A stretch of 63,522 bases of DNA, filler included, from Basidiobolus ranarum (lineage: Eukaryota), in NCBI GenBank assembly GCA_040143965.1. It is 41 parts of 41 records of this genome, joined end to end, with 100 filler letters (N's around TTAATTAATTAA, not from the genome) between each part and the next. Parts side by side here need not be neighbours in the genome. Positions count along the whole stretch, not along the records: positions 40,410 to 41,859 come from JASJQH010005148.1; 40 more parts are not named here. The stretch is one strand, 5' to 3'. Positions 1-63,522 of the stretch are shown piece after piece. Numbering within the stretch: the first letter of the stretch is position 1; every line of letters begins with the position of its first letter. The notes below the pieces were generated by a model, which was not told the origin of the DNA, searched no databases, and was given only the letters and a program-made list of their open reading frames with translations. The position numbers and the translations under genes are program-made.

Positions 1-388
1 AAGATATTACCCATCATTCTCATGAGGAATTTACTTAGAAGTTTGAAGATATATAGATTTTGATAACTTGTGCTAGAAGCCCCAAACTTTGCACACATGT
101 TCCTAGGACCTTTCTTAACATATTCTACGCGTTAGTTTGTTTACATCTTGACAAAACTATAAGTGTCAACTGAATACTCAATAAATCAACAAGTGAAAGC
201 CACCAATTTCTCTATTTCTCCAAACCACTTCCAATAGGCTCCCAAAATACCTTAACAATACATAATCATACAGTTTGCTACCTAACTCAAACTTCTAAGT
301 AAATTCCTTTTGAGGTGATATCTTCGTTCAATATGGAATAACTAAATACTAAGCTATATATGACTATATAGGTGTTTAGGCTATGCAA
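1..388 (+). mobile_element. Rearranged LTR-like repeat fragments
   Basis: Similar sequence at ~49001-49407, where it follows a Copia RNase H and a purine tract and starts TGTTGA, and inverted at 9348-9575. Confidence 0.65.
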
Positions 389-1458
389 TTTCAACATATG
401 GGACCGCAAATCCTTAAGATAATTGAAATAAAAGATCTAGCTCCATTTGAATGTGACGGAACAAGATATTTCACCAATATAAAAAAAGAAATAAGATGGT
501 TGTGCGCCAAACCATTTCTTCACAATTACTTCTAACAGGTTATAATTCTGGTAATACTATAAATATTGAGAGAATATGAGGTTTGTGGAAGCAGCTTTAA
601 GAAATTAGATACCGATACTTTTGAAGGTAATGGACTTATAAACCCTTTAACTAAAGTGAACTTTAATGACTTTGAAATTTCAAGTGCAACATTACTAATT
701 CTCGGATAATTCACATGGTTCAAACTCGCATATATATTAAGGAACTAAGTGATATTTGATTAAATATTGTTAACTAACTTGGATGCGATATATGAAATAG
801 TTAGATATATAGAGATAGGGACAACAAATATGATAAGGGTAAGTCTGGGAAGTTCTGAACTAGGGCTGGGTGCTTGCACATTGTTCTGCAGTAAGACCCC
901 GTAGCTCTTCTAGCTTTCACCTCTATAATCCCTATAATTCAGAACAGTCGAGGCTCTTACTGTAAGATATCAACAGTACACTAATTTTACATATTTCACA
1001 CGTATATCACAAGCCCAATCACCAACGCCATGTAATCTACAAATAATACTAGCGCTCTTTTCAGTTCCTTAAACCATCGCTAATATTGTGTTATGAAAAC
1101 AAATTAAAATTGATGAGGAAACTAGGGTAAAAGTAAGCTTTTTCTGCATGATTCCAGATGTCCCGCTCTGGATGATTGGCCAACATAAACCAGTCGTTTA
1201 TGTTACCATACAGGGTAAAGTATCCGCCTGCTTATGGATGTTTAAAAGCTATATTTTATATATTATACATTCAGGGTTAGGATTCGAAAGTGTAATCAGT
1301 AAATTGGTTGCATTCTCTGTTCCCAAAATTCATATACGAAGAAGGTTTGTTGAGCAGTGCTTCCATGGACACGGTAAGGATACGAGAAATCCAGACGTCA
1401 ATTGACAAGTACCGAGCCAAGAATTGGGAAGAAAGAGTTCGGAAAGAGGACCTAGCTC

Positions 1459-1558
1459 NNNNNNNNNNNNNNNNNNNNNNNNNNNNNNNNNNNNNNNNNN
1501 NNTTAATTAATTAANNNNNNNNNNNNNNNNNNNNNNNNNNNNNNNNNNNNNNNNNNNN
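1459..1558. other. Artificial contig-joining linker (first of 40)
   Basis: N44-TTAATTAATTAA-N44 recurs about every 1.55 kb and puts stops in all six frames; flanking contigs decrease monotonically in length. Confidence 0.99.
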
Positions 1559-1634
1559 CACCCCACACACAAACCCACACCCAAACCCCTAACCATAACC
1601 CTACCCCTAACCCTAACCCTAACCCTAACCCTAA
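1559..1634 (+). repeat. Telomeric repeat (CCCTAA)n, degenerate distally
   Basis: Perfect CCCTAA units at ~1605-1634 and a degenerate C/A-rich tract out to the contig start; C-rich strand at the left end, as expected for a chromosome end. Confidence 0.85.
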
Positions 1635-2555
1635 TTTGGTGGGACTTCCTATTCGGTAAGTGTTTGCTATATATTTACTAAGATATTAGTGGAACTACAC
1701 CATCTATTTTTACACGGTTGGAGTACTTGAATTGAGGAGAAGCTACACTGGAAAGCATGACTAACATCATATGAAACACTCACCTTTAGACTCCGACCTT
1801 TCCGGTATACGCTGGAAGAATGACAACTTCTATTTTTCTCAACGCAACAGATTGGAAGCCAGATGACATTCAGGCATTCAAAAATACTGACAAATCTAAG
1901 ATCATCGAGTCACTCAGTGATACTCTTCTTGATAACCGCACTTCGTGTGGCTTAATGTTGAGAGAGGTCATCCATTTGACAAAGAGCGAAAGGATAGCTT
2001 TAGTATCGATTGAGGAAAAGATGCTGAAAAGATGGCATACTAGCCGCATTGTGTTGATAGGGGATGCTTGTCACAAGTTCAATCCTGTAATGGCGGCAGG
2101 AGGAAATCAAGCTTTCTTGGATGCAGTGGTGTTGGCTAATTGCATACACGATATAATAGATGCTACTCTGGAGACGATCAAATTAGCTTTCACGACATAT
2201 CGTTCATGCCGGTATCGGAGCTCGATGACGATGTACATTTTCAGCCGCACGGTTGCCAAACTTTTGCTGTGCCAGGTAAGTTATTAGAAATTCATGGAAT
2301 AATAATCCACTTTCGAGTGACGCATATATTTTACCTATAGACTTGGCTACAAAGGGTAATAGGGATTATTCTACTCAGCATTCCTGTTTTTTTATTAGAA
2401 ATTCTTTTCAAGCATCTCTTCTGTAAAGATCTTCCTCAGGCATCATTCTTGCCACCGATTCCTTCTACGGGTACGTCAAACCTTATCCACAGAAACATTC
2501 CACACGATTGGCTTATGATAAGCCAGTTGTATGCAGTATTGAAGGCACACTTTAG
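1635..2555 (+). pseudogene. 5'-truncated, frameshifted FAD-dependent monooxygenase
   Basis: WHTSRIVLIGDACHKFNPVMAAGGNQAFLDAVVLAN (GD FAD motif); GT-AG introns 1656-1789 and 2276-2340; last exon needs frameshifts near 2362 and 2478 to read TWLQR...PQASFLPP...PYPQKHS. Confidence 0.8.
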
Positions 2556-3116
2556 AATGGCTTGCAACTAGTAAAGGCGCACTGTTAGATCCATTTGTGT
2601 TGAATTTGAAAATTCTATTAATATATCTGATTAAAGTTGCATTACCATAGAATGTTCAGAATTTATTCTTTGGGGAATGGCTGATTTTTCAACAAGTTAC
2701 TTGGTATTAGCTAATTTTTGCGTTCATTGTTATGCTTGCATTAAGCTTGTAAACTTATTATGTTTCTATGACAGAAATGTAATTTCTTTTGTTTTGTCCA
2801 AGAGAAAAATCACAAAAATTCCTTGCCTCTACTGAACCAAGCAAGTAGTTGCACTTGTGCTCAAAACTGATTCTTTTTTTTGCATGCATTTTTCCAACAT
2901 CAATAACTGTTGGATAATTAATCTTTATTCAACATCATAGTTAACTTTAGTTATGATACATATATCAGAAACAGAAAGCAACGTATCTACAGCCCCTATA
3001 TTCTAAATAGGAATATNNNNNNNNNNNNNNNNNNNNNNNNNNNNNNNNNNNNNNNNNNNNTTAATTAATTAANNNNNNNNNNNNNNNNNNNNNNNNNNNN
3101 NNNNNNNNNNNNNNNN

Positions 3117-3386
3117 TGTAGACTTCTGGTACAAGCAGTAATTTCAAAAGAGGAAAATATGGAGTATGGTGACTGCATCTGAACACAAAGTCTAAGACCA
3201 ATCAGTTGCTTGTATAGCTGAAATCCCAAAGTACCATACATTGACAGACTAGGTTAAGGTTCCCTAGCAATATAGGCATAGCATACAAGGACTGGTAGCT
3301 CAGTGGTTAGAGCACCTTGCTAGAGTGAAGGAAGCCCCAGGTTCAAATCCTGGCCAGACCAATATTTCTACCTAAATAATTTCACA
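3117..3386 (+). mobile_element. LTR (probably solo) carrying a tRNA-like sequence, inserted in a Copia pol
   Basis: Ends TTTCACA, after which Copia pol resumes (CKATSEG...); its 5' part matches the inverted copy at 7791-7901 that begins TGTTGAAAG. Confidence 0.7.
3289..3361 (+). tRNA. tRNA-like/pseudo-tRNA (nominal anticodon AGA, no long variable arm)
   Basis: 73-nt cloverleaf: GGACTGG/CCAGACC, GCTC/GAGC, CCTTG-CTAGAGT-GAAGG, CCAGG-TTCAAAT-CCTGG; intact A and B boxes; one mismatch each in acceptor and anticodon stems. Confidence 0.7.
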
Positions 3387-3850
3387 TATGCAAGGCCACC
3401 TCAGAAGGGATAAAATTCAATTTTTATAAGTTAGGATGCACCATCACTAATCAAAATGGTAATTATTTAGCCTTGGGAGAAAAGGTTCAGAACTTATACA
3501 GAATTACATATAATCCAAGAGGTTTATATATGAGTAGAGCTTATTCCTATCAAGAAACTACCCAATTATGCATAAGAGATTTGGCTATATTGGATTTGAT
3601 TATTTGAACAAAATGATCCATAATCACCTAATTTCTGGAAATCAACTTAACCACCCAACCAAACTGGAAATTTGAGAAGGTTGTATACATGGAAAACAAG
3701 CCAGGCAACCATTCAAGAGCTCAGGTTTAATCAAAGTTATCAAAAAATTAGATCTAACTCATTCAGATTTGTATGGACCTATGCAAAATGTATCTTTAGG
3801 TGGGAAAGGGTATTTAATCACATTTATTCATGATTGTATAAGAAACACTT
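3387..3850 (+). mobile_element. Degenerate Ty1/Copia pre-integrase/integrase fragment
   Basis: CKATSEG...NLYRITYNPRG...CIHGKQARQPF...IHSDLYGPM-like motifs; homologous to the ORF at 61077-61559. Confidence 0.85.
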
Positions 3851-3854
3851 AGGT

Positions 3855-4574
3855 TTGCTAAAAGTGTTTAAGAGATTTGGAAGTGTTTTGGACCAGATTT
3901 GGATTTGTGAGTTAGACACTTAAGTTTTATTGAATTGAATATGCCCTATTTATAGTTTACTATGAAATAGGACTCTTGACCATAATTAGATTGTAACAAA
4001 CATGCCTATAAAGCATGGGTGAAGATTTGAGATGAGTTGGAAAGTTTTGAGAAAATAGTGAAATATGGTCAAAGTGATCTAGTTGATATTTCTATTAATT
4101 AGAGCAATAAACACATGATTTTCAATGGCACAAATTGAGTGCTAAATAGTAAGAATATGAATAAACTAACTACTAAATAATGAGTTGCTATTTACCTAAT
4201 TTCAACATTCCCACTCAACCAATTATTTTGCATTTTTCTTAAACCTCACTTGCATCTTAATAATTCAAATTGTGCTTTAGCTAAAGGTTTGGTTAAGATG
4301 TCAGCAATCATTTCTTCAGTAGGGCAATAGACAAGGTCAATTATATCATTCTTTATTGCTTCTCTAACAAAATGATGCCTATTATCTATATATTTTGTTC
4401 TAGCATGAAATGTAGTGCTTTTAGCTAATCAAATACAGCTTTAATTAACTTCAAATACAGTAATAGCACATTTTTGCATGTATCCCAAGTCTGTAAATAA
4501 CTTCCTTAAACACATAGCGCTTGTGTAGTAGCAGAGGCATCCATGTACTCTGCTTCAGTTGTGGAAAGTGCTAT
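3855..4574 (-). mobile_element. Copia RNase H end, polypurine tract and 3' LTR
   Basis: KHIDIRHHF-like and YCPTEEMIADILTKPL motifs, then GAGTGGGAA and TGTTGAAATTAGG; LTR recurs near 8320-8668, 12868-13215, 28805-28970 and 49703-49895. Confidence 0.85.
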
Positions 4575-4674
4575 NNNNNNNNNNNNNNNNNNNNNNNNNN
4601 NNNNNNNNNNNNNNNNNNTTAATTAATTAANNNNNNNNNNNNNNNNNNNNNNNNNNNNNNNNNNNNNNNNNNNN

Positions 4675-6132
4675 AAATAATGCATGCCAAAAACAAGGAT
4701 AAATACTTTACCATACATGAATACTGTCATAATACAATCATGAAGCTGCTATCTCACTACCAAAATCCCTGGCACTATGCAAGCCTCCAATACTGTGATG
4801 GTCCTTTGAGGGTTTGCAATCCAGAAGGGTGGATTCAAACTGGGTCAAGTTGATGGTATTTTTGTTAGGGTGTCAACAAAGCTTTGAGATAAAGCATAGC
4901 CAATGGACCAAGTGGGTAAAACTAAAGTTATTTTGGTGCAATTATTACCATCAATATATGGACTAATGTTCACCAATAACAAAGATTTGGTAAAAAACCA
5001 TTGCTTTTGTCTTCAACATCTGATATACTACCATTGGTACTGGAATAACCAAGGTCAACATCTAGCAGCAAGTCCTCAAAGTTGTCTGGACCTACTGATT
5101 CAACCAAAGTTGCATTTTGACCTACATCATTCTGGTCATATAATTGTGGTAACTACACGGTATCTTGACTTTTAGCAGTGTTACCAAAACTTTGAGGCAA
5201 ACTACAGTCAGTGGACTCAGTGGGCAAAATTAAAGTTGATTTTGCGCACTTATTACTAAGTGTTATGCATTGACTAATGCTTGCCAGTAACAAAGAGTCT
5301 GTAACAAAACCATTGTCTTTTTCTTCAACTTCTGATATACCACCATCAGTACTGGAATAACCAAGGTCAACATCTGGCAGCAAGTCCTCAAAGTTGTCTG
5401 GACTTACTGGTTCAACCAAAGTTGAATATCTACATACATCATTCTGGTCATATAACTGTGATAAATCCATGGCATCTTGACTTTTGGCAATGTTGCTAAA
5501 ACTTTGAGGCAAAGCTCAGCCAGTGGACTCAGGGGAAGAACTAGAGTTGATTTTGTGCATGGATTATTGTTGATATTCACCAGGTTTTGTGCAGCTAGTA
5601 CCTTTGTACCATGACTCTGGCTGTGCTTATTTTTTCCATAAAGCCTCCTGCTTTCATAGCATAAGAAACTATGGCAATATTAGCATAGCTTCTTTGAATA
5701 TCTGTGTTGCAGCATGGGCAGGTAATTGTAGAAAAAAAAACACCCACTACATAAGGATGGTATTTCAGATATATTCTTTCAATATCATCAGCTGATTCTG
5801 ACATGTTGTCACAGATGAGTCATCATGATTTGACAAGATATTTCCAGTAATGGTTAACAACTTTGGTTTCTCACAAGTTCTTTATTCGTATTTTCATTAT
5901 ATCAAGTTTACCACCTTAATATTGCATTGGCATTAAAAAAGCATTCAAAATCTAAATCAAAATTGACATGCAAGCAAAAGCCTGCTGGCAAGAAAGGAAA
6001 AAACCAGCAAGAACAGAAGTCCTAATTGCTGAGCTGTCCAGTGATGCACTATCCACTTTGGAAGGCATTAATATGCCAGAAACTAAGTTGAGTGGCAACA
6101 AAGCAACAATGAACTGAAAAATGTGTTCCTTT
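4675..6132. mobile_element. Nested fragments of the CMC/EnSpm-like DNA transposon
   Basis: Terminus TGTTAGGG at 4863-4870; remainder homologous to 37309-38247 and 43509-44957. Confidence 0.75.
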
Positions 6133-6476
6133 NNNNNNNNNNNNNNNNNNNNNNNNNNNNNNNNNNNNNNNNNNNNTTAATTAATTAANNNNNNNNNNNN
6201 NNNNNNNNNNNNNNNNNNNNNNNNNNNNNNNNAATGGATGAATATGAAACTAGCATGCACAGTTTCGTGGCTATAAGAGTGGCTATAAACATAGAGTGGT
6301 AGTAAGTTGTATTCATCATTCATACTCACCTTCATTCATACTCGCTCTATACCGCAACCAGTTATCCGAACCATTAGAAATCAATACTTCCTAAATAGGT
6401 AAGAAGTCAACATCACACATTGACAACGTAGATATACAACTAACCTTATCTTGTACTAATTAGCATATCACACAAC

Positions 6477-7690
6477 ATGTCTCAATCAAGCAACAACATG
6501 AATTTACTACAAGCCCTCGTTAACACAGCCAAGAACTATCCAACGAGTGGCCTTTACTACATTAACAATTCCGACGATATTGCAAATCCTTCCTTCGACA
6601 GTTACCCCAGTCTTCTTAGACGGGCATATAATATTGGCCAAGAGCTACGTCCACTCACACAAAATACCTCTCGCCAAATAGTTGTACTGTATTTTGACAA
6701 TCATCAGGATACAATCGAGCACTTTTGGGGATCGTTAGCTGCTGGTTTTCTACCGTGTATTCTTGGGACATTGAAAGGTGATGATGAGAAAAAGGAAATG
6801 GAACTCTCACATCTCGATACTCTTTTCAACAAGCCCATCTTTCTCTGCCGCCAGAAAGATTGCCAAGAGCTCACTTCTTTGGCTCCAAATTTGAATGTTC
6901 AACCGGTTGACTGTTTTAAAGCCCGAGAGAGCCTTGATGCTAATACTGATATTACTGGACTCGAATCACTGAATCTCAGCAGTCACAACGCCGTAAACGA
7001 AGTAGCTATTCTGTTACTCACCTCCGGCTCTACTGGAAATTCAAAAGCTGTCGAACATACTAATGCAAATGTGCTTATTGCAGCCAAGTACAAGGTTGAC
7101 GATTATCAGCTTGAATCCACAGACACCATATTGAATTGGGTCGGATGCGACCATGTGGCTGGGCTAATTGAGAATCATATCACACCCCTTGTAGCAGGAG
7201 CAAATCAAGTTCAAGTAGCAGCGTCAGTGATCACCTTGGAGCCACTGACACTTTTAGACATTGCTGAAGTATTCGAAGTAGGCTATACTTTTGCTCCCAA
7301 CTTTTTGTTAGCCAACATTGAGAAAGATCTGAGAACCAAGCTTCAGGCGACTTCATCACAAGCACCACTCTACAACTTATCCAAGCTGAAGCGCATCAAC
7401 TCTGGAGGAGAGGCCAATTTGGTAGATTTAGGGAATCAACTCTTACTCACATTGAAAGAAGCAAAGTCCAAGTTTACTGGGATCATAGCGCCAGGCTTTG
7501 GAATGACGGAGACTTGCGCTGGTTGTATCTATAACAAACAGTTTCCATTCAGTGATACTGGGAAGGAATTTGGTACGTTAGGGCATCCTTCCAGCGAAGT
7601 ATGTTTGCGAATTGTCGATGATGATGATCAAATATTGCCAGCTGGCTCATGCGGGAATCTGCAAATATCGTGCCCTCAGCTATTCAAGGG
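6477..7690 (+). CDS. NRPS-like enzyme adenylation domain, alpha-keto-acid-dimerising (quinone/furanone synthetase) type; 3' truncated
   Basis: LTSGSTGNSKAV, LNWVGCDHVAGLIENH, TFAPNFLL, SGGEAN, PGFGMTETCAGCIY; intact intronless ORF; 5'UTR intron 6399-6463. Confidence 0.85.
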
Positions 7691-7790
7691 NNNNNNNNNN
7701 NNNNNNNNNNNNNNNNNNNNNNNNNNNNNNNNNNTTAATTAATTAANNNNNNNNNNNNNNNNNNNNNNNNNNNNNNNNNNNNNNNNNNNN

Positions 7791-7901
7791 TATACAAGCA
7801 ACTGATTGGCCTTAGACTTTGTGTTCAGATGCAGCCACCATACTCCATATTTTCCTCTTTGGGAATTACTGCTTGTACCACAAGTCACCAGACTTTCAAC
7901 A
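7791..7901 (-). mobile_element. 5' end of a second copy of the tRNA-bearing LTR
   Basis: Reverse complement matches 3117-3216; starts TGTTGAAAG and interrupts Copia gag-protease just before the expected WYIDSGA motif. Confidence 0.75.
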
Positions 7902-9247
7902 GTTTCTGAGTTATTCTTAGTGGTTACTGATAGGGCACGCACAAGTAGATTATTCCTGTAAGTACCAACCTGATTTGCTTGTTCAATCTTAGCTTTTAGC
8001 AAAAATCCTTTTTGTGCAATCTTTGATTAAATGGCCTGGTTTCTTGCAATCATGGCATATGATTGATTTCCTATTATAAGGAGCATCATTACTAGACATT
8101 TTACGGCTCAAAAAAATGCCTGCTCAGCATTATTAGCTGAAAATTATATCTTGCCAATTCCTCATTCAAAAGCCTAGCACCACTATATTTGCTTGTTAAT
8201 GGCTTGGATCTGGATTCAAGAGCATTTATGAGGTTCTCAAACTTGTCTGGCATGCTCCTAAGTAGTGCCATGACCAAGTCATCTTCATTTGGAGGTGCTC
8301 CAATGGATGAGAGCTGCTCTTGATAAAAGTGTTAATGGGATTTGGGAGTGTTTTGTACAAGATTTGGTTTGTGAATTGGACACTTAAGTTTTGTTGTATT
8401 GAATATGTTCTATTTGTAGTTTACTCTGAAAAAGAACTTTGGACATGCTTAAATCATAACAAACATGCCTGTTAAGCATGGGTGAAAATGTGTGGTGCTT
8501 TGGAGAAGATTTGAGGAAATAGTAAAAATTGATAAAAGTTAACTAATTGATCTTTCAATCAATTAGAGAAATAAACATACTTCTTTGAATGACATAATTG
8601 AGTACTAATTAATCAAAAAATGAATAAACTCACTGCTAATTTATGAGTTGAAATTTACCTAATTTCAATATTTCCACTCAACCAATTATTTTGTATTTCT
8701 CCTAAACCTAAATTATACTGTAGTAATTCAAATTGTGCTTTAGCTAAATATTTGGTTACAATGTCAGCAATGATGACTTCAGTAGGGCAATAGACAAGTT
8801 TAATCATATCATTCTCTATTGCTTCTCTACTAAAATGCTGTCTAATATCTATATCTTTTGTTCTAGCATGAAATGTTGGGTTTGTAGCTAATGAAATACA
8901 ACTTTGAGCATCTTCAAATACAGTCATAGCACATTTTTGCTTGTATCCCAAGTCTGTAAATTACTCAACCACATAGCTTCTTGTGTAGTAGCAGAGGCAG
9001 CCATATACTCTGCTTCTGCAATGAAAAGTGCTATGGTTGGTTGCTTCTTACTATTGCAAGTTATGGCTCCATTACCAAAGTAAAAAGTGTACCCAGTTGT
9101 TGATCTATTATCATCAAGATTTCTTCCCCAGTCTGCATCTGATCAAATCATAGCAGTTAAGCGGATTTTCAGATATTTGAAAGGTACTGTGGATCTATGC
9201 TTAAAATACACATATTCTGGATCAAACTTTGATCTGATGGGATATTC
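7902..9247 (-). mobile_element. Nested Copia gag (zinc knuckle), LTR and RNase H fragments
   Basis: CHDCKKPGHLIKDC knuckle; FHARTKDIDIRQHF; YCPTEVIIADIVTK. Confidence 0.85.
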
Positions 9248-9576
9248 NNNNNNNNNNNNNNNNNNNNNNNNNNNNNNNNNNNNNNNNNNNNTTAATTAAT
9301 TAANNNNNNNNNNNNNNNNNNNNNNNNNNNNNNNNNNNNNNNNNNNNACTAACATGTAGAATATGTTAAGGAAGGTCCTAGGAACATGTGTGCAAAGCTT
9401 GGGGCTTCTAGCACAAGTTTGAGAAATCTATATATCTGAGAACTTTTAAGTTGGTAAAAATATACTCAGTGAATTCCAATTGAGAATGATGTATAATATC
9501 TTTGTGAGATATAAGATAACTAAGTACTAAGCTATATATGAATATATAGGTGCTTAGGCAATGCTAATTTCAACAG

Positions 9577-10803
9577 CATCTACACACATTGGCAGATCTC
9601 AGGCAGATATAGCTACTATGCAAAGATTTTGGAATTGGATATTAAAACCTTTATTACAGGTTTAAGGAAGATAGACTGAATCTATGTTGGTATTCAATAC
9701 ATTACCTGCTGCATCTTTCACAATGCTTAGAGATTATTGGCCCTTGCCATATGTACTGGGAGTTCCCCATGGATTGCATCTGCAGTCAAATGATGCTCAA
9801 TGTAAAAATGTCAGTATTACCATATATTAATCTCATTAACAATGTAACAGAAAAATCTGTGATGGATGTAATGCAATGGGTTATGCAATGGATTAAGGAG
9901 ACTGCAGAGTATATTAACCTTCCAACAAAGGGCTTTTTTCCATGTGCTCATGGGTTTTTGCATTGTTTGAGCGCAATGACAGTAACAAAACTCAATCCAT
10001 GGATACAGAGTAAGTATGTCTATAATGTGGACTAAATTGCTTGTGCGATGATCCCTAACAGAAATTTGAGGATTGTTATGGTAGGAAAACCATCACAATT
10101 TTAATCCATCTGGGATTGACTGTTTACTTACCATCATAAATTTGTGAAGTTAGATTTGGTTTTAATCAATTTTTTTAGTTTCAGGGGTGAAATTTCAAGA
10201 TCTCACAAACTAGTTGCACATGATTGGCTAAAGTCTCAGAGAACTATGAAAGAACACATGTGAGAAAAGCGTAACTCAAATTTTACACAATTACCACATG
10301 AATGCTAATTTGTCAACTTCAAAATCCCTAGTCTCTTTGATATATTCTCCTGAATATTTTTATAGAGTTCTTCATACCCAAGGTTTAGCTCATACCCAAC
10401 ACAAGTTTGTGTCAATATCTCCATCAAAGCCCACCATTGTATTAATGTTTCTAAATCAACATTCCTCCAGCCATCTGGCAGATACCCTGCAATATTGTGC
10501 CACTCTGTATTAAGTTCTTCCCAGATTTCTGCACTGTCAACACCAGACTGAATGTCAAGTTGAATGTTCCTCTTCTGAAGCCACTTGATGCATACTTGCA
10601 CTGTGTTATTCCCTTCATACTTTTGAAAATACTCCTCAAGCACTTAGACTATTTTTGTATATCCTTGTAGTGTGACACTACTGAGGGGGCTTTGTGGTGT
10701 TTGTGTGGCTTTTTGCTTGCGTTTACCTTTGGGACTAATTTCAACACTTCAAAAAGCACCAGTTGAGGTTGAAGAGCCATGAGTTTTATTTGCTTGTGTT
10801 TTG
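9577..10803. mobile_element. CMC/EnSpm transposase fragment interrupted by the terminus of another copy
   Basis: IHYLLHLSQCLEIIGPCHMYWEFPMD motif; CCCTAACAGAAAT terminus at 10053 followed by the accessory-ORF 3' end on the minus strand. Confidence 0.8.
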
Positions 10804-10903
10804 NNNNNNNNNNNNNNNNNNNNNNNNNNNNNNNNNNNNNNNNNNNNTTAATTAATTAANNNNNNNNNNNNNNNNNNNNNNNNNNNNNNNNNNNNNNNNN
10901 NNN

Positions 10904-10997
10904 GGCGTGGTGGAGGCTGAACCATTTCCATATGCGCGACGGTCAACGTCACGAACGCAACTAGGTAAAGAGCATATTGCAAGAAATTAGAGAACAT
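10904..10997 (-). CDS. N-terminus of a secreted His1 protein, probable lytic polysaccharide monooxygenase (AA11-like)
   Basis: MFSNFLQYALYLVAFVTLTVA|HMEMVQPPPR: signal peptide leaving an N-terminal His; only 31 codons visible. Confidence 0.65.
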
Positions 10998-12459
10998 CCT
11001 GAAATAATAGGTAGTATTGCCTTGACTGAACCTCAAACCAAGAGTATTTATACGAATGACCACGAGATAATTAACAGGATAAGAATATTGTATAGCGATG
11101 TGCAGTCAAAGTATAAGTTACCTGGATTATTCTAATATTCACGTAGAAAGACTATTACCTGTTGCGACGTCTCGTACTCTTCTAATACGAAAATAGATAT
11201 ATTGCTTTCACGGTCAAGTAATTAATTTCTCAAGTTACCTAGTGTTATATTATATATATTCGCTTATGAACTAGCGAAGACAGTGTATTCCTTATTCAAG
11301 AAGCGCTAATTTACCAATTGGATATATGGATAAGTAACCCGAGTTTAATCAATCCAAACCTGGTATTGGCTTCGAGATTCATACCAGTTTAAATATAGTT
11401 TGGGATGAGTAATTAAACTAACTCTATTACATGGAGTTGTTTAGAGCTAATGATTGCGTTGATTCTATGACTGTATCAAGTTCCGTGATTGGAACTTGAC
11501 TGCTACAGAAAGATTCACATTCTAGGACTTGAAGTATTGTTGAATGTTGCCAGAGCAAATATAACTTTCGAGAGCTGAGGTTGCGGCAATTCACTCACTT
11601 AGGAGAGCTTTATATAGTTAAAAATAGTTCATACACCTGAATAAAACCTATGTGTTTGCAATTTGAACCAATGGATTAATTTCTTGGAATGTGGGGAGTT
11701 AGCAATAGTCAGCCTTTAGGGCTCAGTCTTAGGGTTTGGAAGAGCTTCATCAAAAAGCACTGCAGTAATGGTGTACGGTCAGGATCAGAACTTGTAGCAC
11801 TTACTACTGAGAGTTCTCTAAAAGAGTATCGCAAATAAATGTTCTCGAAGGAACAATGTTAACTACAGTCACTTTGTAGGTTATATTTTATTTTCCTCGC
11901 TTGAAGGGAGCTAGTATCATTTGCAAGTGCAAATACATCGATTACAGTAAAACTATTTCCTATGGAACCCATTCAGTATGTATAGTAAAAGGATTCTTTA
12001 ATATCAGACTGAGCCCCAACAGCCAATGTCATACAGAGTATGCGAGCAGATAATACAGGAGACAGAGAGTATGACCATCACTGTTTGCAGCTTAGGTCTT
12101 TCAAAGGGATTAATCATTCACCTACATCATGAATACCTTTAACCACCTACGTTCTGTGCCTTTTTATTATACTGTTAATAGCTGGAATACATAATATATT
12201 TTTAGAATCTAGATTTAGTTTTCAGTTTTTATTACGGGAAGCGTTCGGCACTTAACAGATAATACATAAAATGTTTATGTATGCAAGAGAGATATGTGTA
12301 CCATGGGGTCCTGTACATTACTCGCTTGCCATGACAGAGCCTGTCTAATTCAACCCACGNNNNNNNNNNNNNNNNNNNNNNNNNNNNNNNNNNNNNNNNN
12401 NNNTTAATTAATTAANNNNNNNNNNNNNNNNNNNNNNNNNNNNNNNNNNNNNNNNNNNN

Positions 12460-13215
12460 TGAACGCTACAATGCTGTAGACTGGGGGAGAAACCTTGATG
12501 ATAGCAGCTCAACTGCTGGGTACACTTTTCTCTATCGTAATGGAGGAATAACTTGGAATAGTAAGAAGCATCCAACTATAGAACTTTCCACTACAAAAGC
12601 AGAGTATATGGCTATTGCTGCTACTACACAAGGAGCTACATGATTGAGTAGGTTATTTACAGACTTGAGACAAATGCAAAAATGTACTGTTACTGTATTT
12701 AAAGATTATCATAGTTACATGGAAAATGCTATAGCTGAGCTAGTGTATTGCCCTACTGAAGAAATGATGGCTGGTAATGTAACCAAACCTTTAGCTAAAG
12801 CATAACTTGAATTATTCAGATACAAGTTAGGTCTAAGTAAAATACAAAACAATTGGTTGAGTGGGAATGTTGAAATTAGTTGTATAACAACTGAGCTTTT
12901 TGTAGCTAATTTATTCATAATTTGATCATTCAGCACCCCATTGTGCCATTTAACACCATGTGTTTATTGCTTTAATTGAAAGAAATATCAATTAGATCAC
13001 TTTTACCGGTTTTCACTATTTTCTCAAAAAATCTCCAAATCACCTCATTTTATCACCATGCTTGAAAGGAATATTCTTTATGAATTAAGCACATCCAATA
13101 TTCTGATTTCATAGTAAACTATATAAGCAACATGTTCAAATCTATAATACCTAAGTGTCTCAATCACAAATCCAATTATTGCCCAAAGCACTTCAAAATC
13201 CTCTAAACATTTTCC
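12460..13215 (+). mobile_element. Copia RNase H, PPT and 3' LTR
   Basis: ITWNSKKHPTIELSTTKAEYMA; GAGTGGGAA then TGTTGAAATTAG at ~12868. Confidence 0.85.
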
Positions 13216-14015
13216 TTTTGCCATATCAAAACTGGAAAACTGGAAACTTGGATTGTTAGAGCTGCTGTCACTTGCTCTGATGATGAGTGGCTTAACAAGT
13301 TAGAAATTCTGAAGAATCTTGCCTGAAATTGTCTTAATTTGAGCTAATTGTGGAGACTTCCCTAAGTAGGCAATTATTGACTTGGAAAAGACAGAAAAGC
13401 AGCACAAAATGTACTCAAGAAGCTGGAAACTAGTAAACGCATTGGAAAAGATAAGAAGCTAGTGGCTTCAAACTATACTGTCCACATTCCAAATTCATTG
13501 TGCCAACACAAAATTGACATTTCCAGATTCAGATATTCTAGCAGGTATGCAGGCAAAAAGGCCTATCTTTACCATAGGACTAAGTGCACCAGTTGGAAGA
13601 GTGTTAATTACCAAGGTTTATCCAACCTGTGGCATCTCTCATTAAGTCAACACTGTTGCAATTAGGTTAATAGCAACTCTTTATTTAGTAGTTAGTATAT
13701 TCATACTATGATTATTTATCACTCAATTGTGCCATTCAACAATCTATGTTTATTGTTCAAACTGATAGAAATAAGCAATTAGATCACTTTTACCAATATT
13801 CACAATTTCATGAAAACTTCTCCAAATGATATCTAATTTTCACCCATACTTAACAGGCTTGCTTGTTATGATCTAAGCATGTCCAATATTCTATATCACT
13901 GTAAAATAGAAATAGNNNNNNNNNNNNNNNNNNNNNNNNNNNNNNNNNNNNNNNNNNNNTTAATTAATTAANNNNNNNNNNNNNNNNNNNNNNNNNNNNN
14001 NNNNNNNNNNNNNNN

Positions 14016-14309
14016 GGCAGAGTGAAGCCAGACAACACCAACAGCATCACCAATCTTAAGATCCTTGACGTTGCTACCGAGGGCAACAACTCTACCAGCA
14101 CCTTCGTGACCACCAACCAAAGGAAGCTTGGTAGGAATAGGCCAGTCACCTTCAGCGGCATGGAGATCAGTGTGGCAAACACCGGTGTATTCAATCTTTA
14201 CCAGAACATCATCGGGACCTGGAGTAGGGACGGAAATGGTCTTAATCTCAACTGGTTTCTCGTGAGATTCGATGACAGCGGCTTTTTGAGTCTTAGGAAT
14301 TTGGCACAT
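14016..14309 (-). CDS. adh1: Zn-dependent alcohol dehydrogenase, N-terminal part
   Basis: IPKTQKAAV, GVCHTDLHA.GDWP, PLVGGHEGAG, GVVWLHSA: fungal ADH1-type. Confidence 0.95.
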
Positions 14310-15470
<1,161 letters not shown>

Positions 15471-15570
15471 NNNNNNNNNNNNNNNNNNNNNNNNNNNNNN
15501 NNNNNNNNNNNNNNTTAATTAATTAANNNNNNNNNNNNNNNNNNNNNNNNNNNNNNNNNNNNNNNNNNNN

Positions 15571-17025
15571 GCCTTACCTAATGGAAGAAAAACTATTGGT
15601 AATAGATGGGTGCAGAAACTGAAACTTAACTCAGATGGATCCATCAACTGGTACAAAGCAAGATTAGTAGTAAAAGGCTATGCTCAGAAGCATGGCATTG
15701 ACTATGATGAAACATTTTCTCCTGTTGCTATGTTTACCTCTATCAGAGTAAACCTAGCCATTGCTACCCACCAAGGTATGCTGATTGAACAAATGGATGT
15801 CAAGACAGAATTTTGTAATGGAGAAATTAATGAAGATATACATATGGATCAACCAGAGGGATATATTCCAAAAGGAAAAGAACATCAAGTATTCAAATTA
15901 CAGAGAAGTCTATATGATCTGTAACAAGCTCCTTGTTCATGGAATACCAAAATCAATCTGATCTTCATGAAGCATCTTTTCCATTATAGCAAAGCTCATC
16001 ACTGCATATACTTCAAGACTATCAAAGCCACCACAGCTATAATTGCTCTCTATATTGATGATATCATAATAGTAAGTATTTGCTCAAATCTGATGAAACA
16101 AACTAAGACTTGGCTATCTACTGAGTTTAAAATGCCAGATCTTGGATCACTAGCATATTGTCTTGGAATGCAGAAACATCAAAACTGCACTATTGGAACA
16201 CTCTGTATTACACAGAAAAATATATTGGCGATGTTTTAAACAGATTCAGTATATCAGAATGTAGAACAGCTTCAAATCCACTATGTATGCTGAAACTCAC
16301 TAAGGATACAAAACCAACAACCTCTGAAGATATTGAAATCATGAAACATATTCCTTACAGTAGTGCAATTGGAAGTCTGATATATGCAACAACTGGTACC
16401 AGGCCTGATATTGCTACAGCAGTAAGTATACTAATCAAATATATGGAGAATCCTGCAATGGAACATTGGATAGTTATGAAACAGATAATGCACTATCTGA
16501 AAGGAAAAATACATCATGGAATTCAATTTAGTACGCAGTGCAACATGTCGCTTATTTTGGAAGGATATGCTGATGCAGGCTGGGCTATTGATACCAAAGA
16601 CCATAAGTCCAAAAATGGATACATGTTAAGCTAGCAGGTAGGCCAATAAGCTGTATTTGCAGGAAACAACAAACTGTTGCATTATCAACTGCAGAAGCAG
16701 AATCTATGGCAAGCTCTATGGCTGTTCAAGAAGCAATATGGCTAAGAAGTCTTCTCAAGGAACTAGGATATGAAAAATTAATCCTACCCCAATATATCAA
16801 GAAAATATAAGTTTTATTCAGATCTCCAAAAATCCTGAGCATCACTCATAAATGAAACAGATTGACATAAGACATCATTTAATACAAGAGAAAGTTCAAG
16901 ATAAGAAGTGAACTTTATTATTGTAATACTGAAAACATGCTTGCAGATATACTAACAAAACCACTGAAAACTTCAAGCTTTGAGAGTTAAGAGCAGCAAT
17001 AGGTATTAGTGAATATAAGCACAAT
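15571..17025 (+). mobile_element. Degenerate Copia reverse transcriptase-RNase H
   Basis: [55 protein letters not shown]; stops and frameshifts. Confidence 0.95.
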
Positions 17026-17125
17026 NNNNNNNNNNNNNNNNNNNNNNNNNNNNNNNNNNNNNNNNNNNNTTAATTAATTAANNNNNNNNNNNNNNNNNNN
17101 NNNNNNNNNNNNNNNNNNNNNNNNN

Positions 17126-17897
17126 ACTTTTCCATCTTTATATTGAAGAATTTTTGTCTGAGAAAGAGTCTATAAGCAAGACTGTTTACTTCATAACACT
17201 CTTCCAATATAGTCCAAGCTTGATGTGAAGTCTTTGCATATTGAATTTTCACAAGTTGTGAATCCTTCAAACTTTGACAAATAACATTAAAGGCCTTCTT
17301 ATCTCTTTTCTTGTAAGCTTCCAATTAAGAAGGGTCAGAAGGTTCCTTTTCATCTCCAGAGACTACTTCCCAAAGCTCCCTATTTTCCAGCATGGTTTGC
17401 ATCTTGAACTTCCCAAAATTGTAATTTTCTCCATCAAGCTTTTCAACACTTGAGTTAATAAAAGTGGTAGTAGTGGTTTCTGTCATGCTGTAAAGGTTAG
17501 AACACAGGGCTCATAACCTATTGTCAAAATATGGGCTGTTTGGAGGAACTTTAGAAAAGTGGAGTTGTTAATAGCTTTGTGAGATGATTATTTATTTTCC
17601 AGAAATAAAGCATTTGTACATTTTGATCGAAGTACAGAAAACTAACACTGGGGTTGTGTTCAAAATATTCTGTGGGAGTAAAAAGAGCTATCTTTGGGGC
17701 AATTTGGATGAGTTTGAAATTTCCAATATGGAATTGCTAATTCTCACATTATTCACATATACATAAAATATATGTTCCGGTTTTCAGCTAAGGGATATTT
17801 GACTGAGTAATGTTAACTAACTTATATTTGATATATGAGATAGTTAGGTGTATAAAGATAGAGATAACAAATATGATAAAGACAATAAACTTCAACA
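17126..17897 (-). mobile_element. Copia 5' LTR, primer-binding site and gag start
   Basis: LTR begins TGTTGAAG; PBS GGTTATGAGCCC at 17507-17518 (half-tRNAiMet type); gag ATG at 17486, ...EKLDGENYN..KFKMQTMLENRELWEVV. Confidence 0.85.
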
Positions 17898-18709
17898 AGT
17901 CTCACTTTATATCTCTCTACAGATCCATCAGCTTGCTGTTTAACTTTAAACACCCATTTGCATCCAATTGATTTTTGGCCCTCAGGTAACTTAACCAAAG
18001 TCCAACTTTGGTTATTGCTAATTCTCACATTATTCACATATATATATAATATATATTCCAATTTTCAGTAAAGTGAGATTTGACTAAGTGATGTTAGCTA
18101 ACCTATATGTGATATGTGAAAAAGTTAGGTGTATAAAGACAGAGATAACAAATATGATAAAGACAATAAACTTCAACAAAACCTAACCAATCATGTCATC
18201 CCACACATAGTGTATTTCCACCAAGACCTTCAATGGAAGTTCACCTGATCATCCTTACATCATCCCCCTTTGTATTGGTCGTGGTAGTCCCCAACACCCT
18301 AACACTTGAACTTGCCACAGTATATTCCCTATTCAGTATATTATGTTTCACCTGCAATATCTATATAAGCCCCATGTATACCTTGATCAGACCTCAGTCT
18401 GATCAATGCCTGTTATCAATACAGATTCTTGCCAAAGTATCTTCCTTGTCCAGTCTTGTCTTGTCTTGTGGTCTACACCCACATACTCTCCTGCCTTCCA
18501 GCCTCTTGTCATTGTTTCCAGTCCATGTCCAGTTCCTTATTGTGACAGTTTGATTAGACTACTTACACTTGCCTGTGGACNNNNNNNNNNNNNNNNNNNN
18601 NNNNNNNNNNNNNNNNNNNNNNNNTTAATTAATTAANNNNNNNNNNNNNNNNNNNNNNNNNNNNNNNNNNNNNNNNNNNNGACACTGTCTCAGAATCTGA
18701 TGAACAAAC

Positions 18710-20134
18710 TTGCTATTGACCATAAGCCTAACATTATATTGCTACATGGGATCAGTTGGAGCCAGAGCTTCCCATTAGGCACTATGCACCTACTATTCAA
18801 CAACATTCCAATACTACTTACTCAGCTTTATAGTTGAGAATTGAACATGAATGAGCCATTTGAGATTGGATCAAAGTTTGAATCACTTGGGAAAATGCCT
18901 GAAAATGTCACAACACCATCATATTTTACCAGGTTTCCCATCAATATCCATTCATCTAGACATTAATTCAAATGCAAAGTCTGGAAGTATTGGATTTGTA
19001 TATATTGAAGTGAAATTTTGAAGAAATTTCTGTGTGATGAGTATCAGCAACATTGGGAGTTGTTTGTTGATATTGTTAATATATTCTTATGGCATCAACG
19101 CGCATTGGCAGATCTCAGGAAGATACAGCAACTGTGCAAAGATTTTGTAATTGGATATAAAAAACTTTGTTAAAGGTTCAAAGAAGATTGACTGAATCTA
19201 TGCTGGTATTCAATACATTCCTTGCTGCATCTGTCAAAATGCTTAGAGATTATAGGCCCTTGCTATATATTCTGGGAGTTCCCAATGGAGCACACCTGTG
19301 GTGAAATGATGCTTCATGAAAAATTTTCAGTACTAGCATATGCTAATCTGATTAACAATGTATCAGCAAAATCAGTGTTGGATGTAATATGTTGGGTCAA
19401 GGAGACTCCAGAGTATATTAACCTTCCAAAAAAAGGCTCTTTCCAATGTGCTCATGGGCTTTTGCATTGTTTGAGCACAATAACAGCAACAAAGCCCAAT
19501 CCATGGACACAGAGTAAGTATCTCTACAACTTGGACTAATTTGTTTGTGTGATAATCTGATGTATTTTTAGGAAAGCTGGAAGACAGACTTGTTAGTGTG
19601 ATATATCAAGATACACAGTATTATCATTTAAGCCATTGGGTATTCCATTCAAGCAATGACATTTCTACTTGTGGCAGGACATTTGTTGACTGCAAATTAG
19701 GGATATACTGGCTGAATTCTTTATGGAAATTTGCCAAAATCCAACTGCTTATCCTAATTGCAAATGGTAACAAGAGTCAGCTGCTTGCCAAGTGTCAATG
19801 CTATTCCAAATTTCAGATATTTAGCAATTTTTCCACCATTAGTTTGCTGATAAAGCATATTAAGGTTGTTGAGTTATTTCTAATCAGTTGAGTATGTGCA
19901 TATTTAGAGACTAAATACAGCAAGATTCTTGTACTTTTTGATCCTCATTATGGCTGGAATACAAAGCATGAAATATCTAAATAAAGTCATGCATATTAAT
20001 TCAAATTCATACAGCAGTAAACTTGGTAATTTGCCATTCAAAAATCATATTTTTGCAAAAATTGCCAGATATTGAATAGCAATGCCAAGCTTGAGGATCA
20101 ATATTTATCATGTATGAATACCATCAATATAACA
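18710..20134 (+). mobile_element. Degenerate CMC/EnSpm transposase, 3' half
   Basis: Colinear with 29910-31002; IHSLLHLSKCLEIIGPCYIFWEFPME. Confidence 0.85.
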
Positions 20135-20234
20135 NNNNNNNNNNNNNNNNNNNNNNNNNNNNNNNNNNNNNNNNNNNNTTAATTAATTAANNNNNNNNNN
20201 NNNNNNNNNNNNNNNNNNNNNNNNNNNNNNNNNN

Positions 20235-20574
20235 TGAACAATCTCAGTCTGAGGACCAAACTCAAGAAGCTCCCTCCTATACCACTACTCCTGCTTCATG
20301 GAATGTTGACTTGAGTCAACTCCAGCCCAAACAAGCGCTACTCGACGAGGTGAAAGGCCACGCATCCCAAGGTAGTCAAGCACTGTCCGACTCGAATCAA
20401 TTCGATCAAACCCAGTTGGTTGACCAAACTGTGTATCAACCAGCACAACAACCTCAACCTCCAATAATCATTCCTCAGTGGCCAATGCACCGACCCAGAA
20501 AAGCCTACAAGAAGTACAAGAAATTTGCTCACCGTTCTTTCAAGATTAGATATTTCAGCGGTAACAGACACTAA
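20235..20574 (+). CDS. 3' part of secreted Gln/Glu-rich protein with cationic C-terminus (upstream tandem copy)
   Basis: Open frame to TAA at 20574; first 118 nt repeat 21571-21688 with two synonymous differences. Confidence 0.8.
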
Positions 20575-21265
20575 ACCTTCATCCTTTTCACTCACTATTC
20601 TCATAACGGCTTGCAATTATGGATATAAAACCTCAATACTCAATAAAGTAATTCGAATGTTAACACTAGCAAGCCATGATAAAGTATCAATAGCATCAAA
20701 CGAACTAATAGGTGGTGTATTAGAAAATAGAAGTTACGATGTTCAGATATCTGAGCACACTTGGCAAATGCTACTATAAAAGGGAGAAATACTTCGTTAC
20801 TAGTTTCAAAAATACATAGTGAAAACCTTATATACCGTAGTCATTGTCACAGGAAGAGAACAAGCTACTACTTGTTATATTTGTCAGACCCGTAATGGTA
20901 GGTCTCGCTCGCGTAAATATATTTACAGTGAAGACAAATTGATGATTGAGTCAGGCAATAATACTAAAAACTGCCTGCATACGTTTGTAAACAAGTCAGC
21001 CATAATTTTCATATCACCATAGCTGTCTCGTTGAACCAATTGATGCTCATTAATCAAATGATACATACCGTTAGGTAAAGGTAGTTCGATTTAGTAGGCT
21101 ACTTGATAGCTTATTATGTACCTATTAGAAAAAGATCAGTAGGTAGATTATGAGGCTCTTCAGATAGCACTTGTTGGGCTGGCATCACTAGTATAAATAT
21201 GTCTAGTTCCCATTAGTCGATACTCATTCAGTTCCTAGCTCATCAGCATTTTCTATTCAGTATCT

Positions 21266-21688
21266 ATGCAAGCTATTCTACTCACTTTGATTTCTTCTTG
21301 CGCACTGATTCAAGGAGCACTGGCAGCACCACTCCATAGCCTACCAGGTTTTGCAAATGCGGTGGCACAAACCACTTACAAAAACAGATCTTGTGGACAA
21401 CAGACTGAGCCTTGCGATGTACAACCTCAATACCAGGCAACTCCTCAAGTGAGAGAGTACAGTTATGCCCAACCACAAGCAATGTCAGTGTATCAACAGA
21501 ATGAAGAACAGCCAGCAGACGAGGAGTCTACTCCTGATCAAGGCCAAATGGAACAGGCTCCCGCTGAAGATGAACAATCTCAGTCCGAGGACCAAACTCA
21601 AGAAGCTCCCTCCTATACCACTACTCCTGCTTCATGGAATGTTGACTTGAGTCAACTCCAGCCCAAACAAGCGCTACTTGACGAGGTG
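21266..21688 (+). CDS. 5' part of secreted Gln/Glu-rich protein (downstream tandem copy)
   Basis: Signal peptide MQAILLTLISSCALIQGALA|AP; TATAAAT at 21192. Confidence 0.85.
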
Positions 21689-21788
21689 NNNNNNNNNNNN
21701 NNNNNNNNNNNNNNNNNNNNNNNNNNNNNNNNTTAATTAATTAANNNNNNNNNNNNNNNNNNNNNNNNNNNNNNNNNNNNNNNNNNNN

Positions 21789-23130
21789 CCATATCAAGCT
21801 TGGTTTGGAGTTAAACCTGATGTAAAACATTTGAGGATCTTTGGATGCATTGCTTATGTCAAAATTATGACCAAAAATTGGTCTAAATTTGATCCAAAAA
21901 GTAAGAAATGCATATTTCTGGGTTAATGTACTAAAACTAAGGCCTACTGACTCAATGATACCAAAATTTCCAAGTTAATCAAGTCCAGGGATGTTTTGTT
22001 TAATCAAAATGAAAAACTTTCACCCAAAAAGACCTCAGTTGATGACAAAAATCAATTTTCTGCTGATCCAATCATTCAAATTGCTTCAAACCAAAACAAT
22101 GAAGAAAATAGCATTCCTGTGGACCCTTCAACCAAAATGTTGCCTACTGAAGTGCCCAATACAATGCCAGGAGTTGTAACACCTTTATCCCAAACCAGGA
22201 GATCAAATTGATTCAGAAATTGCCCTGATTACTATATCAATGAGGCCCAAATTTGGGCCTATGCCTTCACAGCTCAAATACAGGAACCCCAGACTGTAAA
22301 AGAGGCCCTAAATGGCCCTCAAACAAAATTTTGGAGATCTACAATGGCTGATGAGTACTAGGCTTTGATTGATAATCAAACTTGGATTTTAACCAACTTA
22401 CCTGATGATAGAAAATCAATTCACTGCCAATGGGTGTTTAAAGTCAAATACAACTCTGATGGAAATATAGAAAGGTACAAGGCTAGACTAGTAGCCAAAG
22501 GCTATTACCAAACACTAGGAATAGATTATACAGAAACTTTTGCTCCTGTAGCAAAGGTCAATTCAATTAGATTGATTTTAGCAATTTCAGCTAAATATCA
22601 GTTTGTTATACCTCAAATGGATGTTAAAACTGCCTTTTTGAATGGTGAGCCCAAAATTTGGGTGAATTAAGTCATACTTTTCAATCTAAATTAACAGATA
22701 AAACCAATCAGAAACTGATGTTAAATCAGTCCAGATACATCCTACACATCATAAATGCTTTAACATGGAGAATAGCAAGCCTATATCAATGCTAATGGAT
22801 CTCAATGTGAAGTTAATCAAAATTTCAGCCAATTTGGCCCAAAATGACTCAAATCAAATCCAGGAGCTCCCTAATCAATCCATGGGTAGTTCAATATATT
22901 CAATGCTTTTTGTCCAGACATTGCTATGGCAGTGGGAACCCTCAGCTAATATCTCAAAAAGCCAGGATCAGAGCACAAAACTTCAGTAAAACAATTATAT
23001 GAAATACTGTGGCACTTCTGATGCATAAATATTTGAAGGCTACAGTGATGCAGACTGGCAAAGATTTCTTGATGATAGAAGATCAACAACTGAGTACACT
23101 TCTCTCTTTGGTAATGGAGCCATAACTTGG
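21789..23130 (+). mobile_element. Internally deleted Copia integrase-tail/RT fragment
   Basis: HLRIFGCIAYV, EPQTVKEAL, RYKARLVAKGY, QMDVKTAFLNG. Confidence 0.92.
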
Positions 23131-23449
23131 AATTGATAAAAGTGTTTAGGGGATTTGGAAGTGTTTTGGACAAGATTTGGATTTGTGAATTAGACACTTA
23201 AGTTTTATTGAATTGAATATGTCCTATTTATAGTTTACTATNNNNNNNNNNNNNNNNNNNNNNNNNNNNNNNNNNNNNNNNNNNNTTAATTAATTAANNN
23301 NNNNNNNNNNNNNNNNNNNNNNNNNNNNNNNNNNNNNNNNNAACTGAAAAATTGGAGAAAGATATTTTATGCCAAACATAGCCAGCAAAGCTATCAGTAA
23401 GTCAGAATACAGCCTAAGAACTTAACCTGTTGTTCCACCAGACTGGATG

Positions 23450-24794
23450 TAAGAATGAGCCATTTCATATAGGATCGAAGTATGAATGGACTGGGAAAGT
23501 GCTTGAAAATGTCAAGATACCATCATATTTTTCCAGGACTCCCATCAATATCCACTGATCTAGGCGTTTATTCAAATGCAAAGACTGGAAGTACTGGATT
23601 TGTATATATTCAAGTGTAATCTTGAAAATATTTCTGCCTGATAAGTATTGTCAACATTGGGAGTTGTTTGTGGAAATTAATGATATATTCTTATGACATC
23701 AACTCACATTGGCAGATCTCAGGCAGATACCGGGACTGTGCAAAGATTTTGAAATTGGTTATGAAAAACTTTATTAGAGGTTTAAGGAAGATAGACTGAA
23801 TCTATGCCGGTATTCAATGCATTCCCTGCTGCATTTTCACAAAGCATAGAGATTATAGGCCCTTGCTGTACATTCTGGGAGTTCCCAATATAGCACACCT
23901 GTGGTGAAGTTATGCTCCATGTGAAATGTCAGTATTACCATATGCTAATCTGATTAATAATGAATTGCCAAAATCAGTGATAAATGTTATGCAATGGGTT
24001 AAAGAGAATGATCAAAAACTGAGATTTGAGATGATAAATTTGCTTTTTCCTCAAATATCACATCTCTGCACTTAATAAGCATATGATTTTTGGTAACAAA
24101 CAGTCTATAGGTCTTAGATCTATCACAGTAACAGAAAAATATACATTCTCTCCATTTCGGTTCCAATATAGAGTGTTTTTGAGCTGGAGCTAGGCAATAT
24201 GGTGTGCAACCAAAGATCCTGAGATGATCCACATTGGGTTTTGATCCTTATACCCTAACAGATATTTGAGGATTGTTATTGTAGGAAAACTGTCACAATT
24301 TTAATCCATTTGGGATTGACCATTTACTTAATATCATAAAATTGACAAGTTAGATTTGATTTTAATCAATTTTTTCAGTTTCATGAGTGAAATTTCAAGA
24401 TCTTGCAAAATAGTTGCAAATGATTGGCTAAAATCTCAGAGAACTATGGATCAACACATGTGCTAAGAATGTAACTCAAATTTTGCACAATTAACACTTG
24501 AATGCTAATTTGTCACCTTTGAAATCCCTAGTCTTTTTGATATATTCTCCTGAATATTTATATAGAGTTCTTCATACCCAAGGTTTAGCTCATACCCAAC
24601 ACAAGTTTGTGTCAATATCTCCATCAAAGCCCACCAGTGTATTAATGTTGCTGAATCAACATTCTTCCAGCTATCTGGCAGATACCCTGCAATATTGTGC
24701 CACTCTACATAAAGTTCTTCCCAGATATATGCATGGTCAGCACCAGACTGAATGTCAAGTTGAATGTTCTTCATCTGAAGCCACTTTCCTCATA
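23450..24794. mobile_element. Nested CMC/EnSpm transposase, Copia SH3 region and CMC terminus
   Basis: Homology to 30040-30590; HLRIFGCTPY at 23999-24232 on minus; CCCTAACAG at 24253. Confidence 0.8.
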
Positions 24795-24970
24795 NNNNNN
24801 NNNNNNNNNNNNNNNNNNNNNNNNNNNNNNNNNNNNNNTTAATTAATTAANNNNNNNNNNNNNNNNNNNNNNNNNNNNNNNNNNNNNNNNNNNNAAACCA
24901 GGATGATTTTTATTTGAAAAGATATAGCTCCTATTTATACTTTTCTGAAGGTAGATATGATTACTAATGA

Positions 24971-25200
24971 GAATTTCCGGAAAGTTCCAGAGAATTCTAT
25001 TGGTGAGGATCTGGGATTATGATATCATCATAAATCATGAGATTAGTAATCCATGGAATGTTCCGGAAGGTTGTAGAATAATCCAGAAAGTCATGGAATG
25101 TTCCGGCAAAATCAACTTTTGATTGGTCAAAATTCAATCAATTATCAAATATTCCAAGAATATTGTGGAATGTTCTGGAATATTGTAGAATTTTCCAGAA
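24971..25200. promoter_or_regulatory. Array of heat-shock-element-like alternating nGAAn/nTTCn pentamers in a probable repeat/LTR
   Basis: GAATTTCCGGAAAGTTCCAGAGAATTC; GGAATGTTCCGGAAGGTT; GGAATGTTCTGGAATATTGTAGAATTTTCCAGAA. Confidence 0.55.
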
Positions 25201-25444
25201 AATAATAGGGCTAATGTGGGTTAATATTGATAAATCTGAAGTAATGGGAGATAATACTAATAGTGTGATATGATTGGCTAGAAAATATGGGTAAGTCAAA
25301 TAAGGATAATAAAATAGAAATTGTGCAATAGTAATGATATGAGCTTGGAGTGGAAATTTGTCAACCTGCCAGTGGGTAGCAATGCTACCCCACTACACCG
25401 TTCCTTGCTACAAGCCTGGAACAAGTGATAAAGACTTGTAAGCT

Positions 25445-27898
25445 CCCTAACAAAAATAAAATCAATTTGCTCCAGATTAGATCCACCCTCCAAGATATCA
25501 AAACCATCACAGAACCATCACAATATTGGTAGCTTGCATTCAGCCAGGGATTTTGATAGTGTGACAGTGGTTTCTTGATGGTATTTTGATGGTATTCATA
25601 TATGTTTATATATTTATCATTAAATTGGCATGCATTATTCAATATCTGGCAATTTTTGCAAAAACATAATTTTCAAGTGGCAAATTACTGGGTTTACTGC
25701 TGTAGGATTTCTAATTCATATGTATGCCTTTATTTAGATATTTTAGGCTTTGTGTTCCAGCTGTAATGAGAATCAAAAAATACAAGAATCTCATTGTGCT
25801 TAGTTTCTACCTATGCACATACTTGACTGATTAGACATAACTCAACAACATCAATATGCTTTACCAGCAAACTAATGGTGGAAAAAGCACTAAACATGTG
25901 ATATTTTGAGTAGCACCAACACTTGGCAAATAGCTGACTATTGTTACCATTCACAATGAGAATAAGCTCTTGGATTTTGGCAAATTTCCATAAAGAGTTC
26001 AGCCAATATATCCCTGACTTGCAGTCAATAAATGTCCTGCCACAAGTAGATGTGTCATTGCTTGAATAGATTACCTCATGGCTAAAACAATAATACTGCA
26101 TATCTCCATCTATCTCTCCAAGAAGTCTGTCTTACAGCTTTGCTAAAAATACCATCAGATTATCACATAAGCAAGTCAGTCCAATTACAGAGATACTTAC
26201 TTTATGTCCATGGATTGGGCTTTGTTGCTGTTATTGTGCTCAAACAATGCAAAAACCCATGAGTACATTGAAAAGAGCCCTTTGTTGGCAGGTCAATATA
26301 GTCTGGAGTCTACTTAACCTGTTGCATTACATCCATCACTGTTTTTNNNNNNNNNNNNNNNNNNNNNNNNNNNNNNNNNNNNNNNNNNNNTTAATTAATT
26401 AANNNNNNNNNNNNNNNNNNNNNNNNNNNNNNNNNNNNNNNNNNNNTTCATTCTGGTGTTGACTGTGCAGATATCTGGAAAAACTTAATGCAGAGTGGCA
26501 CAATATTGCAGGATATCCACCAGATAGCTGGAAGAATGTTGATTCATCAATGTTAATACAATAGTGGGCTTTGATGGAGATATTGATACAAACTTGTGTT
26601 GGGTATGAGCTAAACCTTGGGTATGAAGAACTCTATAAAAATATTCAGGAGATTATATCAAAGATACTAGGGATTTTGAAGGTGACAAATTAGCATTCAA
26701 GTGGTAATTGTGTAAAATTTGGGTTATGTTTTTTGCACATGTGTTGATCCTTAGTTCTCTGAGATTGTAGCCAATCATGTGCTATTATTTTGCAAGATCT
26801 TGAAATTTCACTCCTGAAACTGAAAAAATTAGTTAAAATCAAATCTAACTTGACAATTTTATGATGGTAAGTAAACGGTCAACCGCAAATGGTTTAAAAT
26901 TGTGATGGTTTTCCCACAATAACAATCCTTAAATTTCTGTCACGGATTTTTTGATTTGCATTATGGCCGGAATCCAAAGCCTAAAATTTCTAAATAAAGG
27001 CATGCATATTAAATCAAATTCCTACAGCAGTAAACCCAGTAATTTGCCATTCAAAATTTATATTTTTGCCAAAATTGCCAGATATTGAATAATGCATGCC
27101 AATTTGAGGATCAATATTTTAATATATATGAATATTGTTAAAATACTGTCAAGAAACCACCATCACACTGTCAGAATCCCTTGCAGAATGCAAGCTACTA
27201 ATATTGTGAAGGTTCTCTGAAGGTTTTGCTCTTCTGGAGGGTGGATCTGATCCGGATCAAAATCAATTTCATTTTTGTTAGAGACAATTTCACAGAGAGA
27301 GGCTTGATATAAAAAGTAATCACAAGCATATATTAACATAAATTTGAGCATTGTTATCATGGGAAAACCATCACAATTGTAATCCCTTTGGGATAGACTG
27401 TTTACTTACCTTCATAAAATTGTCTAGTTAGATTTGATTTTAATCAATTTTTACAGTTTTAGGAGTGAAATTTCACAATCTTGCAAAATAGTTGCACATG
27501 ATTGGCTAAAATCTCAGAGAGCTATGGAACAACACATGTGCAAAAAATGTAACTCAAATTTTACACAATTACCACTTAAATGTTAATTTGTCACCTTCAA
27601 AATCCCTAGTCTCTTTGATATAATCTCCTTAATATTTTTATAGAGTTCATCATACCCAAGGTTTAGCTCATACCCAACACAAGTTTATATGAATATCTCC
27701 ATCAAAGCAAAATGGCAATTGGGCTAGTATAGGCCCATTCATGAAACATCTCAAAATGTATGCAATTATCAACTTGGAAAAGAAATACAAGCAGCTAAGG
27801 AAGCACTGAGAGAGCAGGAAATTAGTAAACTCAAAGGAGAAGCAAAGGAACCAGTGAGTTCAGGCTCTACTGTCCTACTTACCCAATTCTTCACACCA
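25445..27898. mobile_element. CMC/EnSpm termini, transposase C-terminus and accessory-ORF fragments (two separate contigs)
   Basis: CCCTAACAAAAAT at 25445; CGRTFIDCKSGIYWLNSLWKFAKIQ; accessory-ORF tail GYELNLGYEELYKNIQE. Confidence 0.8.
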
Positions 27899-27998
27899 NN
27901 NNNNNNNNNNNNNNNNNNNNNNNNNNNNNNNNNNNNNNNNNNTTAATTAATTAANNNNNNNNNNNNNNNNNNNNNNNNNNNNNNNNNNNNNNNNNNNN

Positions 27999-28800
27999 TT
28001 TGGGTTTTTATCCCAGTAGCTAATTAGGGATTTTTCTGATCTGTGATAGTGCATCCAGCCTTATTGAAGAGGAATTTTAGTCCTTGAGTTGTTGCTTGGC
28101 TTACTGAGAGTAGATTCTTGGCTATATTTGGTACAAAGAGTACATGATCCAATTGTGCCAATAGTGGAGCTGAATTTTAGTCTTAATTGAGTACAACTGA
28201 GCTTTTTCCAACTGCTTCTAGTGCATAGTCATCACATATGTATATTTTCTTTGTTTGAATTAGTTTTAGGCCAGAAAACTAATCTTTCATGTTTGACATA
28301 TGCAGGGAAGCTCCCAAATCAATGTACCATGATTCTGAGCTTTATTTAATGGTTACTGATAGGGCAGACACAAATAGATGGTCCCAAACAGTGCTTACTT
28401 GATTTACTTGTTCCAATTTTAGCTTTTCAGCAAACATCCTTTTCTGCAACCTTTGATAATATGGCCTGGTTTCTTCTAATGCTTGCAGATGATTGATTTT
28501 CTATTAGGGGCACCATTATTGAAGCCTGTTAGACATTTTACAGCTTCAAAAGATGCCTGTTCTACATTATTTTGCTGAGAATTAGATTTCCTTATTTCTT
28601 CATTCAAAAGCCTGGCACCAACCATTCCATTATGAAAGGGTCTAATCTTGATTCTAGGGCAATTATTAGCTTCCCAAACTGGTCAGGCAGGCTCCCAGGT
28701 AGTGTTATGACTAAGTCAACATCATATAGATGTACTTGAATGGACAGGAGCTGATCAGCCATAGTTTTTATCTGATTTTTATGATTGAGCATAGAATCAT
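27999..28800 (-). mobile_element. Degenerate Copia gag-protease
   Basis: LVITLPGSLPDQF, degenerate zinc knuckle, WYIDLGASLHM, LFVPNIAKNLLSVSQ. Confidence 0.85.
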
Positions 28801-29550
28801 CAGAATCAGTTTTGAGAAAATAGTGAAAATTGGTAAAAGTGATCTAATTGATAGAAATATCAATTAGAGCAATTATCACACATTTTTGAATGACACAATT
28901 GAGTGCTAAATAATAAGAACATGAATAAACTAACTACTAGATAATGAGTTGCTATTTACCTAACTTCAACATTCCCTTGATACTGTTGAAAATGCTCCTT
29001 AAGCACTTTGACTACTTTTATATATCCTTGCAGTGTGACCCTACTGAGGGTGCTTTGTGGTGTTTGTGTGGCTTTTTACTTAACTTTAAGTTTGGGGGTT
29101 AATTTCAACACTTTGAAAAGTACTAGTTGAGGTTAGAGAGCTGTGAATTTTATTAGTTGGTGTTTTGGCTAGTTGAGAGGTGCCAGGTGTTGGATAAACT
29201 TCTGAATTTAGCACTCTCCCAACTTGTGTACTTGGTTCCATGGTGAAATTGAGCTTTTGTGCCGGTATAACTGATTTGGAAATGCAGATCTTTGTAATGG
29301 TGTGAAGATTTTGATAAATGGGACAGTAGAGCCTAAACCCACTGGCTCCTTTGCTTTTCCCTTGGGTTTACTAACTTCTTGCTCCTTGAATTCTTCCTGA
29401 GATGCTTTTGTTTCTTTTCCAAGTCAGTAATTGCATACAACTTTGAGATGNNNNNNNNNNNNNNNNNNNNNNNNNNNNNNNNNNNNNNNNNNNNTTAATT
29501 AATTAANNNNNNNNNNNNNNNNNNNNNNNNNNNNNNNNNNNNNNNNNNNN

Positions 29551-31002
29551 ATATCTGGACCTAAATCACCAGTGCTTATAGATAGCTTCTTGGAGCCTTT
29601 GATTGCGGAATTTGAATGGTTATCTAATGGGGTTCAGATGGGTGAATATTTTATTAAAGCTTATATCATTGTATGTATTGGTGACACTCCTGCCATCAGT
29701 AAATTTGGAGGTTTTCATGGGCATGATGCACTATCTTGCTGTAGATTTTGTCAAATCTATGGAGTTTACTCTATCAGGCATATGCATTATTACTATCCAA
29801 TACAACTCTAAACTCCATGCTTTTACCATCAAGAGCCTGGTCAGATTGCAACATGATCACCAATATCAATTCACCATATAGTCAGTCTAATATCAAACTT
29901 GGTATTAGCTGTAAGCCTAAGATTATATTGCTAAAGGGGGTCAGCTGTAGCCAGAGCTTCCCATCAGGCACTATGCACTTACTATTCAACAACATTACAA
30001 TACTACTTACTAAGCTATATAGTGTAAAATACATCATGAATGAGCCATTTGAGATAGGATCAAAGTTTGAATCAATTGGGAAAATACTTGAAAACATCAA
30101 GATACCATCATATTTTACCAGGACTCCTATCAATATCCACTCATTTAGGCATTTATTCAAATGCAAAGACTGGAAGTATTGGAATTTTATATATTCAAGT
30201 GGAATTTTGAAAAGATTTCTGCCTTATAAGTATTAGCAACATTGGGAGTTGTTTGTCAATATTGTTAATATATTCTTATGGCATCAACTCACATTTGCAG
30301 ATCTCAGGCAGATACATCAACTGTGCAAAGATTTTCTAATTGGATATGAAAGACAATATTACAGGTTTAAAGAAGATAGACTGAATCTATACCAGTATTC
30401 AATATTTTCTCTGCTACATCTTTCCCAATGCTTTGAGATTATAGGCCCTTGCTATACATTCTGGGAGTTCCTAATGGAGTGCACCTGCCATGAAATGAAG
30501 CTCCATGTGAAATCATCAGTATTACCATATGCTAATCTAAATAACAATGTATCAGCAAGATCAGTGATGGATGTAATGACATGGGTTAAGCAAACTCCAG
30601 AGTATATCAACCTGCCATCAAAGGGCTCATTTCAATGTGCCCATGGGTTTTTCCATTGTGTGGGCACAATAACAGCAACAAAGCCCAATCCAATGACATA
30701 GAGCAAGTACCTCTATAATCAGACTAATTTGCTTGTGTGATAATCTGATGGCATTTTTTGAAAAGCTGCAAGATGGACTTCTTGGTGAGATAGATCAAGA
30801 TATGCGGTATTATTGTTTTAGCCATGGAGTAATCTATTCCAGCAATGCCACATCTACTTGTGGCAGGACATTTGTTGACTGCAAGTTGGCAATATATTGG
30901 CTGAATTCTTTACGGAAATTTGCCAAAATCCAAGAGCTTATTCTCATTGTGAATGGTAACAAGAGTCAGCTCTTTGCCAAGTGTCAGTGCTATTCAAAAT
31001 TT
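29551..31002 (+). mobile_element. CMC/EnSpm (Tnp2-like) transposase core, pseudogenised
   Basis: GPKSP..IDSFLEPL..E, IGDTPAISKFGGFHGHD..SCCRFC, MHLLFNNI, K.KDWKYW, LLH..IIGP..FWEF.ME. Confidence 0.88.
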
Positions 31003-31102
31003 NNNNNNNNNNNNNNNNNNNNNNNNNNNNNNNNNNNNNNNNNNNNTTAATTAATTAANNNNNNNNNNNNNNNNNNNNNNNNNNNNNNNNNNNNNNNNNN
31101 NN

Positions 31103-31738
31103 ACCAGAAGCAATCTCATCAAATGGAATAGACTCAATCTTGGACTTGTCTAAGCTGTAGGTCCATTTAGCATCGACACTGGTGGAGAAGATACGATCGT
31201 GAGCATCTTGAAGGGTAGTGTATTCACAACGATGGAAGTTAGTGAAGTTTGAGCCAGTGGACTTGAGAACAAGAAGATCCTTAAGGCGAGACTCGATGGT
31301 GACATTCCCACCGCGAGAGACAAGCAACTCAACGCGTCTGGTGTCTTCACCATCGCGGAAGAAGGAGTGAGGGTGAAGCTGGCCATCAATGTTGACACGG
31401 GTCCAGCGGTGCTGGATGATCTTGATGTGAACATCATCAATATGAGAGTATCTGTTGATAAAGTGCTGACCAATCTCGTAACCAAAGCATTCAATGGTCT
31501 GGACATGGTTTGACTTCTTAGCAAGAACATAGATGGTGTTCTTGACAGTGTCGGTTGGGACAATGGAGCTGTTGTCAGCCTCGGTGTAGGAAGTCTCAAA
31601 TTTCCCGTCAAGAAGAACCTGGCAAGTGAGTTCGACAACATCGTGCCAGTCTTTAGTGTGACGAATAACCTTGGTAACACGGACCTTAGTCTTGCCATAG
31701 GCTTGTTTCTTTAAGTAGGCGCTACTGCTGTTAGTCAT
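31103..31738 (-). CDS. uox: Urate oxidase (uricase) paralog A, 3' truncated
   Basis: YGKTKVRV, SYTEADNSSIVPTDTVKNT, HPHSF, LLVLKSTGSNF, YTTLQDAHDRIFST. Confidence 0.96.
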
Positions 31739-32269
31739 TTTATGGCGGTGGTAGATAATACTTAATCTTGCTGTTAGTAATAAATGCTGGACAGCAATAT
31801 ACCTTTATATAGGGTATCAGCGAAGTATATGGTCACACTAGAATTTTTGATTGTAAATGATCAAAACTGGCCAGAAATCAATGAAGTCTCGGCCTCAACA
31901 CTTGGAGTAACTGTTTTCTCATAGCAATACCAAGTATTACGTAAATAGCGATTTTCATGAATTAGTATCAGCATAATGCCTATAGTACGGTAACAAGTTT
32001 TCTATTGTTTTAGAATATAAGTAAATCGTTAAATTTTGTAATCAGCACGTGTGGCCAGAGTATTGAAATTTCTATTTTGTATGATCCTCCCACATAAAAT
32101 CTCATCTCTTCATGGGTCCAGACCTTAATTTTATGTATTTCGAACTGGTATCAAACTTCCCAACATCATAATCGAAGAGATTATCAAAGTTAAGATGCAA
32201 GTAAGAGAGTATAAAAAACTAAATGGCATTATTCATTCAGTATTCCGTTCTAAAAGAATTAGTATTATT

Positions 32270-32554
32270 ATGTCATCCTCTGTTGAATTAAAGCGCCAGG
32301 CTTACGGTAAAGCTAAGGTTAGAGTCACTAAAGCTGTCCGCCACACCGCCGAGTGGAACGACATTGTCGAGCTCACTTGTCAAGTGCTCCTTGAGGGTGA
32401 CTTTGAGACGGCCTACACCGAGGCTGACAACAGTATGGTAGTCCCAACTGACACAGTCAAGAACACTTGCTATGTCATTGCCAAGAAGTCTAACCATGTT
32501 CAAACCATTGAACGTTATGGTTATGAACTCGGCAAACACTTTGTGGACAAATAC
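32270..32554 (+). CDS. uox: Urate oxidase paralog B, 3' truncated
   Basis: MSSSVELKRQAYGKAKVRV...YTEADNSMVVPTDTVKNT; true start at 32270 aligns with paralog A; TATAAAA at ~32210. Confidence 0.94.
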
Positions 32555-32654
32555 NNNNNNNNNNNNNNNNNNNNNNNNNNNNNNNNNNNNNNNNNNNNTT
32601 AATTAATTAANNNNNNNNNNNNNNNNNNNNNNNNNNNNNNNNNNNNNNNNNNNN

Positions 32655-32765
32655 ATCCATCATACCACCAGCACCCATACCGTTGATAACGTTGTACATA
32701 CCCGGGCAGCAGAAGCAGACAAGGCCTACCATGAGGACTTGTCCTATTGGACTGTTGATTCTCAT
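32655..32765 (-). CDS. N-terminus of an UNC93-like MFS transporter (Ngt1/NOPE1 family)
   Basis: Hand translation MRINSPIGQVLMVGLVCFCCPGMYNVINGMGAGGMMD matches the family motif F.CPGM.N...G.G.GG. Confidence 0.85.
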
Positions 32766-33963
32766 AATGTATTAATGATAGAGTAGAATTATTGTGTGAA
32801 GCTATGACAGCTCAACCATCTGTTTATATATATTTTAGATTTACGGTTGAAGCCTACTCTGAATGATTCGAGCGTAGTTGGTCATATATGGCTGAATTAC
32901 ATTGCTAAATTAAGTAAAGTAGAGTTTCACCAGCTAGTATAAAACATTCCAACATGTTATTCTAAGGTGAAGCTAATAACAGCAACTGAGGAATTAATAG
33001 TACCAAATATGTTAACAAATCTGTCGAAAGTTAAACTTCAATAAGCCAGCCACACTGAGCTCTATGAAGCATAAAGTATGTAGATTCTTATGAGTAAATT
33101 TATACTTATTAATTCGGACGCCACACTCTTAATTTTCTTTGGATATTAGCAAATTAACGAATCATCTGATGCTTAGTTAAACATTGGGAACCTGTTGGGT
33201 TATTTTCTCAGATATTGAGAGGGTGACTTGACAATTCAAAACGAAAGCAAAGACTTGCAATGACTTTTTTAGTAATCATAGTGTACATTTTAACAGAACG
33301 AAGAACCCGGCAAAGAATTTTAAAATATCACCTTTTTCAGCTTAGACTGATTTCATTTGAATCATATTGCAAGGTAGTAGATGGGATGGAATGGGGTGGG
33401 ATATAGTGAAGAGTACCTTGTTGAAAATTAACTCAGTGCAGAAACTACCTAAACTGACCAAATCCCCCGGTAATAGCCTTTCAACTATCACAAAACCGAT
33501 ACATGGTAGGAAAGCGCTAATATGTCGTGGAATTAGGCTCCCATAAGCCAGTAGGCACAAACCTGTAGTAAATGTTAATGATTCCGTAGAGAATGGTCGG
33601 TGGCCAGATTTTTAATGAATAAACGATGTATCTTAGATATGTTAAACTAATGGCCCAATGGTGCCAATATTAATTAGTAGGGAAGGTACTCAACTAGCAA
33701 TTATTGAGTTCTCGGACTCCACTTCAACGAACATTATTCATAGCGTTAGAGCGAGCCTGGAATAATGCTCCCCTCAGGATCAGAAGTAATCATAAAATTC
33801 TTATTAAATGATGTTACTCTAAATATTCGAATTCAATCAATGATGCTGAATATTTAAATATTAGTTTGGTTTATTAAAATATGCTTAATTAGTGAATGAA
33901 TTATGATTAGGTACTAGAAAGATGTTGACCTAGTGAATAGGAAATGATATTAACTTGGATCAC

Positions 33964-34106
33964 TTAGATACTGTCAATGGCCTCTCCTTTTTCTTCAGAG
34001 CCGTCATTGTTGGTCTCCTTGACATCACGTGCGACAAATAAGGTGAAGGGAATGGAGACGGTGAAGAGCGCCCAGTTGATGATGAGTTGGGGGCGGAAGG
34101 GTGTCT
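33964..34106 (-). CDS. C-terminus of a membrane protein, probably an upstream UNC93-like paralog
   Basis: TPFRPQLIINWALFTVSIPFTLFVARDVKETNNDGSEEKGEAIDSI*: last TM helix with the L.INW pattern followed by VKE. Confidence 0.6.
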
Positions 34107-34206
34107 NNNNNNNNNNNNNNNNNNNNNNNNNNNNNNNNNNNNNNNNNNNNTTAATTAATTAANNNNNNNNNNNNNNNNNNNNNNNNNNNNNNNNNNNNNN
34201 NNNNNN

Positions 34207-34740
34207 GCATGGAGGCTTCTCGTATGTTGGTGGCTTGACTGGAGGCTTGGGAGGTTTACATGACTTACTAGGAGGCTTCTCATATGTTGGTGGTTGTACG
34301 GGTGGTTTAGATGGCTTTGTGGGCTTGCAAGGCTTTCCTGGTTTGGTGGTAGTAGGAGGCTGGATCGGAGGCTTGTTATGCATAGTACTCACATCACCAT
34401 CTCTCTTTTGGTGGATTTTTCCTTGTTTCTTTCCATGACTACCGGTGGCGACGCATACCTTCACATCAGCCTTGATTCCCAGAATCTTGGCAGCAGCGCA
34501 GGCCTCCGCACATGTCATTGTGGAAGGAATCTTGACATGAGCAATCAGCTTGGTGAGATCAACATTAAGGCAAGCCTTAGCGTTGGCATGGATACCAAAG
34601 ACTGCAAGCCTTGCGATTACACCATCGCAGATGGAGTTTGAGTGTTTTACAGTAATGGGAGAGCCATTCAAGAAGGTTGGTTCTTTGGCCATTACGAGCG
34701 CAGCTGGTAACAATACTAGGGCACTTGCAAAGAACTTCAT
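34207..34740 (-). CDS. Secreted protein: one four-Cys domain, a KR site and Pro/Lys-rich PPTYEKPP repeats; 3' truncated
   Basis: Signal peptide; CDGVIARLAVFGIHANAKAC-x19-CAEACAAAKILGIKADVKVC; KPPVQPPTYEKPP repeats; TATA at ~34814-34820. Confidence 0.88.
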
Positions 34741-35810
34741 GGCTGTTGCAGTTAGATGGATGACTATAAAACTACAAATATGATATACTATACTAAAGTG
34801 CAGTAGGTTGCCTTTTTATAGAACTTCTGCTGCCTTACGTATGATTGAAGCTAGGTTCGTTCTATTCGTATGGAATATTGAGTGTAGTGTAACTTGACTT
34901 CTATGCAGATATTGTAACGCGTAGCCATTAAATGTTGTAGTTAAGTCCTACGGATATTCATTAATAGAATACCTATATTTGTCAGTTGCTTACAGCAGTC
35001 TGTATCTAGCAACTGATGTTACATGAAATCATAGTAATAAAAACAATTTCCATTTCTGACGGTTTCGCTAAATCGTAGTACGCAAGTGATCTGCATAGGT
35101 TCTGATGCTTAAATGTTTGGAATCATGAATCTTCAATTTGACTAGTACAACATTTATCATGTCAAGTCGACCCTATTATAAAGAGAAAATATCTGAGAAT
35201 TCGTGGATGAGATGCCAGAAATATGAGGCAAAGATCCAAGTAAAATTAAATCCATTATAGGTGCTGTCTCACCTTCTAAGGGAGTTAGAATCATGTCCAT
35301 TATATATACGAGTATCTCTGCCATTCAAATGCCGCATAACATACCTTTGTTGCTTACTAGGTACTATCAAGTATTGATATATCAACAGTAGGAGTTATTC
35401 ATAGAGGTTTCTCTGAGTAAGGAAAGGTGGCTACTTGAAGATATTTTATTTGTATTAACTGTTATAGAATAGATCACTTGCTATACAATTTATGTTCGCA
35501 CAAATTCAAATGAAAATATTAAACTTCTATGCTTCTACGGCCATATCCGTGATTATATCTACCATTGTAATGAGGATGTCTACGGTCGTTAAAGCCAATA
35601 CGGACTCTACCATCTAACAGATTACACACTCCAGGGTTAACTCTAACACCGGCAAGTNNNNNNNNNNNNNNNNNNNNNNNNNNNNNNNNNNNNNNNNNNN
35701 NTTAATTAATTAANNNNNNNNNNNNNNNNNNNNNNNNNNNNNNNNNNNNNNNNNNNNCGGTTACTTAACTAAAGATATGTTTATTGGTTTAGGTTCTCAT
35801 TTATTTAGTC

Positions 35811-36389
35811 ATGGTTGATCCCAAGTCAGAGGATTTGACCCAGAAATTGTTGGAGCATTTCTATGCTCCAGAGTCCAACTTTTTCCTACCTGAAGACGAT
35901 GACAAACTAATTGAGGTCGTCAATCAGTGGGGTCTTCTGCCAGACAAAGTGTTTTCAGGAGAAGAATCTAAACGTAAACTGGCTACATGGATGCGCACTA
36001 CATTTACGGTAGAAAGATCGGCCATTCGCAAGAAGGTTCTCGGATTGTTCATGAGTATGCGTAAGCACAGGAAATTTGATATCATCTCTTTGACCAGAGA
36101 AATTGTTCCCGACAATATGCCAGTCAAGTTGCACATGGTTAGGAAAACGTTGCTCTTGCGTTCTGCAGCTAAGGATAGTGGCTCTTGGGATAACAAAGAT
36201 GAAGAAAATCAATTTTGGGATCACTTTTTAACAGAGTACAACGGCATGTCCAAGTTAAATCCAGATCAAGTTACTGCATATTGGGACAAGCTCTTGCAAA
36301 TCGATATCACTGAGCATGGTGAACTTGCTCGTGACCAGATTGATGTCTATCAGGCGGATGGTGAGAAGTGGAAGGGCCTAAGTCAATAA
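35811..36389 (+). CDS. Hypothetical helical protein (last exon), possibly a DNA-transposon accessory ORF
   Basis: 192-codon open frame, CpG retained, upstream splice acceptor TTTAG at ~35808, AATAAA downstream. Confidence 0.55.
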   Translation: MVDPKSEDLTQKLLEHFYAPESNFFLPEDDDKLIEVVNQWGLLPDKVFSGEESKRKLATWMRTTFTVERSAIRKKVLGLFMSMRKHRKFDIISLTREIVPDNMPVKLHMVRKTLLLRSAAKDSGSWDNKDEENQFWDHFLTEYNGMSKLNPDQVTAYWDKLLQIDITEHGELARDQIDVYQADGEKWKGLSQ

Positions 36390-37028
36390 TCTGACACGTT
36401 TCTAGTTTCACATTTATTTTATAGCGTTTGTTCGATATTCTGCGTGTAGCATTGTTCCTTTAGTTTTCTAGTTAAAATAAATATTTATGGTTTTGAATAA
36501 ATGAATGATATGTGAAGCCAATGGGTTTGAACACCCAATCAGCATGTTAGCTACAGTGTAGCCAATTGTTTTTGAATTTTTTTCTTTTAATTCAAAGTCG
36601 GGAATATAGTTGAAGTTACAGTGAGAATGGCGAAGCGTACATGCTCACCTGCAATCCTTTCTTTCAACTATTTCAAAACTCTCCCAACTCCCAAAAACTT
36701 AGGGAATTTACTCAGCTAATATCGACTCTTTTTGTCCAAATCATCGAGGTGATTTCATCTTAGCTACTGCTTAGCAAACGAATAACCTATACACTATGTA
36801 CCCAAATTTATTTTACTTCAAGTAAAAAGACAGTACTTAGAACGCTGAAAGGTCCTAGCTAGGAATTAATTGAAAAATGGCCATCTTGAAAAGTAATAAA
36901 GCCTGTAAATTCTATTTCAGATGTTCATAAACACAATCCTTCAAAATTATCTTTCAAGACTATACTGTGGTGATCATTAACGATGAGTGGAATTCTGTTT
37001 GTGGTCACTCGACCTTGGCCCTTGTACA

Positions 37029-37208
37029 TCAACGTAAGTTGGAGATGATGTTGGTGGTGGCGCGATAGAAATTGTGGAAAAAACTGCTCAAGGTTTCATT
37101 CTTCTTGGCCAGGCATACTGGTGAGATGTAATTGGGAATTTGGTTCACACTATTGGTAACATCTATCCAATCCTTCTCGATTGATCTAACCTGCGGAACA
37201 CTCATACC
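37029..37208 (-). CDS. 3' end of an unidentified gene
   Basis: Open frame from the contig end: GMSVPQVRSIEKDWIDVTNSVNQ...FYRATTNIISNLR*; gene-like composition. Confidence 0.4.
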   Translation of the reverse strand, partial: GMSVPQVRSIEKDWIDVTNSVNQIPNYISPVCLAKKNETLSSFFHNFYRATTNIISNLR

Positions 37209-37308
37209 NNNNNNNNNNNNNNNNNNNNNNNNNNNNNNNNNNNNNNNNNNNNTTAATTAATTAANNNNNNNNNNNNNNNNNNNNNNNNNNNNNNNNNNNN
37301 NNNNNNNN

Positions 37309-38247
37309 TACACCAGGCTTTGTGCAGCTGGTGGCTTTGTACAGTGACCATGCTTGTGATTATTTTTTCTATGAAGCCTCTGGCTTTCATAGCACAAGAA
37401 TTTGTGACAATAATAGCAGCACTTCTTTCAACATTTGGGTTGCAGCATGATAAGAATATTGTGGAAAAAAGAACACCTCCCACATAAGGGTAGTATTTTA
37501 GGTATAGCCCATCAATATTGTCAGCTGATTCTGAGACGGTGTCACAGATAGGTCATCAGGGGATTTATAAGTTATTTCCAGTAATGGATGGCAATTTTGG
37601 TTTATTGTAAGCTGTTTCTAAGCAATTTCATTATACCAAGCTTACCATCTGAAAATTTCAATGCCATTCAAAAAGCAGTCAAAATCTAAGTCAAAATCAG
37701 CTTCTAAGCTAAAGCGTGCTGGCACAAGAGGAAAAAAACTAGCAAGAACAGAGGACTTAATTGATGAGCAGTCTAGCAATCTACTATCCACTTTGGAAGA
37801 CATTAACATGCCAGAAACTAACTCCAGTAATAATGAAGCATTAATCAATTTACCAGATGTGTTCCTCTCCAGCCATAGTGCAAGTGAAGAGAGTGTAATC
37901 CCCCAATTACATAGTAAATCAATATTTGAGCAAAGTTCAACCAAAACACTGTCAAGACCATCAAATTCCAAAATGGCTACTTTGCCCACTATTGAACAAC
38001 CCTCCATAGGAAATTTAGATAGAATTATTACAACAAGGGAATCACAGGCAGAACACCATAATGATTGGTATAAAATCATAAGTAAAACTATGAAGTTGCT
38101 ATACAGGCCATGACAAGCAATAACGCCGCAATATTGCAATTAATGCAGCAATTAGAAGCAACTAGTCAACAGTTAGAGAGTCACTCAACAATGATACAAG
38201 ATCTTCAGAATGCTGTAGCTGAGCTACAGCAACATGCTGCTCTCTCT
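37309..38247. mobile_element. CMC/EnSpm central region: divergent starts of the accessory ORF (+, 37661) and the putative transposase (-)
   Basis: MPFKKQSKSKSKSASKLKR NLS-like start; inverted homolog at 43509-44957. Confidence 0.7.
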
Positions 38248-38859
38248 GTTGTAGTCTTGTATTTTATGCAAACACTTTATTGCAAAAGTTATGCATAAAT
38301 CAGCCTTTATTAGCTAAAGAAAGAAACTTGCAGAAAAAGAGCAAAGCAGAAGAAACCAAAATTTTGATCATCAACAGCAGCATTGATACTATCCAAACAT
38401 GCACAAAAGCATAAGATTCAAACTCAGCTAAGCCACAGCTTTCCAATGAATTAAGAATCACTCAGATTGGACCATTATTGGGCAAGTTAGAGTCAAGTCT
38501 AGAACAAGCAATATCTCTGACCTAAGCATGAAGAAAAACAGCTAAGCCACTTTTTTTAAGCAAAATTGTTATTTAGCAGCTTAAATTGGCAATATCTTGG
38601 GATCTAGCCAATGAGAAGCACTGAAAATTTGCACATGCATCAATCATCATACTCTGCTGATGTGTACCAAATATCTAAGCCACAGCTGATGTAATTGCAA
38701 TTTTATCACTGATTCTTTATTTTCTAAGCCACCTTTAACTAGTTAACATAGTCTATTTGNNNNNNNNNNNNNNNNNNNNNNNNNNNNNNNNNNNNNNNNN
38801 NNNTTAATTAATTAANNNNNNNNNNNNNNNNNNNNNNNNNNNNNNNNNNNNNNNNNNNN

Positions 38860-38959
38860 GAATTTTGCTGATGGCAGTCTTGGTGAGCTCTTTGCCAAGT
38901 ATATTCCTGATTACAAGAATCTGATGGTATCCTACTCTGCTAAAGCTAAATTGGAATAA
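38860..38959 (+). CDS. 3' end of an unidentified gene
   Basis: NFADGSLGELFAKYIPDYKNLMVSYSAKAKLE* followed by AATAAA. Confidence 0.5.
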
Positions 38960-39440
38960 GTAAATTGCTACTGAACATTGATTATTTCAAATAAAATTCT
39001 GTCTGTTTGAATATTTCCCGTGCTTATACAGTAATCGGGATGTTGATCAGGCTAGAGTTAATATCAACAAAATCCATTAGTAAGCCTAGTTTTTATTATT
39101 GATTAAAACATTTTGCACGCATTGTCAATATTTGTACCAAGACCTAGAAAGCATTCTTGGGTGACGGCAAATAGGTTTTGTTCATCCTAGAAATTGCTAC
39201 TATTTTTGTATCAAAATGAACGAGTAAATATAGCCAAATCAGCTTGAAACTCAAATCTTGGACTAACTAGGGCTAGTGCAATAATTACGTGAGTATTCGA
39301 CTAGAGTAGCAAGTGTGATTGTTGCTCATATTATATGACTTGGCGGCCTTAGCGTTTATAGTTATAAACTATAGTACTAGTAGAAATATATAACTCATAC
39401 ACGTTGACGCAATATAGCACAATCAACTTTATACTTCAAT

Positions 39441-39780
39441 ATGAAATCAACACCTGTTCTATTGTTGCTCTTGGCATTTACTGCCGTGGAAGTAGCCGAT
39501 GTTCAACGACAGGAAACAGCTTGTATCAATTGGTCAATACTGTATGTAACTTCCCAGGTGGTAACATATATGGCCCTGGAGCAAGAATTGCCACATACTT
39601 AGAGGGATTTCCACTTTTACGCAGAATATGAGCAGCCCTATTACTGCTTCTAGTGCTTGTTCATTGCTTCAATAGTTACAAAAACTTGGTTGCAACGTAT
39701 GTGGTAGCGTGCCTCTTGATTTTTCAGGTGACAATGACGTTGATTATGGTCAGCTTACTGTAAATTTTGTCGCCCAATGT
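39441..39780 (+). pseudogene. KP4 killer-toxin-like pseudogene
   Basis: LGIYCRGSSRC...CNFPGGNIYGPGARIA / frameshift ~39602 / GISTFTQN...SACSLLQ*LQKLGCNVCGSVPLDFSGDNDVDYGQLTVNFVAQC. Confidence 0.88.
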
Positions 39781-39932
39781 GGAGAGGCTTTGAAGACTGA
39801 TAAGTTGCTGTATTCAAGGATTGGCAACAGGAAAACGATGAAAGATATGTAGTCCCTACAGATAAAAACGGTGAGAGCGAGTCAACTGTGGGCACTGCTT
39901 ATCTAATGGGGTTCCAGGGTTAGTCTCCTAAA

Positions 39933-40309
39933 ATGATTCATGTTCTGTCCTCAACCAGTGTTGTTCCCCATGCTTACATTGTGGAGTTCCACAAAAATAT
40001 TGATAATGTTCAAGAGAAACTTCGTGCTGGTTTGAAAAAGGAAGGAATTGAATTCCATGAACGTACCACTTTTACCGATTCATTCTATGGATTCTCATTA
40101 GACGTAGGCGTTGATCATGCAGATTACTTGGCTTCATTCGAAGGTGTCAAGGCAATCTGGCCAATCGTAAGTGTGAATTTTGGGATAATACGGAATTCGA
40201 AATTTTACTAACTTCACATATATCGTAGACTCAACACGTAAAGAGTATTTCTGCTGACCAAGAAAAGATCGTCGGTTCTGGAAGCTTACCCCCTAATCTT
40301 ATTGCCTCT
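39933..40309 (+). CDS. Subtilisin-like S8 protease prodomain (I9-like), partial; intron 40167-40228
   Basis: VVPHAYIVEF, FYGFSL, LASFEGVKAIWP, spliced to ...LPPNLIAS; no clear signal peptide. Confidence 0.8.
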
Positions 40310-40433
40310 NNNNNNNNNNNNNNNNNNNNNNNNNNNNNNNNNNNNNNNNNNNNTTAATTAATTAANNNNNNNNNNNNNNNNNNNNNNNNNNNNNNNNNNN
40401 NNNNNNNNNCTCCATATACCTGTCACTAATAGA

Positions 40434-41859
40434 ATGATTCCCGCCAACAACCTGTTGTTACTTCTATCTAGTGCTCTTCTTGCCTCCAGTTTTGTTGTAG
40501 AGAGAGGATACGTTCCACCTACTGGAATCAGCTACTGTCAAGATCTGTTGTCGCACCTCAGAACTCGCTATGGCCTGAATATTGGTCCAGGTCTGTGCAG
40601 TAGCCGACCTGATAAGAGTGATGATGGGCTCGAGCTTCTAAATCCTGCTGATTTTACATGTGACGAACTTGCAGTCCGAGTCAGGGCTCTTGGTATCCAT
40701 GTTGATGCTAATGTCTGCCTCGGAAACATTGTCAATGAGTCTCACCGTAATGCTAAGAGGAGTGAGGATGATGATGAACGTCGGTGTAGAGACATCGTTG
40801 CCAGACTCAGGCTTCTAAAGGTCAAGGTAGATGCCAATGTATGTGTTGGTCTTCGAGGTGCTGGTGGTCTGTTGTCCAGAAATGAAATTAATCGAATGGG
40901 GTGTGAAGCACTTGTGGTCAAAGCTAGAATACTAAACATTATTGATGCTGATGTCAATATTTGTCTACAGAATGATAGAGAACCACGCAAACTTCAAGGA
41001 TCCAATGATGACAAATATAATGAGTGCCATGATATTGTCGCCCGCCTTCGTTTATTAGGGGTCGAAGTGGATGCAAATTTATGCCTTAGTACCAGAGGGA
41101 GCAAGGGTTGGTCAAAGAATCATGTCAACAGGTTGGAGTGCGATGACATTGTGGCTCATGCTAAAGTGCTTGGAATTCTCAAGGCTGATGCTGATGTGTG
41201 CCTACGCAATGGTCTGAATCCTGGTCACTCTCGACGTTCCAATGATGAAGATTACAATGAATGCGATGATATTGTTGCACGCCTTCGTTTGTTAGGCTTG
41301 AAAGTCAACGCCAACGTATGCCTTGGTATTAAGGGTAGAAATGGCTGGTCAAAAGAATATGTTGATGAATTAGAATGCGCTGACATTGTTGCCCATGCTG
41401 AAGTGCTTGGAATCATTAAAGCTGACGTCAATATCTGTCTGGGCAACATCTTGAACCTCGGCCACTCTCGAGGCCCTAATGACAATGAAGAGTACAACGA
41501 ATGCTCTGATATCGCTGCTCACCTTCGTTTGTTAGGCTTGAAGGTGGACGCAAATGTATGCCTTGGTATCAGAGGGAGCAAGGGTTGGTCAAAGGATCAC
41601 GTCGACAGGTTGAGGTGTGAGGATATTGTTGCCCACGCTAAGGTACTTGGGATTATCAAGGCTGATGTCAATGTGTGTCTTGGCAATATCCAGAACCTCG
41701 GTCACTCTCGAGGCTCTGATGGTGATGAATATAACGAATGCCCGGATATCGCTGCTCGACTTCGCATATTAGGTCTCAAACTAGATGCTGATGTTTGCAT
41801 TGGCGTCAAAAGTGCTGGTGGATGGACCAAAGATGATGTACGTAATAAAAGTTGCGAAG
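40434..41859 (+). CDS. Secreted tandem-repeat protein with at least 5.5 copies of a ~79-aa four-Cys unit; 3' truncated
   Basis: Signal peptide; alternating CxDIVARLRLLGLKVDANVC and CxDIVAHAKVLGIIKADVNIC modules; 475 uninterrupted codons. Confidence 0.93.
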
Positions 41860-41959
41860 NNNNNNNNNNNNNNNNNNNNNNNNNNNNNNNNNNNNNNNNN
41901 NNNTTAATTAATTAANNNNNNNNNNNNNNNNNNNNNNNNNNNNNNNNNNNNNNNNNNNN

Positions 41960-43408
41960 TGCCATTGCAGCACTCCAAAACTTCATGTTGGGACTCTCCA
42001 AAGCCTCCTGTACTGATTTTGGCTCATCAGAAAAGGCTAAATTAGCACTAGGCTCCTTTTGGCTAGTAGGAGAGTAGTAATCAGGCTGATATTTCAACCA
42101 ATTGGATCTCCTAAGATGGGAAAATGGCACTATGACTTCTGGTACCAATTTAGCCAATGAAACCACCTCAGGCTTGGTTGAGGAGACTGCAGGTGAGAGA
42201 CTTTGAATGGTTTTCTTACTGATCAAGATCTGGTGAGCAAAAGTAGAATTTTCATTGATTTTTGGTTGTTTTTCTTGATCCTGGATTGTTTTGAAAGAAA
42301 ATTTTTCTTCTTTCCCAAATTTCATGTCCCTTGACTTGATTAGCCTCTTATTTACCATGTCATATAGCCTGTATGTTTTTGTACCATTCAATATCCCAAA
42401 AAAAGACATATCTGGCTTTTTTGGTATAATTTTGATCTCTTCTTGCCTGGAATCATTGCATATGTGGTACTTCCAAGAACTCTTAGATTAGCCACATCAG
42501 GTTAACTTCCAAACCAAGCTTGATAAGGTGCTATAGCCAATATAGATCTGGAAGGATATCTATTTGTAATATATACTGCAGTTGCAACCAATTCAGCCCA
42601 GAACTGTTTTGGTAAATCTTGCTCATGAAGCATTGATCTTGCCTTTTCCATTATGGATCTGTTTGTACATTCTGCTACTCCATTCTACTGTGGAGAATAT
42701 AGTACTGTAGTCTGCTGCTTTATCCCATGTGTTGAGCAGAAGTTAGAGAAGAGTTTTGAGTTATATTCCCCTACAATATCAGTACGGATAATCTTAATCT
42801 TTAGACCTGTTTCAGTCTCCACCTTTGCTTTGAACTTCTTGAAGGTATCAAATACTTCATCCTTACTAGCCAGAAAGTACACCCAAGTATACTTTGTCTT
42901 ATCATCAATAAAGGTCATAAAATACCTTTTTCTGCCTAAGCATTTTGTCTGCATTAGGCCACATGGATCTGCATGTATCAGGCCCAATTTGTGATTAATT
43001 TTGCTCATTCCAGAGCCCACAAATGGCTGTTTGTGTTGCCTACCATATAGGCAATGTTCCCATAGCTCCAGATCTGGTGGAATTACAAAATGTAGTCCAA
43101 AAACCATCTTGTTTTTGATTAAAATTCTCATATTTTCAACTCCTGGATGACCCAATCTTCTATGCCAGATTTTCCAGTCCATCTCTTCAGCTGTGGCAAT
43201 ATTAACTTGTTCATATATTGGCCTAATATAATGAAGCTTATACAAGTCCTTTTGCTTAGGCCCAGAAGCTACTTAATTCCCTTTTTGATCCCTGATTGTG
43301 CAGCCATTTTGATCAAAATTAAAGCTATATCCCTCAGATGTATCTTTATTCACTGATGACAAATTTTTTGCTATCACAGGCACATATAGCATGTTTTTCA
43401 GTGTCAAA
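41960..43408 (-). mobile_element. Degenerate Copia integrase region
   Basis: WHRRLGH, HADPCGLM, YFMTFIDD, IRTD..GEY, EPKSVQEAL. Confidence 0.95.
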
Positions 43409-43508
43409 NNNNNNNNNNNNNNNNNNNNNNNNNNNNNNNNNNNNNNNNNNNNTTAATTAATTAANNNNNNNNNNNNNNNNNNNNNNNNNNNNNNNNNNNN
43501 NNNNNNNN

Positions 43509-44957
43509 ATTCAGAGTCTTTTGGTTTGCTGGTTTTTCTATGAGATTTCTACTTTTGTGCACCCAAGCAATTTTGGGTTGTTGTGTAGGCTTGATTGTCC
43601 GGCACATATTCTGCTCTGCTAGATTATCATGGTGAGGTTCATATGTATGGTGTGGGATTGACTGAGATCCTGTATGAGAATGGATGAAGGGAGCAGCATG
43701 TTGCTGTAGCTCAAGTATAGCATTCTGAAGGTCTTGTATCATTATTGAGTGACTCTCTAAGTGTTGTCTAGATGCTACCAAACACTGCATTAATTGCAAT
43801 ATTGCGGCATTATTGCTTGTCATGGCCTGTGTAGCAACTTCATAGTTTTTACTTATGATTGCATACAAATCATTATGGTGTTCTGCCTGCAATTCCCTTG
43901 TTGTAATAATTCTATCCAAATTATCTATGGAGGGTTGTTCAATAGTGGGCAAATTAGCCATTTTGGAAGTTGATGGTCTTGATTGCGTTTTGGTTGTACT
44001 TTGCTCAGCTATGGATTTACTACGTAATTGGGGGATTACAATCTCTCCACTCTCACTATTGCTGGAAAGGAACACATCTGCAAATTGATTACTGCTTCAT
44101 CGTTACTTGAGTCAGTTTCTGGCATGTTAATGTGTTCCAAAGTGGATAGTGGATAGTGGATCGCTAGACTGCTCATCAATTAAGTCCTCTGTTCTTGATG
44201 GTTTTTTTCCTTTTGTGCCAGCAGGCTTTGGCTTGGAAGCTGATTTTGACTTTGATTTTCAATGCTTTTTGAATGGCATTGCAATTTTCAGATGGTAAAC
44301 TTGGTGCAATGAAACTGCTTAGAAACAGCTTATAATAAACCAAAATTACCATCCATTACTGGAAATATCTTGTAAATCCCTTGATGACTCATCTGTGACA
44401 CCATCTCAAAATCAGCGGATGATTTTGATGGGCTATACCTAAAATACCACCCTTACATGGGAGGTGTTCTTTTTTCTGCAATATCCTTCTCAAGCCACAA
44501 CACAACCATTTAAACAAGCCCTGCTATTATTGTCACAAATTCTTGTGCCATGAAAGCCAGAGGCTTCATAGAAAAAATCATCACAAGCACAGTTGCTGTA
44601 CAAAGCCACCAGCTGCACAAAACCTGGTGTATGAAAACAGTAATAAGTGTACTAAATTGACTTTAGTTTTGCCTATTGAGTCCACTGACTGTGGTTTTCC
44701 TCAAAGTTTTGGTAACACTGCCAAAAGTCAATATACCGTGGAGTTATCACAGCTATATGACCAGAATGATGTAGGTCATAACACTACTTTGGTCAAACCA
44801 GTAAGTCCAGACAACTTTGAGGACTTGCTGCTAGATGTTGACTTTGGTTATTCCAGTACCAATGGTAGTATATCAGAAGTTGAAGAAGATGATGATGGTT
44901 TTGTTATGGACTCTTTGTTATTGGCAAACATTAGTCCACTCATAACACTTACAGTAA
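43509..44957. mobile_element. CMC/EnSpm central region: accessory ORF on minus, Cys/His-rich putative transposase N-terminus on plus
   Basis: CYYCHKFLCHESQRLHRKNH followed by an acidic stretch; inverted homolog of 37309-38247. Confidence 0.7.
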
Positions 44958-45057
44958 NNNNNNNNNNNNNNNNNNNNNNNNNNNNNNNNNNNNNNNNNNN
45001 NTTAATTAATTAANNNNNNNNNNNNNNNNNNNNNNNNNNNNNNNNNNNNNNNNNNNN

Positions 45058-45108
45058 GTCATAGAAGTACTTTTGCTCAGGTGTTACAAATGAAAGGGTG
45101 CTAGGCAT
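45058..45108 (-). CDS. First 17 codons of divergent paralog A (possibly phytanoyl-CoA dioxygenase family)
   Basis: MPSTLSFVTPEQKYFYD; matches the inverted copy at the other contig end; TATAAAA on minus at ~45169-45175. Confidence 0.6.
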
Positions 45109-46455
45109 TTCGAAGTTTGACTTGGTTGAAACTTGGATATTATGACGATTACTTTCCATGATTGTAACTTTTATAATGGTAGGGAGTTGGTTCGAAATTC
45201 TTCTCAGGAACCAATGGGTCGGTAAATATTATGGGGCCAAAATAGATTTGCACAAGCGGGACTTCAACCTAATTTAGGGCCAATCTCCATTGGAATCGGA
45301 CTCACCTGATTACACCAATATAGGCAGTCAATTATATTTACTTCATTTATCTAGAAACAGGATGATTCGCTATCTATCTTGATAAGAAGAATCAAATCAA
45401 TGACTTCAAATAGATTTATTTCAATGGAGATGCCTAGCTCTAGTGTAAAGAATAAGAATCAACTGAATACGAATGATATCCACCGACCTTAGCATGTGGT
45501 CGCTCCATGGATTTGCAAGTGGTCATTCATAACGCGTGAAGGCCGAATTCCCATGTTCGTACGTACCATACAAAAACCCCATCGTCTCGAATATGTACAA
45601 TTCTATTGGGTAAAAGAAGTGGACTTTAGGGGCACTCAAGGTTTGTTAACTTCCCAAGTTATATGGTTGCTCTAGACTCTGCTGTAATACAACAGTATGT
45701 GATAATTGTTGTCAGATTTTGTACAAACTGCAGACGAGCTATTCTAATCTTAGATTAGATCTAATGAAAGTGATTCATTGGATCATCCTCTCGTATGTTT
45801 AGTAAAAGGAAATCCCATTCACAACAGTGATTCTTTAAAATATTCACACAAACCAAACTGCTATCGGCAACTTTAAACTACTCTTTATCTTTGAAAGAAG
45901 TGATCCCTAAAACTTGTAAAAACTGGTGTCGCTAATCGAGTAGTATCATAACTGGAATAACCTTCTCCCCATTACAATTTTAAGCAAGTACAAGAATAAT
46001 ATGATATACCACTATTAAGTAACAAATGTTGAGTCAGATTGACTTCAGACGTCATTTTCTCTCAGGTAGTTCCGCTGAAATATGTTCAGGAATGTACTCG
46101 AGGCAGCTAACTTCAGCCAGTTTAGAACATGAACATATTAAGTACATATACTACCTAGAGTCAAACCGACACATTTGAATGTGATACATATAGTTCGTTT
46201 TCATCAACAAATTGTTAAATACAAATGGTAACTCATCCGGAGCCAATACAAGAAAATACAGAAAGATGTGCGAATTTAGGAAAAATTAATTGGAGTGGTT
46301 AAACCATCACGATAGTGACACCAATCGAATACTTTGAAAGTATCTTGAAGTATAATGGAAAACCTGAACGAAAAGAGAGTATATAATGCTAGCTAAGTGG
46401 ATATCCTAATCATCACAGCTTGAAGATTTCTGCAATAAGTCACCCACAGTTTACC

Positions 46456-46506
46456 ATGGCCGCCACAACATTATTTGTTACACCTGAGCAAAAGTACTTC
46501 TATGAT
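46456..46506 (+). CDS. First 17 codons of divergent paralog B (possibly phytanoyl-CoA dioxygenase family)
   Basis: MAATTLFVTPEQKYFYD in ACCATGG context; the two differences from paralog A in the last 11 codons are synonymous. Confidence 0.6.
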
Positions 46507-46606
46507 NNNNNNNNNNNNNNNNNNNNNNNNNNNNNNNNNNNNNNNNNNNNTTAATTAATTAANNNNNNNNNNNNNNNNNNNNNNNNNNNNNNNNNNNNNN
46601 NNNNNN

Positions 46607-47300
46607 AAGCTTCCTTCTTTCCAGCTAGAGGTATGGTGTAAAATATATGGCGTAAAATACTGATACCTGCTCTACATTCATAGATTGAGTAGAGACCCAG
46701 CAATGTCAACCCATTTTTCTAATACATCATTTTTAGCAACTGTGACTTGCAGTAAGCCTCATTCTGCCATTACTTCAGGATTTGCTACCCAGATTCCCCA
46801 GAGTGAAGACAAAGATTGTTGATTCTTGCTACTGATATATCATTTTTTCTCTTCTAGCCTTGGTCAATTCTTTCCTTATTAGGGTGGAAAACTTCTTAAA
46901 TGTGGACTTTCTTACTCTTGCACTTATTGTTGGATATTTATTCTATCCTTTCATGTGGGTGTTCTAAGTGCCAATTTACTAACTGTTGCCACTAACATAT
47001 TTGTCAATGAATTCAAACATTTTTAGATTAACTACTGCAGGTATACTTTGGGAAAGAATCACATATTTGACTATTTATTATCTTTATAGATTTACTAACT
47101 TGGCATCTTTTAGCATTCAAATTGGTGCCTTTGGAGCCATGTTGTATGGTACTATGTCTACTTTGCTGAGTGCCACCATTGCTGGCATGTTGCTTTGTTA
47201 TATTTTTCCAATCATCAAAACTCACAACCTTGTAAAGCAGCCTACTTATCAATCCTCACTCCCATTTTTTTGGGAAATAAAAATTCAAAAGCTATCATGA
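46607..47300 (-). mobile_element. Highly decayed repeat, possibly a Mutator-like transposase N-terminal Zn finger
   Basis: CpG-depleted; residual PAVVNLK...VNWHLEHPH resembles FAR1/WRKY-type fingers. Confidence 0.3.
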
Positions 47301-48259
47301 AAAAGAGACATGCACTTAACAGAAGATAGCAAAAGAAGGCAGCCTAGAAGTTGTGAAGACAATGACCAATGGGGTTCTGTGTAATCTTGCCAGCATTGCT
47401 AAATCAAGTATAACCAGCCTTGCTAATCAACTCTGTGGCCATGTTTCCATACTTTGTTACAGTGCCCTCAACAAAGCAGGACTACAGATAGATCAAATTT
47501 AGTACACCTTGGTCATGATTCTCTAACAAATATGTGAACAGACCAAATATCTTACTTGGTAGGGCTTATTTCCCTCATCATGGTAACAGAGCCAGCAGAT
47601 AGTCTTCTTGTTATTTTGACCATATTAAAACAACTACAAGGGTGAACTTTTCACCATCTAGTTTCTTGTGCTAGAACTCCTCAAGCTTGCTGCTTGGATG
47701 TAGCTTAAGTCCTCATTGCCTTGAGTAATAATTGCTGTTAGTATATGTGGATATTGGGAAAAATGCAAGAAGGAGAGTCATACCCTTGGTCATGTTAATG
47801 AACTTGCAAATGTAGTACTTCTCTTTGCAAGTGCAATGCTTCTGGCTCCATGTAAGCATTTGCACCTTTTGTCCAAGGTATTGAGCTGGAACATAAATGG
47901 TATTACCTTTTTCAGCCACCATTTTGAGCATTTCTATAGGTCCCAGAAGGTAAATATGCAAAGTGTGAATAGAAAAATGATGTTGTGATGAGAAGAGATA
48001 TAGAATGGCTTTTTATAGACTTCTTGGACAAGTACTTGATGATGTTCTCATGATNNNNNNNNNNNNNNNNNNNNNNNNNNNNNNNNNNNNNNNNNNNNTT
48101 AATTAATTAANNNNNNNNNNNNNNNNNNNNNNNNNNNNNNNNNNNNNNNNNNNNGTAACATATTGCATTCAGGCCATTTCTTTGGAAAATCAGTCCTGGG
48201 TAATTTTCAGGAGTGAAAGGATTTTTCTGTGGACTATCAGAAGTGGTTTTTGCACTAGT

Positions 48260-49407
48260 CATGAGACAATAACATTGAACCAGTCTAAGTATATCACAGA
48301 TTTACTCAAGAAGTTTAAAATTGAAGAATGTAATCAAGCATCTACCCAAATGGAGACAAATCTCAACTTGATCAAAATTGGCTCAAATCAGATATTTTTG
48401 GATTCAATTGAAAGCCAGAAAGTTCCTTATCAAACTATGACTGATAGTTTGATGTATATCATGGTTGGAACATGGCGAGATATTGATTATTCTGTGGGAG
48501 TTATGTGCCAATATCTTCAAGATTACGGATCTGATCAAATCATAGCAGTTAAGGTTATTTTCAGATATTTGAAAGGTACTGTGGATCTATGCTTAAAATA
48601 CACATATTCTGGATAAAACTTTGATCTGATGGGATATTCACATGCAAATTGAGGAAGAGATATTGAAGACAGGAGATCAACAACAGGGTACTTATTTATT
48701 TGCTGTAATGAAGCCATTTCCTGCATTTCAAAGAAACCACCTACCATAGCACTTTCAATAACAGAAGCTGAATACATGGCTGCCTGTGAAGCCATAAAAG
48801 AAGCAATGTGGTTAAGAGAACTCTCAACAGATTTGGGTTGTTCTCAAAATTCACAAACTACAATATTTCAAGATAATTAAAGTTCTGTCAATTTAGCTAA
48901 AAATTCCACATTTTATGATAGAAGCAAACATATAGATATCAAGAATCACCTCATTAGACATGATTGTTCATATATTAACCAAACCATTAGCTAGACAGAA
49001 ATTTGAGAAATTTAGACCTGTATTAGGATTAGTGATTATGACTATTTAGTTCAGAGAGAGTGTTGAAATTAGCTTTGCCTCAACACCTATATAGTTGTAT
49101 ATAGCTTAGTACTTGGTTATCTTATAAGTCACCAAGTTATTAGCCATTATTCTCCAGTGGAATATACTTTGAATATTTTTACTAACATAGAAGTTCTTGG
49201 ATATATAGATTTTCAAAACTTATGCTAGAAGCCCCAAACTTTGCACACATATTCCTGAGACCTTCCTTAACACATTCTACACATTAATTTGCTTACATCT
49301 TGACAAAACTGTAATTGTCAACTTTCTACTAAATAAATCATTAAGTGAAAACCATCAATTCCTCAAATTCTCCAAACCACTTCCAACAGGCTTCCAAATA
49401 CTTTAGC
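48260..49407 (+). mobile_element. Copia RT C-terminus, RNase H, PPT and LTR
   Basis: LNQSKYITDLLKKF, RSTTGYLF, ALSITEAEYMA, AGAGAGAG then TGTTGAAA at 49001. Confidence 0.9.
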
Positions 49408-49702
49408 AGTATATTGGTAATACCCTGAGCATTATGGTGTGTACTTCAGTATTGAATCAATGATCTATATTTGGGTGATTTCATCAAAAGTTTAACACAG
49501 GGAATCCACAGTATATAAGCCAAATATCTAAACTATTTACCTGATTCAGCAATTGCTAATTGTGTGCAAACAGTACATGACTTCAGGTTTTTCAGATTGC
49601 AGNNNNNNNNNNNNNNNNNNNNNNNNNNNNNNNNNNNNNNNNNNNNTTAATTAATTAANNNNNNNNNNNNNNNNNNNNNNNNNNNNNNNNNNNNNNNNNN
49701 NN

Positions 49703-51150
49703 ATAGGTGAAAATTTGAGGTGATTTGGAGTAGTTTTGAGAAAACAGTGAAAATTGGTAAAGGTGATCTAATTGATATTGATATTAATTAGGGCAATAAA
49801 CTCACAGTTTTGAATGGCAGAGTTGAGAGCTAAATAATCAGAATATGAATAAACAAACTACTAAATAATGAGTTGCTATTGGCCTAATTCCAACATTGAC
49901 ACTCAACTAACTATTTTGTATTCTCTTAAACCTAACTTATGCCTTAATTATTCAAATTGTGCTTTAGCTAAAGGTTTGGTCAAGACTGAAGCAATCATTT
50001 TCTCTGTAGGGCAATAGAGAAGTTCAATTGAATCATGCTCTACTGCTTCTGTGACAAAACAATGTCAAATATCCATGTGTTTTGTTCTAGCAAGAAATGT
50101 AGGGTTTTAGCTAATGAAATGCAGCTTTGATTATCTTCAAATACAGTAATAACATATTTTTGCATGTATCCAAATTCTGTAAATAACTTTCTTAACCACA
50201 TACCTTCTGGATTTTAGCTAAACACATAGATATATGTTTTGTGCTAGCATGAAATGTACCATTTATAGCTAATCAAATGCAACTTTATTATCTTCAAACA
50301 AAGTAATAACACATTTTTGCATCTATCCTAAGTCTGTAAATAACTTCCTTAAGCACATTGCTTCTTGTGCAGTAGCAGAGGCAGCCATATATTCTGCTTC
50401 TGTAGTGGGGAGTGCTATGGTTGGTTTTTTCTTACTATTCTAAGTTATGGCTCCTTGACCATGAAGAAAAATATACCCAGTTGTTGATCTTTTGTCATCA
50501 AGGTTTCTCACCCAGTCTGCTTCACTGTAGCCTTTAAAAATTTGTGCATGAGGAGTGCCAAAATAATCCAGAACTAGAGTTGCAGTTTCTCTCAAGTACC
50601 GCAATATTTTTTTTACTGCCGTTTTGTGATCAGATCCTTAATTTTTGTTAAATTGGATGACAGTTTACACTGCCACAGTAATATCTGGATATGTTTCAAC
50701 CATTGTATACATTAAACTACCAACCATGGACTGCTAAGGGAACTCCTTGATTTGATTTGAGTCTTCCTGGGCCAAATCAGACAAAATTTTCTACGCCCCA
50801 TTTAACAGCTTTTTCACCAGTTTTGGCCCAGTTGGCATGCTGCAAATGTAATTTGTTGATTTTAGCTTGTACTAGTATTGAGTCTTGATCTCAGTAGCTA
50901 ACTTGGTATTATTCTGATCTGTAATAGCCCATCCAGCCTTGACAAACACAAAATTTAGTTCTTGAGCTGTTGCTTGGCTTGTGGAGTGCAGTTACTTGGC
51001 TATATTTGGTACATGAAGTACATTATCCAATCTTGCAGTTGGTTTAGCTGAATTTTGGTTGAAATTGAGCACAACTGTGCCCTTACCAACTGCATCTAGT
51101 GCATAGTCATCATCTAAGTAGATTTTCCATGCTTGGATTGGTTTTAAGCT
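49703..51150 (-). mobile_element. Internally deleted/duplicated Copia pol plus 3' LTR
   Basis: Protease-region HVPNIAK, RT tail, partly duplicated RNase H, LTR start at ~49895. Confidence 0.85.
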
Positions 51151-51789
51151 NNNNNNNNNNNNNNNNNNNNNNNNNNNNNNNNNNNNNNNNNNNNTTAATT
51201 AATTAANNNNNNNNNNNNNNNNNNNNNNNNNNNNNNNNNNNNNNNNNNNNGACTTCTTGGTGAGATAGATGGAGATACGCAGTATTATTGTTTTAGCCAA
51301 GGGGTAATCTATTCAAGCAATGACACATCTACTTGTGGCAGGACATTTGTTGACTGCAAGTTGGGGATATATTGGCTCCATTCTTTACAGAAATTTGCCA
51401 AAATCCAAGAACTTATTCTCACTGTGAATGGTAACAAGAGTCAGCTATATGCCAAGTGTCAGTGCTATTCAAAATTTCAGATGTTTAGCAATTTTTGCAC
51501 TGTTAGTTTGCTGGTAAAGCATATTGATGTTGTTGAGCTATGTCCAATCAGTCAAATATGTGCAAATGTAGAGACTAAACACAACAAGATTCTTGTATTT
51601 TTTGATTCTCATTATGGCTAGAATACAAAGCCTATAATATCTAAATAAAGGCATGCATATTAATTTGAATTCCTACAGCAGTAAATCCAGTAATTTGCCC
51701 TTCAAAAATTATATGTTTGCAAAAATTGCTGGTTATTGAATAATGCATGCCAAATAGATCCAGATCAAATTGATTTTATTTTTGTTAGG

Positions 51790-52590
51790 CCATATTTTTG
51801 ATGGGTTTCAGACATCATTGGGCAAGGTTTTTCTGGGCAGGCTTCATGAAAATCCTGGCAAAGTTCCTTTGAGTTGGACAGACTTGGTGCTGGCTTGCAT
51901 GATTGTTCATTTATTGAGTATCCCTTGCAGTCCACCAAATATTTCAATTTATGTTGATAAATTCTAGAATCTAGAATTTTGCTAACTTCATATTCAGAGT
52001 GTTCTTAAACTTGAATTACTGAGGATGGTTAATGAATTGGCCTTGAAAGATATTTCTGGAATGTGGCTCTAGGAGAGACATATGGAATAAATTTTGGACT
52101 TGGAAATGGTCTGGGAGTTTGAGGTGGATGGCTATTAAATTGATTTGCTTAATAATCTTAAATGGCTGTAATCTTTTCTGATCAAGTTTGTCACAAGGTC
52201 TAGTGGATTGGATATTGTGACAGCTTAGACATACATAATCTCCTGACTTGAGATCTGGGTTGGCTTTCTTTTCTTATCATCAAAGTTCCTGTATTGGGAT
52301 TGAGCATGCACCAACTTGTATATTAAATGTTTATGGATGTCTCTAAGGAAAGTGGTGTAATCTGAGGCAGCAGGGCAAGGTAGATTGGATGGTGGGTGAA
52401 TTGTGAAGCAAGGATGGAATCCATAATTTGCAAAGAAGGGAGTTTGTTTTGTTGAGATATGATAGCAGTTGTAAGCAAATTCAGCAAGAGGCAAGAGTTG
52501 TGTCCAATTATCCTGATTATCATTGATAGTGCATCACAAATATTGTTCTGAAACTTGTGTGACTCTCTCTGTTTGGCCATCAGATTGGTG
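51790..52590 (-). mobile_element. Ty3/Gypsy chromovirus integrase C-terminus with chromodomain
   Basis: LPLAEFAYN..KQTPFFANYGFHP; KYLVDCKGYSINEQSCKPA (decayed YLV.WKGY...SWEP). Confidence 0.88.
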
Positions 52591-52831
52591 TATTGGGAAA
52601 ATATGGGCTGTTTGGAGGAACTTTAGAAAAGTGGAGTTGTGAATAGCTTTGTGAGATAATTATTTATTGACCAGAAATTAAGCATTTATACATTTTGNNN
52701 NNNNNNNNNNNNNNNNNNNNNNNNNNNNNNNNNNNNNNNNNTTAATTAATTAANNNNNNNNNNNNNNNNNNNNNNNNNNNNNNNNNNNNNNNNNNNNTGA
52801 ATAGCATCGTATTGATACTTGGATACATATC

Positions 52832-52904
52832 GCCCGGCTAGCTCAATCGGTAGAGCGTAAGACTCTTAATCTTAAGGTTGTGGGTTCGACCCCCACGTTG
52901 GGTG
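52832..52904 (+). tRNA. tRNA-Lys(CTT)
   Basis: Full cloverleaf, TAAGA-CT-CTT-AA-TCTTA, downstream oligo-T terminator. Confidence 0.96.
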
Positions 52905-53023
52905 ACTCTTTTACTTTTTTCTCATATATTTATTGGCCATTTGTTAGGTCTTTTATAATGTATTATTGTCCTCAAATGGAAGATACGAAAGAATGAATAG
53001 ACTGGACTACTTATTCACTATAC

Positions 53024-53095
53024 GGACGTATAGCTCAGTGGTAGAGCAATTGACTGCAGATCAATAGGTCGGTGGTTCAAATCCGCCTGCGTCCT
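53024..53095 (+). tRNA. tRNA-Cys(GCA)
   Basis: ATTGA-CT-GCA-GA-TCAAT, U73 discriminator, T5 terminator. Confidence 0.96.
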
Positions 53096-53223
53096 CTTTT
53101 TCCGGATTCAAACTACTCATTTGATAAAACTCTTTTATTATTGAGAAAAGAGATATCGGTGGCTCGAGACGTTTGTAATTGTAAAGGAGAAACACTGTGG
53201 ACGATTCCACCGGTTAATCAAAA

Positions 53224-53296
53224 TGGAGGACCTGGGTATCGATCCCAGTGCCTCTCGCATGCTAAGCGAGCGCTCTACCATCTGAGCTAGACCCCC
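53224..53296 (-). tRNA. tRNA-Ala(AGC)
   Basis: CTCGC-TT-AGC-AT-GCGAG; G3:U70 identity pair; ATCGATA T-loop typical of eukaryotic Ala. Confidence 0.95.
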
Positions 53297-53644
53297 AATA
53301 TATCATTTCACTTGATCATCAGCTTATACTGCATTTTCTAATAGTTATAATGGTTGGAGTGTAAGTATCTGTGGAAAATAACATACACACTGTGTATAAG
53401 ATTTTACACTTTGTCATGGATCATCTCATTTTATCAGCTAGCTGTGCTTCAGGTATTTAGTGATTCAGATATATCACAGCCGAATTCATTTCCAACTATA
53501 TCTGATTAAAAGAAAGTCGAGAATGGCCTTCATGCCCGAAGACTGCAACACTGAGCACATTGCTGGTTCTGAATATCGGATTTAAACTTGCTCTTTGTTT
53601 GTATTAAAATATACTGTTAAATACACATAGCACATAGTAATATC

Positions 53645-53716
53645 GGCTCAATGGTTTAGTGGTATAATTCTCCCTTAGGGTGGGAGAGGTCCTGGGTTCA
53701 ATTCCCAGTTGAGCCC
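53645..53716 (+). tRNA. tRNA-Pro(AGG)
   Basis: GGCTCAA/TTGAGCC acceptor, CTCCC-TT-AGG-GT-GGGAG, oligo-T terminator. Confidence 0.95.
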
Positions 53717-54061
53717 TTTTCTTTTTCCTCTATAAGCTTAGGCAAGCATAATATGGAGCTTTAGCCCATTCATTCAATGGAATATTGGCAACTTTATGGT
53801 GAAGAGACTTGGATTTAACTACTAGATTGCACCCGAAGACAATTTAAGTATTGTACTAGTTGAAATGTACATTGCAAATAACCTGAAACTGACTGATATA
53901 TATGCATAACTGCTCTAGTGATTTCGCACCGAGATTATGCATATAGTATAATTGTTCAAATATATCTGTGAGTAAAAAATTCAGAAGTATTAGTAATTTA
54001 AACCAATTCCCATGCAACATTCATCATTATAAATGAGGTCGGCACACATTACGGAAACCTT

Positions 54062-54244
54062 ACAATCCTCTCAGGCCTTTTGGCTAAGATCAAGTGTAGT
54101 ATCTGTTCTTTTCAGCTTAATATCTGAAACACTGGACATAGTCCAGTTCGATATTAAACTTATTTTTGAACAACGGGTGACAAGTCCCTGCTTGCACACT
54201 TGTCTGCCCACAGGTGTCCCTAGTATTGCACTACCTCTAGGTGA
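54062..54244 (+). ncRNA. U2: U2 spliceosomal snRNA (3' end cut by the contig end; 5' start approximate)
   Basis: GGCCTTTTGGCTAAGATCAAGTGTAGTATCTGTTCTT, Sm site ATTTTTG, stem-loop IV loop ATTGCAC. Confidence 0.97.
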
Positions 54245-54519
54245 NNNNNNNNNNNNNNNNNNNNNNNNNNNNNNNNNNNNNNNNNNNNTTAATTAATTAA
54301 NNNNNNNNNNNNNNNNNNNNNNNNNNNNNNNNNNNNNNNNNNNNGTGGGATAGTGCCATATTGTTCCTTATAGTGTCCGATCGAGTGTTATAGGACCCAG
54401 CCATGGTAATTGACAGATCGCGCCAGATGGTGTACTAGCAGGCTGGATCGAGCGGAACGATCTGACCTGGTCCGATGGAACAAGTCTATAGATCAACAAA
54501 TGCACAAAAAACATAACTA

Positions 54520-57255
54520 GAATTTTACACATTTACCACTTGAACACTAATTTGTCACCTTTGACATCCCCAGTTACTTACTCCTTGAGTATTTCTTTAG
54601 CTGCTTTTCTTTGTTTTCCAAGATGATGATTGTGTACATTTTGAGATGTTTCATAAATAGGCTTATACTAGCCCAATTACAATTTGTTTGCAAAAACCCA
54701 TGATAGACCACATGAAATGAGTCAAGAACCTTCATAGCAATGCCAGGTCTTTGGTTTATCCATGATTGGCTTAAATTGAGTTGATTTTGCCCAAGATTCT
54801 GCATAGTTTCCAAAATGTTAAACTACCCATCATTGGAGCAAGTGATGGCAGCTCTGACATTCAAAATTCTTTTGGTTTTCTGGTTTTCCTTTGAGATTTC
54901 TACTTTCATATGCCCAAGCAATTTTGGGTTGTTTTGTAGCCTTAATGGTCCAACATATGTTCTGCCCTACTAGATTGTCACAGTGATATTCATATGTATG
55001 CTGTGGGGTTGATTGAAATCTCATATGCAAACGGACAGAGAGAGCCACATGTTGCTGTAGCTCTAGTCCACCATTCCAAAGGTGTTGGATCATTGTGGAC
55101 TGACTCTCTAACTGTTAATTAGCAGCTCCAGAATGCTGCATTGATTTCAATATTGTGACATCATTGCTTGTCATGGCCTGTATAGCTACTATGTAGTTTT
55201 CACTTATTATCATACACAAATCATACAGTGTTCCACCAGAGATTCTCTTGTTGTAATAGTTTAATACAATTTTTTATAGAAGGGTGTACAATAGTTGGCA
55301 ATGTAGGCATTTTGTAGGTTGATGGTCTTGACAGTGTTTCTGCTGAACTTTGCCCAACTATTCATTTACTAGGTGATTGGGGGACTACAATCTCTTCACA
55401 TGCACTATTGCTGGAAAGGAACACATATGATAAATGATTAATGCTTCATCTATCTTGAGTTAATTTCTGGCATGTTAATGCCTTCCAAAGGGGATAGTGG
55501 ATTCCTAGACTGCTCATCAATTAAGCCCTCTGTTCTTGTGGGTTTTTTTCCTTTTGTGCCTGCAGGTATTTGCTTGGAAGCCAATTTGAATTTAGATTTT
55601 GAATGCTTTTGAATGACATTCAAATTTTCTGAAGATAAACTTGGTATAATGAAATTGCTTAGAAACAGCTTATAGCATATCAAAATTGCCATCCATTATT
55701 AGAAGTATCTGGTAAATCCCCTGATGACTCATCTGTGACACTGTCTCAGAATTAGCTGATGATATTGATGGGATATACATAAGATTCCACCNNNNNNNNN
55801 NNNNNNNNNNNNNNNNNNNNNNNNNNNNNNNNNNNTTAATTAATTAANNNNNNNNNNNNNNNNNNNNNNNNNNNNNNNNNNNNNNNNNNNNTATATAATA
55901 TATGTTCCGATTTTCAGCTAAGTGATATTTGACTAAGTAATGTTAACTAACTTATATGTGATATATGAAATAGTTAGGTGTATAAAGATAGAGATAACAA
56001 ATATGATAAAGACAATAAACTTCAACAAATCAGACTGAACATCAAGATAAAAGTTCTTCTTCTGAAGCCACTTTCTGCATACTTGCACTGCAATTTTCTC
56101 TCCATATTTCCAAAAAAACTCCTTAAGCACTTTTACTATTTTTATATATTCTTGCAGTGTGACACTACTGAGGGTGCTTTGAAGTGTTTGTATAACTTTT
56201 TCTTTGTGTTTAGCTTTGGGGCTAATTTCGACACTTTGAAGAGTACCAGTTGAGGTTGGAGAACCATGAGTTTAATTTGCTGGTGTTTTGGCTTGTTGAG
56301 AGATGCCAGGTGTTGGATAAACTTCCAAATTAGGCACTCTTCCAACTGGTATAGCTGGTTCCAAAGTGAAAGTAAGCTTTTTTGCCAACACATCTGACTT
56401 GGGAAATACAGATCTTTGTAATGGTGGGAAGGATTTGGTAAGTGGAACAGTAGAGCCTACACTCACTGGCTCCTTTGCTTTTTCCTTGGCCCTAACAAAA
56501 ATGAAATTGATTTGATCCCAATTGGATCCATACTTCTAAGTTTTAAAACCATCACCAAACTGTCACTATATTGGTTGCTTGCATTCTTCCAGGGATTTTG
56601 ATGGTGTGACGGTGGTTTCTTGATGGTATTCAGATAGTCTTATGAGAGTATTCATACATGTTCAAATATTTATCCTCATATTTGGCATGGCTTGTATTCT
56701 GCCTGGGATTTTGATGGTGTGACAGTGGTTTTGTGATGGTGTTTTGATGGTATTCATACATGTTAAAATGTTGATCCTCCTGTTTGGCATGTGTTACTAA
56801 TTTCTGGCAACTTTTGCAAAAATATAATTTTCAAATGGCAAATTACTGGTTTTACTGCTGTAGGAATTCTAATTAATATGCATGCCTTTATTTAGATATT
56901 TTAGGCTTTGTATTCCAGCCATAATGAGATCAAAAAATACAAGAATCTTGTTGTGTTTAATCTCTACATATACACATACATGACTGATCAGAAATAACCC
57001 AACAGAAGCAATATGCTTCACCAGCAAAGTAATGGTGGAAAATTGCTAAACATCCAAAATTTCAAATAGCACTGACACTTGGCAAATAGCTGACTCTTGT
57101 TACTGTTCACAATGAGAACAAGCTCTTGGATTTTGGCAAATTTCCGTAAAGAATTCAGCCAATATAACCCCAACTTGCCATCAGCAAATGTCATGCCACG
57201 AGTAGATATGTCATTACTTGAAAGAATTACCCCATGGGTAAAACTATAATACTGT
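54520..57255 (-). mobile_element. CMC/EnSpm fragments, nested (two separate contigs)
   Basis: Accessory-ORF homology; terminus CCCTAACAAAAAT at 56490; transposase C-terminus at ~56900-57255. Confidence 0.8.
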
Positions 57256-57479
57256 GTTGTAGTTGTTTTAGGGTGTAAGCAGCAACTATAACTGCAATAT
57301 CCTAAGGGTTTTGTGAGGTGTCCAAAGGGTGCAATAACNNNNNNNNNNNNNNNNNNNNNNNNNNNNNNNNNNNNNNNNNNNNTTAATTAATTAANNNNNN
57401 NNNNNNNNNNNNNNNNNNNNNNNNNNNNNNNNNNNNNNTGAAACTAACAAAACCTATGGTTCATAAGCTCCCACCCAAA

Positions 57480-58200
57480 TACTAAGCCTTTGCTGATATC
57501 TTTGACAAGAAGAAATCTGATATACTCCCAGCTCCCCACCCATATGTTTGCCCTATAAATATACAAGAAGGAAAACAAACACATTTGGGCCTATATATGG
57601 GCTGACCCAGCCAGAATTCAACATTCCAAAAGAGTACATTGCAGAAAATGTGGAGAGAGGATTTTTCCAACATTCAAAGTCCCTGGCAGGCTCTCCAATC
57701 TTATTTGTTAAGAAAAAGGATGGATCACTCTGTCTCTGTGCTGATCATCAAGGCCTAAATAGCTTTACAGTCAAAATTGGTACCCATTGCCATTAATCAA
57801 CTCACTATTGGATCAGCTTGCTTTGGCTAAGGTGTTTACAAAGATTGATCTAAGAAGTGCTTACAATCTTGTAAGAATCAAACCAGCAGACCTATGGAAA
57901 ACTGCCTTTTGAACTTGCTATGGACACTTTGAATACAATGTCATACCATTTGGACTTACCAACGCCCCTGCAGTCTTTTAACACATGATGAATGCTATTT
58001 TCAGAGAGTATCTTGACCAATTTGTGGTAATCTACCTTGATGATATCTTGGTCTTCTCAAGCTCTCAAGAAGAACATAATATTATGTTTGCCAAGTCCTA
58101 GAAAAGTTGAAAACCTCTGGGCTCTATACTAAACTTGAGAAATGTGAATTTGATCAAGCTCAAGTTGAATTCCTTGGATATAACATCAGCTCATCAGGCA
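57480..58200 (+). mobile_element. Degenerate Ty3/Gypsy reverse transcriptase
   Basis: [54 protein letters not shown]. Confidence 0.95.
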
Positions 58201-58202
58201 TT

Positions 58203-58884
58203 ATTGGGAAAATATGGGCTGCTTGGAGGAACTTTAGACAAGTGGAGCTGTCAATAGCTTTGTGAGATAATTATTTATTGTCCAGAAATAAAGCATTTAT
58301 ACAGTGTGGTGAAAATACAGAAAACTAACACTGGGGTTGTGTTCAGAACATCTGTGGGAGTAAAATGAGCTATCTTCGGGGCAATTTGTACTAGTTTAAA
58401 ATCTCCAATATGGAATTGATAATTCTCACATTATTCATATATATATTTATAATATATGTTCCAATTTTCAGTTAAGTGATATTTGACTAAGTAATGTTAA
58501 CTAACTTTTATGTGATATATGAAATAGTCAGGTGTATAAAGATAGAGATAACAAATATGATAAAGACAATAAACTCAACACTCCCACTCAACTAAATATT
58601 TATATATCTCAATCCTGACTTCAATCTTAATTCCTCAAATTTTGGCTTGGGTAATGGTGTGGTAAGGATATTAGCAATCATGTCCTCAGTTGGACAGTAC
58701 TCCAGTTGGACGTGCTTATTCTCAATAGCTTCCCTAACAAAGTGATGTTGAATATCAATGTGCTTACTCCTAGCATGAAATTTCGGATTTTTAGCTAATG
58801 AAATACAACTTTGATTATCTTTAAAAATTATGGTGGGTGAACTTTGAGAAATGCCCAAGTCTTTAAAGAGTTTCCTTAGCCACA
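58203..58884 (-). mobile_element. Copia RNase H, PPT and complete 3' LTR inserted in the Gypsy RT
   Basis: FHARSKHIDIQHHFVRE; GAGTGGGAG then TGTTGAG at 58580. Confidence 0.9.
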
Positions 58885-61111
58885 NNNNNNNNNNNNNNNN
58901 NNNNNNNNNNNNNNNNNNNNNNNNNNNNTTAATTAATTAANNNNNNNNNNNNNNNNNNNNNNNNNNNNNNNNNNNNNNNNNNNNTCCTTACTGTGACAAG
59001 GACATTGAAGCCAGTGTATTAGACTTGTTCCATCAGACCAGGTCAGATCCTGCTGCTCAATCCAGCCTGCTAGTACACCATCTGGCACAATCTGTCAATT
59101 ATCATGGCTGGATCCTATAACACTTGATCGGACACTATAAGGACCAATATGGAACTATCCCACTACAATTGTACATGGTAATTTTTTTGGAGATATTGTG
59201 CCAGCCTGTACTAAGTTACCCAATTTAGTATTGCCTTATTAAGATTTTGGGTAACAGACAAAGCAAGTTCATCCCCTGGTTTGTAACTTACAAATTCCTG
59301 AATATGTAACAATAAGCCATTTATACTGCAACTTACCCAATCAAATGCATAAGCAAGACATTCTCATGTTTTAGGCCAATCAGTTGTCTCACACTAACAC
59401 AGTATCCTGATTTTCAATGGGGCCCAACCACCCCTGCATTACAAAACACCTGTAGTTCTGGCACACAGGTAACCAATCACAACACTCAATGATGGATCAA
59501 TCTGCAGTATGATAGTAATGATCAGGATCACTTGATTCATCATTTTTAGATCAGCAAATTATTCATTCAATCATGTCAGCTTCTAATTGGGTGAGAATGT
59601 GAACAGATTGAGCCATATCAAGCCAATACGGCTGCACAAGTTTTCTATTGACAGACATTTTGCATTGAATTGCAGTGAAATCACTAGTAAGAATAGGCTA
59701 TCCTTGATTTTTTTGATAATTGACAATTTCATGCTATCAGTGTTTCATAACAAGATAAGCAATTGTGATCCAACTAAATCAATTTTTGCTGTATATAACT
59801 GCAATATAAATTGATTTTGCATGATGTGCTAAACAGTAAAGATAGGATAATGTGAGTATTAACCAGAGTATTCAGCAGTTGCCTTGGTTTCAAGAGGTAC
59901 ATGCTGATTTGCTTCTGTTTTTTTTTGTTATATCCTTAATACTTCCATGGAAGGAACTTTGGTTGAACCTCTGCACTGAGTTGGTTGGTTTGATCCTGCT
60001 GAAGTTCCTCTACCTTGGCCAGCATGATTTGTGGCTTGAATTTGATGTGCTCTGGTATGCATAGGCTTGTTCAGTCTAGTTTGTGGTTTGTTTGCATCTA
60101 TAGTCTCTTCTTCTGATGTGGAGCCTTAACTTAATGGGTCAACCAAGGGTCACAATCAGGAACTGGACAAGGACTGGAAAGAATGACAAGAGGCTAGAAG
60201 GCAGGAGAGTACTTGGGTGTAGAACACAAGACAAGACAAGACAAGACTGGACAAGGAAGAGACTTTGGCAAGAATCTTTATTGATAACTGGCATTGATCA
60301 GACTGAGGTCTGATCAAGGAATACATGGTGCTTATATAGATATTGCAAGGTGAAACATAATATACTGAATAGGGAATATACTGTGGCAAGTTTGAGAGTT
60401 GGGGTATTAGGGACTACAAGGACCAATACANNNNNNNNNNNNNNNNNNNNNNNNNNNNNNNNNNNNNNNNNNNNTTAATTAATTAANNNNNNNNNNNNNN
60501 NNNNNNNNNNNNNNNNNNNNNNNNNNNNNNAAAGAAGTGAACTTTATTTATTGTAATACTGAAAACATGCTTGCAGATATACTAACAAAACCACTCAAAA
60601 CCTCAAGCTTTGAGAAGTTAAGAGCAGGAATAGGCATTAGTCAGTATAAGTGTAATGCTGAATAAGAATTAAGGGAAGGTGTTGGATAATTAATCTTTAT
60701 TTAACATCATTGTTAACTTCAGTTATGATACATACATCAGAAACAGAGAGCAATGTATCTATAGCCCCTATATTCTAAATAGAAGTATCTCTATAACTAT
60801 ATAACAAGTAGGTCTTATTACCCCCACTTATCTATTATATCTTATTACATCAACTCCTGAATATCACAAACAATTGATTGACTTTTCTACTATATAAGTC
60901 ACCATATACTCATAAGAATAAAGTAACTAAAAACACACTATCATAAGTTGCTTCTAATACTCAAAGTCTACCCCCATGATGTCAAGATCCTGCAACTATT
61001 TCCACCAAAATGTATATTTGCTTAAGTTCTGGTCAATAAATAGTTATCTCACATAGCTATTCACAACTCCACTTTTCTAGAGTTCCTCCAAACAGCCCAT
61101 ATTTTCCCAAT

Positions 61112-61976
61112 AATAATCAGGTCCAACATAGCTAAATCTCCTATGCCATGGTACAATAGTTTCTTGATTGGAATAATTTATATTTAAACACAAACCTCTT
61201 GGATTGTATGTAAGTTTGTATAAGTTCTGATCCTTTTCTTTCAAAGCTAAATAATTCTGATTTTGATCAGTGATGGTGCATCCTGACTTATCAAAATTGA
61301 TTTTTTGCCCTTCTGAGGTGGCCTTGCATACAGACATTAAATTCTTGGCACTATCTGGGACATGTAGTACATTCTTAATAGTATACACTTTCTCTTCAGA
61401 AGCTCCAGTTAAAGTTACTAGAATAGTTCCCTTTCCAATGGCATCCAATGTGTGGTCATCTCCTATGAAAACATTTCTAATTGGGATTTCTTCATAATCC
61501 ACAAACCAATGTTCTTCATATGTGAAATGTTGGGAAGCTCCAGAATCAATATACCACATCTGAGAATTTGTTGGCAGTCATAGATAGAGTGGATATGACC
61601 AAATGATCTTCTGTTGTAGCCATATTCCAGATTTGGTGTGCTTTTCTTCTTTAGCAATTATTTTAAAGCAATCTTTGCTTATATGGCCAATTCTTTTACA
61701 GTAATCACATAATGTGTTGCTTTTCTTCTTAAAGTGCTTTTGGCCTTTGGAAGAAGGTTTCTCACAGCCTATTAAAGTATTTTCTTCATTCTTTTAGTTG
61801 GATATCAATTTGCATAAATCTTTATCCAGAAGTCTTTGAATAAATGTTTAATAGTTGAATTTTCGGTTCTTGATTTTAGAGCTAATACTAGGCTCTGAAA
61901 CTTATGTGGTTGGCTATTCAGGACTGCAACTATGATATCTTGATCAGTGGTAAATTCTCCAATGCATTCTATTTCA
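61112..61976 (-). mobile_element. Copia gag zinc knuckle-protease fragment
   Basis: CDYCKRIGHISKDC, WYIDSGASQH, VLHVPDSAKNLMSV, WHRRFSY. Confidence 0.92.
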
Positions 61977-62076
61977 NNNNNNNNNNNNNNNNNNNNNNNN
62001 NNNNNNNNNNNNNNNNNNNNTTAATTAATTAANNNNNNNNNNNNNNNNNNNNNNNNNNNNNNNNNNNNNNNNNNNN

Positions 62077-63522
62077 TTGATGGAGATATTGATACAAACT
62101 TGTGTTGGGTATGAGCTAAACCTTGGGTATGAAGAACTCTATAAAAATATTCAGGAGAATATATCAAAGAGACTAGGGATTTTGAAGATGACAAATTAGC
62201 ATTCAAGTGGTAATTGTGTAAAATTTGAGTTACGTTTTTTGCACATGTGTTGATCCATAGTTCTCTGAGATTTTAGCCAATCATTTGCAACTATTTTGCA
62301 AGATCTTGAAATTTCACACCTGAAACTGAAAAAATTGATTAAAATCAAATCTAACTTGACAATTTTATGATGGTAAGTGAACGGTCAATCCCAAATGTAT
62401 TAAAATTGTGATGGTTTTCATACAATAACAATCCTCAAATTTCTGTTAGGGGTCATCAGTTAGAGAGTCACTCAACAATGATACTAGACCTTCAGAATGC
62501 TATATTTGAGCTATAGCAACATGCTGCTCCCTCTGTCCTTTCTCATACGGGATTTCAATCAATCCTGCACCATACATATGCATGTCACCATGACAATCTA
62601 GCAGAGCAGAATATGTGTTGGACCATTAAGCCTACACAACAACCCAAAATTGCTTGGGCACATGAAAGTTGAGATCTCATAGGAAAACTGGCAAACCAAA
62701 AGACTCCAAATGTCAGATCTGCCATCACTTGTTCTGATGATGAGTGGTTTAACATTTTGGAAACTGCACAGAATCATGCTCAAAATCACCTGGATTTGAG
62801 CCAATTGTGGAAAAACCACAAACCAGGCATTACTCTGAAGGTTCTTTACTTGTTTCATGTGGCTTATCCTGGGTTTTTGCAAGCAAATGGCAATTGGGCT
62901 AGTATAGGCCTATTCATGAAACATCTCAAAAATGTGTGTAATTATGAACTTGGAAAAGAAAGAAAAGCTGCTAAAGAAGTACTCAAGGAGCAGGAAGTTA
63001 GTAAACTCAAGGGGAAAGTAAAGGAGCCAGTGAGTTTAGGCTCTACTGTCCCACTTACCAAATTCTTCATACAATTACAAAGATCTGCATTTCCAGAGTC
63101 AGATACATTGGCAAAAAAGCTTAACTTCCCCATGGAACTGGGTACACAAGTTGGACAATTGCTAAATTTGGAACTTTCTCCAACACTTGGCACCTCTCAA
63201 CAAGCCAAAACACCAGTAAATAAAACTAATGGCTCTCCAACCTCAACTGGTACTTTTCAAAATGTTGAAATTAGCCCCAAACTTAAAGGCAAGCAAAAAG
63301 CCAAACCAACACTGCAACGCACCCTCAGTAGTGTTACACTACAAGGATGTACAAAAATAGTCAAAGTGCTTGAGTAGTATTTTCAAAACTATGAAGGGAA
63401 AAACACAGTTCAAGTATGCAAAAAGTGGCTTCAGAAGAAGAACATTCAACTTGACATTCAGTCTGGTGTTGACCATGCAGATATCTGGGAAGAACTTAAT
63501 ACTGAGTGGCACAATATTGCAG
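62077..63522 (+). mobile_element. CMC/EnSpm terminus (62444-62451) nested in another copy's accessory ORF
   Basis: ...AAATTTCTGTTAGGG followed by the middle and C-terminal part of the accessory ORF (62757-63377 and beyond a premature stop). Confidence 0.8.

Follow-up and report, generated by a model that had tools for sequence, protein, structure and literature searches.

A four-Cys domain in P0001, the truncated gene product of a Basidiobolus ranarum locus, places this protein in a family that is real and apparently undescribed and that, judging from the protein databases, is so far confined to the genus Basidiobolus. The window analysed here is a stretch of 63,522 nucleotides in which 41 contigs of 1,446-1,458 bp from the B. 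ranarum genome (GCA_040143965.1) follow one another with N spacers between them; it holds the P0001 gene and, on another contig, the gene of a second family member, P0002. Taken from its architecture only, P0001 is quite possibly, if not yet probably, a modular protein that is secreted into the extracellular matrix, be it cell wall, spore wall or adhesive layer, and stabilised there by disulfides. The features of the two genes are as follows.

34207..34740, minus strand: partial coding sequence of P0001, 178 aa, 5' complete from the ATG at 34740 and 3' cut at 34207
34687..34740, minus strand: signal-peptide-like N-terminus MKFFASALVLLPAALVMA, residues 1-18, called by hydropathy
34570..34629, minus strand: module A of the four-Cys domain, C38-x18-C57, CDGVIARLAVFGIHANAKAC
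34513..34569, minus strand: 19-residue spacer between modules A and B, residues 58-76, with a predicted short central helix
34453..34512, minus strand: module B of the four-Cys domain, C77-x18-C96, CAEACAAAKILGIKADVKVC, with an extra Cys at 81
34402..34407, minus strand: K112-R113 dibasic site, a candidate site for putative Kex2-type cleavage
34207..34374, minus strand: Pro/Lys-rich region with interspersed Cys, residues 123-178, probably a linker
40434..41859, plus strand: P0002, 475 aa, cut by the contig end, a signal-peptide-like start followed by a tandem domain array
40785-40970, 41025-41207, 41262-41444 and 41502-41684, plus strand: four complete A-B domain units of P0002, 109-124 bits each

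The reading frame of P0001 reaches the N spacer without a stop codon, so the gene is 3'-truncated; a further partial protein of B. ranarum, P0003, is collinear with it at 92% identity. Its N-terminus attains a Kyte-Doolittle maximum of 2.75 over 10 residues, and the domain that follows spans 59 aa in the pattern C-x18-C-x19-C-x18-C. The fifth Cys, found in a CAEAC motif inside module B, is replaced by V, I or A in 9 of 11 aligned rows. Behind the domain, the KR pair recurs in one and the same column in 10 of 12 aligned subfamily rows, with acidic residues after it, and in P0001 it precedes the conserved stretch DGDVSTMHNKPP. The Pro-rich region then covers 56 aa with 22 Pro (39%), 12 Lys and 3 Cys, and as far as this 3'-truncated gene extends it contains 7 KPP, 9 PP and two PPTYEKPP on a 20-aa period. 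The latter belong to two KPPV[QK]PPTYEKPP units with a period of 60 nt (2 copies at 70% DNA identity); the period came from a separate repeat search, Tandem Repeats Finder having reported 0 repeats for the contig at 34207-35657.

Checked residue by residue, the reading of the domain, the KR site and the repeats in the original prediction proved right, coordinates included. Its description of the Pro-rich part as an extensin-like tail was less apt: the count of the SPPP motif in the 56-aa Pro-rich region is 0, which makes "extensin-like" imprecise, and complete relatives continue past the Pro-rich part into a second Cys domain, so that in them this part is a linker and not a tail. By comparison with those sequences the "tail" of P0001 is very probably an inter-domain linker, and the missing 3' end of the gene probably encodes the second domain, expected to follow further Pro-rich repeats and to carry five Cys like its counterparts in P0004 and P0033.

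P0002 is identical (100% over 377 aa) to B. ranarum K7432_018151 (P0012). The P0001 gene is located on the contig at 34207-35657 and the P0002 gene on the contig at 40410-41859, that is, on different contigs of about 1,450 bp, as had been claimed. BLASTP of P0001 residues 38-99 against the P0002 repeat gave a best E-value of 1e-09 with 22/63 identities, alongside weaker alignments to the other successive repeats of P0002. An HMM built from the four A-B units of P0002 scored the P0001 domain at 29.8 bits, whereas shuffled P0001 controls reached at most 8.9 bits (1,000 shuffled freely) and 11.2 bits (1,000 with Cys fixed); this profile comparison had been set beforehand as the check on the proposed kinship, and the similarity clearly exceeds the shuffles. 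The modules of the two proteins had been said to agree in both order and spacing: the order does agree, but the exact spacing does not, module B of P0002 being one residue longer. The short regular expression originally given for module A likewise fails to fit both proteins literally, although the alignment fits both. A six-frame search of the window with a regular expression returned 11 overlapping matches, one in the P0001 gene and 10 in the P0002 gene, and six-frame HMM and regular-expression scans of the whole window located the four-Cys domain nowhere beyond these two genes.

Two other matches of P0002 were discarded. Residues 323-355 (41400-41498) score 27 bits to Pfam Urease_alpha against a curated cut-off of 23; the match covers just 33 of 121 profile positions and was treated as a false positive, one that automatic annotation could spread. 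Two bacterial loci matched with P0002 are chance hits that share the seed octapeptide only, without the module.

Across 13 diverse domain copies the four Cys are the sole invariant columns; module A has a nearly invariant Leu-Gly, and module B a nearly invariant A...L.I. P0001 scores 68.1 bits against the HMM of these 13 copies and fits the family spacing, C-x18/19-C-x14-26-C-x18/19-C, which describes 78 of the 79 full domain copies; the one exception carries a 7-residue insertion. When the A-halves (72) were aligned with the B-halves (71), hhalign gave a probability of 97.9% and E = 4.6e-13 over all 20 columns, and B-halves placed on the A-half HMM scored a mean of 15.6 bits compared with -0.1 for 1,420 shuffles. 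The two halves are thus homologous, the domain having arisen by duplication of a 20-residue module whose consensus is CxDIVARLRLLGIKVDANVC. The domain is rather hydrophobic, with a GRAVY of +0.83 in P0001 and a mean of +0.45 over 79 copies, and its consensus contains no conserved aromatic residues.

Departures from the four-Cys pattern were seen in several family members. The long Gly-rich linkers of P0017, P0023, P0027 and P0029 enclose a solitary mini-module with just two Cys (C-x16-C, type CAIGANV...LLGVDLC), which in P0027 supplies the 2 Cys beyond three domains of four. It is a hint that one module by itself might form a disulfide. In the N-terminal domain of P0024, which has no signal-peptide-like start, the first and third Cys are both lost and one is gained at the conserved Gly, while its close paralogue P0030 retains all four Cys. 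The loss could hint at C1-C3 pairing, or P0024 could merely be a decaying copy.

The 63-residue domain of P0001 was modelled with AlphaFold2 from a 32-row alignment, in which 26 non-query rows place the domain under the query. The model is all-helical (mean pLDDT 84.8, pTM 0.66), with predicted helices at positions 2-11, 18-21, 26-32, 41-50 and 58-62, so arranged that in each module a helix begins at the first Cys and is followed by a loop opening with Gly and by a short helix that bears the second Cys. Foldseek searches with this model returned 1 match in the PDB (E = 8.2) and 18 in BFVD (best E = 4.4), none of them at E ≤ 0.001 in either database, and the domain profile run against PDB sequences gave two chance matches only (E 0.55 and 0.69). 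The ESM Atlas yielded no usable match for P0004 or P0013. A full-length AlphaFold model of the relative P0004 reached a pLDDT of 45.6 and was set aside.

A search with P0001 retrieved 7 proteins, all from B. ranarum, among them P0003 and several complete sequences, for instance P0004 (308 aa); P0002 retrieved 5, four from B. ranarum and one from B. meristosporus. The profile of 13 diverse domain copies, run against the longer proteins, found 27, of which B. ranarum accounts for 20 and B. meristosporus CBS 931.73 for 7; every one of them is named "hypothetical protein" at NCBI. The named relatives number 30 in total, 23 of B. ranarum and 7 of B. meristosporus, and 79 full domain copies were counted in 33 proteins, which bears out the proposal of a modular, expanded family with further members beyond the pair in the window. 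When a five-copy domain profile was run with HMMER over 1.84 billion cluster representatives, only 17 proteins matched at E ≤ 0.001, and 15 of these are named as Basidiobolus.

Family members are therefore already public as hypothetical proteins, and the domain itself appears to be undescribed, as had been suspected. With the Pfam copy used here, which lacks the PF28059 model, no consistent family emerged for P0001, P0002, six relatives or the 32 alignment members: P0001 matched no family at E up to 1, and neither did P0004 or P0007, while at E up to 10 the 32 members produced a list of 23 families, none of them matched by more than 2 of the 32. The precomputed Pfam accession PF28059.1 is attached to one relative only, P0013, and no paper holding this accession was found; our literature searches also turned up no paper on a Basidiobolus four-Cys family.

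The family is not only expanded but tandemly duplicated, as seen from neighbouring K7432 locus tags: contigs of 5,956-5,960 bp carry K7432_013910, 013913, 013914 and 013915, and a single contig carries both K7432_009304 and 009305. At least eight members sit on contigs shorter than 2.3 kb (P0003, P0011, P0012, P0022, P0024, P0030, P0032 and P0034). The occurrence of members on short contigs or as neighbours suggests recent tandem duplication that broke the assembly.

Elsewhere in the window, fragments of copia-type retrotransposons were observed at 15571-16236 (+), 22362-22667 (+), 41960-43272 (-) and 61080-61577 (-), with Pfam matches to RVT_2, SH3_retrovirus, gag_pre-integrs, rve and Pol_BBD; their presence fits contigs that are short, repeat-broken assembly leftovers. 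One 1,452-bp contig holds two uricase-domain ORFs on opposite strands in a divergent arrangement, 31103-31804 (-) and 32129-32554 (+), which match Pfam Uricase at E = 6.3e-46 and 4e-15. An AMP-binding enzyme ORF at 6444-7691 (+) nearly fills its contig and runs off the end (E = 4.9e-28); it may represent part of either an acyl-CoA ligase or a non-ribosomal peptide synthetase. Further metabolic gene fragments are FAD_binding_3 at 1790-2284 (+), ADH_N at 14016-14354 (-) and TPP_enzyme_N at 14947-15282 (+).

Complete relatives of the P0001 type share one architecture: a signal peptide, the N-terminal domain, the conserved KR, a conserved V-S-I-M-H-N-K-P-P stretch, the Pro-rich region and a second domain with five Cys. 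The Pro-rich region varies in length and often includes CKTC, a Gly/Tyr/Asn tail sometimes stands at the end, and P0016 carries two N-terminal domains. Linker chemistry differs widely over the family, from Pro-rich linkers with CKTC motifs (P0004, P0033) to Gly/Asn/His-rich (P0027, with 31% Gly, P0029, P0017 and P0022), Ser/Gly/Lys-rich (P0030, P0024) and PKDPY-repeat linkers (P0021, P0031). Copy number varies too: P0002, P0010, P0013, P0014, P0015 and P0026 are arrays of 5-8 tandem domain copies with short linkers, and in the array proteins the Cys counts are multiples of four. A signal-peptide-like start, taken as a Kyte-Doolittle value of at least 2.2 within the first 30 residues, was found in 25 of 34 family proteins, those below 2.2 being mostly fragmentary gene models. 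By the same kind of hydropathy analysis, no family protein has a hydrophobic C-terminus of the length that a GPI signal requires, and covalent GPI anchoring is accordingly not expected; both the signal-peptide and the GPI calls come from a hydropathy heuristic rather than a dedicated predictor. A dibasic [KR]R is present in 10 of the 48 inter-domain linkers across the family and in none of those of three arrays (0/5 in P0013, 0/3 in P0014, 0/3 in P0015). With 38 of 48 linkers lacking such a site, the arrays are not regular Kex2 polyproteins.

It is the interchangeable linker chemistries, the variation in copy number and the odd Cys counts that lead us to a structural reading of P0001; the varied linkers, together with the lack of any consistently matched Pfam family, point to a beads-on-a-string design without an enzyme domain. 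For a matrix protein of this kind we infer secretion, disulfide formation, location and any cross-linking. The signal peptide would route P0001 into the secretory pathway, where the 60-aa domain, a duplicated helix-Gly-loop module with Cys at each end, may close into a compact, rather hydrophobic helical knot with two disulfides. The Pro/Lys/Thr-rich stretch would serve as an extended, protease-resistant and probably O-glycosylated spacer, which in complete relatives leads on to the second Cys domain. The folded four-Cys domains could then act as points of attachment or association, and the spacers, which contain Tyr, Lys and additional Cys (CxxC in relatives), as tethers open to cross-linking. 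P0007, P0020 and P0032 have 9 Cys, so that one unpaired Cys would be free for an intermolecular bond. Pro-rich and disulfide-rich proteins resist proteases, a property that would suit a fungus passing through animal guts. According to a study of zygomycete secretomes, Basidiobolus secretomes cluster apart from those of relatives, and a group of secreted tyrosinase-domain proteins marks Zoopagomycota (PMC9391592); for cross-linking through Tyr the latter offers a lead at best.

Small disulfide-rich secreted domains are just as characteristic of effectors, toxins and antimicrobial peptides, and the KR behind the N-terminal domain, near-invariant at 10 of 12 rows, fits better with a released peptide than with a tethered bead. 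A Kex2-type cut after K112-R113 would free a piece of about 95 residues with the four-Cys domain, proposed to work as a small, soluble Cys-rich protein where Basidiobolus lives, in guts or with insects, be it as an antimicrobial, an effector or a signal. The 10 linkers with [KR]R agree with such processing. Possibly relevant too is a survey of Kex2-processed repeat proteins (PMC7329392), which counts 43 of them in B. meristosporus CBS 931.73, more than in any other strain it covers, including one type seen in Basidiobolus only; its accession list yielded no link between these 43 proteins and the four-Cys family. Set against this are the 38 linkers without a dibasic site and the fact that wall proteins can also hold a single KR, and release of a peptide seems to us somewhat unlikely.

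The arrays of 5-8 domains and the versions with mucin-like linkers also resemble multi-domain carbohydrate-binding proteins, which raises the question of whether the domain binds a wall or matrix polysaccharide (chitin, chitosan, glucan) or else the peptidoglycan of bacteria. In that case an array of domains would cross-link in the manner of a multivalent lectin, much as peritrophin-type proteins do. Such binding would be compatible with the matrix-protein reading, refining rather than replacing it, but the domain matches no carbohydrate- or peptidoglycan-binding Pfam family even at E up to 10, its consensus is free of conserved aromatics, and its predicted fold is all-helical, whereas most carbohydrate-binding modules are beta-rich. 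We consider it improbable. Still further down we would place a hydrophobin analogue, in which the hydrophobic, disulfide-locked domain would assemble at air-water or spore surfaces, lower surface tension or coat aerial structures. The positive GRAVY of the domain and the secreted appearance of the proteins speak for it, as does the UniRef name "Hydrophobin" for P0007 and P0032, a name that looks automatic, since another member is labelled "Xylose isomerase-like TIM barrel". However, a CC doublet and the eight-Cys pattern each occur in 0 of 34 proteins, no Pfam hydrophobin match appears at E up to 10, and the predicted fold is helical while hydrophobins have a beta-barrel core, so that this analogy is very unlikely to hold.

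Basidiobolus, an unusual early-diverging fungus with a life cycle that passes through insects and through amphibian and reptile guts, occasionally infects people, and to our knowledge the proteins of its wall, spores or adhesive conidia are almost wholly uncharacterised. A genus-restricted, expanded and apparently secreted family built on an unnamed domain is thus a concrete candidate for wall, spore or adhesion biology in Basidiobolus, and a domain of about 60 residues is small enough to be expressed rapidly, to have its disulfides mapped and to have its structure solved. Secreted Cys-rich families specific to one lineage are a common sight among fungi, and we regard the four-Cys family as a well-defined lead rather than a surprise, solid but moderate in weight. 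A bolder version of the matrix-protein reading, which we think unlikely as it stands, is that Basidiobolus, by duplication of a 20-aa module, evolved its own all-helical two-disulfide block of about 60 aa, a block for which no relative in another organism and no PDB fold was found, and that it builds a specialised structure chiefly from this block, strung on tethers rich in Pro, Gly or Ser. Candidates for this structure are the protease-resistant wall of gut-passaged spores and the adhesive tip of insect-borne conidia. If true, the building block would be an independently invented functional counterpart of hydrophobins and of the hybrid proline-rich proteins of plants.

Several known systems resemble the family in design. 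Peritrophin-type and cornified-envelope-type proteins are animal matrix proteins in which small disulfide domains are set on Pro/Thr- or Pro/Lys/Cys-rich spacers; they offer an analogy of extracellular cross-bridging design, with no known relationship in sequence or fold. Kex2-processed repeat proteins, in which Basidiobolus is the richest genus of the survey (PMC7329392), resemble the family as secreted fungal repeats with dibasic sites between some units; the units of the four-Cys family are, in contrast, 60-aa folded Cys domains and not short peptides, and with one KR in the 178 aa of P0001 and [KR]R in 10 of 48 family linkers, assignment to the regular Kex2-processed repeat proteins was rejected. 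The hydrophobins share the small, secreted, hydrophobic and (here predicted) disulfide-bonded fungal domain. Their pattern is C-CC-C-C-CC-C, with eight Cys in two adjacent pairs and four single positions, and the family has neither the CC nor the eight-Cys pattern; among the 23 Pfam families that the 32 members brought up at E up to 10, neither Hydrophobin nor Hydrophobin_2 appears, and with the helical predicted fold membership was rejected here as well.

Extensins are defined by the Ser-Pro3-5 motif. The Pro-rich region of P0001 is similar to them in being secreted, as far as the signal-peptide-like start suggests, rich in Pro, and provided with Tyr and Lys, but its 56 aa contain neither Ser-Pro3-5 nor a YxY-type motif, and with 0 SPPP the protein was rejected as an extensin. 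The plant proline-rich proteins (PRPs), with their PPVYK and PPVEK pentapeptide-type repeats, and the hybrid proline-rich proteins (HyPRPs), with a C-terminal eight-Cys domain of the lipid-transfer-protein type, come closer in plan, combining a signal peptide, PPxxK-style Pro/Lys-rich repeats and a hydrophobic Cys domain. The original comparison with them reaches no further than a similar KPPV/PPxxK style of the repeats, whose motif, as far as the truncated gene of P0001 shows it, is not the same, and falls for the Cys domain, which is unrelated to the plant eight-Cys motif: the Basidiobolus domain has four Cys, no CC or CxC, and no Pfam lipid-transfer or 8-Cys match. The order of parts differs too, since in Basidiobolus a Cys domain is followed by the linker and then by another Cys domain. 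The likeness between P0001 and these plant wall proteins is one of design, not of descent.

Follow-up and report, generated by a model that had tools for sequence, protein, structure and literature searches.

We identified in Basidiobolus ranarum a real but cut-off gene for a tandem repeat protein, the conserved unit of which is a pair of cysteine-bracketed modules, hereafter A and B, together spanning about 60 residues with four cysteines. This twin-Cys domain has no match to a characterised family or fold, and a Pfam accession, PF28059, may already cover the repeat. The family is of a familiar kind, namely, the secreted fungal Cys-repeat proteins; fungi commonly have lineage-specific repeat proteins that are secreted and rich in Cys.

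The gene and its repeats

The window, that is, the whole stretch of 63,522 bases that was analysed, consists of small contigs, each of about 1450 bp, strung together in descending order of size. Their joints are artificial 100-base linkers with stops in all six frames (N44-TTAATTAATTAA-N44), and the window contains 82 N runs of 44 bases, paired around 41 copies of TTAATTAATTAA. From the positions of these N runs and linker sequences, the gene is located on a single contig of 1450 bp at 40410..41859, bounded by artificial linkers at 40310-40409 and 41860-41959. As the sequence outside 40410-41859 comes from unrelated contigs, neighbourhood arguments are void for this gene. The contig after it holds pieces of a copia-type retroelement.

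The coding frame runs on the forward strand from an ATG at 40434 to the contig end without a stop codon (40434..41858, 475 codons, 3' end open). Its 475-aa product, P0001, aligns collinearly, at 79% identity, with the first 478 residues of P0002, a paralogue of 653 aa; this end-to-end alignment supports the uninterrupted reading, and indicates that about 175 residues are missing past the contig end. The twelfth module is incomplete because the contig ends at 41859, so it was cut by the assembly and not by biology. The protein has already been deposited as the hypothetical protein K7432_018151 of Basidiobolus ranarum (P0004, 377 aa, on a 1450-bp contig), which is 100% identical over 79% of P0001 and leaves the repeat frame after residue 375, a departure that we think reflects a spurious 3' splice. 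A probable signal peptide covers residues 1 to ~22 (40434..40499, forward strand), where a hydrophobic N-terminus, LLLLLSSALLASS, was recognised by eye; by the same kind of inspection this N-terminus is also kept in the paralogues, and AlphaFold2 placed a helix at residues 4-18 in this stretch. The protein is probably secreted, in agreement with the original prediction of a fungal secreted-type repeat protein.

Of the 23 cysteines of P0001, 22 bracket 11 complete C-x18/19-C modules and the last one opens a twelfth, all in one open frame, just as had been predicted. The gaps between them are, in order, 19, 20, 18, 22, 18, 19, 19, 20, 18, 18, 19, 20, 18, 18, 19, 21, 18, 18, 19, 20, 18 and 18 residues. 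Modules of the x18 type (A) alternate with modules of the x19 type (B), forming a super-repeat of ~79 aa (237 nt) with four Cys, which is the higher-order repeat described earlier. The A and B consensus strings, as well as the GWSK and GHSR..YNE linkers, were likewise recovered as described: GWSK or GWTK follows four of the six A-type modules, and GHSR follows three of the five B-type modules. At the nucleotide level, Tandem Repeats Finder located a tandem array at 41001..41764 (forward strand) with a period of 237 nt, 3.2 copies, 75% matches and a score of 674.

All AB pairs of P0001 lie on the forward strand. Domain 1 (residues 35-95, 40536..40718) is a divergent N-terminal pair with C35-C55 (x19) and C76-C95 (x18). 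It is followed by Domain 2 (residues 118-177, 40785..40964; A C118-C137, B C157-C177), Domain 3 (residues 198-256, 41025..41201; A C198-C217, a GWSK linker, B C236-C256), Domain 4 (residues 277-335, 41262..41438; A C277-C296, B C315-C335) and Domain 5 (residues 357-415, 41502..41678; A C357-C376, B C395-C415). Domain 6 (residues 436-475, 41739..41858) is partial, with A C436-C455, GWTK, and the first Cys of B, C474. Among the three best units of P0001, the module codons have diverged at a dN of 0.10-0.14 and a saturated dS of 1.2-1.3, with a ratio of 0.08-0.12 (Nei-Gojobori method). Since dS is saturated while dN is low, the repeats must be old and held by selection on the protein, rather than being a chance pattern or a young satellite.

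The family and its conserved unit

A full HMMER pass with P0001 as a single-sequence query against 1.84 billion representative proteins returned 17 matches at E<=0.001, nine of them at <=1e-10 and four at <=1e-30. The 14 proteins of the family that have a name all belong to Basidiobolus (11, counting this gene, to B. ranarum and three to B. meristosporus); thus, the family appears to be restricted to the genus as far as named proteins go, ten of the 17 HMMER matches carrying no name. A bacterial and archaeal scan with a single-protein query gave 17 pattern matches and two loci, in Pasteurella bettyae and Octadecabacter sp., which we attribute to chance, both loci being seeded by the octapeptide NPADFTCD alone and lacking a second Cys or a module.

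Using tblastn with P0001 and ORF listing, we found a second, distant member of the family on another contig of the window (34207..34740, reverse strand). It has a signal-peptide-like start and one A+B pair followed by Pro-rich PPxKP, and runs off the contig end. Its product is 63% identical to P0015 over 129 residues, is in register in alignments A3 and A4, and falls in the subfamily of P0013, P0015 and P0019. In this product and in P0012-P0015, AB pairs are joined to low-complexity spacers that are Pro-rich (PPxKP, DPY) or Gly/Tyr-rich. Such spacers, which hint at a role in the wall or matrix, belong to these distant paralogues and not to P0001. Some copies of the family are tandem genes, as P0002 and P0006 sit on one 12,127-bp contig with consecutive locus tags. 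Many other members are found on contigs of 1.3-3.5 kb, which fits repeats breaking short-read assemblies.

The AB pair is conserved as a unit across these proteins. In the in-register alignment A4 (27 rows, comprising six segments of the window and 21 proteins, with P0002, P0003 and P0004 left out), all four cysteines are in register in 24 rows. The A modules have Leu at position 8 in 23 of 24 cases and the B modules Ala in 20 of 24, so that the split between A and B predates the diversification of the family. Proteins with a single AB pair and four Cys also exist (P0017 and P0020), and complete relatives stop straight after their last B module, without a hydrophobic tail. The module is fixed at x18/x19 in every relative, whereas anything from 8 to 75 residues may separate one module from the next. 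Between A and B the spacer varies little across the family, with 17-20 residues in most cases; between B and A it is free, measuring 8-13 residues in P0010 and 75 in P0014, and being Pro-rich in P0013. P0002 has an insertion of 7 aa exactly at the mid-module Gly position; together with the fixed module length, this is in keeping with a module that is self-contained and stapled internally, with a loop at Gly12.

Pfam-A searches with 20 family members (alignment A1) gave scattered weak matches with no consistent family among them (Urease_alpha in 3/20, DUF1889 in 2/20, and others). We treated the match to the urease alpha-subunit N-terminal domain (PF00449; 27 bits against a cut-off of 23 bits, in three of the 20 members) as a chance local likeness; the 27 bits are a sum over repeats, and the best stretch, residues 323-355 in one B module, reaches only from position 77 to position 109 of the 121-position profile. 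A phmmer search of PDB sequences with P0001 gave no match at E<=10, a profile search of the PDB gave one match at E=0.81 and nothing usable, and the ESM Atlas held no usable match for P0001 or P0005. These results in Pfam-A, the PDB and the ESM Atlas bear out the earlier view that the domain belongs to no named family; however, PF28059.1 is attached as a precomputed label to P0005, the orthologue from B. meristosporus, and so this view is possibly out of date. PF28059 was not returned when P0005 was scanned against a local copy of Pfam-A, and we found no mention of it in the literature. Nor did we find a description of the twin-Cys family in the literature on Basidiobolus secreted proteins, Kex2-processed repeat proteins (KEPs) and the capilliconidia adhesive. 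Gene models of the family have been deposited before, as hypothetical proteins.

Possible role and processing of the protein

Basidiobolus, a gut-associated fungus and occasional pathogen that stands phylogenetically isolated, has gut passage and adhesive spores in its life; it has been little studied, its surface proteins in particular. A genus-restricted, expanded and strongly conserved domain of secreted type is a reasonable candidate for a component of the wall, the spore coat or adhesion, and could serve as a genus-specific antigen or marker. Judged by architecture alone, P0001 may remain unprocessed and act outside the cell as a multivalent structural or binding protein, in which helix-plus-strand domains are arranged as beads on a string; we put this forward tentatively, as having somewhat less than an even chance of being correct. 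Each bead would be an A+B module pair of ~60 aa with four Cys. Within it, the first 11 positions of each module would form a short amphipathic helix that stops at an almost invariant Gly, from which an extended, alternately hydrophobic segment would run back to the module start, and a disulfide between the module's own two Cys would close the module. The beads would be strung on acidic, disordered linkers of ~20 aa, and the protein would be non-enzymatic and would act intact, in a protease-tolerant role in the cell wall, on the spore surface or in the matrix.

Multi-LysM effectors, multi-hevein/CBM18 lectins, CBM14 peritrophins and prosaposin are extracellular proteins built from small disulfide domains in tandem. 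By architectural analogy, P0001 resembles them in having copies of a small, presumably disulfide-stabilised domain on apparently flexible linkers after a probable signal peptide, and its relatives, like such proteins, also combine the domain with Pro-rich or Gly-rich spacers. In contrast to LysM, hevein, CBM14 and prosaposin domains, to which we found no sequence or fold match, the domain of P0001 has four Cys in a twin C-x18/19-C arrangement.

It is unlikely, in our estimation, that P0001 is instead a polyprotein whose B-to-A linkers are cut by kexin or another secretory protease. The products would then be single AB domains of ~7-9 kDa or two-domain pieces, and would serve as peptides with antimicrobial or signalling activity in the gut or in dung. 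The dibasic sites reported in the original prediction are real, namely, KR at residues 108-109 and RR at 116-117 (linker stretch 40755..40784, forward strand), and RR at 267-268, where a linker joins domain 3 to domain 4 (41232..41237, forward strand). They lie in acidic linkers for which the AlphaFold2 model, at moderate confidence, gives disorder: the five segments of more than 10 residues with pLDDT <50 (97-110, 178-193, 257-272, 336-350 and 416-431) are all B-to-A linkers. The single-pair proteins P0017 and P0020 also favour processing, as they imply that an AB pair can stand alone, and so does P0002, in which by our reading three of the seven B-to-A linkers are dibasic (one module being parsed out of register). 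On the other hand, KR, RR or KK occurs in only two of the five B-to-A linkers of P0001 (and in none of its five listed A-to-B linkers), in one of the six of P0005, and in none of the nine linkers in each of P0006, P0010 and P0025. Since these sites are confined to 2/5 linkers and are not conserved in the relatives, the release of ~8-kDa units by kexin, as proposed earlier, is not supported. Each of the five B-to-A linkers of P0001 keeps at least one Arg, or Lys-Arg, and monobasic or partial processing is therefore possible. The existing sites would yield unequal pieces rather than units, and with net charges of -3 to +4 the domains are close to neutral (mature pI ~6), unlike cationic peptides.

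By definition, a KEP has three or more repeats with KR, RR or KK sites between them (PMC6339444). A survey reported B. meristosporus to be the fungal strain richest in KEPs, with 43, and one type (S-3), rich in Y and D, to be found only in Basidiobolus, which speaks for processing; against it, the word "cysteine" is absent from the main text of the same article (PMC7329392). P0001 has more than three repeated motifs (11 modules, or 5.5 AB units; 3.2 copies at the nucleotide level), but the repeats are not consistently interspaced by KR, RR or KK in P0001, P0005, P0006, P0010 or P0025. KEPs also have an N-terminal signal peptide, for which the hydrophobic N-terminus of P0001 is a candidate. P0001 is similar to KEPs and to the Rep1-type repellents of Ustilago in being a fungal tandem repeat protein of secreted type with KR or RR in some linkers; it differs from KEPs in that its units are domains of 60-80 aa, presumably disulfide-bonded, and not short peptides. 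To our knowledge, Ustilago Rep1 is without Cys modules.

Predicted fold of the module

We modelled the whole of P0001 (20-row alignment) and a single AB domain (Domain 4, as window positions 41250-41459; 27 rows) with AlphaFold2, and obtained models of moderate confidence, with a pLDDT of 61.8 and a pTM of 0.27 for the former, and a pLDDT of 69.4 and a pTM of 0.46 for the latter. In the whole-protein model, a helix of 10-11 residues starts at the first Cys of each module and no strand is present; Domain 1 has a pLDDT of 75-86 over residues 31-60 and of 83-85 over residues 71-90. The AB-domain model has helices at 4-14, 21-24, 35-39, 43-52 and 61-67 and no strands, and the helices 4-14 and 43-52 again begin at the first Cys of each module. 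A prediction of self-association with two copies of one AB domain, run without an alignment, had a score of 0.00, a mark of 0.32 and an uncertain fold, and we base nothing on it in either direction. The Foldseek comparison proposed with the original prediction gave no fold match in the PDB (lowest E-values 2.3 with the whole-protein model and 2.6 with the AB-domain model, TM <=0.38), a weak test of the fold given models of moderate confidence.

The residue pattern of the module was derived from 83 unique x18 and 36 unique x19 modules, after dropping linker-like C-x18-C stretches and demanding hydrophobic residues at positions 4-5, a demand that biases both of these columns. The modules are hydrophobic at positions 4, 5, 8 and 11 and rich in Pro/Asp at positions 2-3, and Gly12 is present in 76 of the 83 x18 modules; a Pro/Asp start and a Gly end are helix-capping features. 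The second half of the module clearly alternates between hydrophobic and polar residues, with a moment of 3.11 at 180 degrees versus 0.89 at 100 degrees. By its periodicity the first half could be either helical or alternating, with a moment of 1.15-1.26 at 100-110 degrees versus 1.01 at 180 degrees in x18 modules, and of 0.99-1.15 at 100-110 degrees versus 1.20 at 180 degrees in x19 modules. Thus, the alternation that had been described on both sides of a central LG is strong after it, but equivocal before it. We favour a module that would consist of a helix, a break at Gly, and an extended segment leading back, as the models suggest; from the fixed spacing of the Cys, we further expect the two Cys of a module to pair with each other and so to close it.

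The twin C-x18/19-C pair, which appears confined to Basidiobolus and occurs there in at least a dozen genes, alongside spacers rich in Pro or in Gly/Tyr, might even represent a new extracellular fold of two disulfide-closed helix-strand hairpins, though we see only a modest chance of this. If it were so, the family would stand as a class of its own among fungal wall or adhesive proteins, with a possible link to the unusual life cycle of the genus.

The original prediction had instead envisaged disulfide-closed amphipathic beta-hairpins around the central LG, building a sheet-like surface layer or a membrane-active structure, and we now consider this quite improbable. It would account for the strong alternation in the second half (moment peak at 180 degrees), and for the mostly hydrophobic or small residues at positions 4, 6, 8 and 10 of the first half, which with a turn at L11-G12 would, by our register analysis, face positions 13, 15, 17 and 19. 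It would also suit the urease match, since the stretch of the urease alpha N-terminal domain that the B module weakly and locally resembles is, as we take it, a beta-hairpin. However, both AlphaFold2 runs (pLDDT 62 and 69) place a helix in the first half and contain no strand, and the Gly is off-centre, with 10 residues before it and seven after it. By our geometric reasoning, the register that matches the faces would, in addition, offset the two Cys by two residues. Pro at position 2 in 17 of the 83 modules and the Ala-rich first halves favour a helix, and the whole-protein model, with its pTM of 0.27, has no packing between domains.

Leucine-rich repeats (LRRs) have the pattern LxxLxLxxNxL, and those of the ribonuclease-inhibitor type alternate between A and B repeats. 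Although L-L-G-L-K-V-D-A-N-V-C in the module consensus can be read as this pattern and two repeat types alternate here as well, an LRR-like alpha/beta solenoid is highly improbable, since no LRR family was among the Pfam matches of the 20 members, neither model contains strands or a solenoid, the repeat is 38-41 aa long, against regular units of 20-30 aa in LRRs, with B-to-A spacers of 8 to 75 residues and low-complexity inserts, two-module proteins exist, and Asn occupies the "N" position in only 29 of the 83 modules.

Hydrophobins have eight Cys in the pattern C-CC-C-C-CC-C. P0001 is comparable to them in being a Cys-bearing fungal protein of secreted type with amphipathic character, but is long and repetitive, with regular gaps of x18-22, no adjacent Cys and no eight-Cys pattern, and no Pfam hydrophobin match was found in the 20 members; the earlier statement that the Cys spacing is not the hydrophobin pattern is therefore correct. 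The twin Cx9C (CHCH) proteins are helical hairpins of the mitochondrial intermembrane space. As a motif analogy, they share with P0001 a four-Cys unit of two consecutive Cys-bracketed segments with fixed spacing, and differ from it in that P0001 has x18/x19 spacing, a mid-segment Gly break, a secreted-type sequence and no Pfam match to them. This four-Cys likeness raises an alternative pairing of the cysteines, C1-C4/C2-C3.

Composition of the window and contigs beside the gene

The window is a chain of about 41 contigs, each about 1450 bp long and arranged in descending order of length, which are joined throughout by a linker of the form N44-TTAATTAATTAA-N44 carrying stops in all six frames (for example, at positions 40310-40409 and 41860-41959). 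Since the contigs are merely chained, findings based on gene neighbourhood are invalid here. The contig following that of the main gene holds pieces of a copia-type retrotransposon (41960-43408, minus strand), with Pfam matches to gag_pre-integrs and rve (integrase core) at 42685-43245 and a sub-threshold match to SH3_retrovirus at 41960-42409. The preceding contig contains a 92-aa ORF (39933-40211, plus strand), which we take, as a candidate only, to resemble a subtilisin propeptide (inhibitor I9); a Pfam search of this ORF returned no match at E<=0.001.

Deposited models and labels

The deposited protein of the main gene (P0004, 377 aa) departs from the repeat frame past residue 375, ending in ...DANVEV (window position 41559 onward). 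Because the Basidiobolus paralogue P0002 matches the continuous frame of the main gene, the departure is probably due to a spurious intron call within the repeat. The UniRef label of another paralogue, P0003 (K7432_018244), 'Xylose isomerase-like TIM barrel...', looks like an automatic mislabel, as neither the sequence nor a Pfam scan supports it.

A second family member and the linkers of units 3 and 5

A distant second member of the module family lies at 34207-34740 on the minus strand, where a signal-peptide-like start is followed by one AB pair, whose B helix holds extra Cys, and then by a Pro-rich region (PPxKP) that contains CKP motifs and is truncated by the contig end. This member shares 63% identity with P0015, an unnamed protein of the family. 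Within the array of the main gene, units 3 and 5 have A-to-B linkers (GSKGWSK..HV.RL; 41100-41150 versus 41577-41627) that differ at a single synonymous position (dS 0.10), whereas the two units are saturated outside these linkers, which suggests a local gene-conversion tract within the array.
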